Source: Escherichia coli
Lineage (GTDB): Bacteria > Pseudomonadota > Gammaproteobacteria > Enterobacterales > Enterobacteriaceae
DNA length: 64,000 nucleotides
Reading direction: 5' to 3' (one strand)
Assembly: GCF_003334385.1 (NCBI RefSeq)
Contig: NZ_QOWN01000018.1
Part shown: positions 1-64,000 of the stretch, piece by piece
How the letters are laid out: each line of letters begins with the position of its first letter
Position numbering within the stretch: position 1 is the stretch's first letter
Notes under the pieces: model-generated
Database searches by the model: none
Seen by the model: the letters and a program-made list of their open reading frames with translations, nothing else
Told to the model about the DNA's origin: nothing
Program-made: the position numbers and the translations under genes

Positions 1-77
1 TGTTTTTGTCATGTGAGTCACCTCTGACTGAGAGTTTACTCACTTAGCCGCGTGTCCACTATTGCTGGGTAAGATCA
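1..77 (-). mobile_element. IS3 terminal fragment: terminal inverted repeat plus first codons of orfA (element continues beyond window start)
   Basis: Reverse complement of 1-77 reads TGATCTTACCCAGCAATAGTGGACACGCGGCTAAGTGAGTAAACTC...CATGACAAAAACA, recognised from memory as the IS3 end followed by the orfA ATG (12..10 on minus strand). Confidence 0.7.
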
Positions 78-421
78 GTGCCTGGCACACGCGTTTGATG
101 GAAGACGGCGTTCAGGCAATGCGCGATTATCTTGCCGGACTGGATATCGCTTCGCCAGAGCATCAGGTTCTGATGAACGTAACAGCAAAAAGCGAGGTCG
201 CTCCGTCAATTATCAAAGAAAATCTCTCATTACACTTAACTCATACGGTGAAATGGACTGAATCTCTCGATACATTTCTGAATATGCCAACCCCGGTAGC
301 TTTCCTTGAAATAAGTAATAAGCCCTATTTGGGGAATATGTTAAATGATTTTGCTGGCGTGGATCAGCAACGAGTTATGCATTGTCGTAAAGCATTTAGT
401 GATGCAAAGGTATTCAAATGA
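62..421 (+). pseudogene. ymdE: ymdE-like gene remnant (C-terminal fragment of an acyltransferase-type protein) truncated at its 5' end by IS3
   Basis: 119-aa ORF abuts the IS3 end and its first codons are IS3-derived; sits immediately upstream of ycdU as in K-12. Confidence 0.5.
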
Positions 422-1404
422 TTCCTGATTATTTAACTTTTATTCGCTTTCAGGATAAACGAAATCTGATATACATTTATGCTATTGGACTTATTCTGAT
501 AGGCTTTTATTGGAAGAATGCAGGGTTTACTTTTCCATCAGAGGATATTGGTGTAGTTAGTGGGATTCTGGCTCTGGTGCTGTATAATTTTATTTTTGAT
601 CTCAAGGCGTACTGGGCTTATAAATGCGTCACGAAGAATATCGATTTTTCGTGGTTTAAGAAAAAGCAGAACCACAAAATAGAATTATTTCTTACACAAC
701 CTCTGGTGGCAGGATTTCTGTCGTTAATCATGTTGAGTGCAATGAGTTGGGGGCTATACCAGCTTCTACCCTCGTTATATGCGCTGTTCCTGATTTCGTT
801 ACTTGGGCCGTTGGTCATCTTTCTGCTGTTTCGGATGATCCGCACCAGTTATGTCAAGCAGGTCGCTATTTCAGTAGCGAAAAAAGTAAAATATAAAAGT
901 CTGACTCGCTATGTGCTGCTTTCGGTGTGCATCTCAACGGTTGTTAACCTGCTTACTATCAGCCCGTTGCGTAACAGTGATTCTTTTGTGACAGAGGGGC
1001 AGTGGTTAACGTTTAAATCGATAATTGCATTGCTCATTCTTTGTGGCGTAGTGTTGGCGATTAATCTGTTTTTTCTGCGCTTCTCCAAGCGGTACGCTTT
1101 TCTGGGCAGGCTTTTTTTGCAGGAAATCGATCTGTTTTTCTCCAGTGAAAATGCGTTGTCGACCTTTTTTGCCAAGCCGCTTTGGCTTCGGTTATTCATA
1201 TTGCTGGTTATTGAAGTGATGTGGATTACGCTGGTGTCGGTATTGGCAACGCTTGTAGAATGGCGGATTTGGTTTGAAGCCTATTTTTTACTCTGCTATG
1301 TACCGTGCTTAATTTACTATTTTTTCTATTGTCGATTCCTCTGGCATAACGATTTTATGATGGCATGTGACATGTATTTCCGTTGGGGGCATTTTAATAA
1401 GTGA
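418..1404 (+). CDS. ycdU: inner membrane protein YcdU (multi-pass, unknown function)
   Basis: 328-aa ORF, strongly hydrophobic with multiple predicted TM segments; position between ymdE and serX. Confidence 0.8.
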
Positions 1405-1535
1405 GGAAGTGATAGGAAGTGACCAGATAATACATATATGTTCTGTACTCTCTTGCGCATTTTGATTGTTGACTGAGTAACCAGACAGTTGATGTGCACG
1501 ATTTCCCCTCGCCCTAACAGACGTGGGCGGGGGCA

Positions 1536-2158
1536 CCCGGTGTGTGCAATATACGAAAAAAAAGCCCGTACTTTCGTACGAGCTCTTCTTTAAATATGGC
1601 GGTGAGGGGGGGATTGACTCGCTTCGCTCGCCCTGCGGGCAGCCCGCTCACTGCGTTCACGGTCTGTCCAACTGGCTGTCGCCAGTTGTCGACCCCCGGT
1701 CGGGGCTTCTCATCCCCCCGGTGTGTGCAATATACGAAAAAAAAGCCCGTACTTTCGTACGAGCTCTTCTTTAAATATGGCGGTGAGGGGGGGATTGACT
1801 CGCTTCGCTCGCCCTGCGGGCAGCCCGCTCACTGCGTTCACGGTCTGTCCAACTGGCTGTCGCCAGTTGTCGACCCCCGGTCGGGGCTTCTCATCCCCCC
1901 GGTGTGTGCAATATACGAAAAAAAAGCCCGTACTTTCGTACGAGCTCTTCTTTAAATATGGCGGTGAGGGGGGGATTGACTCGCTTCGCTCGCCCTGCGG
2001 GCAGCCCGCTCACTGCGTTCACGGTCTGTCCAACTGGCTGTCGCCAGTTGTCGACCCCCGGTCGGGGCTTCTCATCCCCCCGGTGTGTGCAATATACGAA
2101 AAAAAAGCCCGTACTTTCGTACGAGCTCTTCTTTAAATATGGCGGTGAGGGGGGGATT
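1536..2158. repeat. Perfect tandem repeat, 181-bp unit x about 3.4 copies, each containing a copy of the last 19 nt of tRNA-Ser plus the tRNA terminator hairpin
   Basis: Identical 181-bp units begin at 1536, 1717, 1898 and 2079; the last copy merges into the genuine serX 3' end; motif TGGCGGTGAGGGGGGGATT recurs at period 181. Confidence 0.9.
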
Positions 2159-2227
2159 CGAACCCCCGATACGTTGCCGTATACACACTTTCCAGGCGTG
2201 CTCCTTCAGCCACTCGGACACCTCACC
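2140..2227 (-). tRNA. serX: tRNA-Ser (anticodon GGA)
   Basis: Reverse complement is GGTGAGGTGTCCGAGTGGCTGAAGGAGCACGCCTGGAAAGTGTGTATACGGCAACGTATCGGGGGTTCGAATCCCCCCCTCACCGCCA, an 88-nt class II tRNA with long variable arm and encoded CCA. Confidence 0.92.
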
Positions 2228-2421
2228 AAATTGTCGTTCCTGTCTTGCTGGAACGGGCGCTAATTTAGGGAAATCATGACCTGAGGTCAACAAACTTTTT
2301 GAAAAAATCGCGCGTTTATTCAAACTTCAATCAATGTGTGGTTTTAATAAGCGAAATCTGCTTTTTTTGCCACCGACCACGGATTTGTTATGCTGGTGGC
2401 CTTTGTAGATCATAACGATAA

Positions 2422-3399
<978 letters not shown>

Positions 3400-3453
3400 T
3401 AAAGCATCAGGATTCCTGCTATCCTTGGCGGGAATTGAATACAGGAGAGAGTT

Positions 3454-4191
3454 ATGTATCCCGTCGACCTTCATATGCATACCGTTGCCAGCACACATGC
3501 ATATAGCACATTAAGTGATTACATTGCCCAGGCCAAACAAAAGGGCATTAAACTTTTTGCGATCACCGATCATGGCCCGGATATGGAAGATGCGCCGCAT
3601 CACTGGCACTTCATTAACATGCGTATCTGGCCGCGAGTGGTTGATGGGGTAGGGATCCTGCGCGGCATCGAAGCTAACATTAAAAATGTTGATGGTGAAA
3701 TTGACTGCAGCGGTAAAATGTTTGACTCGCTGGATCTAATTATTGCCGGTTTTCATGAGCCGGTTTTTGCGCCACATGACAAAGCGACCAATACACAAGC
3801 GATGATCGCCACTATCGCCAGCGGCAATGTGCATATAATAAGCCATCCCGGAAATCCCAAATATGAAATAGATGTGAAAGCCGTTGCTGAAGCAGCCGCG
3901 AAACATCAGGTGGCGCTGGAAATCAATAATTCCTCATTTTTACACTCACGTAAGGGCAGTGAAGACAACTGTCGTGAGGTAGCCGCAGCGGTACGTGATG
4001 CTGGAGGTTGGGTGGCATTAGGCTCGGATTCTCACACCGCGTTTACCATGGGGGAATTTGAAGAGTGTCTTAAAATCCTCGACGCGGTAGATTTTCCGCC
4101 AGAGCGCATTTTGAATGTTTCTCCGCGCCGCTTACTGAACTTCCTTGAATCTCGCGGTATGGCACCGATTGCGGAATTTGCAGACCTTTAA
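3454..4191 (+). CDS. ycdX: PHP-domain zinc-dependent phosphatase YcdX
   Basis: 245-aa ORF starting [20 protein letters not shown] (PHP-domain histidine motifs). Confidence 0.9.
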
Positions 4192-4214
4192 TTACTAGTA
4201 ATGGAAATATATTA

Positions 4215-4769
4215 ATGAACGAGTTTTCTATCCTCTGTCGTGTGCTGGGTTCGCTCTATTACCGCCAACCACAAGATCCTTTACTGGTGCCGCTGTTTAC
4301 CCTGATTCGTGAGGGGAAACTGGCTGCGAACTGGCCACTGGAGCAGGATGAGTTGCTGACACGTTTGCAGAAAAGCTGTGATATGACGCAAGTCTCTGCC
4401 GATTACAATGCGTTGTTTATCGGCGATGAATGTGCTGTGCCGCCATATCGTAGCGCATGGGTTGAGGGCGCGACGGAAGCGGAAGTGCGCGCTTTTCTTT
4501 CTGAGCGAGGGATGCCATTAGCGGATACGCCAGCCGATCACATCGGCACATTGCTGCTCGCAGCTTCCTGGCTGGAAGATCAGTCAACGGAAGATGAGAG
4601 CGAAGCACTGGAAACACTGTTCAGTGAGTATCTGTTACCCTGGTGTGGTGCGTTCCTTGGCAAAGTGGAGGCCCATGCAACCACGCCTTTCTGGCGCACC
4701 ATGGCACCGCTAACCCGCGATGCCATTAGTGCAATGTGGGACGAGCTGGAAGAAGATTCTGAAGAATAA
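4215..4769 (+). CDS. ycdY: chaperone YcdY (redox-enzyme maturation protein family)
   Basis: 184-aa ORF directly downstream of ycdX. Confidence 0.85.
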   Translation: MNEFSILCRVLGSLYYRQPQDPLLVPLFTLIREGKLAANWPLEQDELLTRLQKSCDMTQVSADYNALFIGDECAVPPYRSAWVEGATEAEVRAFLSERGMPLADTPADHIGTLLLAASWLEDQSTEDESEALETLFSEYLLPWCGAFLGKVEAHATTPFWRTMAPLTRDAISAMWDELEEDSEE

Positions 4770-4870
4770 GTGTGATCTACGTCACTCATAACTGCAACGG
4801 ATAATTTGTTGTTGCATAAAATGTGTGCTCGATCTCATTCATGGCCGCGTTTTCTGCTATCATGCGCGGC

Positions 4871-5362
4871 ATGAACATACTTCTCTCTATTGCAATCACA
4901 ACAGGCATTCTCTCCGGTATCTGGGGATGGGTGGCTGTTTCCCTGGGCTTACTAAGCTGGGCGGGCTTCCTGGGCTGTACGGCCTACTTTGCCTGCCCGC
5001 AAGGTGGGCTGAAAGGGCTGGCGATCTCCGCTGCAACCCTGCTTAGTGGCGTGGTGTGGGCGATGGTCATTATTTACGGTAGTGCACTGGCACCACATCT
5101 GGAAATTCTCGGTTATGTCATAACCGGTATTGTCGCGTTTCTGATGTGTATTCAGGCCAAACAGCTGCTGCTTTCATTTGTTCCGGGGACGTTTATAGGC
5201 GCATGCGCGACGTTTTCCGGGCAGGGTGACTGGAAACTGGTGTTACCTTCGCTGGCGCTTGGGCTGATATTTGGTTACGCAATGAAAAACAGTGGCCTGT
5301 GGCTGGCGGCGCGTAGTGCAAAGACGGCGCACCGTGAGCAGGAAATCAAAAATAAAGCGTGA
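4871..5362 (+). CDS. ycdZ: inner membrane protein YcdZ
   Basis: Hydrophobic ORF; start trimmed to MNILLSIAITTG to give 163 aa. Confidence 0.8.
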   Translation: MNILLSIAITTGILSGIWGWVAVSLGLLSWAGFLGCTAYFACPQGGLKGLAISAATLLSGVVWAMVIIYGSALAPHLEILGYVITGIVAFLMCIQAKQLLLSFVPGTFIGACATFSGQGDWKLVLPSLALGLIFGYAMKNSGLWLAARSAKTAHREQEIKNKA

Positions 5363-5425
5363 GGGGCACTCACGCTTTCGCTTAAACAGTAAAATGCCGG
5401 ATGATAATTCCGGCTTTTTTATCTG

Positions 5426-6259
5426 TCAGGATTCCGGTGGAACCGACATATGGCGGTATTTCACCAGAATGTCATTCTGCCGTTCTGCTTTATTTTGCAA
5501 ATCCCACAGACCACGGTCGATACCATCATTAATCAGGAAAATGACCCCTGTTTCGATAGCCGACATCAGGCACAGCATAACAGGTTCGTTCGAGGTGTAA
5601 CCCACTTCCCCTTCAAGCAAGCGCTGGTAGTCAATAAAGCGGAAAACCCCGGCCTGAACTTCATAGGAAAGTATCGTCTTACTGGTGTTCACCGAAGAAA
5701 GGATCTCGCCGGTACTCACATTGACGACGCGCAGGTTCACGGCAATCTGATCGAGCTGGTATTGCGTGTCGGCACCGATGCCAAAATATCTTGCCCCAAC
5801 CCCGCCAGATTTGACGTTGCTTTCATAACCGATAATCGAACCTTCAACCATGATATTTGCCGCCGTTAAAGATTGCAGCGGGATTCGGTTATTAATGGCA
5901 ACCGTGCCGTTTTCTTGTGCCGCACGAATAATCTTGCGCTCGTTAAGCAGGTTTTGTAAGCCCTGGCGCTCCAGCGGTATAAACCAGCGAGAATCTTTCA
6001 GTGCCGTGACCAGCATTGCCGTGGCGCTTTGCGGAACAGCAGTGGAGAAGTTACTTGCCGGGTAGGGTTTAAATTGCCCGGTTTCGTCCTGAATGTTGTA
6101 TACCGAAACAAAGATTTTACCCGTCGGCGCTGGCAGATGGGTCAAATCTTTGTAGCTCTGAGCACGAGGCATTAATGTCGGTCTGGCGGCTTCTTTAGGC
6201 GGGGCGGTTAAGCATCCGCTCAGTAACATGACGGCAACCAAAAGAAATAAGCGCTGCAT
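5426..6259 (-). CDS. csgG: curli secretion channel lipoprotein CsgG
   Basis: 277 aa with lipoprotein signal MQRLFLLVAVMLLSGC; last gene of csgDEFG. Confidence 0.95.
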   Translation of the reverse strand: MQRLFLLVAVMLLSGCLTAPPKEAARPTLMPRAQSYKDLTHLPAPTGKIFVSVYNIQDETGQFKPYPASNFSTAVPQSATAMLVTALKDSRWFIPLERQGLQNLLNERKIIRAAQENGTVAINNRIPLQSLTAANIMVEGSIIGYESNVKSGGVGARYFGIGADTQYQLDQIAVNLRVVNVSTGEILSSVNTSKTILSYEVQAGVFRFIDYQRLLEGEVGYTSNEPVMLCLMSAIETGVIFLINDGIDRGLWDLQNKAERQNDILVKYRHMSVPPES

Positions 6260-6285
6260 GATTATTTTCCTTATGAAGCTGGGGC

Positions 6286-6702
6286 TTAAAAATCGGTTGA
6301 GTTATTTTGTAAACCCGAAACCTGGATGGTCGAGGTTTGTCCGGTTTTACGATCTGTCACGTTCAACTGCAATTGACCATCGCGGTTGGCAATATCGACA
6401 ATATAATCGTTGGTCACCATGCGGCCCGGTTTACCGGTATTAATATTCGACAGTAGCCCACCTAAAATTTGTGACTGGATGGCCTGAGTAAAGTTATCTA
6501 ACGCTGAGGGTGTTTCAATACCAAAGTCATCGTTATAGCTCGGATCTTTATAAGAGTTTTGGGCCTGAGCGCTATTTAATAAAAAAGCGCCATTATTTGG
6601 GTTACCACCAAAGTTTGGATTACGGAACTGGAAAGTCATGGTTCCAGCCCAACTTAATGGCGAAATAAGCATGAGTAGAACTACTGCATGTTTGACACGC
6701 AT
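6286..6702 (-). CDS. csgF: curli assembly protein CsgF
   Basis: 138-aa secreted protein, operon position. Confidence 0.93.
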
Positions 6703-6726
6703 TGCAGCCTCCGAACAATTTTTTAT

Positions 6727-7116
6727 TTAGAATTCATCATGCGCCAAATCGCCCGTACTTAATAACGCCTGATTTATCTGGCGACGATTTAGTGCTTCTT
6801 CAGTTTGAATCAGTGCAAAGACGACAGTTTTCTCGAAGTCTCTTTTCAACGGAAATAAAAAAGTCTGGAAAATAACGTCCTGATTGACCGTTATAGTGAT
6901 CCAGCTTCCCCATCGTGCACTGGGCCTTTCATTAATCGTTAAGTTACCCGTATAGTCACTTTCCCATTTATCACTAAAGGCTCGGTAAAAATCATGGCCA
7001 ATAGATGAAACAGTATGGTCAGTTAGCAATCCCGGGACTTCTACCTCAACGGCGTGAAGATTCCCTGCGGCGAACAGAAATTCTGCCGCCACAATCCAGC
7101 GTAAATAACGTTTCAT
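6727..7116 (-). CDS. csgE: curli secretion specificity factor CsgE
   Basis: 129-aa secreted protein, operon position. Confidence 0.93.
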
Positions 7117-7120
7117 GGCT

Positions 7121-7771
<651 letters not shown>

Positions 7772-8525
7772 GATGAAACCCCGCTTTTTTTATTGATCGC
7801 ACACCTGACAGCTGCCTCTAAAATAGAAGCACCAGAAGTACTGACAGATGTTGCACTGCTGTGTGTAGTAATAAATCAGCCCTAAATGGGTAAAATATAA
7901 AACTAATGGATTACATCTGATTTCAATCTAGCCATTACAAATCTTAAATCAAGTGTTAAACATGTAACTAAATGTAACTCGTTATATTAAAATGTTAACC
8001 TTAAGGTTTTATTAAGTTTAGAAATGATAGAAAAGTTGTACATTTGGTTTTTATTGCACAATTTTAAAAAATCATACAAATGGTGATAACTTACTAATAA
8101 TGCATATAAAAAATATTTCGGTGTAGTCCTTTCGTCATGTAAAACGTTCTTGTTTTTTCTCCACACCTCCGTGGACAATTTTTTACTGCAAAAAGACGAG
8201 GTTTGTCACGGCTTGTGCGCAAGACATATCGCAGCAATCAGCGACGGGCAAGAAGAATGACTGTCTGGTGCTTTTTGATAGCGGAAAACGGAGATTTAAA
8301 AGAAAACAAAATATTTTTTTGCGTAGATAACAGCGTATTTACGTGGGTTTTAATACTTTGGTATGAACTAAAAAAGAAAAATACAACGCGCGGGTGAGTT
8401 ATTAAAAATATTTCCGCAGACATACTTTCCATCGTAACGCAGCGTTAACAAAATACAGGTTGCGTTAACAACCAAGTTGAAATGATTTAATTTCTTAAAT
8501 GTACGACCAGGTCCAGGGTGACAAC
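7772..8525. promoter_or_regulatory. csgD-csgB divergent intergenic control region (csgDEFG and csgBAC promoters)
   Basis: 754-bp AT-rich non-coding gap between divergent csgD and csgB; known to carry sigma-S dependent promoters and multiple regulator binding sites. Confidence 0.85.
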
Positions 8526-8981
8526 ATGAAAAACAAATTGTTATTTATGATGTTAACAATACTGGGTGCGCCTGGGATTGCAGCCGCAGCAGGTTATGAT
8601 TTAGCTAATTCAGAATATAACTTCGCGGTAAATGAATTGAGTAAGTCTTCATTTAATCAGGCAGCCATAATTGGTCAAGCTGGGACTAATAATAGTGCTC
8701 AGTTACGGCAGGGAGGCTCAAAACTTTTGGCGGTTGTTGCGCAAGAAGGTAGTAGCAACCGGGCAAAGATTGACCAGACAGGAGATTATAACCTTGCATA
8801 TATTGATCAGGCGGGCAGTGCCAACGATGCCAGTATTTCGCAAGGTGCTTATGGTAATACTGCGATGATTATCCAGAAAGGTTCTGGTAATAAAGCAAAT
8901 ATTACACAGTATGGTACTCAAAAAACGGCAATTGTAGTGCAGAGACAGTCGCAAATGGCTATTCGCGTGACACAACGTTAA
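8526..8981 (+). CDS. csgB: minor curlin subunit / nucleator CsgB
   Basis: Start trimmed to MKNKLLFMMLTILG; curlin repeats (Q/N-rich). Confidence 0.95.
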   Translation: MKNKLLFMMLTILGAPGIAAAAGYDLANSEYNFAVNELSKSSFNQAAIIGQAGTNNSAQLRQGGSKLLAVVAQEGSSNRAKIDQTGDYNLAYIDQAGSANDASISQGAYGNTAMIIQKGSGNKANITQYGTQKTAIVVQRQSQMAIRVTQR

Positions 8982-9021
8982 TTTCCATTCGACTTTTAAA
9001 TCAATCCGATGGGGGTTTTAC

Positions 9022-9477
9022 ATGAAACTTTTAAAAGTAGCAGCAATTGCAGCAATCGTATTCTCCGGTAGCGCTCTGGCAGGTGTTGTTCCTCAGTACG
9101 GCGGCGGCGGTAACCACGGTGGTGGCGGTAATAATAGCGGCCCAAATTCTGAGCTGAACATTTACCAGTACGGTGGCGGTAACTCTGCACTTGCTCTGCA
9201 AACTGATGCCCGTAACTCTGACTTGACTATTACCCAGCATGGCGGCGGTAATGGTGCAGATGTTGGTCAGGGCTCAGATGACAGCTCAATCGATCTGACC
9301 CAACGTGGCTTCGGTAACAGCGCTACTCTTGATCAGTGGAACGGCAAAAATTCTGAAATGACGGTTAAACAGTTCGGTGGTGGCAACGGTGCTGCAGTTG
9401 ACCAGACTGCATCTAACTCCTCCGTCAACGTGACTCAGGTTGGCTTTGGTAACAACGCGACCGCTCATCAGTACTAA
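9022..9477 (+). CDS. csgA: major curlin subunit CsgA
   Basis: 151 aa with Gly-rich N-terminus and SxxxQxGxGNxAxxxQ curlin repeats. Confidence 0.97.
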   Translation: MKLLKVAAIAAIVFSGSALAGVVPQYGGGGNHGGGGNNSGPNSELNIYQYGGGNSALALQTDARNSDLTITQHGGGNGADVGQGSDDSSIDLTQRGFGNSATLDQWNGKNSEMTVKQFGGGNGAAVDQTASNSSVNVTQVGFGNNATAHQY

Positions 9478-9535
9478 TACATCATTTGTATTACAGAAAC
9501 AGGGCGCAAGCCCTGTTTTTTTTCGGGAGAAGAAT

Positions 9536-10300
<765 letters not shown>

Positions 10301-10394
10301 GTTTCTGAACAACTCACGTTGCTGAGCAGAAAAATGCGATTTAACCAAAAAGCCTGCTGTACACTTAAGAAACAAGAAGGTGTAAGGAGGCGTT

Positions 10395-10928
10395 ATGAAA
10401 ACGCGTATTCATGTTGTGCAGGGTGATATTACCAAACTGGCCGTTGATGTGATTGTGAATGCGGCTAATCCGTCATTAATGGGAGGCGGCGGCGTCGATG
10501 GGGCCATTCATCGCGCAGCGGGTCCGGCCCTGCTGGATGCTTGTTTAAAAGTCAGGCAACAGCAGGGCGATTGCCCTACGGGGCATGCCGTTATTACGCT
10601 TGCAGGCGATCTTCCCGCTAAAGCCGTAGTGCACACCGTCGGGCCAGTCTGGCGTGGTGGTGAACAAAACGAAGACCAGCTTTTGCAGGATGCCTATCTC
10701 AATAGCCTACGACTGGTGGCGGCAAACAGCTATACGTCAGTGGCTTTTCCTGCAATCAGTACTGGGGTTTATGGTTACCCTCGTGCGGCAGCGGCTGAAA
10801 TCGCAGTAAAAACCGTTTCAGAATTTATTACCCGTCACGCTTTACCCGAACAGGTATACTTTGTCTGTTATGATGAAGAAAACGCCCACCTCTACGAAAG
10901 ACTCCTTACCCAACAAGGAGATGAATGA
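10395..10928 (+). CDS. ymdB: macrodomain O-acetyl-ADP-ribose deacetylase YmdB
   Basis: 177 aa with macro-domain motifs ([18 protein letters not shown]). Confidence 0.93.
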
Positions 10929-12351
10929 TTTGCCCCGGCTGGCGAGCGCGGTGCTGCCACTGTGTTCGCAACATCCCGGTCAGTGTGGCCTTTTTCCTCT
11001 GGAGAAAAGTCTGGATGCGTTTGCCGCCCGGTATCGTCTGGCCGAAATGGCAGAGCATACGCTCGATGTTCAGTATTACATCTGGCAGGACGATATGTCG
11101 GGTCGGTTACTGTTTTCCGCCCTGTTAGCCGCAGCAAAGCGTGGCGTTCGCGTCCGTTTGTTGCTGGACGACAACAATACGCCCGGACTTGACGACATTT
11201 TACGCTTGCTTGACAGTCATCCACGCATTGAAGTCCGGCTTTTTAATCCTTTCTCGTTTCGCTTGCTGCGTCCGCTTGGTTATATCACCGACTTTTCCCG
11301 TCTTAATCGCCGTATGCACAATAAAAGTTTCACTGTCGATGGCGTGGTGACCCTGGTGGGAGGACGAAATATTGGTGATGCCTATTTTGGAGCAGGGGAG
11401 GAGCCACTTTTTTCGGATTTAGATGTCATGGCAATAGGACCCGTGGTAGAGGACGTTGCCGATGATTTCGCCCGCTACTGGTATTGCAAATCGGTTTCAC
11501 CCTTACAGCAGGTGCTGGATGTCCCGGAGGGTGAAATGGCGGATCGCATCGAGTTACCCGCCTCCTGGCATAACGATGCCATGACGCATCGTTATTTACG
11601 CAAAATGGAATCCAGTCCATTTATAAATCATCTGGTTGATGGAACATTGCCGCTTATCTGGGCGAAGACACGTTTATTAAGTGATGATCCGGCGAAAGGG
11701 GAGGGCAAGGCAAAACGGCATTCACTGTTACCGCAGCGCCTGTTCGATATCATGGGCTCACCCAGTGAACGCATCGATATTATCTCTTCCTATTTTGTAC
11801 CGACACGCGCAGGTGTGGCGCAACTCTTACGGATGGTGAGAAAAGGGGTAAAGATTGCGATCCTAACCAATTCTCTTGCCGCTAACGATGTTGCTGTCGT
11901 CCATGCCGGATACGCGCGCTGGCGCAAAAAATTGCTCCGCTATGGCGTGGAATTATATGAACTCAAGCCGACGCGTGAACAAAGTAGTACGTTACACGAT
12001 CGCGGCATAACCGGTAATTCCGGAGCCAGCCTGCATGCTAAAACCTTTAGCATCGATGGTAAAACGGTGTTTATCGGCTCTTTCAATTTCGATCCGCGTT
12101 CAACATTGCTCAATACTGAAATGGGCTTCGTGATAGAGAGCGAAACGCTGGCACAGTTAATTGATAAACGCTTTATTCAGAGCCAGTATGATGCGGCCTG
12201 GCAGCTCCGTCTGGACAGGTGGGGACGGATCAACTGGGTTGATCGTCATGCAAAGAAAGAGATTATTCTCAAAAAAGAACCCGCCACCAGTTTCTGGAAG
12301 CGGGTTATGGTCAGACTGGCGTCGATATTGCCCGTGGAATGGTTATTGTAA
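10921..12351 (+). CDS. clsC: cardiolipin synthase C (phospholipase D family); start may instead be the TTG at 10930
   Basis: Two HKD motifs ([18 protein letters not shown]); overlaps ymdB stop (ATGAATGA). Confidence 0.88.
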
Positions 12352-12358
12352 ATGTGGC

Positions 12359-13516
12359 TTAACGGGCTGGTGCTTTATCGTTCTCACGCTTAACAACCGG
12401 TTTACCAGAGAACAAAAACTTCAGTAACGGGATGCGCAAATGAATTTCATACAGAATTATCGCAATCCCTACTACAAATATCAGGCCACAGAGAAAACCA
12501 AGCCAGTTGGAGGTGATGTGCGGTGTAATGTATGCGCCGAAAAACAGCGTTAACGGGTGGTGAACCAGATAGATAAACAGCGATGCGTTAACAAAATAAG
12601 TCACCCGCGCTGACTGGAAGTTAAGCAAACGGTGGCCAAAGGAGAAGACCACATTCACCATCCACAGACCGAGGACCATGGTGATCACCGACTCGGTTTC
12701 GTACATCCAGGCATCGCCACTGCCATAGCGCTGGTTGAGTAAATAAGCGACAAACGCCAATGCTGCTGCAAGGGTACAGCCACGAGACGGCGTGGTAAAC
12801 AAGGCTTTAAGATGAGGGAAAATGAAAGCCAGTGCGCCGAGGATAAAGAACGGCAAATAAAACAGCGTTTGCATGACAATAAAATTGAACATGCCATTAC
12901 TCAGAATGGGCGGATACACAATAAAAATCGTTCTTCTTATTACCGCATAACCGATGCCGAGGCATAAAAAAATCACCGATAGTTTTACCATCGAGAATTT
13001 TTTATTCGTTTTATCAGAATTTTCTAAATTATTTCTGATGCGCTTAAATATCCATACGCACAGCGTCGTCATGACCACTAACACCAGTAAAAACCACAGG
13101 TGTGATATTAATTCCCAGGCCAACGTATTATATTTGTCATACAATGACAGCCCAGGCCAACTTTCCGCTTTTCCTTTGACATATTGCAGCATAATAAATT
13201 GCGGTAATGTCAGTAGGGGGATGGCTGTTAACATCGGGATACCTACACGTTCGACACGTACTTTCCACCATTTTTTCAAGGGATAGCGTAAAAAAAGCAT
13301 GTAGGAAAAGTAGCCGGATATAACGAAAAATACCTGCATGCGGAACGAGTGGATGAAGTCATTAAAAAGGGTCAGCCACAATGATGATTCGGCGCTATTC
13401 ACATGCCATGTATGGCTCGAATAGATTAAAGAAATATGAAAAGGTATCCCTAACAACATCAGCCAGGCGCGGATGGAGTCGAGGAAATATTCACGTTGCG
13501 CGGGTACTGGGTTCAT
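12359..13516 (-). CDS. opgC: osmoregulated periplasmic glucan succinyltransferase OpgC
   Basis: 385-aa multi-pass membrane acyltransferase-3 family protein. Confidence 0.9.
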
Positions 13517-13798
13517 ATATGGTTAACTAATCTCGGATTTTTCGTCTTATCCCTGTCGGGTTATGCCTTTAGGCTTGTTGCCATAGTGACACCGACCTGA
13601 CCGCGCCAGGCGCAGGCTTCAAGGTTTTTATGCATAGCATCATCGCTACCACTAACCAGAATGGAAGCGTCTGTAAGACGGTTGATAAATAAATTTGCTG
13701 GCAAACCCTACACGAAGTCGATGCTTCTGTCTTTAGGAGAAGCACGGAAAGTGAAAACGGTTGCAATCAGGTGCTTAATCCATGAGCCAGCGTGCTGA

Positions 13799-17981
<4,183 letters not shown>

Positions 17982-17989
17982 AAACGTAG

Positions 17990-18091
17990 TTGCCTGATGC
18001 GCTACGCTTATCAGGCCTACATCGTTCCTGCAATTTATTGATTTTGCAAGACTTTGTGGGTCGGATAAGGCGTTCACGCCGCATCCGGCAA
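17990..18091. repeat. REP (repetitive extragenic palindromic) elements downstream of opgH
   Basis: GCCTGATGCGCTACGCTTATCAGGCCTAC and GTCGGATAAGGCGTTCACGCCGCATCCGGCA palindromic units. Confidence 0.8.
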
Positions 18092-18153
18092 AAACAACGA
18101 GCCAATAAAAATACCGGCGTTATGCCGGTATTTTTTTACGAAAGAGGTATCAA

Positions 18154-18381
18154 ATGCGTTTAATTGTGGTGAGCATCATGGTGACCTTGCTGAGTGGCTG
18201 TGGCAGCATTATTAGTCGCACTATACCGGGGCAGGGGCATGGCAACCAATATTATCCCGGTGTGCAATGGGATGTGCGTGACTCCGCCTGGCGTTATGTC
18301 ACGATCCTTGATCTGCCATTCTCTCTGGTTTTTGATACTTTACTGCTGCCGATCGACATTCATCATGGCCCGTATGAGTGA
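18154..18381 (+). CDS. yceK: putative lipoprotein YceK
   Basis: 75 aa with lipobox LLSGC. Confidence 0.88.
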   Translation: MRLIVVSIMVTLLSGCGSIISRTIPGQGHGNQYYPGVQWDVRDSAWRYVTILDLPFSLVFDTLLLPIDIHHGPYE

Positions 18382-18756
18382 TTAACGTTCATCCCACTCA
18401 TCAGCTGCTGCGCGTCCTTCCTCGGTATCCAGCGGTGGCTCAAGCTGAAATTCCCCCTCGTCCCATTCATGTAATGTATTCTCTTCCTGCCACTCCTGGC
18501 GTATCTCTATCTCATCATAGTCGCCATCAAAAACACTTTGCGCGGCTTCACCGCTAAGCATAGGTAAACATTCACCTTCTTCCCCTTCGTCGGCAAAAAA
18601 CTCAACTTGCCACATGATGTCGCCGTCCTGCAAAACGTATTTTTGGGCATTGAACTGTTGCACATTCGCATCTTCGGCGTCGATGCCGGGGTTGTCTGCA
18701 AGAAATTCTTCGCGTGCAGCGTCAATGGCTTCTTCAAGCGTTGCGTACATGGTCAT
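18382..18756 (-). CDS. msyB: acidic protein MsyB
   Basis: Highly acidic 124-aa protein starting MTMYATLEEAIDAAREEF. Confidence 0.9.
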   Translation of the reverse strand: MTMYATLEEAIDAAREEFLADNPGIDAEDANVQQFNAQKYVLQDGDIMWQVEFFADEGEEGECLPMLSGEAAQSVFDGDYDEIEIRQEWQEENTLHEWDEGEFQLEPPLDTEEGRAAADEWDER

Positions 18757-18838
18757 CACGATTCTCCCTTTGAGTTGATGAGGTTTCAGGGAAAAGGATA
18801 GCTGATTCTCCGCTTTTGCAAGTATGAAAGGCGAAAAA

Positions 18839-19887
18839 TCAGTTCGATACCTGGGGTATTCGACGACGACGTAGACTGTTCCATGAATAGACTGCGTTGA
18901 ATAACACTACGCCAGCGGTGACGAGAAATACCGCTCTGAAACCGTAGTTCGCTGAAATCGCTGCTCCCATCAATGGTCCGGTAACGTTGCCAATATCACG
19001 AAACGATTGGTTATAGCTGAAGATACGCCCGGCGATCTGGTTGCTCGAGTTGTAAACCAACAGTGTCTGTACGGCGGGGAGTAGTGCACCATCGGCGGCA
19101 CCGAGCAAAAAACGTAAAATCCCAAGTTGCAATGGCGTCTGAACGTAAGACATTGGGATCAACAGCAGTACAGAAAAGATCAGCGCTGTAATCAGGATCT
19201 TTTCGGGTCCGATTCGATCGCCAAGTTTGCCGAGTCGTGGTGCACTTAGCAGAGCCGCCACGCCTGGCACCGAGGCGATCATGCCACTGATAAAGGCGAC
19301 GTTACTGACGTTACCCGCCAGTTCGCGGACATACAGCGTCAGAATGGGGGCAATTGAGCCCGTCGCCACCTGGATGATTAACGTAGTGACAAACAGGCTG
19401 AGTACCAGTTTCGGGTTTTTAAGTGATGTCACCACTTCCCGCATGTGCAGCATCTCTTTTTTGCTGACCGGCTGGAATTTTTCTCTGATGCAAAACAGGG
19501 TGACGAAAAAGCAGAGTATGAGCACACTGGCGGTAATAAAGAATACCGGACGTAAGCCGTAGCTATCGGCGAGCAGGCCGCCAGCCATTGGGCCGAGCAA
19601 CGCACCACTAACGCCGCCTGTGGAGAGCGTACCCAGCGCCCAGCCGCTTTTATTACGCGGTACTTGTGTGGCGATAAGAGCATTAGCGTTGGGGACAAAT
19701 CCGCCAAGTAACCCAAGAAGCGCCCGCAGGATCAAAAACTGCCAGATATTTTGTGCCAGCCCCATCAACACCATCACGATGCCCATGCCGAGGGCAGAGC
19801 GTAATAGCATGAGTTTTCGGCCTTTACGGTCGGCGAGTCCACCCCAAAACGGTGAGGCGATGGCCGAAAATAAAAATGTAATGCTGA
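18839..19887 (-). pseudogene. mdtG: mdtG 3' fragment (C-terminal about 350 codons of MFS efflux transporter MdtG), separated from its 5' end by the inserted element
   Basis: Reading frame of the 323-aa ORF continues upstream without an ATG to 19887, where MdtG-like sequence (..[17 protein letters not shown]..) is interrupted. Confidence 0.85.
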
Positions 19888-20289
19888 TATTTGTTCCCTA
19901 AATACACCATGAGAACATACCTGTTAATAACAGGACAATATCAGGTGAATGATTATGCAATTCAACGGTGTTTTTCCAAGTATCTAAGCAGTTTTACACA
20001 GATTCTATGCAGTATCGGTATAGTCTCTTTTTAGCATAACTTATTGATATCTATAAAGAATCTGTGAAGTCTCTTTTCAGGGTAAACTGTATCGTGTTAG
20101 TCGTCCCTCTCTCGACTCCTAGAAAAGTGCTATATACAGGGCTATATAACGATATATAGATAGTTGGTCACATGGTGTAACTATCAAGAAACTTAACGAT
20201 TTCCTACGTGAAAGTTAGAAAGTGATGGTTATAGTTACCCTCCTAAAATCTTCATAGCTCCTTCATAACCAGTCTTAAAAGGACTTCCT

Positions 20290-20404
20290 TATGAGACACT
20301 TTCAACGTAACGGTAGAATGCACCTTCCAAGTGTCTCATAAGCTTGTTTTTGAATTATGAGACAGCTAAACTTATGAGACCAACTTTTGAGACTTCTTAG
20401 GGGG
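20290..20404. promoter_or_regulatory. res-like cluster of resolvase-type half-sites (TGTCTCATA, matching TGTCYNNTA) overlapping the promoter of the small serine recombinase gene
   Basis: TATGAGACA at 20290-20298 and inverted TGTCTCATA at 20332-20340; further direct copies at 20357-20365, 20373-20381 and partial at 20387-20394, ending just 5' of the RBS/ATG at 20409. Confidence 0.55.
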
Positions 20405-20408
20405 ATGT

Positions 20409-20957
20409 ATGGCGGTGATTGGTTATTGCAGGGTATCAACACAAGACCAGACTGTAGACAACCAGAAACTACAGATAGAGAAGGTTCACAAGGTCGATAA
20501 ATGGTTTATTGATGAGGCTGTCTCAGGAGCTACAAAGGCCACCAGCAGAGATGGTTTTAGAGACATGATGAACTATGTAAGGTGTGACGATACGTTAGTT
20601 GTGGTAGCTATTGACCGTTTAGGGCGTAATACCGTTGATGTGCTCTCTAACGTGGAGGCACTACAGACTAAAGGTGTGAGGGTTGTTTCTCTACGTGAAG
20701 GTTTCGACTTATTAACACCAATCGGTAGAGCAATGCTTACTATGATGGCTGGTTTAGCTGACCTTGAAAAAGACCTTATCAGTGAACGTAGAAAGGCTGG
20801 TATTGAACGTGCTAAAGCTGAAGGGGTTCACATGGGGAGACCTGTAAAAGCTTCTTCAGAGACTGTAAAGATGCTTATCTCACAAGGTAAAACGAGGTTG
20901 CAGATTCAGGAAGAGCTAGGAATCTCTAGAGCAACTTATTACAGACTTGCTAAATAA
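20409..20957 (+). CDS. small serine recombinase (resolvase/DNA-invertase family) with C-terminal HTH
   Basis: 182 aa; N-terminal catalytic motif VIGYCRVSTQDQ (active-site Ser), resolvase core, C-terminal HTH LGISRATYYRLAK; RBS GGGGGA upstream. Confidence 0.85.
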   Translation: MAVIGYCRVSTQDQTVDNQKLQIEKVHKVDKWFIDEAVSGATKATSRDGFRDMMNYVRCDDTLVVVAIDRLGRNTVDVLSNVEALQTKGVRVVSLREGFDLLTPIGRAMLTMMAGLADLEKDLISERRKAGIERAKAEGVHMGRPVKASSETVKMLISQGKTRLQIQEELGISRATYYRLAK

Positions 20958-21300
20958 GTTACTGAATAGTTACATGGATGTAGCTGATATTTGGCTTTTT
21001 TGCAAAGGGGGTCACATAGCTGGTGTGACGGGTACTTAGCAGGTATAGACCTGTGATAGATATTTTCGAAGATTCGGGGAAGATGAGATTCAAAGAGGGC
21101 TAGTCATTTTTTATAAAAATTTTCAGAATCTGAAAAGTTACTGTACAGAATATATACAGACATCTTTAAAGTATCTGTAAAGACTTTTAAGATAAAAGAT
21201 AGATATCCAGAAAGGATATCCGTTTAGAAAGACTGTTAAGTATCTCTTAAAAGAGAGTAAACCTTGTCAATAGTGATTGCAATAAAAATTTTTATTTCTT

Positions 21301-21963
21301 ATGTCAATTGAGCATATTTTAATCGGGAAGCATCATGGGGGTTCTGATTACTGGAGAACTCCATTTTTGTTATTTAAGAATCTAAACTGTGAATATATTT
21401 TCACGCTGGATGGTGCTGCAACTAAGCACGATACGTTATTACCCCGCTTTACGGATGATATTCACAATCAATCGTGGATTGGCGAAAGGGTGTTCTGTAA
21501 CCCGCCGTACAGCGATATTCCGTCGTTCCTCATAAAAGCGTCTGAGGCAGATTTAGCGGTATTCCTGATACCGTATAGAGCCAACACCAGCTACTGGCTT
21601 AGGCACATTTACAGCAATAACCACTGTCATGAAATCCGTATTCTTCATCGTGCAGTTAAATACCTTCCACCAGCAGGCCATAACGGGCTTACTATTCGTT
21701 CACCGTTTCCAAGTGCAGTCATTGTTTTTAAAAAAGAACCACGCAGGCATGAAATTACGCAGATGATTTGCTGTGCTGATACATTGCTACCGTTAACCAT
21801 CATTAACAGAGGAGGCTTAAGAGGAAGACCCACCATTTACCCACCTGAGACGCTCGACAGCTTCATAAAACTATACAGGCAAGGAAAACCCATTAAGTGC
21901 ATTGCAGATGCTCTCAGAATGCCTCTGAGCACGTCATACAGGATTGCGCAAAGGTTGAGCTAA
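21301..21963 (+). CDS. phage-type DNA N6-adenine methyltransferase (Dam/T1-like family) with C-terminal HTH-like extension; orphan (no cognate nuclease recognised)
   Basis: 220 aa; motifs DYWRTP, FTLDGAA and catalytic CNPPYS (NPPY), ...FPSAVIVF; extra C-terminal approx 70 aa with HTH-like segment. Confidence 0.75.
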   Translation: MSIEHILIGKHHGGSDYWRTPFLLFKNLNCEYIFTLDGAATKHDTLLPRFTDDIHNQSWIGERVFCNPPYSDIPSFLIKASEADLAVFLIPYRANTSYWLRHIYSNNHCHEIRILHRAVKYLPPAGHNGLTIRSPFPSAVIVFKKEPRRHEITQMICCADTLLPLTIINRGGLRGRPTIYPPETLDSFIKLYRQGKPIKCIADALRMPLSTSYRIAQRLS

Positions 21964-22325
21964 AATTCTCATAAATATGGTCATTTACAAGACAGGTGAT
22001 TCAGATATTAAGAAGTATCCCTGTGAACAATAAATGACCAATCAGTAATTATTCTGTGAAATAATTGTTGCAATTTATAATCACATCTGTTATAGTTTCT
22101 ATATGGGCTGATAAAAAAGTTCATGTCTTGAAGTGGTAACACTTGGGGAGGTGTCAGATGGTTGGCGTATAAAACCTCTCATTCATGGTATACCTCAGCG
22201 TTTTAATCATCGTACTGTTTCAGGCATGGACTTCTTTATCAGTCCATCAATCCCCCAGATATTTTAATCACACAGGCTAATCGGTTTTATCCGGTTGGCC
22301 TTTTCACATATGAGGTATTTTATGA

Positions 22326-23294
22326 ATGAAAAAAGAAACTAATGCTTTTATTATGGTAGATAAACGAGTTGCACAATTCCCTAAAACATTAAAGCCAATT
22401 GACCGCTTGGTATATTTCACTATGCTGGATGGTGCTGATTATTACGAATCTAAGTTCGGGAGATATGCACCAAGTATTGACTATTTGATGGTTATGTCTG
22501 GTGCTACACGTAATACAGTTATTGACTCTCTGAAAAGACTTGAGTCACACAGGCTTATTGAGAAGACCAATATCAAAGGGCAGCAAAGTATTTTTAAAGT
22601 ATTCACGTTAGATGAGCGTCCAGAAGTCTTATCAGAACCTACCCTTGATGAGCGTCGTAGAGTCAAATTATCAGGTCAACCAGAATCTGACACTAACCCA
22701 ACCAAAAATTGGTTACCTACCCAACCAGAATTTGGTTACCTACCTAACCAGAAATTGGTTACATGTAATACTGAATATAAAGACAAAAATATAAAAACTA
22801 AAGAAGAAAGACTAAAAGGGAACTTTGAAGAAGAATCTCTTAAGAAGGGAGCTTCGCTCTGTGATTCACATGAATGTGATATTAAAGAAGATGACTTTCT
22901 TTCTTTGGATGAATTAAATGATTTTCTCTCTATGAATGAATCTGACCTTGATAGTGAAGCTACTAAAGAGGTCGTTAAAAAGGAAGATAAAATCTCTGAT
23001 GTGATTGCTAGTAGTGACCATAAAAACACACAGTGCCCCGCCACTGATGATGAGATGGACCCCTTCGATGATGATGAAGAGGATGAAGAGTCAGAACGTG
23101 AAAAAGCCATTAAGAGGGTAGAGAAGAAAAAGAGATTCGAGCTTGCAAGACAAAAGAACAAAGTATCGGGTTTAGACCCATTCGATGACAGTGAAGATGA
23201 TTATTATCTTTCACCGAGAAAGAAACAAACCCAGGATGACAAGAAGCAAAAAATTAAACCGAAGATGTATTTTGCTGGTGGAGGTATGCGCTAA
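22326..23294 (+). CDS. putative replication initiator (winged-helix N-terminal domain, acidic C-terminal tail) with origin-like iterons embedded in its coding sequence
   Basis: 322 aa; N-terminal winged-helix-like region; internal DNA iterons plus AT-rich tract resembling the lambda O/ori arrangement; C-terminus very rich in D/E. Confidence 0.55.
   Translation: MKKETNAFIMVDKRVAQFPKTLKPIDRLVYFTMLDGADYYESKFGRYAPSIDYLMVMSGATRNTVIDSLKRLESHRLIEKTNIKGQQSIFKVFTLDERPEVLSEPTLDERRRVKLSGQPESDTNPTKNWLPTQPEFGYLPNQKLVTCNTEYKDKNIKTKEERLKGNFEEESLKKGASLCDSHECDIKEDDFLSLDELNDFLSMNESDLDSEATKEVVKKEDKISDVIASSDHKNTQCPATDDEMDPFDDDEEDEESEREKAIKRVEKKKRFELARQKNKVSGLDPFDDSEDDYYLSPRKKQTQDDKKQKIKPKMYFAGGGMR
22676..22820. 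repeat. Origin-like iteron array (3-4 direct repeats of about 23 bp, each containing the palindrome AACCARAAWTTGGTT) followed by an AT-rich tract
   Basis: AACCCAACCAAAAATTGGTTACCTAC / CCAACCAGAATTTGGTTACCTAC / CTAACCAGAAATTGGTTACATG at 22695-22765, partial unit at 22677-22693, then AT-rich 22766-22820. Confidence 0.65.
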
Positions 23295-23584
23295 TGAGAG
23301 AATATAACGGTGAAAAACGATACAAAGATTATCTATTAAGGCGCTACAGCATTTCTCGTGAAGGTCATCTTCTGAAAGATACTCATGGGGAGGTTTACCG
23401 GATTCGACCGAAGAAGGAAGGAAAGAATTATTTCTTTTTTGATGGTGTGACAGATTTAAAGATTGACGCTTTGAGGTTTGCAGTGCTGTATCATTATGAT
23501 ATCTGGGATTCGGTCCACCAGCTACGATTAAAAGACGGTGACCCCGGTAATCTGAGGGCCACCAATATCATCACAAAACGTTAG
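23294..23584 (+). CDS. small protein, possibly degenerate HNH/NUMOD-like; function unknown
   Basis: 96 aa; start overlaps stop of upstream gene (TAATG); C-terminal segment LRLKDGDPGNLRATN loosely resembles HNH_3-type motifs. Confidence 0.4.
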   Translation: MREYNGEKRYKDYLLRRYSISREGHLLKDTHGEVYRIRPKKEGKNYFFFDGVTDLKIDALRFAVLYHYDIWDSVHQLRLKDGDPGNLRATNIITKR

Positions 23585-23903
23585 TTTGTTTTACCATCAT
23601 CAATCGTAATTGTGATTTCATATTTGAAAAGCTTAATGCTGAAATTGAATCGTGTACTTTTGGCGATAATCATTTTTAAAAGCTGATACACCAGAAGCAC
23701 CAGAAACACAAAGCAACCTAAGCTTGCGAATCTGTGAGATTCAGCAATTGTTTCAAGAAAGCCCATTAATTCCCCTTATTTATCAAAGGGAATGACCTGT
23801 ATCAGCCCCTATAACCATAATATCATGTAAATGAGATGTTGACAATATGTTAAATAAATGTTAAGATTGTAGTATGAGTAAGAGATTTAAGGAGATTTTT
23901 ACA

Positions 23904-24194
23904 ATGACTCACACAGTTACGCGCCTTTTGCCAGAGGCATTTGAACGACTGGCAGCAATCAAAGCCAAATACCCTGATATGAAGCACACGGCGCTTGTTG
24001 GAGAGCTTTTAAAAGAGTCGGTAGCCCTGACCCCTTTCGATAACGTTAAGGGCGTTGCAGAGGGTTCTAAGGCCATCAGAATCACAACAGGCCAACTGGA
24101 ACTACTCAAAGCGCAGTCCGCAGTAGCAGGTTGCTCAATGATTCAGGTGTTAAGCACTAAGGTTCATCAACTGGCGGATAAATTGGAGGTTTAA
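23904..24194 (+). CDS. hypothetical protein, possible ribbon-helix-helix DNA-binding regulator
   Basis: ORF track 23874..24194; the internal ATG at 23904 is preceded by RBS AAGGAG; predicted beta-strand/helix pattern (TVTRLLPEAFERLAAIKAK). Confidence 0.45.
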   Translation: MTHTVTRLLPEAFERLAAIKAKYPDMKHTALVGELLKESVALTPFDNVKGVAEGSKAIRITTGQLELLKAQSAVAGCSMIQVLSTKVHQLADKLEV

Positions 24195-24580
24195 TGTATG
24201 ACTTTTATAAACATCGTGACCATTTGGTAAGATTTGACGGTAGAGTCTGGAAAGACATAACAGAAACCAATAAACCCAAGTTTACCCACCAGCAATTAGC
24301 CTCAAGATTTGATATCTGGACTGAAGCACAAAAAGATAATGGTGATTTCGAGTTTATCAGGGGTTTTGATTATGCTTACGAAGATGACCTTAAAGACGCC
24401 ATTAAATTAATTGAAAATTTTAATGGAAATAATTCTGGTGACAAACACAAAGCCAATGGTAATCGGTATGACAGGGAGTTAATTCTTGATGCCATTTCCA
24501 GAGGTCAATCACAAAGTTATATTTCTGAGAAATACGGCTTATCACGTAGTCAATACTACAAGATTAAAGCGTCTGTGTAA
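24194..24580 (+). CDS. hypothetical protein with C-terminal HTH (regulator or terminase-small-subunit-like)
   Basis: 128 aa; start coupled to upstream stop (TTAATG) with RBS GGAGG; C-terminal HTH ISEKYGLSRSQYYKIKA. Confidence 0.5.
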   Translation: MYDFYKHRDHLVRFDGRVWKDITETNKPKFTHQQLASRFDIWTEAQKDNGDFEFIRGFDYAYEDDLKDAIKLIENFNGNNSGDKHKANGNRYDRELILDAISRGQSQSYISEKYGLSRSQYYKIKASV

Positions 24581-24717
24581 GCCTGTGAGAATGAGTGAGA
24601 CTCAAAGATGAGCTACCCTATTACTAAGGTGTCTCACTCCCTCTGTAACCCGCATGGTTACTGGCCTCAGAATGGCTATTTTGGCAGATTTAAGATGTGT
24701 TTTAGAGGAATTTAAAA

Positions 24718-25041
24718 ATGAACAACTTCCCATTACAAATTTTCGTTGATAACGACACCGCTCTGATGATTCAGGCTTTCACTGATTCCGGTGTATCAAT
24801 TGACTTTGACAGGCTGTTAGAGTTGATGGCTGATAATGCAGAAAACATCTCTGACTTTATTCAGTCGGTGGAGTTTAACGAGCCTCGAATGATGCTACCA
24901 ATTAAAGACAGCAACATGAAAAGATTGGTTATCGAGCAAACGAACAAATACAGCGTTAGCCCTGAAAGATATCTCAAGGCAGCTATAGCAATTTTGTGCG
25001 CTGACAATATTTTGGTGACGGATTCGAAGGTGGTGCATTAA
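24718..25041 (+). CDS. hypothetical protein
   Basis: 107-aa ORF with RBS AGAGGA; no recognisable motif. Confidence 0.45.
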   Translation: MNNFPLQIFVDNDTALMIQAFTDSGVSIDFDRLLELMADNAENISDFIQSVEFNEPRMMLPIKDSNMKRLVIEQTNKYSVSPERYLKAAIAILCADNILVTDSKVVH

Positions 25042-25118
25042 TGGGCTTAATAATTGCTTGGACAGCTTTGGGTTTATTTGTTGGTTGCTGGGTAGGTAAC
25101 ACAGTAAATAAGAATTGA
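25041..25118 (+). CDS. candidate small hydrophobic peptide (25 aa, single predicted TM helix), translationally coupled to upstream ORF
   Basis: ATG overlaps upstream TAA (TAATGG); encodes MGLIIAWTALGLFVGCWVGNTVNKN; below the size cut-off of the ORF track. Confidence 0.3.
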   Translation: MGLIIAWTALGLFVGCWVGNTVNKN

Positions 25119-25535
25119 TGTTGCCAATCTGTTAAAAAGCTGTTGACAAATAACCTTAAGCATGACATAATTTTAATTATGGGAGAGTAATTCTCTCTTA
25201 TATTTCTTTCAATAATCCGATGGATGGATGGATATTCTGAGTTGGTGAGGTATGTTCTATACCGAACATTCTGAAAGGTGCAATGCTTTTCGCTACATGA
25301 CCTCTTATATAACCTGAGAGGTCATCTCGAAAAGTACTCTTGTTCATTCGTTATTGAATCCTTTAGATGTTTTAATTTCTTCACCTTATGAATAGCCCTT
25401 TATAAGAAATTATCTAGGGCTATTCAGTTTTTAAAAAGCATACTTGGCAAACCGCCTTTTAAGTCTCTTCTAAGTTCGTAGGCTGTCAGGTGTGCTTTTT
25501 AAAAACTGAATATACTTAGAAGAGGAAATGAAATA

Positions 25536-26246
25536 ATGGCAAATGACATTTATATTAGTGGAAGAAAAATTGATAGCTTCGGTGACTGGTCGCCACAGAC
25601 TGAACATCCAGCTATCGTTATTCAGCGTAAAGAACACGATGCGAGAATTGAGCTTGAGCAAGAGCTAAAGATGTCACCAAAGCAAATTACCTTTGTGTCT
25701 CCTGAGCCTCAAGAGATGCCTGATGTATGCAAGAGTGAAGCATTGCTTGAGCTTGAAAAGAAATATTTCCCAGCTTTAAAAGCACAGCGTCTTAGATTAG
25801 ATGACGCTTACAGCAAAGTTACCCTGATGCAATCAGCTATTGAACCGTCAGAATTTGAGATTCAGGATGAATTGTCACAGAAACCATTTGTTTATTACCA
25901 ATATGCAGACAATGATGGTTTTGGTACTTTTCCTGAGAATATCCCAGACGCGATTAGTAGTCTTCCTGATGGATATCGAATTGTGAAGATGGTTAAAGCT
26001 TCAAGGGGTGCTGGTCAATTTATTTATATGACCAATAAGAGCGATGAAGAACTCGCTGAACTTGCTAGACAGAACATCTTGGCATCACGTAACAAGCAGC
26101 TTGATAGTGCTAAGTTGTATCTCTCAAGAGAGCTTCAGGCTATGAAAGAGCTTGTTAGTGAATATGAGTCGCAGAAGAAGATTGCTATGCAAGCTGATAT
26201 TGAGCAGTTAGTGAAGATTTCTCAGAAGTATAGTAAAGCACTTTAA
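25536..26246 (+). CDS. hypothetical protein with C-terminal coiled-coil
   Basis: 236-aa ORF with RBS GAGGAAA; no recognisable catalytic motif. Confidence 0.5.
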   Translation: MANDIYISGRKIDSFGDWSPQTEHPAIVIQRKEHDARIELEQELKMSPKQITFVSPEPQEMPDVCKSEALLELEKKYFPALKAQRLRLDDAYSKVTLMQSAIEPSEFEIQDELSQKPFVYYQYADNDGFGTFPENIPDAISSLPDGYRIVKMVKASRGAGQFIYMTNKSDEELAELARQNILASRNKQLDSAKLYLSRELQAMKELVSEYESQKKIAMQADIEQLVKISQKYSKAL

Positions 26247-26270
26247 TTATGAATTAAGAAGAGGTGATTA

Positions 26271-26480
26271 ATGTTTGAAGAACGTTTAGAGACTATTCGG
26301 TCTGTTTGTGAAAACTTAAAGTTACAAACCAAGCCAGCCTTAAGAATTAAAACCAAACATCAAATTATCACCTCACACAAACCAAAAACACGCAAGATTC
26401 CAAAGTGGTGTATTGACCGTATTCCTTCTGATGCTCAAATCATAGGTGAAACGGAATTACATTATCTTGTCCGACATTAA
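26271..26480 (+). CDS. hypothetical small basic protein
   Basis: 69-aa ORF with RBS GAGGTG. Confidence 0.4.
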   Translation: MFEERLETIRSVCENLKLQTKPALRIKTKHQIITSHKPKTRKIPKWCIDRIPSDAQIIGETELHYLVRH

Positions 26481-26577
26481 AAATTGGTTGGGTAAAATCA
26501 ACGGGAGAGATTATCGAGTGACATCGGTAGTTTCTCCTTTTTTTGTATATGAACACTTAAGAGGTGAAAAAATATGA

Positions 26578-28749
26578 ATGGCACAGTTTAAAGTTGATGA
26601 TTTTCTGATTGAGCTAGGTTTTAACTCTCAGAGGGTTTTAAAAGGTCTGGAAAAAGCCGAGAAACAAACGATGCAGGTAGCATCACGAATTGAGAAGCGA
26701 TTGAATAAAGCTTTTAAAGTTAACCCTACGCCTTTAAATGATTCTCTCAAGGTCATGGAAAGAAATGTCGATAAAACTGTTTCCAAGATTGAGCAGCGTC
26801 TTAAAAACACTAAAGCGTTTAAGATTAAAACGGAAATTGAGGATACTTTAAAGCCACTTAAACAACCGAGACAGCCACGAATTAGCGGCAACAGAGCAAT
26901 CACAGCAGCACATAGTGTGAATATGTCTAAGCTTGGTGATATTAATCCGCTGATGGCTAAAATGTTTAAAGCACAGTATTACAGCTTAAGCGGTAAGGCT
27001 GGTAATATTGGAAGTGAAAAGTTTAACGCTGAACTTGCAAAATTAAATCAATCTCTTCGTGAAACGTTGAATAAACTCAGGTCACAGACAAAGACCGCCA
27101 GCATCAGCAAAGTAAATGATTCCTTTAATAATCTTGCAAGCAATGCAATTAAGTTATCTGGTGCATTTTACTCTGTGATGGGTGCTCTTAACGCTTACAA
27201 GGCCATTATGAATGCAGGTCTTAAACGAGATTCCGCACAGAGAGCCGCTAAGTTTGTACTTGGTGATAAAGCATCTGAAGCTGAAACATTTATCAGGGGA
27301 CTGGCTGACAAGACAGGTCTTAATATCTCTGAAGGACTATCAAGCTACGCTAAGTTTGCAGCAGGTGCTCAGGGTTCTATGTCACAGGAACAGACACAGG
27401 AGCTATTTGGTAATGCAACGGCTATGAGCCGTTTAATGGGGCTTTCTAACGATGAACTAAACGGCATTTTGAAAGCTTTTGAGCAGATGGCTTCTAAGGG
27501 CAAGATTCAGGCTGAAGAATTACGTGGGCAGTTAGGTGACCGTATGGCTGGTGCATTTAAGCTATTCGCTGAAGCATTGGGTATGACTGCTACAGAGCTT
27601 GATGCAGCCATGAAAAACGGGAAGGTACTTTCCGCTGATACTCTCCCTAAAGTCGCTAAACAGATGGGCTTGATGATTGATAAAGCGGGTGGCTGGGCTG
27701 AAGTCGCTAAGAGCACCCAGACAGCTTTAGGTAAGTTAGCAAACAACTGGGATGATACGATGGTTAAAATCTTCTCAGGTTCACAGGATGAGTTAAACGG
27801 CTTCTTATCCAGCCTGGGTAGCCTGCTTAGTGAAATGGGGATGAGTTCTTCTATCGCTGGTGATGCTATCGGTGGACTTATCGACATGCTTAAAGCTGGT
27901 GTAGATGATATTCGCGTATTCAATAACACCATTGAAGGCTGGATTTTACAGGTTAAAAAGTTCTATTACAGCCTTGATGACACTAAACGAAAACTACTTG
28001 ATGAAGTCGGTGATGGTTTTATCAATTTTGTCAAAGGTCTTGCTATAGCGTTATCTGCAAAGACGCTATTCAGTGCCACTACAGGGGTGATGAACCTGAC
28101 AAGAGCAATCACAACGTTAGGTACAAGAGCTAATCAGGTGGCTGGTCAGGTAACTACTGGTAAAGGTGGTGGAAAACTGAAAGGTGTAGCTGGTGGTGTA
28201 GGTAGTGCTCTTGCAATTGGTTATGCTGATGACGGTTATGAAACAGCGTTAGCATTAGCTTCAATGATTCCACAAATCAGAGGTGTCACCCTTGGTTTAT
28301 ATGCATTGAAGAAAGCACTGGATTTTATGAATCAGGAAGTAGTCAAAAACGCTAATATGCATCCATCTGGGGTAGGTGTGGGTAGTGACTTTAATCCTGT
28401 GTATTCTGGTGACCCTAATAAACCGAATATGATTAACGAAGGATGGAGTAAAATTTTTAATTCAATGGGTGAATTGTTTAACAATGCCACAATGAATATT
28501 GCAAGATTCAATCATCCAGAATTAAACAACATTAAGCAAGATTCAGCATTAACGAGTGCAGATATTCAGAGTCTGAGGGATGAAATTAGTGCTTTGAGTA
28601 AACGTATTCAGGAGCCTGTGAAAGTTTCACTTGGTGGTGAAGTTGCCATTAAACCAGATGAAACCAGCTTTATGACCTTTAGCAGTAATATCTACGACCA
28701 ATATGCAGAAGCTACGCTATTAAGTTCATCATTCCCAGAAGATGATTGA
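26578..28749 (+). CDS. phage tail tape-measure-like protein
   Basis: 723 aa; coiled-coil N-terminal part; segment AEELRGQLGDRMAGAFKLFAEALGMTATELDAAMKNGKVLSADTLPKVAKQM resembles the conserved tape-measure N-terminal domain; Gly-rich middle. Confidence 0.65.
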   Translation: MAQFKVDDFLIELGFNSQRVLKGLEKAEKQTMQVASRIEKRLNKAFKVNPTPLNDSLKVMERNVDKTVSKIEQRLKNTKAFKIKTEIEDTLKPLKQPRQPRISGNRAITAAHSVNMSKLGDINPLMAKMFKAQYYSLSGKAGNIGSEKFNAELAKLNQSLRETLNKLRSQTKTASISKVNDSFNNLASNAIKLSGAFYSVMGALNAYKAIMNAGLKRDSAQRAAKFVLGDKASEAETFIRGLADKTGLNISEGLSSYAKFAAGAQGSMSQEQTQELFGNATAMSRLMGLSNDELNGILKAFEQMASKGKIQAEELRGQLGDRMAGAFKLFAEALGMTATELDAAMKNGKVLSADTLPKVAKQMGLMIDKAGGWAEVAKSTQTALGKLANNWDDTMVKIFSGSQDELNGFLSSLGSLLSEMGMSSSIAGDAIGGLIDMLKAGVDDIRVFNNTIEGWILQVKKFYYSLDDTKRKLLDEVGDGFINFVKGLAIALSAKTLFSATTGVMNLTRAITTLGTRANQVAGQVTTGKGGGKLKGVAGGVGSALAIGYADDGYETALALASMIPQIRGVTLGLYALKKALDFMNQEVVKNANMHPSGVGVGSDFNPVYSGDPNKPNMINEGWSKIFNSMGELFNNATMNIARFNHPELNNIKQDSALTSADIQSLRDEISALSKRIQEPVKVSLGGEVAIKPDETSFMTFSSNIYDQYAEATLLSSSFPEDD

Positions 28750-28905
28750 TTTAACGGTGTTCTACGTGAATAAAGCAAAGTTAATACCCGCACTAAAAAT
28801 TATTTTTTACGTAGCACACGCTTAACAGAGAAAATACTTATATATCAAAGGCTTGGTTAAAAATGATTAAAATACACTAAGCCTTTGAAATCAAAGGAGA
28901 ATTTA

Positions 28906-29694
28906 ATGATTTACTCTAATCAACTTCGTTACAGTGGCAAAGATGGTGTTTACTTCCATCTACAAGGCCAACCAGATAATTTCTTGTCACTATCAGCAAC
29001 AGAGAACATGGAATTTGACAGCCCTATGATGGTGACCACTCAAAATATGCAATCAGGGCAGACTGTAACAGATAATGTAATGCGTTCACCCAGAACTATT
29101 TCAATCAGTGGTGTGGTTGTAGTTGGTGAATCCGGTAGTATCCTCATCTCAAGAGATAATAAGCTGGTGGAAAACTTCATCGACACTCTTGAAAGCTGGC
29201 GTGACCAGAAGCAAATTATTTCGGTCATCTGTAAAGACGGAATTAAAATTGATGATTCTATTATTACGAGTTTTAAAGCCTCTAAAGATGTTGGTATTTC
29301 AAATGGTCTAAGAGTCCAGCTAACTTTTCAGGAAATTAACTTTAAAGCAATTGTAGGGCAAACTGATGTTTCAGCAGCTACTGGCAAAGCTGCCACCACG
29401 AATGACGGTGGTGTGACCAGTAAGAAGAATGCAGGTAACGTGACCACTGAACGCAATAACGCGCCTATGCTATCGTGCAAAGAGTTAATGAATATTAGCG
29501 ATGTATCCGGTTACGTTCCGGCTATCAGAAATGATATTCTCGATGCTCAGATTAAGTGCAATAAAGCTTGGAAGCTGGACTATTCAGACTTAACAGAAGC
29601 TGAAAAAACCAACGTCACCAATGCTAATAGTAACGCTGGTCGAGTAGCTTCAAAGCTTAAAAAGTACTCAGTGAATCCTAATAAGAGATACTAA
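28906..29694 (+). CDS. hypothetical protein downstream of tape-measure gene (possible tail-associated protein)
   Basis: ORF track 28885..29694; ATG at 28906 preceded by RBS AAAGGAGA; gene order after the tape-measure gene. Confidence 0.45.
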
Positions 29695-31220
29695 ATCTCT
29701 ACTACATCAACATCTATTAAACCCCTCTCAGTGACTTCAGAAAGCGACTGTATAGCCTCTGTAACGTTGTCTGAGGGGTTTTCTGTTATAGGTAGGTCAA
29801 TTACCTTGCCGTTGTGAAAAGTCACTTTACAGCGACGTTTAGCGGCATCTATAACTATTTCTTTGAGTACGCCCTTGATAAGTAGCTGTGTCTCTATCAT
29901 CCCTTCCTTTGTTGTCCTGTCAATATCTTTGAGGCTTCCAGTTGTGATGGCCTTTATCCGCTGTGTTTCCTCTTCGATATCATGATTGAGTTTTGATAGC
30001 GCATTCTTCATATCACGTAATTTCTCTGTGATAATTGTCATGTCATCGAGTTCAATAGCGAGTTCTGCCATTTTTGAGATTTTACGCTGCAAATCTTCAC
30101 GCTGTAATTTAAGGCTATCAATAGTGTCAGTATTTTCAGTTTCAAAACGGTCGCATAATGCGAGCATGTAGAGAATAGTTGCATCCGTTTGCTTACGACT
30201 GATAGCCTTTGCACTACACCTGTTAGCTGAACGATTAGGGCATCTGTACATCCCAAAACGTTTTAAGGCATATCCACCAAGAACAATAGTAGCCCCACAC
30301 TCAGAACATTTGATGATACCCCTGAACAAGTTGACTGATAGCGGATTACTTGATACAGAAGCCCTACCATATTGCCCTGTGTTCAGTTGCTGTACTCGAT
30401 AGAATAGTGACTCACTGATTATTGCGGGGTAGTAACCCTGAACTTCTTCACGTCCAGCAGGTGTGAAACATCCAATCACAGCACGATTTCTGAGTAGTTT
30501 CTTTACAGCAGTATCAGACCACCCCTTTTGTTTGGGTGTGTATTGATTCAATGACAAGTGGCCTTCATCGTTTAAAGTTCTGGTGATAGCCCAAAAGCTT
30601 AAACCCTGTAATCTCAGGTCAAATGCTCGTTTAACAACTTCCACTTTATCGGGGATGATAGTGAATGTTCGACGGTCATCATTCAGCCTTAACCATGCAG
30701 GACAACGCCTAGATACCTTGATACCTTCGGAGATGAGTTCTTTTTTACGGTTCCATGCAGCTTGGACACGCTCAGACTTCCTCAGACTTTCCTCATGCGC
30801 CCGCTGCATTATCAGAATGCTTTTAATCAGGGATAACGGGTCTTTTAAACTTTCTCGTGTGTAATGTTCACCATCGGACAGGGTGACTACATCTACACCA
30901 GCCCTTAAGATACGGCGTAATAGCTCAGAAGCAATATCAATATCCTGACGTGACAGACGGTCTAAACTCTCGATTAGTAGCGTATCACCAGCTTTAACAA
31001 GCCCTTTCTCGATAGCGGTTAGAAAGTCACCTAGACCACCTTTCAGGTGCTTACCACTAAAAGCACTTTTCCCCAAATCTTTAAAGCTCAAGGATGAATC
31101 CAAGTAAAACTCAGGGTTCTTATCAAGCCAGTCAGTAACCAGCTTAGATTGTCTGCGTACAGAGTCCCCTTTTAGTTGTCGTTCACTTGAAAATCTGATG
31201 TAGCTGATTGCCCGTCTCAT
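29691..31220 (-). CDS. large serine recombinase (serine integrase)
   Basis: About 510 aa; N-terminal resolvase-type catalytic domain ([12 protein letters not shown], active-site Ser), recombinase domain, zinc-ribbon-like Cys cluster (CSECGATIV...CPNRSANRC), C-terminal coiled-coil; first ATG at 31220, track start at 31226 is TTG. Confidence 0.88.
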
Positions 31221-31243
31221 ATTCAATACCTAAAATGATGTGT

Positions 31244-31441
31244 TTAGGAACCCATTATACTGAAGACAATACCGGACCACATATTCAGGGCGGAGTGACC
31301 GGTAACGCCAAGCTGCTCAACGTAGAGGGGTAAGAAGGGCATTACCAGACTGAAGGCGGCACCGGTAAGAAAACAGCCTAGCCAGGCGACGATCAGGTTT
31401 CGTTTCCAGTTTATAGGGGTGTCATTTTCACAGGGTGACAT
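31244..31441 (-). pseudogene. mdtG: mdtG 5' fragment (N-terminal 58 codons of MdtG fused to 7 element-derived codons before a stop)
   Basis: Starts [16 protein letters not shown]... as MdtG; sequence diverges at the junction near 31260. Confidence 0.85.
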
Positions 31442-31612
31442 AGCAATCCGCTGTTGGTGCGCCAGGCGCGGTGAACATAAGAAGAAAAGATAAGCACACT
31501 AATTATGCGCCCGACTTCCAGGGGGCGCAATCCAGAGAGCTTTTATCGCTAAATCAGGGGGATTTGCTGTGGTAATGCCGGATGCCATTCTGAAGCATCC
31601 GGCATGGGAGAT

Positions 31613-32533
31613 TTAATAGCGTGAAGGAACGCCTTCCGGGCGTGTTTTAAAGCGACGGTGTAACCACATATACTGCTCTGGTGCCATCATGATGCATTTT
31701 TCGACCACTTTGTTCATCCACGCGGCGGTAGTTTCGGCATCATCCAGTGGCGGAGAACACTCTGGCGGCAGCATAATCAATTGATACCCTTTGCCATCTG
31801 GCTTACGGCGTGGAACGAAGGGCACCAGACATGCGCCGGACATCCGTGCCAGCATCCAGGTTCCGGTCGTGGTCGCAGCCTGCTCAACGGCAAACAACGG
31901 GACGAAAACGCTTGAGCGCGGGCCGTAATCATGATCCGGTGCGTACCAGACCACTTCGCCTTTTTTCAGGGCTTTAATCATGCCTTTTAAATCTTTGCGG
32001 TCGAGCATCGATTTATTTGAGCGCAAACGGCCCCAGGTTTGTAGCCAGTCAATCAGTGGATTATCGTTCGGGCGATAAACGCCAATACCCGGTTCCTGCA
32101 TACCAAACTGCCGCGCACCCAGCTCCAGTGTCAGAAAATGGATGCCAACTAACAGGATGCCGCGTTTTTGCGCCTGCACGTCACGAATGTGTTCCATGCC
32201 GATCACTTCCGTCCAGCGGGCGATTCGGCGGTCCGGCCAGAACCACGCCATGCCGGTTTCCATCAGGCCCATGCCAACGGATTCGAAATTCTTCACCACC
32301 ATTTTACGGCGTTCTTGTTCGCTCATTTCCGGGAAGCACAGTTCCAGGTTGCGATGCACAATTTTTGCGCGTCGTTTCATAAAACGTAACGCCAGTTTTC
32401 CTAATCCACAACCGAGGCGGTAGATAACCGGGTAGGGCAATTGCACGACTAACCAAAGTACGCCAATACCCAACCAGGTTAACCAATAACGCGGATGAAG
32501 CAGTGCGGTGGAGAACTTGGGTAGATTCGTCAT
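31613..32533 (-). CDS. lpxL: lipid A biosynthesis lauroyl acyltransferase LpxL (HtrB)
   Basis: Start trimmed to [17 protein letters not shown] (306 aa). Confidence 0.93.
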
Positions 32534-32757
32534 ATCAATCCTGTTTTTCAACCTATTCGGGCAATTGTATGTATTGTCGCATTTTTTCGCCCGCAACCAA
32601 AATTTGTGGCTGAAGACTGGGCGAAATTGCCGCGCTTGTAAATAACAAATAATTTTTAATGCGCAAATGTAGCGTAAAATGTGTGGATGTTAATTATCGA
32701 TAATTGCTATATCATGCCGCGGATTTTTACTTTCCCATCTCGCAGGAACCGTACACC

Positions 32758-33810
32758 ATGCCAGTGTTACACAACCGCATTTCCAACGACGCGCTAAAAG
32801 CCAAAATGTTGGCTGAGAGCGAACCGCGAACCACCATTTCGTTTTACAAGTATTTCCACATCGCCGATCCTAAGGCGACCCGTGACGCTTTATATCAGCT
32901 GTTTACCGCGCTGAATGTTTTTGGGCGAGTGTATCTGGCGCATGAGGGCATTAACGCGCAAATCAGCGTACCTGCGAGCAATGTTGAAACATTTCGCGCG
33001 CAGCTCTATGCCTTCGACCCGGCTTTAGAGGGTTTACGCCTGAATATCGCGTTGGATGATGACGGGAAATCCTTCTGGGTACTGCGCATGAAGGTACGCG
33101 ATCGCATTGTTGCCGACGGTATTGACGATCCTCACTTTGATGCCAGCAATGTTGGTGAGTATCTGCAAGCGGCGGAAGTGAACGCCATGCTTGACGATCC
33201 CGATGCACTATTTATCGACATGCGTAACCACTATGAGTATGAAGTGGGGCACTTTGAAAACGCGCTCGAAATTCTGGCAGATACCTTCCGTGAGCAGCTG
33301 CCAAAAGCAGTCGAGATGATGCAGGCACATAAAGATAAAAAAATCGTCATGTACTGCACCGGCGGCATTCGTTGTGAAAAGGCCAGTGCCTGGATGAAAC
33401 ATAACGGATTCAACAAAGTCTGGCATATCGAGGGCGGAATTATTGAATACGCCCGTAAGGCGCGCGAGCAGGGCTTGCCGGTGCGTTTTATTGGCAAAAA
33501 TTTTGTTTTTGACGAGCGGATGGGCGAACGTATATCGGATGAGATTATCGCGCATTGCCACCAGTGCGGCGCGCCGTGCGACAGCCATACCAACTGTAAA
33601 AATGATGGCTGCCACCTGCTGTTTATTCAGTGTCCAGTATGCGCGGAAAAATACAAAGGTTGTTGTAGTGAGATTTGCTGCGAAGAAAGCGCGTTACCGC
33701 CAGAAGAACAGCGACGCCGTCGGGCAGGACGTGAAAATGGCAATAAGATCTTTAATAAGTCTCGTGGACGTCTGAATACAACACTGTGCATTCCTGATCC
33801 AACAGAATAA
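32758..33810 (+). CDS. trhO: rhodanese-domain tRNA uridine(34) hydroxylase TrhO (YceA)
   Basis: Start trimmed to [16 protein letters not shown] (350 aa); rhodanese active-site Cys (YCTGGIRCE). Confidence 0.9.
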
Positions 33811-33851
33811 ATATCATTGCCGGATGCGTGCCATCCGGCAACATTTCACGC

Positions 33852-34427
33852 TTACTTCTGCTGTACGCCTTCCACTGAAATAATCAGATCCACTTCCTGA
33901 GAAGCTGGACCTAAATCTGTCTTGATATTGAAGTCCTTGAGCTTAATTTTGCCTTCGGCCTCGAAGCCTGCACGTTTACCACCCCATGGGTCGTCGCCCT
34001 GACCAATTAATTTCGCTTCCAGCGTGACGGGTTTGGTTACGCCATTCAGCGTCAGATCGCCGGTAATATCCAGTTCGTCACCGTCTTTCTTCACGCTGGT
34101 GGAGGTGAATGTTGCCTGTGGATATTTTGCGGTATTGAGGAAATCTGCACTGCGAAGATGTTTATCGCGTTCGGCGTGATTAGTATCGACGCTGGTGGTG
34201 TTAATTGTCACATTCACTTTATCGGCAGCCGGATTTTTTTCGTCAAAGGTAAAAGTACCGTCGAAATCTTTAAAGGTGCCGTATAACCAGCTATAGCCAA
34301 GGTGCTGGATGCGGAAATTAACAAAGGCGTGCTGACCTTCTTTGTCAATTTTGTAATCGGCGGCAACCGCTGAACCGGCAGAGAACATCAGGGACGCGAA
34401 GGTTAAACCAAGCAGGCTTTTTTTCAT
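33852..34427 (-). CDS. yceI: periplasmic YceI-family protein
   Basis: 191 aa with signal peptide [22 protein letters not shown]. Confidence 0.92.
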
Positions 34428-34430
34428 TTT

Positions 34431-34997
34431 TTATACTCCATAGTCAGATGACGACTTTCCCAGCATGCGCTTCAGAGTGTCGTCTTTATCGATGAAATGA
34501 TGCTTCAGGGCCATAAATCCGTGCATAACGGACAGTACTACGACGCTCCACGCGAGCCAAAAATGCAGGGCACCGGCAAAGTCTGCCTGTGCGCCAGCGT
34601 CGGCAAGGGTCGCGGGGACGTCAAACCAGCCAAAAACGCTGATCGGTTTACCATCGGCAGTTGAGATCAGATAGCCGCTGATGCCGATGGCGAAAAGCAA
34701 TAGGTACAATGCGAGATGTCCAGCTCTTGCGGCAAGACGAGTCATGGGGGAATAACTCGGCAGCGGACCCGGCGGTGGAGATATGACACGCCACAGAACG
34801 CGAATAACCAGCCCCATCATTAACAAAATACCGATGCTTTTATGCAGTTCGGGTGCTTTGTGATACCAGCCATCGTAATAACTGAGCGTGACCATCCACA
34901 GACCTAAAGCAAACATGCCGTAGACAATAATTGCGCTTAGCCAATGGAAGGCCGCAGATATAACACCATAGCGTTCAGGGGTATTTGTGAATGACAT
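34431..34997 (-). CDS. yceJ: cytochrome b561 family membrane protein YceJ
   Basis: Start trimmed to MSFTNTPERYGVISAAFHW (188 aa); conserved His-containing TM helices. Confidence 0.88.
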   Translation of the reverse strand: MSFTNTPERYGVISAAFHWLSAIIVYGMFALGLWMVTLSYYDGWYHKAPELHKSIGILLMMGLVIRVLWRVISPPPGPLPSYSPMTRLAARAGHLALYLLLFAIGISGYLISTADGKPISVFGWFDVPATLADAGAQADFAGALHFWLAWSVVVLSVMHGFMALKHHFIDKDDTLKRMLGKSSSDYGV

Positions 34998-35257
34998 AAG
35001 TGCATCCAAAACGAATTTGCGAGAGAAAGAAAATGGCGTGTCGGAGAATGAATTGCAACACAAAAATAACAAATTGAATGATATTTATTTTTATTTCAAT
35101 AATTTTGAATTAATAATGAAAGAATCTTCATAAGTTTAGTGGGTTCAGCATCAGAGATGTCTGGTGAGTGCTGTAGAAGCAGGAATAATCTCATTCAATT
35201 TTTCACGCTAAATGAAAGGGAGATTAAATATTTGTCAGTTTATGTCAGTGCGGAAAA

Positions 35258-35371
35258 CTAAAAATAAAACACATAGATCAGATCCATAATTGCCAACAAT
35301 CCCCAGAGAAAAAGATAAAGCATCAGATGCTCGCGAATATTATTGATGAGATAGTGCAACAGCCGACGCAT
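35258..35371 (-). CDS. yceO: small hydrophobic protein (YceO-like)
   Basis: 37-codon [40 protein letters not shown] between yceJ and solA; below the ORF-track size threshold; symbol assigned from position and memory. Confidence 0.45.
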
Positions 35372-35418
35372 TAAATACTCCTGTAAAAACGGCCTCATTC
35401 TGGAGGCCGTAATGATGA

Positions 35419-36537
35419 TTATTGGAAGCGGGAAAGCCTGAATGGCGTCAAATCAAAATCGCTTTTTTTGTCTTGCGCAAAATCGGCAGCTATTTCCCCT
35501 AAAACTGACGCAAATTTAAAACCGTGCCCACTCAGGCCGGTAATGAGCAGTGTATTATCGTGGCCGGGTAGGGTATCGATAATAAAATCTTCGTCAGGCG
35601 AATTATCATAGGTGCAGGCAGCGCCGTACAGGCAGCAACCGATACCCGGCAATACATTGCGCAAGAACGGGAAGGCTTCTGACCCATCACTGGCCACTTC
35701 CGCAAACGGAACACGTTCATCCGCTGAATGGATAACCTGGCCTCCGTTATGTTTGCCAATCTTCAACGCGTCGTTTTCTGCCGGAAAACCATAATATTGA
35801 TCGCCATTGGGCAGTTCACCGGTAAACGCCGGGAATTTATTCTTCACGCTATAGCGGCCATCGGCCTGATACCAGGCAAATACTTTGCGTACGGGCTGGA
35901 CAGGCAGCTCCGGGAGCAGGTCTTTTACCCATGTTCCCGCGCAGACAATCGCTTTTTTCGCCTGATACTCACCGTCAGCCGTTTCAATAGTTACGCCATC
36001 ATCGTCATGACGAATTGCGGTGACCGGGCAGTTGAACAGTTGCGCACAGCCCGCTTCCTTCGCCAGTTGGATCCAGGTTTTAATCGCCAGTTCGCTGCGC
36101 AAAAAACCGGAATCAGTTTCAAATAAGCCGATGTAGTTGTCCGGGACGCGTATTTCCGGCCAGCGGGCCATAATCCCTTGCGCATCGAGCTTTTCAACGT
36201 TGAGTTGCCATTGTTCGGCGCTGTGGGCGACGTTGGCGAGAAATGTGGAATCAGCCGGGCCAAGGTTAATGACGCCAGAGCGTACAAAAATGGGATCTTC
36301 TTCGTTGTGGCGGGAGAGTTCATCCCACAGCGTTTGCGCGCGGAGGACCAGCGGGACATACTTTTCGCCTTCACCATAAGCATGGCGAATTAATCGCGTA
36401 TCGCCGTGGTGGCTGCCGTGTTGATGCGGTGGCATATGGGCGTCGGTCATTAGCACGTTTAAACCGGCGCGGGTTGCATAATACCCGGCGGCAGCGCCTA
36501 CGGAACCGCTGCCAATAATGATGAGATCGTATTTCAT
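35419..36537 (-). CDS. solA: N-methyl-L-tryptophan oxidase (FAD-dependent)
   Basis: 372 aa; N-terminal FAD-binding GxGxxG ([14 protein letters not shown]). Confidence 0.93.
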
Positions 36538-36651
36538 TTTTTTCTCTCTGCTCTCATGGTTTAAGCAGAGTAATTAACTGAATGCAGATATACAACCCAG
36601 AAATGGTAAAGGCACCGGTGAGGTGCCTTTTGGGTGGATGGTCATGTCATG

Positions 36652-36906
36652 TTAATGACGCCGATACTCGTTTACCTGGAAATCACCGGATTCAATTTTG
36701 GCGATTCCTGCTTCTAATATCGAAATAAATTGTCTGGCAACATCAGTGGTTAACCAGAGCGTCTGACCAACTTCAGTCCCTTCCTGCTCGGACTTATTTG
36801 GGGTCTGGTAGTGCAAACGCAACATCAGCGCATCATAACTATCAACGGTGCTGATGTCCCACCCTACGAGCGGATGAGTCTGAATGACTTCATTATTTTT
36901 TTCCAT
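36652..36906 (-). CDS. bssS: biofilm regulator BssS
   Basis: 84-85 aa ORF (MEKNNEVIQTHPLVGWDIS...). Confidence 0.88.
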   Translation of the reverse strand: MEKNNEVIQTHPLVGWDISTVDSYDALMLRLHYQTPNKSEQEGTEVGQTLWLTTDVARQFISILEAGIAKIESGDFQVNEYRRH

Positions 36907-37193
36907 CATGGCCCCCTAATTCGTGTTACTAGACAACGTTATTCGAGGTTCAATGCGTTTTTATCTGAAGCAACTTCAGTATACCAATAAGTAAGGGTAT
37001 TCACCGAATTTTTAAAGGGGGAAACAGATAAATTTCTGCTTTTAAGATTTATATGAACAATAAAACAGCATGTCATTCATATTTTTTTAGCATATTGTGC
37101 AATTATTTTGAGGAAGTGTAGAAATTTTGTACTCAAAATTCGTAAGTAAAATAAAAAAGCCGGGGCGACCCGGCAAAAAAAAATCACTGCATA

Positions 37194-37439
37194 TTATTCG
37201 CTGACAAACCAGTCATCGGCGCTTTCCCACGTTTCCTGGAGAATTTCACTAATGCGCTGTTTATCTTCTTTTGTCGCGCCAATAACCGATAAATTATTCG
37301 CTGCGGCATAACGTACCGATACGTGGCCTTCATTATCAGGAAACGCATACTGAATACGGCGGGAAAGTTCGCCAGCCAGGGCGTCAATAGCCCCAGCTGG
37401 CAATGGAGAAGTTTTCGCTATGGTGACTTCAATTCGCAT
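37194..37439 (-). CDS. dinI: DNA damage-inducible protein I
   Basis: 81 aa starting MRIEVTIAKTSPLPAGAIDALAGELSRR (internal start of the 125-aa track ORF). Confidence 0.92.
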   Translation of the reverse strand: MRIEVTIAKTSPLPAGAIDALAGELSRRIQYAFPDNEGHVSVRYAAANNLSVIGATKEDKQRISEILQETWESADDWFVSE

Positions 37440-37458
37440 AATAGCCCCCTGTTGAATA

Positions 37459-37478
37459 TACTGGTTATTTATACAGGT
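37459..37478 (-). promoter_or_regulatory. LexA operator (SOS box) of dinI
   Basis: Minus-strand ACCTGTATAAATAACCAGTA (CTGT-N8-CCAG, near-consensus SOS box) 20 bp upstream of dinI. Confidence 0.8.
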
Positions 37479-37512
37479 AAAATAACCTAATGACAACAGG
37501 AAGCTACGATTT

Positions 37513-38559
37513 TTATTGTTTAACGGACCAGCGTACCGTTTCCCCGGCGAGGAATGGCACCAGCGTGTCATCAGTCAGTGCGATGCTTTCAGCAACCTGT
37601 TGCTCTTCACGTACCAGTTCGATGAATGTGTCGTTGACCGGCAACCCATAGAACTGCGGGCCGTTTACAGAACAGAATGCTTCAAAGTGCTGCAAAGCAT
37701 TCATTTCTTCAAAGACGGTAGCGTAACTGCCCAGCGCGGTTGGGGCGTTGAAGCAGCCCGCGCAGCCGCAACTGCTCTCTTTGCGATGACGTGCATGTGG
37801 CGCAGAATCCGTACCGAGGAATACTCGATTAAAACCGCTGGCGACCAGTTCACGCAATGCCTGTTGGTGAATATTACGTTTGAGGATGGGTAGACAATAC
37901 AGGTGCGGACGCACGCCTCCAACCAGCATATGGTTGCGGTTAAACATCAGATGCTGCGGAGTGATGGTGGCAGCCAGCCGTTCATTTCCGTCACGGACAT
38001 AGTCGGCAGCATCTTTGGTGGTGATGTGCTCAAAAACGACTTTCAGCGCAGTCAGGCGCTGGCGCAGAGGTTCCATCACGCTTTCTATAAAGCGCGCTTC
38101 ACGATCAAAAATGTCGATATCTGCATGTGTCACTTCACCATGCACCAGTAGCGGCATACCGATTTTTTCCATGCGCTCAAGTACCGGCATGATTGCGTCA
38201 ATTGACGTCACGCCGTGGCTGGAGTTAGTGGTTGCGTTTGCCGGGTAAAGTTTTGCAGCGGTGAACACGCCTTCGTTAAATCCGCGCTCCAGCTCATTAG
38301 GATCCAGCGAATCTGTTAAATAACAGGTCATCAATGGGGTGAAATCGTGCCCGGCAGGTACGGCGTCAAGAATACGCTGGCGATACGCCACGGCAGCCTC
38401 AACGGTGGTCACGGGCGGAGCCAGATTGGGCATTACGATAGCCCGTCCATAAATTTCGCTGGTATATGGCACGACAGTTTTTAACATGTCGCCATCGCGG
38501 AGGTGAAGGTGCCAGTCGTCTGGGCGGCGGATCTTTAATACCTGGGATGGTGCAGTCAT
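37513..38559 (-). CDS. pyrC: dihydroorotase
   Basis: 348 aa; [26 protein letters not shown] metal-binding HxH motif. Confidence 0.95.
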
Positions 38560-38664
38560 TAATCTCTATGCTCCGGCTGAAGGGATGTTTTTGCCGGACA
38601 CAAAGGATAAGCGGAAACGTTTTCCTTTGCACGAAAAATAAAGGGCGCGAATGCGCCCTCGTGA

Positions 38665-39225
38665 TTAATCAGTAAATGGAATGACAATTTCGCCTGGCTT
38701 CACTTCAATGCCTTTCGCCAGTTTTTTCGCCATTGCTTCGCCCTGGCTGCCATCTTCGCGCAGGACGTAAGCAGGTTGCTGGTTAAAGTAATTGCGTAAT
38801 GCCTGGTTCAAATAGGGAAGCAACGTTTGCATCACCGTTTGCATTTTTTCCGGTTGTACCGTCGCATCGACCACTTCCATCTCTTTCAGGAAGATCGCAC
38901 CTTTTTCTTTATCAAACACGGGCAGCGCTTTCAGCTTCAGTTTCATGGTCGCTTTCTGACTACCGAACAGGGAGTTCATGTCCAGATTGGCGTCTCCGGT
39001 TAGGGTAACCTTATTCGGCTCTTCGCGACCAATTTGGCTGGTCAGGTTTGTCAGAACAATATGGGCGTCAGCCACGCCGGGTAAACCGATATCTTTTGAG
39101 AAATTATTATGTTTCGCAAGCGACTGGTTAATTTCTTGTTCGGTGATGGTGTATTGGGTGAGTTGATTACAGCCAACGAGCAGGCCACTGACGATCAATG
39201 CAGCGGCAAATAAAAACTTGTTCAT
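38665..39225 (-). CDS. yceB: lipoprotein YceB (DUF1439)
   Basis: Start trimmed to MNKFLFAAALIVSGLLVGC (lipobox), 186 aa. Confidence 0.88.
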   Translation of the reverse strand: MNKFLFAAALIVSGLLVGCNQLTQYTITEQEINQSLAKHNNFSKDIGLPGVADAHIVLTNLTSQIGREEPNKVTLTGDANLDMNSLFGSQKATMKLKLKALPVFDKEKGAIFLKEMEVVDATVQPEKMQTVMQTLLPYLNQALRNYFNQQPAYVLREDGSQGEAMAKKLAKGIEVKPGEIVIPFTD

Positions 39226-39358
39226 GGTAGTCCTCGACATGAAATCTGCGTCAATATCCTGACACAACGCAGCATGTGTCACCAGCGATAAACTCGCCAG
39301 CAGAAAAAACTGAAAACGGCGGCAACCCGCGAATACAGGCTGCCGCGGCGGGTCAGGA

Positions 39359-40006
39359 TTAAATCGCCATTGATGATAACAAATTGATTTGTGTCTGTTT
39401 CGCCATATTATCGCGGTAATCAGCAACGCGGCTTGGCCAGTTAATTCCGGCTACCAGCGTCAGATTACGCAGTAGCGGGAATAGCTGAATATCATCTTCC
39501 GAAAGTTCGCCATTCACGGCGTTCGGTTTGACGATCAGTTTGTCCAGCGCACGTAAATCATCGCTGATATTCTTAATCAGACCGTCAGAGTGGGCCAGCA
39601 GGTCGGCAAAATTACCCGCGCTGGCCTCTTTCTTGTCGACGAAATATTTGCGCGCGGCGGGAGTAGAAAACTCATCAAATGCCGATTTGGCAAAACGCGG
39701 CAACAGCAGTTTGTTGGCGTAGCCATTGACCTTGCGCAGCCACTCTTCAATGGCAGGGGAACGTTTGCCGGTCAGTAACGGTTTGCCGTCGAGTTTATCG
39801 ACATAGTGAACGATGTCCATGCTTTCTGGCATATAGCGGCTGTCATCTTTTTGCAGAATGGGAACCTGTTTTTGACCGACCATCCGGGTGGGTGTTTCTG
39901 CGTCGTCGTTGAGCAGAACATGTAATTCGACGGGGATATTTTTCAGGCCGAAAATCATGCGGGCTTTGAGGCAGTAAGGGCAGTGATCGTAAATGTATAG
40001 CTTCAC
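39359..40006 (-). CDS. grxB: glutaredoxin 2
   Basis: 215 aa; MKLYIYDHCPYCLKARMIF (CPYC active site). Confidence 0.95.
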   Translation of the reverse strand: MKLYIYDHCPYCLKARMIFGLKNIPVELHVLLNDDAETPTRMVGQKQVPILQKDDSRYMPESMDIVHYVDKLDGKPLLTGKRSPAIEEWLRKVNGYANKLLLPRFAKSAFDEFSTPAARKYFVDKKEASAGNFADLLAHSDGLIKNISDDLRALDKLIVKPNAVNGELSEDDIQLFPLLRNLTLVAGINWPSRVADYRDNMAKQTQINLLSSMAI

Positions 40007-40069
40007 GTGACTCCTCCATTTGGCTGTCAGTTCACTTTCAGTATGGAGGAGTCAGGGGGGAGTATCAAA

Positions 40070-41278
40070 TCAGGCGTCGCGTTCAAGCAAACGACGCGCG
40101 GCGCGTTTCTGGCTAAACTGCCAACCCAGCGCAAGGAAAGTGAAGATGCCAATAATGCCCAGCATCATCCACGGAAGCTCTGGCTGGTGCGCCGATTTGC
40201 CCAGGTCAAACAGCCAGCCGCCACCGATATAACCAATAGCGCCGCCAATCGCCAGACCCAGACGGCTAAACCCCATATAGCTGCCGCGAGCTCTTGCGTC
40301 CGCCAGCGAAGCACTTAAGGTTTCACGCGCAGGCTCGGCAATGATCGACCCGATATAAAACAGACAAATCAGGGTGAAAAGTTGTTGCAGGCCGCTGACC
40401 ATGCCCACCGGCATCATGCTAAATGACATTATCAACAGCCCAGCCATCAACCGGTGTTCCAGACGAAAATGCTTTTCACTCCAGCGGGCGATAGGGTAGA
40501 GCAACGTTAACGACAGACACGCTTCAATGGCATACATCCATTTAACGGCAGAGGGCGCGCCAGCCACGTCGTTGACCATAATTGGCAGCATCAGCATCAC
40601 TTGTACAGCCAGCATGTAGTAACCCGCCAGCGTCAGAACATAGGTGACAAAACGCTTGTCACGCATCACGCGGGTCATGCCTTCGCGAACGGGCGTGCGT
40701 ACGGTGGAGAGTTTCCATGCTGGTAACAACCACGCATTGAACGCCGCACATAGCACAAATAGAACTGCCCCTGTGGCGCAGACCAGGCGAAAGTCGTATT
40801 GCAACAGCCAGCTCCCCAACAATGCGCCAATGACCGCACCGGCACTGTCCTGCATCATCAACAGCGAGAAAAAACGACCACGCTGCTGTGGACGGATTAA
40901 TTTCACCACCAGCGCCGAACGCGGCGGATCAAACAACGTGCCACCGAGTCCCGAGAGCAGGCATGAAAACCACAATAGCCACGGTTCGTGGGCGATACCC
41001 ATTGTGGCGAATCCGGCGGCGCGCATCAGCATACCGGTAACAATCATCGGTTTGGCACCAAAGCGGTCGGCAATTGCACCGCCGAAAATACCCAGACCTT
41101 GCTGAATAAATTGGCGTAGACCGAGAGCAATACCGACCATGACGGCGGCCCAGCCCATTTGATCAACGAAGCGGATAGAGATCAGCGGGAAGACAACAAA
41201 GAACCCCAGCACGACCAGCATATTATCGATGAGCAGGAAATATTTACCCAGGTTCCTCGCCTGCGACACGCGGGACAT
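40070..41278 (-). CDS. mdtH: MFS multidrug resistance transporter MdtH
   Basis: Start trimmed to [16 protein letters not shown] (402 aa); 12-TM MFS. Confidence 0.92.
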
Positions 41279-41513
41279 TTCCCCTCCCGGGAAATAAAAG
41301 ATGAGCACTTTCTATTCTGCATTGCCGCTAAGACTTTTCCCATCACTTCGGGGACAATATTTTTTTATCAAAACGTCGCTTTGATAGAGAGTTTTTATCA
41401 AATATGTGAATAATGCAGAAAATGGCATTTTGGACTTTTCACAGGGTCTGGTTGCGCAGGTATAGTAATACTTACAGCGTATTAAAGACGTTACGGGAAG
41501 GAGTAGGTATAGA

Positions 41514-42756
<1,243 letters not shown>

Positions 42757-42757
42757 A

Positions 42758-43681
42758 GTGAAAAAATTACGTATCGGCGTAGTGGGATTAGGTGGCATTG
42801 CGCAAAAAGCGTGGTTACCGGTGCTGGCGGCAGCGTCTGACTGGACGTTACAAGGAGCCTGGTCGCCTACGCGCGCGAAAGCCCTGCCAATTTGTGAAAG
42901 CTGGCGCATTCCTTATGCCGATTCGGTATCCAGCCTTGCCGCCAGTTGCGATGCGGTTTTTGTGCATTCCAGCACCGCCAGCCACTTTGACGTGGTCAGT
43001 ACGTTACTCAATGCGGGGGTACATGTCTGTGTCGATAAACCGCTGGCAGAAAATCTGCGCGATGCTGAACGGCTGGTGGAACTGGCGGCGCGGAAAAAAC
43101 TGACGTTGATGGTCGGTTTTAACCGTCGTTTCGCACCACTCTACGGTGAGTTAAAAACGCAACTCGCCACCGCAGCCTCGCTAAGAATGGATAAACATCG
43201 TAGCAATAGCGTCGGGCCACACGATCTTTATTTCACGTTGCTGGATGATTATCTGCATGTGGTGGATACCGCGCTGTGGTTGTCGGGCGGCAAAGCCTCT
43301 CTGGATGGCGGTACGCTACTGACTAACGACGCTGGCGAAATGCTGTTTGCCGAGCACCATTTTTCGGCTGGTCCTTTGCAGATCACCACCTGTATGCATC
43401 GCCGTGCCGGAAGTCAGCGTGAAACCGTGCAGGCCGTGACTGACGGTGCGCTCATCGACATTACGGATATGCGCGAATGGCGTGAGGAGCGCGGGCAGGG
43501 CGTAGTGCATAAACCGATTCCTGGTTGGCAGAGTACGCTTGAGCAACGTGGGTTTGTCGGCTGTGCGCGGCACTTCATTGAATGTGTGCAAAACCAGACA
43601 GTTCCGCAAACCGCCGGCGAACAGGCCGTGCTGGCGCAACGTATCGTTGACAAGATCTGGCGCGATGCGATGAGTGAATAA
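42758..43681 (+). CDS. yceM: Gfo/Idh/MocA-family oxidoreductase YceM (MviM)
   Basis: GTG start giving MKKLRIGVVGLGGIAQKA Rossmann motif; 307 aa. Confidence 0.88.
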   Translation: MKKLRIGVVGLGGIAQKAWLPVLAAASDWTLQGAWSPTRAKALPICESWRIPYADSVSSLAASCDAVFVHSSTASHFDVVSTLLNAGVHVCVDKPLAENLRDAERLVELAARKKLTLMVGFNRRFAPLYGELKTQLATAASLRMDKHRSNSVGPHDLYFTLLDDYLHVVDTALWLSGGKASLDGGTLLTNDAGEMLFAEHHFSAGPLQITTCMHRRAGSQRETVQAVTDGALIDITDMREWREERGQGVVHKPIPGWQSTLEQRGFVGCARHFIECVQNQTVPQTAGEQAVLAQRIVDKIWRDAMSE

Positions 43682-43703
43682 ACCCTGTAACATCTGGCGG
43701 TAG

Positions 43704-45326
<1,623 letters not shown>

Positions 45327-45335
45327 CAATGCATT

Positions 45336-45356
45336 CCGGCCTGCAGTGCAGGCCGG
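45336..45356. terminator. bidirectional hairpin between convergent murJ and flgN
   Basis: Perfect palindrome CCGGCCTGCAGTGCAGGCCGG in the 39-bp gap between the two stop codons. Confidence 0.6.
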
Positions 45357-45365
45357 AGATAATCT

Positions 45366-45782
45366 TCAGATCGAAATCTTTTTACCGCCGCGATGGGTTG
45401 TTGAGGTCTGACCGTTCGCCCCATATAGCGTCGGTTCCTGATGCGGTTTCAACATTTCCAGCGCCTGTTGATTGCGCTCAATCTGTCCTTCCAGTAACCA
45501 GCCGTTATGTTGATTCATTTGGCGTAGTTGCTGCGTTTTCACAGTAATTTCCTGCCAGCGTTGACTAATATCAACGCTATTTGCTGTATTGGGTTCTTTC
45601 CTGCGTAACTGTTCGAGGTAATCCAGCGTCGCCAGCAGTGAGCTTTTTTGTTCTGTAATCCATTGCAACTGGCTGCCGTTGATCTGCCCCATAGAGAGAT
45701 GTTGCTGCTCTTGATCCATTACCGTTTTGAGATCGTTAAGCACAGCGGACATCTGGTCGAGGATCTCTGCAAGACGTGTCAT
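45366..45782 (-). CDS. flgN: flagellar export chaperone FlgN
   Basis: 138-aa ORF, flg cluster position. Confidence 0.93.
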   Translation of the reverse strand: MTRLAEILDQMSAVLNDLKTVMDQEQQHLSMGQINGSQLQWITEQKSSLLATLDYLEQLRRKEPNTANSVDISQRWQEITVKTQQLRQMNQHNGWLLEGQIERNQQALEMLKPHQEPTLYGANGQTSTTHRGGKKISI

Positions 45783-45786
45783 ACGA

Positions 45787-46080
45787 TCAGTTACTCTGCA
45801 AGTCTTGCTGCGCTTCGTTGATCAGCGCATCGGCAATTTTGCCGGTGTCCATTTTTAGTTCACCGTTACGAATCGCCAGTTTTAACGCTTCGACACGTTC
45901 AAGATTGATATCACTGCTGCCGGGTTGCATCAGTTTTGCTTGCGCGTCGCTTAACGTCACACTGGTGCTGGTGGAGGCGGTTGTTTTTGCCGCCCGGCTG
46001 TTCGTTACCGGCGCGTCAGTGGTTTCGCGCGGTTGAACGGTGCTTACAGGCTTCAGAGGCGAAGTGCGATCAATACTCAT
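45787..46080 (-). CDS. flgM: anti-sigma-28 factor FlgM
   Basis: 97-aa ORF, flg cluster position. Confidence 0.95.
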
Positions 46081-46123
46081 GGTTTATTCCTCATTGAGGG
46101 CGCTTTTATCATGTGTTGCTTAT

Positions 46124-46150
46124 TTATCGGCAAGGGACGGGTAATCTTTA
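46124..46150 (-). promoter_or_regulatory. sigma-28 (FliA) class 3 promoter for flgMN
   Basis: Minus strand TAAAGATTACCCGTCCCTTGCCGATAA (TAAA-N15-GCCGATAA) about 45 bp upstream of flgM. Confidence 0.75.
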
Positions 46151-46155
46151 ACAGC

Positions 46156-46815
46156 TTACAGGTTTATAAGAATATTCCCATCTGCATCAACAACGCCGCT
46201 GACTACCTGTCCCGATACCATGCGCACCCGCGCATTCTGTGCGACGGCTGCATTGTTCAGCGCCTGACCTTCTGCGTTGGCGCTAAACCCATCACCGCTG
46301 GCGATCACATTGACGCGTTGTCCCGCTTTTACCCGCCATGCCTGGCGAAACTGGGTTAACTGGATAGGTTGATCGGGTGATAGATCGCGCAGGCTAATGG
46401 CATCAACAAGTTGATTGATATCCAGCACCGTACGCGGTGGCAGGGTATCCAGCCGTCCGCGTTTCAGTTTGACATTGCCAGCTTCCAGCTTTCCTCCCCG
46501 CGCAATGGGCATCGCGGCAACCACATAATTTCCTGTGGCCTGTACATTAACCTGTAAATATCGTTTGTCGTTACCGCAGCGTGCCAACACATTCACATTG
46601 CCCCACAGGCGGGAATTATTGCTCATCGAAAGCAATGGCTGCTCGCATGGCGGTAGTAGATTGGGCGCTGTACGAATAGAAACACGAACCTCATCACTTA
46701 CCCCCGCGAGTTGGGCGCTAAAAAAGTTGTGCAATTGCGATGTGAGATTGCTCGCCGTACTTAACGGACTGAACAGTATCGCGATGATCGCCACGCTACG
46801 TTTTATTATCAGCAT
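46156..46815 (-). CDS. flgA: flagellar P-ring assembly chaperone FlgA
   Basis: 219 aa with signal peptide. Confidence 0.93.
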   Translation of the reverse strand: MLIIKRSVAIIAILFSPLSTASNLTSQLHNFFSAQLAGVSDEVRVSIRTAPNLLPPCEQPLLSMSNNSRLWGNVNVLARCGNDKRYLQVNVQATGNYVVAAMPIARGGKLEAGNVKLKRGRLDTLPPRTVLDINQLVDAISLRDLSPDQPIQLTQFRQAWRVKAGQRVNVIASGDGFSANAEGQALNNAAVAQNARVRMVSGQVVSGVVDADGNILINL

Positions 46816-46969
46816 TTTCGCCCCCAGCCATTTCTACAACGTGAATTGTACCTGTCCGCAATGACCATCAACGGCATAAATAGCGACCCATTTTGCGTTT
46901 ATTCCGCCGATAACGCGCGCGTAAAGGCATTTAAGCTGATGGCAGAATTTTGATACCTGCGGAGGAGAT
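46816..46969. promoter_or_regulatory. flgA / flgB divergent class 2 (FlhDC-dependent) promoter region
   Basis: 154-bp gap between divergent flgA and flgB; binding sites not individually resolved. Confidence 0.6.
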
Positions 46970-47386
46970 ATGCTCGATAAGCTCGACGCCGCCTTACGTT
47001 TTCAACAAGAGGCGCTCAATCTGCGCGCCCAGCGTCAGGAAGTGCTGGCAGCAAACATCGCCAATGCCGATACCCCTGGTTATCAGGCGCGCGATATCGA
47101 TTTTGCCAGTGAACTTAAAAAAGTCATGCAACGTGGACGGGATGCAACCAGTGTGGTTGCACTGACGATGACCTCAACGCAACACATTCCGGCGCAGGCG
47201 CTGACGCCTCCTACCGCAGAACTGCAATACCGTATTCCGGACCAGCCTTCGCTTGACGGTAATACCGTCGATATGGATCGCGAACGCACCCAGTTTGCCG
47301 ATAACAGCCTGCAATACCAGATGAGCCTTAGCGCGTTGAGCGGGCAAATCAAAGGCATGATGAACGTTTTACAGAGCGGAAATTAA
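46970..47386 (+). CDS. flgB: flagellar basal-body rod protein FlgB
   Basis: 138 aa. Confidence 0.95.
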
Positions 47387-47389
47387 CGG

Positions 47390-47794
47390 ATGGCACTGCT
47401 GAATATTTTTGATATCGCCGGGTCGGCGTTAACTGCCCAGTCCCAGCGCCTGAACGTGGCGGCCAGTAATCTGGCGAATGCTGATAGCGTGACCGGTCCC
47501 GATGGACAGCCATATCGGGCAAAACAGGTGGTATTCCAGGTTAACGCTGCACCAGGTGCTGCGACAGGCGGCGTAAAGGTTGCCGATGTTATAGAAAGTC
47601 AGGCCCCGGACAAACTGGTTTATGAACCGGGTAATCCGCTGGCAGATGCAAAGGGCTACGTAAAAATGCCGAACGTTGATGTTGTCGGAGAGATGGTTAA
47701 CACCATGTCGGCGTCACGCAGCTATCAGGCCAATGTTGAAGTGCTCAACACGGTGAAAAGCATGATGCTGAAAACCCTTACGCTCGGTCAATAA
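47390..47794 (+). CDS. flgC: flagellar basal-body rod protein FlgC
   Basis: 134 aa. Confidence 0.95.
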
Positions 47795-47805
47795 AGGAGA
47801 AAGCT

Positions 47806-48501
47806 ATGTCCATTGCGGTAACCACCACCGATCCGACAAATACCGGCGTCAGTACCACCAGCAGTAGTTCGCTCACGGGCAGCAACGCCGCAGATTTACA
47901 AAGCAGTTTTCTGACTTTGCTGGTGGCGCAGCTGAAAAACCAGGACCCGACCAATCCAATGGAAAACAACGAGCTGACGTCGCAATTGGCACAAATCAGC
48001 ACGGTCAGCGGGATTGAAAAACTCAATACCACGCTCGGATCTATTTCCGGACAGATTGATAACAGCCAGTCGTTACAGGCCAGTAACCTGATCGGTCACG
48101 GCGTGATGATCCCCGGCACCACTGTTCTTGCGGGAACCGGCAGTGAAGAAGGGGCTGTGACCACGACCACGCCGTTTGGTGTTGAGCTGCAACAGGCGGC
48201 AGACAAAGTTACGGCCACCATCACCGATAAAAATGGCGCGGTTGTGCGCACCATTGATATTGGTGAACTGACCGCCGGAGTTCACAGTTTCACCTGGGAC
48301 GGTACGTTGACTGATGGCAGCACTGCGCCGAACGGTTCTTACAATGTAGCGATTAGCGCCAGTAACGGTGGTACACAACTGGTTGCCCAGCCGCTGCAGT
48401 TTGCTCTGGTGCAGGGTGTGATCCGCGGCAACAGCGGTAATACGCTGGATCTCGGCACTTACGGCACCACCACCCTCGACGAAGTACGGCAGATAATTTA
48501 A
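47806..48501 (+). CDS. flgD: flagellar hook capping/assembly protein FlgD
   Basis: 231 aa. Confidence 0.95.
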   Translation: MSIAVTTTDPTNTGVSTTSSSSLTGSNAADLQSSFLTLLVAQLKNQDPTNPMENNELTSQLAQISTVSGIEKLNTTLGSISGQIDNSQSLQASNLIGHGVMIPGTTVLAGTGSEEGAVTTTTPFGVELQQAADKVTATITDKNGAVVRTIDIGELTAGVHSFTWDGTLTDGSTAPNGSYNVAISASNGGTQLVAQPLQFALVQGVIRGNSGNTLDLGTYGTTTLDEVRQII

Positions 48502-48525
48502 GCCTTCACATTTCAGGAGTCAGTC

Positions 48526-49734
48526 ATGGCCTTTTCTCAAGCGGTTAGCGGATTAAACGCTGCCGCCACCAACCTCGATGTTATTGGCAACAATATCGCC
48601 AACTCCGCCACCTACGGCTTTAAATCAGGCACGGCCTCTTTTGCCGATATGTTTGCCGGTTCGAAAGTGGGACTGGGGGTAAAAGTTGCCGGTATCACTC
48701 AGGACTTTACCGATGGCACGACCACCAACACCGGGCGAGGTCTGGACGTTGCTATCAGCCAGAACGGTTTTTTCCGTCTGGTAGACAGCAACGGTTCGGT
48801 GTTCTACAGCCGTAACGGACAATTTAAGCTGGATGAAAACCGTAACCTGGTGAATATGCAAGGTTTACAGCTGACGGGTTACCCGGCAACCGGTACGCCG
48901 CCGACTATTCAGCAAGGGGCGAATCCGACCAATATTTCGATCCCGAATACCCTGATGGCAGCGAAAACTACCACCACGGCATCGATGCAGATCAACCTGA
49001 ATTCCAGTGATCCGCTTCCTACTGTTACGCCATTCAGCGCCAGCAATGCGGATAGCTATAACAAAAAAGGTTCGGTGACTGTTTTCGACAGTCAGGGTAA
49101 TGCTCATGACATGAGCGTCTACTTTGTGAAGACCGGGGATAATAACTGGCAGGTCTACACCCAGGATAGCAGTGATCCAAACAGCATTGCGAAGACAGCG
49201 ACAACACTGGAATTTAATGCTAATGGCACATTAGTGGATGGTGCGATGGCGAATAATATCGCAACCGGCGCAATTAACGGTGCAGAACCCGCCACGTTTA
49301 GTCTGAGCTTCCTCAACTCCATGCAGCAAAATACCGGCGCTAACAATATTGTGGCAACCACCCAGAACGGCTACAAACCGGGCGATCTGGTGAGTTATCA
49401 AATCAATGATGACGGTACGGTTGTCGGCAACTATTCCAACGAACAAACCCAACTGCTGGGGCAGATTGTACTGGCGAACTTTGCCAACAACGAAGGTCTG
49501 GCATCCGAAGGCGACAACGTCTGGTCTGCGACGCAATCTTCTGGCGTGGCGCTGTTGGGGACAGCCGGGACGGGAAACTTTGGCACCCTGACCAACGGTG
49601 CGCTGGAAGCGTCCAACGTCGATCTCAGTAAAGAACTGGTCAATATGATCGTTGCCCAGCGTAACTATCAGTCTAACGCCCAGACCATCAAAACCCAGGA
49701 CCAGATCCTCAACACGCTGGTTAACTTACGCTAA
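48526..49734 (+). CDS. flgE: flagellar hook protein FlgE
   Basis: 402 aa. Confidence 0.95.
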   Translation: MAFSQAVSGLNAAATNLDVIGNNIANSATYGFKSGTASFADMFAGSKVGLGVKVAGITQDFTDGTTTNTGRGLDVAISQNGFFRLVDSNGSVFYSRNGQFKLDENRNLVNMQGLQLTGYPATGTPPTIQQGANPTNISIPNTLMAAKTTTTASMQINLNSSDPLPTVTPFSASNADSYNKKGSVTVFDSQGNAHDMSVYFVKTGDNNWQVYTQDSSDPNSIAKTATTLEFNANGTLVDGAMANNIATGAINGAEPATFSLSFLNSMQQNTGANNIVATTQNGYKPGDLVSYQINDDGTVVGNYSNEQTQLLGQIVLANFANNEGLASEGDNVWSATQSSGVALLGTAGTGNFGTLTNGALEASNVDLSKELVNMIVAQRNYQSNAQTIKTQDQILNTLVNLR

Positions 49735-49753
49735 TCGCTGACGGGATAGCTCA

Positions 49754-50509
49754 ATGGATCACGCAATTTATACCGCGATGGGAGCAGCCAGCCAGACACT
49801 GAATCAACAGGCGGTAACCGCCAGTAATCTGGCCAATGCCTCAACGCCCGGTTTTCGCGCGCAGTTGAATGCTTTACGCGCGGTGCCAGTGGAAGGGCTT
49901 TCTCTGCCCACGCGCACGTTGGTCACGGCGTCAACGCCGGGCGCAGATATGACGCCCGGCAAAATGGATTACACCTCGCGCCCGCTGGACGTCGCGTTGC
50001 AGCAGGATGGCTGGCTGGCCGTGCAGACCGCTGACGGCAGCGAAGGGTATACGCGTAATGGCAGCATTCAGGTTGATCCCACCGGGCAACTGACAATTCA
50101 GGGGCATCCGGTGATAGGCGAGGCTGGGCCAATTGCTGTGCCGGAAGGGGCGGAAATCACTATTGCTGCCGATGGCACAATCTCGGCGCTCAATCCGGGC
50201 GATCCGGCAAATACGGTTGCGCCAGTAGGGCGTCTTAAACTGGTGAAAGCCACGGGCAGCGAAGTGCAGCGCGGTGACGACGGCATTTTTCGTTTAAGCG
50301 CAGAAACCCAGGCCACGCGTGGGCCGGTACTGCAGGCAGATCCAACCTTGCGTGTGATGTCGGGGGTTCTGGAAGGCAGTAACGTCAATGCCGTTGCGGC
50401 AATGAGCGACATGATTGCCAGCGCGCGGCGTTTTGAAATGCAGATGAAGGTGATCAGCAGCGTCGATGATAACGCAGGCCGTGCCAACCAACTGCTGTCG
50501 ATGAGTTAA
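49754..50509 (+). CDS. flgF: flagellar proximal rod protein FlgF
   Basis: 251 aa. Confidence 0.95.
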   Translation: MDHAIYTAMGAASQTLNQQAVTASNLANASTPGFRAQLNALRAVPVEGLSLPTRTLVTASTPGADMTPGKMDYTSRPLDVALQQDGWLAVQTADGSEGYTRNGSIQVDPTGQLTIQGHPVIGEAGPIAVPEGAEITIAADGTISALNPGDPANTVAPVGRLKLVKATGSEVQRGDDGIFRLSAETQATRGPVLQADPTLRVMSGVLEGSNVNAVAAMSDMIASARRFEMQMKVISSVDDNAGRANQLLSMS

Positions 50510-50599
50510 TTGAAAGGATACATGACAAGTATAAGTTGCCCGATGCGCAAGTTTATCGGGTCTATGGGGGCAATCGCAATTTATCGATTTTGCGAGCAC

Positions 50600-50637
<38 letters not shown>

Positions 50638-50662
50638 GAAGACATATGCACTTTGTCACTAA

Positions 50663-51463
<801 letters not shown>

Positions 51464-51515
51464 GGCTTAACCGGTGGCAGGTTCACCGGTTTACTGATTT
51501 TTGAAGATGATAGCC

Positions 51516-52214
51516 ATGCAAAAAAACGCTGCGCATACTTATGCCATTTCCAGCTTGTTGGTGCTTTCACTAACCGGCTGCGCCTGGATACCCTCCACGC
51601 CGCTGGTGCAGGGGGCGACCAGTGCACAACCGGTTCCCGGTCCGACGCCCGTCGCCAACGGTTCTATTTTCCAGTCTGCTCAGCCGATTAACTATGGCTA
51701 TCAACCGCTGTTTGAAGATCGTCGACCACGCAATATTGGCGATACGCTGACCATCGTGTTGCAGGAGAACGTCAGCGCCAGCAAAAGCTCCTCTGCGAAT
51801 GCCAGCCGTGACGGTAAAACTAATTTTGGCTTTGATACTGTGCCGCGCTATTTGCAGGGGCTGTTTGGTAACGCTCGTGCCGATGTCGAAGCCTCCGGTG
51901 GTAACACGTTCAACGGAAAGGGCGGGGCCAATGCCAGCAATACCTTTAGCGGCACGTTGACGGTGACGGTTGACCAGGTACTGGTCAACGGCAACCTGCA
52001 TGTGGTGGGTGAAAAACAGATTGCCATTAATCAGGGTACCGAATTTATTCGCTTCTCTGGCGTGGTTAATCCACGCACTATCAGCGGCAGCAATACCGTA
52101 CCGTCTACTCAGGTGGCGGATGCGCGCATTGAATACGTAGGCAATGGCTACATTAACGAAGCGCAAAATATGGGCTGGTTGCAGCGTTTCTTCCTTAACC
52201 TGTCGCCAATGTAA
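51516..52214 (+). CDS. flgH: flagellar L-ring lipoprotein FlgH
   Basis: Start trimmed to [22 protein letters not shown] (lipobox), 232 aa. Confidence 0.93.
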
Positions 52215-52225
52215 GTGAGGCTGTG

Positions 52226-53323
52226 GTGATTAAATTTCTCTCTGCATTAATTCTTCTACTGGTCACGACGGCGGCTCAGGCTGAGCGTATTCGCGATCTC
52301 ACCAGTGTTCAGGGGGTAAGGCAAAACTCACTGATTGGCTATGGTCTGGTGGTGGGGCTGGATGGCACCGGTGACCAGACAACCCAGACGCCGTTTACCA
52401 CACAAACGCTTAATAACATGCTCTCACAGCTGGGAATTACCGTTCCGACGGGCACCAATATGCAGCTAAAAAACGTCGCTGCGGTAATGGTGACAGCGTC
52501 ACTTCCTCCGTTTGGACGTCAGGGGCAAACCATCGATGTGGTGGTTTCTTCCATGGGAAATGCCAAAAGCTTGCGTGGAGGTACGTTGTTGATGACACCG
52601 CTTAAGGGCGTTGACAGTCAGGTGTATGCGCTGGCGCAGGGCAATATTCTGGTTGGCGGCGCAGGAGCCTCCGCTGGCGGTAGCAGTGTTCAGGTTAACC
52701 AACTGAACGGTGGACGGATCACCAATGGTGCGGTTATTGAACGTGAATTGCCCAGCCAGTTTGGCGTCGGGAATACCCTTAATTTGCAACTTAACGACGA
52801 AGATTTCAGCATGGCGCAGCAAATCGCTGACACCATCAACCGCGTGCGTGGATATGGCAGCGCCACCGCGTTAGATGCGCGGACTATTCAGGTGCGCGTA
52901 CCGAGTGGCAACAGTTCCCAGGTCCGCTTCCTTGCCGATATTCAGAATATGCAGGTTAATGTCACCCCGCAGGACGCTAAAGTAGTGATTAACTCGCGCA
53001 CCGGTTCGGTGGTGATGAATCGCGAAGTGACCCTCGACAGCTGCGCGGTAGCGCAGGGGAATCTCTCAGTAACAGTTAATCGTCAGGCCAATGTCAGCCA
53101 GCCAGATACACCGTTTGGTGGTGGACAGACTGTGGTTACTCCACAAACGCAGATCGATTTACGCCAGAGCGGCGGTTCGCTGCAAAGCGTACGTTCCAGC
53201 GCCAGCCTCAATAACGTGGTGCGCGCGCTCAATGCGCTGGGCGCTACGCCGATGGATCTGATGTCCATACTGCAATCAATGCAAAGTGCGGGATGTCTGC
53301 GGGCAAAACTGGAAATCATCTGA
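52226..53323 (+). CDS. flgI: flagellar P-ring protein FlgI
   Basis: GTG start giving [19 protein letters not shown] signal peptide, 365 aa. Confidence 0.93.
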
Positions 53324-54264
53324 TGATCAGCGACAGCAAACTACTGGCAAGTGCGGCCTGGGATGCGCAATCACTCAACGAACTAAAGGCGAAAGCGGGC
53401 GAAGATCCGGCGGCAAATATCCGTCCGGTGGCCCGTCAGGTGGAAGGGATGTTCGTGCAGATGATGTTGAAAAGCATGCGCGACGCTTTACCAAAAGATG
53501 GCCTGTTCAGCAGCGAGCACACTCGCCTGTATACCAGTATGTATGACCAGCAGATTGCCCAACAGATGACGGCGGGCAAAGGTCTGGGGCTTGCAGAGAT
53601 GATGGTTAAACAGATGACGCCAGAACAACCATTGCCAGAGGAGTCCACGCCAGCAGCACCGATGAAATTCCCGCTCGAAACTGTGGTGCGTTATCAAAAT
53701 CAGGCGCTTTCGCAGCTGGTGCAAAAGGCCGTGCCACGTAACTACGATGATTCGCTGCCGGGTGACAGTAAAGAATTCCTCGCGCAACTCTCGCTGCCCG
53801 CCCAACTGGCAAGCCAGCAAAGCGGTGTGCCACATCATTTGATCCTCGCTCAGGCGGCACTGGAATCTGGTTGGGGGCAACGGCAAATCCGCCGCGAAAA
53901 CGGCGAGCCGAGCTATAACCTGTTTGGTGTCAAAGCCTCTGGCAACTGGAAAGGGCCAGTTACTGAAATCACCACGACTGAATATGAAAACGGCGAAGCG
54001 AAGAAAGTAAAAGCGAAGTTTCGCGTCTACAGCTCGTATCTGGAAGCCTTGTCGGATTACGTTGGGCTGTTAACGCGTAACCCGCGCTACGCCGCCGTGA
54101 CGACCGCCGCGAGTGCGGAACAGGGGGCGCAGGCCCTACAGGACGCGGGCTATGCCACCGATCCTCACTATGCCCGCAAACTCACCAACATGATTCAGCA
54201 GATGAAATCGATAAGCGACAAGGTGAGCAAAACCTACAGTATGAACATTGATAATCTGTTCTGA
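53323..54264 (+). CDS. flgJ: flagellar rod-capping peptidoglycan hydrolase FlgJ
   Basis: Start overlaps flgI stop (TGATGA), 313 aa; C-terminal glucosaminidase domain. Confidence 0.93.
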   Translation: MISDSKLLASAAWDAQSLNELKAKAGEDPAANIRPVARQVEGMFVQMMLKSMRDALPKDGLFSSEHTRLYTSMYDQQIAQQMTAGKGLGLAEMMVKQMTPEQPLPEESTPAAPMKFPLETVVRYQNQALSQLVQKAVPRNYDDSLPGDSKEFLAQLSLPAQLASQQSGVPHHLILAQAALESGWGQRQIRRENGEPSYNLFGVKASGNWKGPVTEITTTEYENGEAKKVKAKFRVYSSYLEALSDYVGLLTRNPRYAAVTTAASAEQGAQALQDAGYATDPHYARKLTNMIQQMKSISDKVSKTYSMNIDNLF

Positions 54265-54265
54265 A

Positions 54266-54296
54266 TAACTCAAGTCCGGCGGGTCGCTGCCGATAA
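54266..54296 (+). promoter_or_regulatory. sigma-28 class 3 promoter for flgKL
   Basis: GCCGATAA -10 element at 54289-54296 with upstream -35-like TAACTCAAG, about 35 bp before flgK. Confidence 0.65.
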
Positions 54297-54329
54297 TACT
54301 CTGTAATTGAAGGCTTATAAGGAACCTCC

Positions 54330-55973
54330 ATGTCCAGCTTGATTAATAACGCCATGAGCGGACTGAACGCGGCCCAGGCGGCGTTAAATACGGCAAGTAA
54401 TAATATCTCCAGCTATAACGTTGCCGGATATACCCGCCAAACCACTATTATGGCGCAGGCCAATAGCACGTTGGGCGCTGGCGGCTGGGTTGGCAATGGT
54501 GTCTACGTTTCTGGTGTGCAGCGTGAGTATGATGCGTTTATTACCAACCAGTTACGTGCGGCGCAGACGCAAAGTAGCGGTCTGACTGCCCGCTATGAGC
54601 AGATGTCGAAAATCGACAATATGCTCTCCACCAGTACCTCTTCGCTGGCAACACAGATGCAGGATTTCTTCACCAGCCTGCAAACGCTGGTGAGTAACGC
54701 GGAAGACCCGGCAGCGCGCCAGGCGCTGATTGGGAAATCAGAAGGATTGGTGAATCAGTTTAAAACCACCGATCAATATCTGCGCGACCAGGACAAACAG
54801 GTCAATATCGCGATAGGTGCCAGCGTTGATCAGATCAACAACTACGCTAAACAAATTGCCAGCCTGAACGATCAAATCTCGCGCCTGACAGGCGTGGGGG
54901 CAGGGGCGTCACCTAACAATCTGCTGGATCAACGCGATCAACTGGTGAGCGAATTAAACCAGATTGTTGGTGTAGAAGTCAGCGTTCAGGATGGCGGCAC
55001 TTATAACATCACGATGGCCAATGGTTACTCACTGGTTCAGGGAAGTACGGCGCGGCAACTGGCGGCAGTTCCTTCCAGCGCTGACCCTTCTCGTACGACT
55101 GTCGCTTATGTTGATGGGACGGCAGGCAATATTGAGATCCCGGAGAAATTACTGAATACCGGGTCGCTGGGCGGCATTCTGACATTCCGTTCTCAGGATC
55201 TGGACCAGACGCGTAATACGCTTGGACAACTGGCGCTGGCATTTGCCGAGGCTTTCAACACCCAACACAAAGCCGGATTTGATGCTAACGGCGATGCCGG
55301 TGAAGATTTCTTTGCTATCGGTAAGCCCGCGGTTCTGCAAAACACGAAAAACAAAGGTGACGTTGCGATCGGTGCCACGGTAACTGATGCCTCCGCGGTA
55401 CTGGCGACAGATTACAAAATCTCGTTCGATAATAATCAGTGGCAGGTCACCCGCCTTGCCAGCAATACCACTTTTACGGTGACGCCGGATGCCAACGGTA
55501 AAGTGGCATTTGATGGTCTGGAGTTGACGTTTACAGGAACGCCTGCCGTTAACGACAGCTTCACGCTGAAACCAGTAAGTGACGCCATCGTCAACATGGA
55601 TGTATTAATCACCGACGAAGCGAAAATAGCGATGGCGAGCGAAGAAGATGCGGGTGATAGCGATAACCGCAACGGTCAGGCCCTGCTGGATCTGCAAAGC
55701 AACAGTAAAACGGTGGGCGGTGCGAAATCCTTTAACGACGCTTATGCCTCGTTAGTGAGTGATATCGGTAATAAAACCGCGACGTTGAAAACCAGTAGCG
55801 CCACGCAAGGTAATGTGGTGACGCAGCTTTCCAATCAGCAGCAGTCGATTTCCGGTGTCAATCTCGATGAGGAGTACGGAAATCTGCAACGTTTTCAGCA
55901 GTATTACCTGGCGAATGCGCAGGTTCTGCAGACGGCAAACGCGATTTTTGATGCGCTGATTAACATTCGCTAA
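54330..55973 (+). CDS. flgK: flagellar hook-associated protein 1 FlgK
   Basis: 547 aa. Confidence 0.95.
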   Translation: MSSLINNAMSGLNAAQAALNTASNNISSYNVAGYTRQTTIMAQANSTLGAGGWVGNGVYVSGVQREYDAFITNQLRAAQTQSSGLTARYEQMSKIDNMLSTSTSSLATQMQDFFTSLQTLVSNAEDPAARQALIGKSEGLVNQFKTTDQYLRDQDKQVNIAIGASVDQINNYAKQIASLNDQISRLTGVGAGASPNNLLDQRDQLVSELNQIVGVEVSVQDGGTYNITMANGYSLVQGSTARQLAAVPSSADPSRTTVAYVDGTAGNIEIPEKLLNTGSLGGILTFRSQDLDQTRNTLGQLALAFAEAFNTQHKAGFDANGDAGEDFFAIGKPAVLQNTKNKGDVAIGATVTDASAVLATDYKISFDNNQWQVTRLASNTTFTVTPDANGKVAFDGLELTFTGTPAVNDSFTLKPVSDAIVNMDVLITDEAKIAMASEEDAGDSDNRNGQALLDLQSNSKTVGGAKSFNDAYASLVSDIGNKTATLKTSSATQGNVVTQLSNQQQSISGVNLDEEYGNLQRFQQYYLANAQVLQTANAIFDALINIR

Positions 55974-55984
55974 GGGGAGATAAG

Positions 55985-56938
55985 ATGCGTTTCAGTACAC
56001 AGATGATGTACCAGCAAAACATGCGTGGTATCACCAATTCTCAGGCAGAATGGATGAAGTACGGCGAACAGATGTCGACGGGTAAGCGAGTCGTTAACCC
56101 TTCTGACGATCCCATTGCTGCATCACAAGCCGTAGTTCTCTCCCAGGCACAGGCGCAAAACAGCCAGTACACGCTGGCGCGTACTTTCGCCACTCAAAAA
56201 GTGTCACTGGAAGAGAGTGTACTTAGCCAGGTCACCACTGCTATCCAGAATGCTCAGGAAAAAATTGTCTACGCCAGCAATGGCACCTTGAGTGACGATG
56301 ACCGGGCCTCGCTGGCTACGGATATTCAGGGGCTTCGTGACCAGTTGCTGAATCTGGCAAACACCACTGACGGTAACGGGCGCTACATTTTTGCCGGTTA
56401 TAAAACAGAGACTGCGCCGTTTAGCGAAGAGAAAGGGAAATACGTCGGTGGAGCAGAAAGTATTAAACAACAGGTCGATGCTTCGCGTTCGATGGTGATA
56501 GGGCACACGGGTGACAAAATTTTCGACAGTATTACCAGCAACGCGGTAGCGGAACCAGACGGTAGCGCTTCTGAAACCAATCTTTTTGCCATGCTGGATA
56601 GTGCCATCGCAGCCCTGAAAACGCCGGTCGCGGATAGCGAAGCGGATAAAGAAACCGCCGCTGCGGCGTTAGATAAAACCAACCGCGGACTGAAAAACTC
56701 GCTGAACAATGTGCTGACTGTTCGCGCGGAATTAGGCACGCAGCTGAACGAACTGGAGTCGCTGGATTCATTAGGTAGCGATCGCGCTTTAGGGCAAACG
56801 CAGCAGATGAGCGATCTGGTTGATGTGGACTGGAATGCAACTATTTCATCTTACATCATGCAGCAAACGGCATTGCAGGCATCGTATAAAGCATTTACCG
56901 ATATGCAGGGATTGTCGCTCTTCCAGCTCAGCAAATAA
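55985..56938 (+). CDS. flgL: flagellar hook-associated protein 3 FlgL
   Basis: 317 aa. Confidence 0.95.
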   Translation: MRFSTQMMYQQNMRGITNSQAEWMKYGEQMSTGKRVVNPSDDPIAASQAVVLSQAQAQNSQYTLARTFATQKVSLEESVLSQVTTAIQNAQEKIVYASNGTLSDDDRASLATDIQGLRDQLLNLANTTDGNGRYIFAGYKTETAPFSEEKGKYVGGAESIKQQVDASRSMVIGHTGDKIFDSITSNAVAEPDGSASETNLFAMLDSAIAALKTPVADSEADKETAAAALDKTNRGLKNSLNNVLTVRAELGTQLNELESLDSLGSDRALGQTQQMSDLVDVDWNATISSYIMQQTALQASYKAFTDMQGLSLFQLSK

Positions 56939-57133
56939 TTTCGCTTTAAAACATATCATGAAACTGGGTATGTTTTGTCTGCCTGCTCTGGGATCGCTGG
57001 GGCGGGCATTTTTTTGCCTATTTTGCATTGTTGGTTAGCAAGGATGCCATTCGATGAATTTTAATATGTTGATTCAAAGATGAAATAAAAAAGCCCTGGC
57101 AGTTACCAGGGCTTGATTACTTTGAGCTAATTA

Positions 57134-60100
57134 TTACTCAACAGGTTGCGGACGCGCAGGAGCGGCAGAGGCATGATGTGTTGCCGTATGACCACCTGCG
57201 GCACCTTTACCTTCGAAGGCAAAAGTAGGGCGCTGCCAGTCACTGTGACGCGGTGCCTCCGGAACATATTCCGGTGCTGGAGCGCGCGTCATTGGCGCGG
57301 TAGCGTGGTTATGCTCAACGGTGACCTCAGGTTCGACCGCAGCTACCGTTTCAACTTCTGCTGCGACTTCAGCGACTACTGGCGCGGCAGGTTGAGCAAC
57401 AACTTCAGGTTCAGCAACTACAACCTCAGCAGTTTCGACAACTTCTTCAATATCTGCCGTCTCTTCCTGCGGTTCAACCACCGGTTCTGCTTGTTCTGCA
57501 ACTTCCTGGGCTACGGCAACATCAGACTCGGTAATCACCTGCGGCTGTTCAGTTACCGCGGCAGCGATCACTTCAGGATGCGTCGTTTCAACCACTTCCG
57601 GTTGCGGTTCGGCAACCTGAACGGGGGCTTCTACGACACCGGCCACTTCTTCAACAACTGGCGCGCTAACAACCGGTTCGATAGCGGCGGCGACAGGGAC
57701 CTCAGTCACCATCGGCTGCACATGTACTTCTTCCTGTTCGCGCTGCTCTTCAACCTGTACATCTTGCGGACGTACAATTGGATAGCGGATCCAGACTTTG
57801 CCAGAGGCCAGTTCCGGAGACGCGCACGCTACGGTCAACGGCATTGGCGACTGGGTTGGATAACGCTCGTCACGATAGCGACGACGACGCTGACCACTTA
57901 CGCGCAGGTGACGAGGCGAGCGGCGAGAACGACGCGGCATGCCACCGTTGTCACGGTTATCAGCATTGTTCTCTTCTTGCTGTTCTGGTGCAGTTTGCGC
58001 TACGACTGGCAGCGGGACTTTCACCAGTTCTGTGCGTGGAGCTGGCGCTTCCTGAACAATTGGTTCGGCAGCGACAGTTTCTTCAACCACCGGTGCGACT
58101 ACCGCTTCTTCGGCTACGCTTTGCTCGTAACGCACTTTCTGATTGAGCTGACGCTGTTTACGACGCGGCTGAACCGGACGTACACGTTCTTCCTGTTCGG
58201 TTTCCTGAACAGATTGCTCTTCAACATTCAGCGCCTTCGCTTCTTGTTGCGCCTGACGTTTATCATCATTACGGCGGCGGCTACGTTCACGACGCGGCGC
58301 TTGCTGCTCGTCGGCGGTACGCGCTTTTTCCGTTACCTCAGCCTGCTGACGGCTCTCACGCGTCTCGGCAGTCTGCTGCTGTGCCTGGCGACGATTACGA
58401 CGGTTTTCTTCGCGATTATCGCTGCCTTCAGTACGTTCACTACGGGTGTCGCGGCGCTCATTACGGTCACGGCGGTTGTTCTGACGAGGCTTGCGACGAT
58501 CCTGTTGACGTTCCGGTTTCGCTTCTGCTTTCGGTGCTGGTTGCTCGGTCGGTTTGGTTTCTTCACCACCGCTGAACAGCGCTTTCAGTGCGCCGAAGAA
58601 GCGGCTCAACAGCCCAGGTTGTGCAGGAGCTGCTGGTGTTGCCGGTGCAGCTTTCGGTGCTGGAGCTACAACAGGCGCGGCAGGTTCAGCTGGCGTTGGC
58701 GCAGGCGGCACATCCGGCATGGCAAAGGTTGCCAGCGCAGGTTGTTCCGGACGCTTACGTTCAGCGAACTCTTCTTCAGACGGCAGCGCCATCGCTTCTT
58801 CATGCAGCTTCGGCAGCATGTAGCTTAAGGTTGGGGTTTCTTCCCCTTTACGCACGCGCAGCACGTGGTAGTGCGGGGTTTCCATCTGATCGTTTGGCAC
58901 AATTACACAGCGCACACCGTCCTGACGAGTTTCAATGGCATTTACCGCAGAACGTTTTTCATTCAGCAGGTAAGAAGCGATTGGCACAGGAACAATGGCG
59001 TGAACTTCCTGGGTGTTCTCTTTCAGCGCTTCTTCTTCGATCAGACGCAGAATAGAGAGCGACAGCGATTCGTTGTCACGCACGGTGCCAGTACCAGAAC
59101 AACGCGGACAAACGTGATGACTGGATTCACCCAGTGATGGGCTCAGGCGCTGACGGGACATTTCCAGCAGGCCAAAGCGAGAAATATGGCTGATTTGAAT
59201 ACGCGCACGGTCCTGACGCACCGCTTCACGCAGACGGTTTTCTACCGCACGCTGGTGGCGTACTGGCGTCATGTCGATGAAGTCGATAACAATCAGGCCG
59301 CCGAGGTCACGCAGGCGCAGCTGACGAGCAATCTCATCGGCAGCTTCGAGGTTAGTGTTAAACGCGGTTTCTTCGATATCGCCGCCGCGGGTCGCGCGTG
59401 CGGAGTTGATGTCGATGGCCGTTAACGCTTCGGTGCTGTCGATAACAATGGAACCACCAGACGGCAGACGAACTTCACGCTGGAAGGCGGACTCGATCTG
59501 TGACTCGATCTGGTAGTGGCTGAACAGCGGGATCTCGCCGGTGTACAGTTTGATTTTGCTGCTGAAATCCGGGCGACCTAATGCAGCGATATGCTGACGT
59601 GCCAGTTCGAGCACTTTCGGGTTATCGATAAGGATTTCGCCGATGTCCTGACGTAAGTAATCGCGGAATGCGCGAACGATTACGTTGCTCTCCTGATGAA
59701 TCAGGAACGGGGCCGGGCGGCTTTCAGCGGCTTTTTTGATGGCTTCCCAGTGTTTCAGACGGAAGCTTAAATCCCATTGCAGCGCCTCAGCAGATTTGCC
59801 GACGCCAGCGGTGCGCACGATAAGCCCCATGCCTTCCGGCAGTTCAAGGCTTGCCAGTGCTTCTTTTAATTCGGTACGGTCGTCGCCTTCGATACGGCGA
59901 GAAATGCCACCCGCGCGCGGGTTGTTCGGCATCAGAACCAGATAGCTACCCGCCAGACTGATAAAGGTGGTTAATGCCGCGCCTTTGTTGCCGCGCTCTT
60001 CTTTATCGATCTGAACAATGACTTCCTGACCTTCACGCAACACATCTTTAATGTTGGGACGACCATGAGCACTGTAGTTAGCAGGGAAATATTCGCGGGC

Positions 60101-60319
60101 AATTTCTTTTAGTGGGAGGAAACCGTGACGTTCAGCGCCGTAATCAACAAAAGCAGCTTCCAGACTCGGTTCAATGCGGGTGATTTTACCTTTGTAGATG
60201 TTTGCCTTTTTCTGCTCGTGCCCTGGACTTTCGATATCCAGGTCATACAGACGCTGCCCATCTACAAGGGCAACGCGCAACTCTTCCTGCTGAGTTGCGT
60301 TGATTAACATTCTTTTCAT
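57134..60319 (-). CDS. rne: ribonuclease E
   Basis: 1061 aa starting [30 protein letters not shown] (S1 + catalytic domain), Arg/Pro/Glu-rich C-terminal scaffold. Confidence 0.97.
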
Positions 60320-60680
60320 CGTAACTTACTCATTATTCTTACATTGACGACTAAGCTGCGGGCAAAGTAACGCCTTTCCGGGTGTGAACCGATGGCCTCG
60401 TGTCTAGTCGCGTCGCCAACCTCACGGTTATCGTCAGCTCAAAGAGGCGCAGAGTGTCGGTTGCCCGTTTTTCATGCGGAAAAACAGCGCAATTATCAAA
60501 GAAACAGACTGGGTATTACTCTCCAGAAATATTTCCATCTACCGGTAAGGACTGCAACCCGCAGCCCGCTAACTGCCTGAAAGATCAATACGTCTTACGC
60601 CATTGCTGCGTGGATGATCGGTCGGGCAAAATGGGTTATTCCGTAAAATTTCTTGTTTTAACAAGGATGGACACGGAAAC
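60320..60680 (-). promoter_or_regulatory. rne long 5' untranslated leader (autoregulatory structured region) and promoter-proximal sequence
   Basis: About 360 nt non-coding upstream of rne start; the rne leader is known to be long and structured; exact 5' end not determinable here. Confidence 0.6.
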
Positions 60681-60891
60681 GGCCTCATTATTCCACTGCA
60701 AGCCTTGTTATAGCAAGATGACTTTTACCATTTATCACCCGCTTACTCACAGTTTTTTCACTTCTTGCTGGTGATTGGTTTAATAACCATCAATAAAGTG
60801 ATCACGCAGTGAAGTAATAAGGTGCAAAAGTAAATATAAGCATAGAAAAATGAGTGGCGCGAATCCTGTTGGCTAATTAGAATCGCCAACC

Positions 60892-61851
60892 ATGAAAACA
60901 GAGACTCCATCCGTAAAAATTGTTGCTATCACCGCTGACGAAGCGGGGCAACGTATCGATAACTTTTTGCGTACCCAATTGAAAGGCGTACCAAAAAGTA
61001 TGATTTACCGTATTTTGCGTAAAGGCGAAGTGCGGGTGAACAAAAAACGTATTAAGCCTGAATATAAACTCGAAGCGGGTGATGAGGTGCGTATTCCACC
61101 GGTTCGCGTTGCTGAGCGGGAAGAAGAGGCGGTTTCGCCACATCTGCAAAAGGTGGCGGCGCTGGCGGACGTCATCTTATATGAAGATGATCACATCCTG
61201 GTGCTGAATAAACCTTCCGGTACGGCGGTACATGGCGGCAGTGGTTTAAGCTTCGGCGTTATTGAAGGTTTGCGGGCGTTGCGCCCGGAAGCGCGGTTCC
61301 TTGAACTGGTTCATCGTCTTGACCGGGACACCTCAGGTGTTTTGCTGGTAGCGAAAAAACGCTCGGCGTTGCGTTCTCTGCATGAGCAATTACGTGAAAA
61401 AGGGATGCAAAAAGATTACCTGGCGCTGGTGCGCGGTCAGTGGCAGTCGCATGTGAAGAGCGTTCAAGCACCGTTACTGAAAAATATTCTGCAAAGCGGC
61501 GAACGTATCGTGCGTGTGAGTCAGGAAGGCAAACCGTCGGAAACACGCTTTAAAGTGGAAGAACGCTATGCATTTGCCACCCTGGTGCGTTGTAGCCCGG
61601 TAACAGGGCGTACTCACCAGATCCGTGTGCATACACAATATGCGGGTCATCCGATTGCCTTTGACGATCGCTACGGTGACCGTGAATTTGACAGGCAGCT
61701 CACTGAAGCAGGCACGGGATTAAATCGCCTGTTCCTGCACGCTGCAGCGTTGAAGTTTACTCATCCGGGGACCGGTGAGGTGATGCGTATCGAAGCTCCG
61801 ATGGATGAAGGTTTGAAGCGTTGTTTGCAAAAGCTGCGTAACGCGCGCTAA
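60892..61851 (+). CDS. rluC: 23S rRNA pseudouridine synthase RluC
   Basis: 319 aa; S4-like N-terminal domain and RluA-family catalytic motif (HRLDRDTSGVLLVAK). Confidence 0.95.
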   Translation: MKTETPSVKIVAITADEAGQRIDNFLRTQLKGVPKSMIYRILRKGEVRVNKKRIKPEYKLEAGDEVRIPPVRVAEREEEAVSPHLQKVAALADVILYEDDHILVLNKPSGTAVHGGSGLSFGVIEGLRALRPEARFLELVHRLDRDTSGVLLVAKKRSALRSLHEQLREKGMQKDYLALVRGQWQSHVKSVQAPLLKNILQSGERIVRVSQEGKPSETRFKVEERYAFATLVRCSPVTGRTHQIRVHTQYAGHPIAFDDRYGDREFDRQLTEAGTGLNRLFLHAAALKFTHPGTGEVMRIEAPMDEGLKRCLQKLRNAR

Positions 61852-61881
61852 TACAAGCATATAAACCTGATAATGGGCGGT

Positions 61882-61955
61882 TGGCCTGATAAGGCGTTTA
61901 CGCCGCATCAGGCCGCCAGCACCGATTGCCGGATGCGACGTAACCACATCCGGCG
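61882..61955. repeat. REP elements between rluC and yceF
   Basis: GCCTGATAAGGCGTTTACGCCGCATCAGGC and GCCGGATGCGACGTAACCACATCCGGCGC palindromic units. Confidence 0.75.
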
Positions 61956-61962
61956 CAAAAAA

Positions 61963-62547
61963 CTATCCCATCAGCGGGTTTTTCCCTTCCCGACGTAACA
62001 TCTGACACAGCGCGATTAGCGGTAAACCAACCAGCGTGTTAGGATCACGCCCCTCTAAACGCTCAAACAGCGTAATGCCAAATCCTTCACTCTTAAAGCT
62101 ACCCGCGCAGTGCAGGGGATGCTCTTTACGCACGTAATTATCAATCTCCGCCTCGCTCAGGTGACGGAAATGGACGTCAAAAGGCTCCACTTCTGTTTGC
62201 AGATGCCCATTCGCCGAATTAAACAACGCCAGTCCAGTATAGAAGGTGACGATATTGCCGCTGGCTTTGCGTAATTGCAGACGGGCATTTTCTTCCGTTA
62301 ACGGTTTACCGGTGATTTCGCCATCAAGAACACATACCTGGTCTGAACCAATAATTAAATGATCCGGATAACGTGACGCCAGAGATTGCGCTTTTTCTTG
62401 TGCCAGTCGAAGCACCAACTGTCGCGGTGATTCGTCGCTGCGTGGGGTTTCGTCGACCTCTGGTGCTGCACATTCAAAAGAGATTTGCAGTTTTTCCAGA
62501 AGAGCGCGACGCCATGGCGAGGTGGAGGCTAAAATAAGTTTAGGCAT
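61963..62547 (-). CDS. yceF: Maf-like nucleoside triphosphate pyrophosphatase YceF
   Basis: Start trimmed to [20 protein letters not shown] (194 aa). Confidence 0.92.
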
Positions 62548-62733
62548 ATTTTTTTCCATCAGATATAGCGTATTGATGATAGCCATTTTAAACTATGCGC
62601 TTCGTTTTGCAGGTTGATGTTTGTTATCAGCACTGAACGAAAATAAAGCAGTAACCCGCAATGTGTGCGAATTATTGGCAAAAGGCAACCACAGGCTGCC
62701 TTTTTCTTTGACTCTATGACGTTACAAAGTTAA

Positions 62734-63267
<534 letters not shown>

Positions 63268-63306
63268 TTGGTGCTCCCCGTTGGATCGGGGATAAACCGT
63301 AATTGA

Positions 63307-63492
<186 letters not shown>

Positions 63493-63572
63493 TCACGCAT
63501 CTGCGTGATGAAGCTTAGTGAGGATTTTCCCCAGGCAACTGGGGAAAGACCAAACCGGGCGGCGACGATACC

Positions 63573-64000
63573 TTGACACGTCTAACCCTGGCGTTAGATG
63601 TCATGGGAGGGGATTTTGGCCCTTCCGTGACAGTGCCTGCAGCATTGCAGGCACTGAATTCTAATTCGCAACTCACTCTTCTTTTAGTCGGCAATCCCGA
63701 CGCCATCACGCCATTACTTGCTAAAGCTGACTTTGAACAACGTTCGCGTCTGCAGATTATTCCTGCGCAGTCAGTTATCGCCAGTGATGCCCGGCCTTCG
63801 CAAGCTATCCGCGCCAGTCGTGGGAGTTCAATGCGCGTGGCCCTGGAGCTGGTGAAAGAAGGTCGAGCGCAAGCCTGTGTCAGTGCCGGTAATACCGGGG
63901 CGCTGATGGGGCTGGCAAAATTATTACTCAAGCCCCTGGAGGGGATTGAGCGTCCGGCGCTGGTGACGGTATTACCACATCAGCAAAAGGGCAAAACGGT
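63573..64000 (+). CDS. plsX: phosphate acyltransferase PlsX (5' portion, continues beyond window)
   Basis: TTG start giving [25 protein letters not shown]; runs to window end. Confidence 0.88.

Follow-up and report, generated by a model that had tools for sequence, protein, structure and literature searches.

The LexA operator of Escherichia coli dinI lies within a conserved pyrC-dinI hairpin that may insulate dinI from read-through

The dihydroorotase gene pyrC and the DNA damage-inducible gene dinI of Escherichia coli follow one another on the same strand with a spacer of only 73 nt between them, which raises the question of what this short stretch contains besides the SOS box of dinI and how transcription of the first gene is kept apart from expression of the second. 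The window, the whole stretch of 64,000 nucleotides that was analysed, carries the solA-bssS-dinI-pyrC-yceB-grxB region of E. coli at ~35.4–40 kb, with all genes on the minus strand; adding 1,084,048 to a window coordinate gives the MG1655 coordinate. A 601-bp query centred on the spacer found a match, annotated with dinI and pyrC, in 5,426 of 5,426 complete E. coli genomes, and in 5,159 of the 5,426 the 106 bp around the spacer show an identity of 99% or more. The original prediction, covering 37440–37512 and hence exactly the 73-nt spacer, had described a near-consensus LexA operator placed so that the pyrC terminator region and the dinI promoter are tightly packed. The features needed to examine this description are as follows.

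37513..38559, minus strand: pyrC (dihydroorotase) coding sequence, from the open reading frame and annotation, with the stop codon TAA at 37515->37513.
37440-37512, minus-strand reading: pyrC-dinI spacer of 73 nt, TAA-AAATC-GTAGCTTCCTGTTGTCATTAGGTTATTTTACCTGTATAAATAACCAGTATATTCAACAGGGGGCTATT-ATG.
37459..37478, minus strand (37478->37459): LexA operator (SOS box) ACCTGTATAAATAACCAGTA, from its position weight matrix (PWM) score and the published dinI box.
37194..37439, minus strand: dinI coding sequence for the 81-aa DNA damage-inducible protein I, which modulates RecA, from the open reading frame and annotation (function as summarised in PMC6590174).
37149..37174, minus strand: canonical intrinsic terminator after dinI, GCCGGGTCGCCCCGGC then TTTTTTATTT, from the terminator scan and fold.

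A 125-aa open reading frame over dinI was rejected as an artefact of an in-frame ATG further upstream; the dinI product is 81 aa.

The LexA operator was located at 37478->37459 and is identical to the published dinI box. It is separated from the dinI ATG by 19 nt (37440-37458) and from the pyrC stop by 34 nt (37479-37512), close to the 20 bp and about 35 bp that had been predicted. The description as near-consensus was partly borne out: CTG-N10-CAG is intact and the score is high, but ACCTGTATAAATAACCAGTA agrees with the ideal palindrome TACTGTATATATATACAGTA at only 15 of 20 positions, and the term is generous if taken literally. A search of the window for TACTGTATATATATACAGTA with up to three mismatches returned no matches; it misses the dinI box because the box has five mismatches, and a PWM was used instead. 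The matrix was symmetrised and trained on 17 other E. coli LexA boxes (PMC3009722 Table 4), with dinI excluded. Scored with this matrix, the dinI box reached 20.64 bits and ranked 7th of 18 known boxes, each scored leave-one-out, while the second-best site across the 64-kb window reached 10.74 bits. The best score in 200 dinucleotide shuffles of the window averaged 12.2 and was never above 19.8, so that 0 of 200 shuffles attained 20.64. A PWM scan had been proposed as the check on the operator, with a score below threshold as its refutation; given this outcome, the score did not fall below threshold. A heterology-index-like value computed for the dinI box, 4.95, agrees with the published heterology index (HI) of 4.8.

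That the motif is a chance match lacking operator function is an extremely improbable reading. It could draw on the five departures from the ideal palindrome and on the chance-like frequency of the loose pattern CTGT-N9-CAG in the window (9 observed versus 5.7 expected), a pattern that does not discriminate. The PWM score, however, stands above all other window sites and all shuffles, the box occupies the same position in every orthologue examined, and published lexA-dependent induction (PMC11228462) in effect refutes chance. The site also shares the features of gammaproteobacterial LexA operators, being a 20-bp imperfect palindrome, with CTG and CAG 10 bp apart and an A/T-rich centre, that scores within their range and above background, overlaps the core promoter (at the predicted E. 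coli +1) and is conserved in position. The flagged motif is thus almost certainly the LexA operator of the dinI promoter, acting by the standard mechanism.

This operator is already in the literature. PMC3009722 (Table 4) gives the identical 20-mer as the LexA motif in front of dinI, a UV-induced gene, and dinI is counted among the LexA-regulated genes with a known box (PMC6590174). AZT induces dinI 49-fold with a 39-fold lexA dependence (LexA cleavage), the box having an HI of 4.8 (PMC11228462), and ciprofloxacin likewise induces dinI. In Salmonella dinI a 19-bp interval separates box and ATG, as it does in three Gifsy prophage dinI homologues. In K. pneumoniae, the dinI box overlaps a mapped transcription start site (TSS) and is positive by LexA ChIP, with damage-sensitive occupancy. 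The E. coli site is the same as these published E. coli, Salmonella and Klebsiella dinI operators, and no differences set the operator itself apart. Because the exact 20-mer has been published and dinI induction is known to be lexA-dependent, the finding of the box is not new, and the operator by itself adds nothing to what was known.

The dinI promoter was assigned by eye and by conservation, with the following elements.

37491..37496, minus strand (37496->37491): predicted dinI -35 hexamer TTGTCA, 17 nt from the -10, with a conserved TTG.
37468..37473, minus strand (37473->37468): predicted dinI -10 hexamer TATAAA, inside the LexA box.
~37461 (+/-2), minus strand: predicted dinI +1, inside the LexA box; the mapped Klebsiella TSS overlaps the box.

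A consensus promoter scan misses this promoter because its rule demands T at position 6 of the -10 element, and the hexamer ends in A. LexA bound to the box, which spans both the predicted -10 and the predicted +1, would therefore block RNA polymerase. RecA-stimulated self-cleavage of LexA would then empty the operator, and dinI would be transcribed with a leader of ~20 nt.

The predicted pyrC terminator region was not recovered. A terminator scan of the spacer (37440-37512) returned no terminator-like site, and the same scan readily detects the terminator after dinI. That terminator, a hairpin at 37174->37159 with a T-run after it, is the first one recognisable 3' of pyrC; between pyrC and it the scan found no canonical terminator. 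The RNA 3'-end lists of Adams 2021 contain only a pyrC-internal end at 1,122,569 and none at 11212xx-11215xx, and they are uninformative for the junction because even the dinI terminator is missing there. No entry for the pyrC-dinI junction is present in the TERMITe supplements. An Rfam covariance-model search of 37100-38700 at E <= 1 placed no family in the spacer, its sole match being PyrC_leader at 38560-38609.

The tight packing nonetheless stands in that the dinI promoter lies between pyrC and dinI; its neighbour is an anti-Shine-Dalgarno arm rather than a recognisable terminator. Folding of the minus-strand RNA across the junction gave a hairpin with two arms.

37494..37507, minus strand (37507->37494): hairpin 5' arm GUAGCUUCCUGUUG, with the anti-Shine-Dalgarno CUUCC, from the fold.
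37441..37454, minus strand (37454->37441): hairpin 3' arm CAACAGGGGGCUAU, with the dinI Shine-Dalgarno (SD) GGGGG (37449->37445), from the fold.

The stem has 14 pairs and a G+C-rich base (z = -3.47), and 0 of 200 shuffles gave an equally good fold. Its 5' arm begins 5 nt past the stop codon of pyrC and shares 3 nt with the -35 hexamer, and the 39-nt loop holds the LexA box and the promoter. The 5' arm therefore lies upstream of the predicted +1 (~37461), with the SD falling within the 3' arm, the arm geometry described for bacteriophage T4. G-U pairs make up three of the 14, which restricts the pairing to RNA transcribed in the pyrC/dinI sense. An extended LexA palindrome was ruled out by the asymmetry of the arms about the box, from which they are 15 nt and 4 nt away.

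The two RNAs that would cross or enter this region differ in predicted structure. Folding energy was -31.0 kcal/mol for the read-through spacer RNA versus -7.6 for dinI's own transcript, and the probability that the E. coli SD is unpaired was 0.002 for the read-through RNA, rising to 0.083 for a transcript with its start at 37461. The SD of E. coli's own dinI transcript is thus only modestly open (0.083), and the difference between the long and short RNA in this species is mainly one of stability.

Conservation of the hairpin was examined with a search anchored on the DinI C-terminal motif, by which upstream DNA was not preselected, taking one genome per species. The scan yielded at least 120 stretches across Enterobacterales. 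Among the matches listed, pyrC is directly upstream on the same strand in 85 loci of other species, where the spacer measures 62-143 nt, most commonly 73-75. A LexA box is present in 85 of these 85 listed loci, scoring 18.6-29.5 bits at 14-22 nt (mostly 18-19) from the ATG; among the same matches, E. coli and E. albertii carry weaker versions (21 bits) compared with 24-29 in most other genera. The alignment of these 85 listed sequences shows no variation in CTGTA, CAG and ATG, and T20 and G22 of the -35 TTG are at least 90% conserved.

Pairing of the SD region with sequence 5' of the LexA box was similarly widespread. At least seven SD-region bases pair in this way in the minimum-energy fold in 83 of the 85 pyrC-linked species among the matches listed. 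The pairing is absent in two of the 85 listed loci, one of which, L015, lies outside alignment A1. The arms vary by clade yet stay complementary, as in CCCCCUG/CAGGGGG, CCUCCGG/CCGGAGG, UCUCCA/UGGAGG and GUUACCUU/AAGGUAAC. Over the 85 species among the matches listed, the median accessibility of the SD was 0.001 in read-through RNA versus 0.28 in dinI's own transcript.

The 5' arm is positioned just 5' of the -35 element in Enterobacteriaceae and just 3' of it in Erwiniaceae, Yersiniaceae and Pectobacteriaceae. RNAalifold applied to all 85 listed spacers together found no consensus structure because the 5' arm occupies different columns in different families, and the two layouts were therefore analysed separately. 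In the Enterobacteriaceae layout (44 sequences among the matches listed), 75% of cells were paired versus 34-60% with slid partners, nine core pairs were 89-100% paired, and the covariation score was reached by 16 of 500 shuffles, a modest signal. For the second layout (23 sequences among the matches listed), RNAalifold gave a 7-pair outer helix at -10.8 kcal/mol; 92.5% of cells were paired versus 38-61% with slid partners, a value reached by 4 of 500 shuffles, and the covariation score, again modest, was reached by 9 of 500. An alignment-free swap of partners among the listed loci gave a mean of -18.1 kcal/mol for a locus's own partner versus -13.9 for foreign ones, with 0 of 5,000 permutations as low, shared ancestry inflating these swap and permutation tests. 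The swap result holds within both the GGGGG and the GGAGG SD classes.

Loci in which dinI is not behind pyrC served as the control. These comprised 27 dinI homologues among the matches listed, namely prophage-type copies and the genes of Hafnia, Edwardsiella, Budvicia, Pragia and Photorhabdus. All have the LexA box in the same placement and a G-rich SD, and as a group these 27 listed homologues showed no pairing beyond chance. Among the matches listed, the median z was -0.10 in unlinked versus -2.79 in linked loci (Mann-Whitney p = 3e-10) and the median dG -10.3 versus -19.2; SD accessibility in read-through RNA had a median of 0.35 in the unlinked loci listed. The N-terminus and 5' arm of L072, which is among the few "positives" of the 27, are both of the pyrC-linked type; its upstream sequence spans just 137 nt, and it is probably a pyrC-linked locus cut short.

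These data bear directly on whether the complementarity is a functionless by-product, in which a G-rich SD pairs with any pyrimidine-rich tract near the -35 element and that tract is kept for the promoter or by descent. Such an origin would fit the near-invariance of the SD side and the predominance of one-sided C-to-U changes in the 5' arm, of which there are ~20 compared with 12 pair-breaking changes, a ratio that transition bias alone could give; the modest column covariation and the inflation of permutation tests by shared ancestry point the same way. The 27 listed unlinked homologues, however, have the same G-rich SD and LexA promoter layout without the pairing, and the pairing is retained although some families have the arm 5' of the -35 and others 3' of it. 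Compensatory switches were additionally observed: U-A to C-G at column pair 24-68 of alignment A3 (second layout), GGGAG/CUCCC in L103, and GGUAAC/GUUACC versus GGCAAC/GUUGCC between two Dickeya species (GUUACCUU/AAGGUAAC versus GUUGCC/GGCAAC). A by-product is accordingly judged improbable. The sequence comparisons indicate that the arm pairing is very probably real, conserved and under selection, and tied to the pyrC context rather than to dinI or LexA as such.

An inverted repeat that brackets a regulatory site might instead act as DNA: a dimeric protein could bind it on either side of the LexA box, or the DNA could form a cruciform or a single-strand hairpin. This was considered very unlikely. 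Arm sequences differ across families, with only the complementarity conserved, and the arms lie at varying positions with respect to the -35 and the box; nor are the E. coli arms symmetric about the LexA dyad. Among the matches listed, the sense-strand duplex is stronger in 53 loci and the antisense one in 28, and G-U accounts for 112 of 1,096 pairs (~10%), which fits an RNA of the pyrC/dinI sense.

A more serious competitor to an SD-masking RNA structure is that the hairpin is the pyrC terminator, or a structure protecting the pyrC 3' end, and insulates dinI by stopping transcription. Among the listed loci the stem is found only where dinI follows pyrC, and like a canonical intrinsic terminator it presents a G+C-rich stem directly after a stop codon, starting 5 nt past that of pyrC. 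Another terminator candidate was detected in only 1 of 68 short spacers, compared with 5 of 17 long ones, among the matches listed, and in some Erwiniaceae the stem is followed by the U-rich CUUUUAUG. Unlike a canonical terminator, the E. coli structure has no short-loop hairpin and no U-tract: its 39-nt loop contains the whole promoter, UAUGCGAA stands directly 3' of the 3' arm in the window, and the scan missed it. Five or more U in the 8 nt past the outer helix were found in 0 of 84 hairpins among the matches listed (mode 3), and several tails have no U-run at all, e.g. GGGGGCAACCAUG. Long-spacer species with a separate canonical terminator just after pyrC also retain the stem, which in these species is either redundant or has another role. 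Termination or 3'-end protection is therefore rated as rather unlikely, though it may coexist with insulation at the level of translation.

The reading preferred here is translational insulation, in which pyrC read-through RNA hides the dinI ribosome site; as judged from the sequence evidence, its chances are about even. Because no recognisable terminator precedes dinI, pyrC RNA should run into dinI. The resulting long RNA carries both arms and is predicted to mask the dinI ribosome-binding site. RNA from the LexA-controlled promoter would start between the arms, lack the 5' arm and be translatable. DinI synthesis would then be set by LexA release alone, however strongly pyrC is transcribed. 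More speculatively, Rho might also end the read-through RNA where dinI goes untranslated. Ribosomes that complete pyrC do so only 5 nt before the arm and could briefly open the outer pairs of the stem. Taken as a whole, the statement that the operator is nested in a conserved hairpin, which we infer to act as an insulator, is considered likely.

Comparable arrangements have been described in phage T4, where transcripts of gene e (lysozyme), soc, gene 49 and I-TevI that come from upstream promoters form a helix hiding the Shine-Dalgarno or AUG, while transcripts from a promoter directly upstream of their ribosome-binding site (RBS) are without the 5' strand and well translated (PMC3014915). The predicted geometry at dinI is the same as for gene e and I-TevI, with the 5' arm upstream of the gene's own start and the 3' arm formed by the SD. 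The dinI gene differs in being a cellular, chromosomal gene rather than a phage gene, with upstream transcription from the metabolic gene pyrC, and its internal promoter is of the sigma-70 type under LexA control whereas that of T4 is a late promoter. For dinI the function is deduced by comparing sequences only; that of T4 gene e has been tested by experiment.

Insertion sequences share the logic of RNA pairing that hides an RBS and so guards against a potentially harmful protein being made from a neighbour's transcripts. In IS10 and IS50, fold-back of read-through transcripts hides the RBS, and work by Davis, Simons and Kleckner (Cell, 1985) reportedly described such fold-back as protecting IS10 from outside transcription. 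IS200 has both an end terminator that guards against transcription coming in from outside and a stem that sequesters the SD (PMC4513863). The IS200 stem lies within the gene's own 5' UTR and acts on all transcripts, whereas at dinI both arms occur together only in read-through RNA; and the dinI locus, unlike IS10, IS50 and IS200, is not a mobile element. Neither an anti-SD structure at dinI nor a terminator between pyrC and dinI turned up in a literature search, which, its coverage being incomplete, is weak evidence of novelty; pyrC sequencing papers of the 1980s may note the dyad as a putative terminator.

There is an even prospect that a promoter-nested anti-SD hairpin, shared by at least four Enterobacterales families, silences pyrC read-through, perhaps together with exposure to Rho, and leaves DinI strictly LexA-dependent, as a T4-like cellular device that is maybe general. 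If true, this would be a case of promoter-in-hairpin insulation outside phages and transposons. It suggests a genome-wide search for anti-SD arms upstream of internal promoters at terminator-less same-strand junctions, and it warns annotators that short same-strand spacers need not hold terminators. At high concentration DinI inhibits both the coprotease and the recombinase activities of RecA (review PMC6590174), and pyrC, a regulated metabolic gene that has no LexA box, is itself induced in the damage response (PMC11228462). The strict LexA control of DinI would make sense if a conserved fold keeps read-through RNA silent.

Transcription of pyrC (37513-38559) has been reported to respond to AZT. 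The whole de novo pyrimidine pathway, including pyrC, is induced in a manner that depends on LexA cleavage but in the absence of a LexA box (PMC11228462). The dinI LexA box lies downstream of pyrC and so cannot account for this induction; the LexA-cleavage-dependent induction of pyrC does imply that transcription reaches the pyrC-dinI junction during SOS. A search of 37100-38700 against Rfam returned a single match, which is the known pyrC 5' leader:

38560-38609, minus strand, PyrC_leader (RF02372), immediately 5' of the pyrC start (Rfam score 68.7 bits)

No other Rfam match was obtained in this interval. Using a weight matrix built from 17 other E. coli LexA boxes with dinI left out (LexA-PWM), the runner-up site in the window was located at 22769-22788 (TACTGAATATAAAGACAAAA). 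This site is not a credible LexA operator because its score of 10.7 bits falls under 12.2 bits, the mean best score of shuffled windows.

The dinI comparison, with one genome per species in Enterobacterales, included 11 loci from Photorhabdus, Hafnia, Edwardsiella, Budvicia and Pragia (L002, L011, L035, L040, L044, L068, L069, L075, L019, L081 and L111) in which dinI does not adjoin pyrC. The anti-SD stem, the pairing of a 5' arm after the pyrC stop with the dinI Shine-Dalgarno (SD) sequence, was absent from all 11 of these unlinked loci. The distance from LexA box to ATG was 21-27 nt in the same loci versus 18-19 nt in most pyrC-linked loci, among the loci listed. pyrC-dinI spacers of 90-143 nt were observed among the listed loci of Pectobacterium, Dickeya, Brenneria, Rouxiella and Winslowiella (L027, L037, L061, L062, L109, L116, L118 and other long-spacer loci). 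The listed long spacers carry an extra hairpin immediately 3' of the pyrC stop, classified by the scan rule as a canonical terminator in 5 of the 17 long spacers. Despite this extra hairpin, the anti-SD stem is kept in the long-spacer loci.

Within E. coli, a natural deletion of dinI was identified in ST2747 (L123, NZ_CP007394.1 1818374-1823428), where bssS follows pyrC after ~90 bp and similarity to the window ends within the LexA box. In 6 of 5,426 E. coli genomes, no match reached 80% coverage of the spacer query. Five additional matches to window positions 37425-37700 in the E. coli genome collection were on plasmids, and presumably represent either chromosomal DNA that the plasmids have captured or dinI-like genes of their own.

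When the predicted transcript of dinI (37400-37461, minus strand) is folded, ACUUCUCC in codons 9-13 forms a weak pairing with the SD G-run (-7.6 kcal/mol), and the unpaired probability of the SD in the predicted E. coli mRNA is 0.083. By this prediction, the E. coli dinI ribosome binding site remains partly closed even when carried on the gene's own mRNA. The terminator scan and fold also indicate a short 3' UTR, with ~20 nt between stop codon and terminator stem (window 37149-37196). In K. pneumoniae, the dinI 3' end is processed to DinR, a 157-nt Hfq-dependent sRNA that represses ftsZ (PMC10907235). In contrast, the E. coli dinI 3' end is apparently too short for such an sRNA and seems to leave no room for a DinR-like product.

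The dinI box of E. coli (37459-37478 in the window) and E. albertii (ACCTG..., ~21 bits by LexA-PWM) is among the weakest of the listed Enterobacterales loci (L004-L121), most genera in this set having TACTG or AACTG boxes of 24-29.5 bits. The weaker box may mean leakier or earlier induction of dinI in Escherichia.

Follow-up and report, generated by a model that had tools for sequence, protein, structure and literature searches.

The 572-nucleotide spacer between rne and rluC in Escherichia coli is, with high confidence, the autoregulatory leader and promoter of rne, the gene for RNase E, and the open reading frame annotated on the opposite strand as yceQ is an accidental antisense frame and not a gene. 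The leader and promoter with their spurious ORF are already known, published work having reached the same verdict. The DNA analysed here (the window, 64,000 nucleotides of one strand) holds the spacer near its right-hand end; the length of the spacer follows from the coordinates of the two flanking ORFs. The 801 nucleotides around the site are 100% identical to those of a K-12 MG1655 derivative. The same region was found in all 5,426 complete E. coli genomes searched, with 5,395 showing an identity of at least 99%. Window positions 60200-61000 give 5,440 matches in complete E. coli genomes, five of them to records with a plasmid label. The features of the region are collected in Table 1.

Table 1. 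Features of the rne-rluC region, in window coordinates
Feature	Position	Strand	Basis or remark
rne (RNase E, 1061 aa)	57134..60319	-	ORF list; annotated rne in E. coli genomes
rne 5' untranslated leader, 361 nt, from P1	60320..60680	-	promoter position; rne5 match begins at 60680
Rfam RF00040 rne5 element, full-length match	60344..60680	-	covariance model
Unpaired leader 3' end with the presumed rne ribosome-binding region	60320..60352	-	GAG at 60329-60331
Multi-branched domain closed by an 11-bp stem (hp3-like)	60353..60567	-	consensus helices 5-11
Conserved stem-loop with internal loops (hp2-like, proposed RNase E sensor)	60573..60629	-	consensus helices 1-4
5'-terminal stem-loop (hp1-like)	60639..60678	-	first helix in both the rne5 consensus and the MFE fold
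rne P1 promoter	60687..60716	-	-35 TTGCTA 60711-60716, 18-nt spacer with TG, -10 AATAAT 60687-60692
Double DnaA box TTATCACCC-gc-TTACTCACA	60732..60751	.	upstream of P1; exact single match in the window
124-codon ORF, GTG start	60400..60774	+	ORF list; judged accidental, non-coding
yceQ (b1085), 106 codons, GTG start, GAGG 6 nt upstream	60454..60774	+	K-12 NC_000913.3 annotation
rluC -10 hexamer TAGAAT	60878..60883	+	right-hand boundary of the region; TA[G/A]AAT conserved in 12/12 species
rluC	60892..61851	+	ORF list

The original prediction took the roughly 360 non-coding nucleotides in front of rne for its long autoregulatory 5' untranslated region, and this is borne out by the length of the leader, by a full-length match to a known RNA family and by covariation across 12 Enterobacterales. 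The position of P1 places the transcription start at about 60680 and thus gives a leader of 361 nucleotides, ending at the rne ATG at 60319 on the minus strand. Directly upstream of rne and on the same strand, the Rfam rne5 model (RF00040; gathering threshold 180 bits) matches the window with 260.1 bits (E = 3e-82) over model positions 1-333 of 333, and the match begins at the first base of the leader. The window sequence does not differ from the family: it is its archetype. When rne loci taken from 80 gammaproteobacterial species were scanned with the same model, the element was found above threshold upstream of rne, at the same position and with 232-320 bits, in 11 other Enterobacterales (E. 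albertii, Citrobacter, two Enterobacter, Klebsiella, Superficieibacter, Acerihabitans, two Yersinia and two Photorhabdus). At the gathering threshold, the rne loci of Pasteurellaceae, Vibrio, Shewanella and Pseudomonas gave no match. The rne5 or RNase E 5' UTR element is reportedly the subject of work by Jain & Belasco in 1995, Diwa et al. in 2000 and Schuck et al. in 2009. Positions 60320-60680 of the minus strand are this well-known autoregulatory leader.

A consensus fold built from 12 Enterobacterales leaders contains 62 base pairs. Read from the rne strand, 96.6% of the cells of these pairs in the alignment are paired; for the plus strand the figure falls to 88.7%. The better fit to the rne strand comes from 65 G·U cells, pairs that only this strand can form. 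Compensatory changes, with both sides of the pair altered, occur in 15 of the 62 pairs, and in only 0-5 in controls with the partners displaced by 1-3 columns. These controls reach covariation scores of 0.043-0.059, compared to 0.215 for the true pairing, and the observed values were reached by none of 500 shuffles. Taken together, the compensatory changes and the strand bias of the G·U pairs argue for selection on the RNA that is transcribed in the direction of rne. By single-sequence folding energy, the leader (z = -0.66) is not set apart from its antisense (z = -1.91); because this measure is uninformative, we rely on covariation and on the Rfam model.

We take the three structured domains of the leader to be those named hp1, hp2 and hp3, the name hp1 for the 5'-terminal stem-loop presumably going back to Diwa et al. 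in 2000. The hp2-like stem-loop, which Diwa and colleagues (2000) and Schuck and colleagues (2009) are said to regard as the sensor of RNase E, shows compensatory changes in 6 pairs around an invariant core, ACGCAGCAAUGGCGUAAGACGU. The helices of the hp3-like domain are 94-100% paired, with compensatory changes in 9 pairs. The 3' end of the leader is unpaired in the consensus and 92-99% identical across species, and the region of the GAG at 60329-60331 is probably the ribosome-binding site of rne.

P1 is the sole sigma-70-like site returned by a promoter scan of positions 60200-61000. It is TG-extended and matches at 9 of 12 hexamer positions; among the 12 species there is little or no variation in either hexamer. 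On the plus strand of the same interval this simple scan returned no sigma-70-like promoter, and it also missed the promoter of rluC. The scan of 60200-61000 did not place the two upstream rne promoters either, p2 and p3, which Ow et al. reportedly described in 2002. That an rne promoter is located inside yceQ has been published before (bioRxiv 10.1101/038851; 10.1101/237842).

Just upstream of the P1 -35 hexamer lies the sequence TTATCACCCgcTTACTCACA, a pair of DnaA boxes separated by 2 nucleotides. Compared to the consensus TTATNCACA, the first box, TTATCACCC, matches at 6 of 9 positions and the second, TTACTCACA, at 8 of 9. Salmonella and C. amalonaticus have the pair at an unchanged offset and with 20 of 20 bases identical; in both, it lies downstream of the stop codon of their version of the ORF. 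As the boxes are kept where the ORF has already terminated, their conservation is independent of it. For DnaA binding we draw on the literature: the site listed as "(yceQ) rne" in a DnaA ChIP-seq study is this same sequence, with a low, 5-fold enrichment (PMC11317965). The arrangement resembles the DnaA-box pairs at the nrdA, dnaA, rpoH and polA promoters, with two close boxes in direct orientation that are bound in ChIP-seq. It differs from them in that the first rne box matches at just 6 of 9 positions, the ChIP signal is weak and the regulation of rne is putative.

On the other side of the spacer, rluC has a TA[G/A]AAT hexamer ending 8 nucleotides before its ATG in all 12 Enterobacterales, and no Shine-Dalgarno sequence was found upstream of the ATG (positions 60878-60892). 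A conserved -10-like hexamer so close to the start codon, together with the missing Shine-Dalgarno sequence, fits the listing of rluC among the known leaderless genes of E. coli (PMC8794815). An 8-codon upstream ORF before rluC (ATG at 60850) was considered and rejected, its ATG being missing in Enterobacter sp. BIGb0383, Acerihabitans and Yersinia. In the same stretch, the block AAGCAYAGAAAAAKGRGTGGCGC (60840-60859) is 89% identical over the 12 species, out to Yersinia, between flanks of 42-65% identity; it could be an UP element or the -35 part of the rluC promoter, or else be part of p2 and p3, the rne promoters further upstream. Further to the right, transfer of coordinates from K-12 puts the sraB small RNA gene between yceF and yceD, at about 62541-62709 on the plus strand, and Rfam SraB matches occur at the corresponding place in E. 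albertii and Citrobacter.

The plus-strand ORF of 124 codons is present precisely where it had been predicted, at 60400-60774. It had been described as overlapping the leader in antisense, which is true of most of it; the last 30 codons or so run beyond the leader, over P1 and the DnaA-box pair. Its equation with the K-12 gene yceQ was right apart from the length. Frame and stop are the same, and some relatives of the ORF also bear the name "DUF2655 domain-containing protein", but the K-12 gene starts 18 codons further in, at 60454, and counts 106 codons instead of 124. In NC_000913.3 it occupies record positions 1144502-1144822, with the product "DUF2655 domain-containing protein YceQ". The GAGG that precedes the GTG at 60454 is the complement of a conserved leader helix.

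The length of the ORF is unusual for the spacer, since an ORF of at least 124 codons arises in 1.2% of 2000 shuffles of the 572 nucleotides that preserve dinucleotide composition. However, the 64-kb window contains 15 shadow ORFs of at least 124 amino acids, lying in the shadow of longer ORFs, so that length alone is no evidence of a gene. One of the 15, of 560 amino acids, runs antisense to the C-terminal half of rne (57146-58828, plus strand). It is almost certainly no more than a shadow of the coding sequence of rne, which is biased and repetitive, and it illustrates the lengths that spurious frames may reach in this DNA.

Database searches gave the ORF no family. There was no match to Pfam-A even at E <= 10, and none to NCBIfam at E <= 10. 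The name "DUF2655 domain-containing protein YceQ" persists in RefSeq, without a matching model in the Pfam-A library used. Among 5.8 billion protein clusters, 32 relatives of the ORF were found, of 68-156 amino acids and with coverages of 28-98%; all those with an organism name are from Enterobacteriaceae. PGAP leaves the place of the ORF unannotated in each of the 60 RefSeq E. coli genomes sampled.

The coding status of the ORF had been called doubtful from the start, and the comparison between species gives this doubt solid ground. In a 12-species Enterobacterales alignment read in the orientation of yceQ, only E. coli and E. albertii have an unbroken ORF; the rne5 RNA element is retained by every one of the 12. 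Nine of the ten remaining species have lost the frame to frameshifts, mostly with stop codons in addition. C. werkmanii, at 90% nucleotide identity, already carries two +1 insertions and in-frame stops; in eight further species there are indels of a length not divisible by three, joined in seven of the eight by stops in the E. coli frame. In the tenth, Enterobacter sp. Bisph1, the frame is open only by virtue of compensating +1 and -1 indels, and the peptide between them is altered.

Nor do the substitutions follow the codons. Variable columns at the first, second and third codon positions of the ORF number 15/10/11 in a set of 3 species, 51/35/43 in 7 and 79/75/75 in 12, with no excess at the third position in any of the three sets. 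The first 125 codons of rne, taken from the same genomes as a control, give 3/1/38, 9/2/88 and 16/4/103. Salmonella and C. amalonaticus have a version of the ORF of 82 codons, which ends at a stop equivalent to codon 101. Over the 82 codons shared by E. coli and Salmonella, dN/dS is 0.58 in the ORF frame, and 0.77 and 1.42 in the two other frames. Between the same two organisms, dS is 0.22 for the ORF, 0.82 for rne and 1.48 for rluC (4-7 times lower in the ORF), and dN is 0.128, 0.004 and 0.020, respectively (6-30 times higher in the ORF). Constraint at the so-called synonymous sites thus equals that at the remaining ones, and this argues for a constraint at the level of the nucleotide sequence and not of a protein.

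The ratio is 0.75 in comparison with C. amalonaticus and 0.85 with E. albertii; of the four changes in the latter comparison, three are non-synonymous. Altogether, omega spans 0.58-0.85 for the ORF, 0.71-1.42 for out-of-frame controls and 0.005-0.013 for the neighbouring genes (0.005 for rne). One control, rluC against C. amalonaticus, was dropped as unreliable, its dN of 0.14 being inflated by an ungapped comparison. By our own arithmetic, the nominal departure of the ORF from 1 is not significant (chi-square about 2.0, p about 0.16). Conservation analysis by dN/dS had been proposed as a check on the ORF, and with values like those of the out-of-frame controls it speaks against coding.

What is conserved in the predicted protein coincides with other elements. 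The sole well-conserved peptide, amino acids 49-75 (60544-60624), is the antisense of the hp2-like stem-loop and of the base of hp3, and the conserved 11 C-terminal residues (60727-60759) cover the DnaA-box pair. In most relatives a stop codon stands at codon 101, inside the P1 spacer. It is absent in E. coli and E. albertii, and the ORF is thereby extended over P1 and the DnaA boxes.

Natural isolates of E. coli carry disruptions of the ORF. Three independent IS insertions were found in the rne-rluC spacer, and P1 and the leader are intact in all three. In strain Z22-2 an IS1 lies in the ORF with a 9-bp target duplication (60717-60725) immediately upstream of the P1 -35 hexamer, and it parts the DnaA boxes and all upstream sequence from P1. 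The O121 isolate 201805972 has an ISEc11 in the ORF at about 60755-60757. The third insertion, an IS1 at 60833-60841 in strain M217, is outside the ORF. In addition, strain 30EVA1 has seven Ts in place of six at 60753-60758, which shifts the frame of the ORF. Several truncated or frameshifted protein versions labelled "E. coli/Shigella" were not counted as natural disruptions, as they may be assembly errors.

The absence of translation is taken from the literature. Ribosome profiling had been proposed as the other check, and a publication has answered it: Price et al. (bioRxiv 10.1101/038851) saw no YceQ reads in three conditions. The same authors reported disrupted alleles of yceQ, with transposon insertions just in the orientation able to drive rne, and concluded that yceQ encodes no protein. 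Using TraDIS, Goodall et al. (10.1101/237842) also found yceQ to be non-coding and ascribed its "essential" call in Keio and PEC to the loss of the rne promoter. In the dCas9 CRISPRi screen of Rousset et al. (10.1101/308916), the strand effect at yceQ fits a block of rne transcription. During the Syn61 design, according to a summary in 10.1101/2025.03.09.641718, synonymous recoding of yceQ disturbed the regulation of the adjacent essential gene. Similar cases, in which an apparently essential gene stands for the control region of a neighbour that is essential, are yaaY, in the Syn61 recoding, and, in CRISPRi, psrO (upstream of pnp) and sroG (upstream of ribB). In all of them, as in yceQ, what is annotated lies over the neighbour's promoter or leader, and deleting, silencing or recoding it harms that neighbour. 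Unlike the three others, yceQ overlaps a 361-nucleotide autoregulatory leader, to which its ORF is antisense.

Two other explanations would give the plus strand a function of its own. According to one, which we consider very improbable, yceQ is a real but young and lineage-restricted small protein, either born de novo in Escherichia or represented by the 82-amino-acid version common to Salmonella and some Citrobacter, and translated either weakly or only in conditions other than those profiled; its message would be a plus-strand RNA running antisense to the leader of rne. The frame is indeed longer than 98.8% of those in the shuffled spacers, it is intact in E. coli and E. albertii, its 82-amino-acid form is common to Salmonella and C. 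amalonaticus, and open frames recur in some lineages, as in Enterobacter sp. Bisph1 and in a protein cluster of 138 amino acids. However, it has no codon-position signature, and the frameshifted stretches in relatives encode unrelated peptides. The Shine-Dalgarno-like GAGG 6 nucleotides before the GTG at 60454 would favour translation, but its complement belongs to a conserved helix of the leader. The omega nominally below 1 is like that of the out-of-frame controls, with a dN 6-30 times that of the neighbouring genes. In addition, no plus-strand promoter was found in 60200-61000, no model in Pfam-A or NCBIfam matches, natural isolates carry IS insertions and a frameshift in the ORF, no ribosome footprints were seen in three conditions and transposon insertions are tolerated (bioRxiv 10.1101/038851; 10.1101/237842).

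The other explanation holds the ORF to be incidental and assumes a non-coding plus-strand RNA, antisense to the rne leader in the manner of an excludon, that would modulate rne by transcriptional interference or through cleavage of the duplex by RNase III. The pair rne-yceQ figures in a computed list of 16 divergent excludons of E. coli MG1655 (at least 50% of RNA-seq samples); as this list rests on RNA-seq coverage, some plus-strand signal may exist. Yet the pair is listed largely because the annotated yceQ sits inside the rne leader, and the list gives no plus-strand start. The scan of 60200-61000 found no sigma-70-like promoter on the plus strand, and rluC, leaderless and with its -10 hexamer right at the ATG, supplies no transcript from further upstream. 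The compensatory changes and G·U pairs indicate selection on the minus-strand RNA, and transposon insertions that drive rne are viable although they would cut any antisense RNA (bioRxiv 10.1101/038851; 10.1101/237842). We judge this explanation hardly more probable than that of a young protein. None of the points in favour of either, whether the length, the GAGG, the recurring frames or the excludon listing, outweighs the other evidence. There is a similarly slight chance that the ORF as extended in Escherichia, or a plus-strand RNA that includes it, is expressed under conditions other than those profiled. It would then act either as a micro-protein of very recent origin or as a brake, by antisense, on the leader of RNase E.

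The reading that we prefer is therefore that of an rne leader and promoter with an accidental ORF on the opposite strand. RNA polymerase starts at P1, at about 60680, just downstream of the pair of DnaA boxes, and makes the 361-nucleotide structured leader. The rest of the scheme is taken from the K-12 literature, which should apply here, the region being identical in sequence to that of K-12: RNase E is reported to bind a conserved stem-loop of the leader (here 60573-60629) and to speed the decay of its own mRNA. The level of RNase E would in this way feed back on RNase E synthesis. The yceQ frame is a by-product of this organization, one antisense frame of strongly constrained DNA that happens to be free of stops. 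As the sequence is so constrained, an accidental open frame will stay open, and the constraint on RNA and promoter keeps the yceQ "protein" partly conserved. In the Escherichia lineage, the absence of the stop at codon 101 lengthens the frame across the promoter and the DnaA boxes.

The analysis brings no new biology, and its use is first of all in the hygiene of annotation. In the K-12 reference yceQ is still entered as a protein, and it was listed as essential in Keio and PEC; genome-recoding projects have taken it for a gene, to their cost. Our results support removing yceQ, or re-labelling it as "rne leader / promoter". The locus is also a worked example of how a constrained RNA and a promoter can fake the conservation of a protein: the "conserved domain" DUF2655 is the antisense of hp2 and of the base of hp3, plus the DnaA-box pair.
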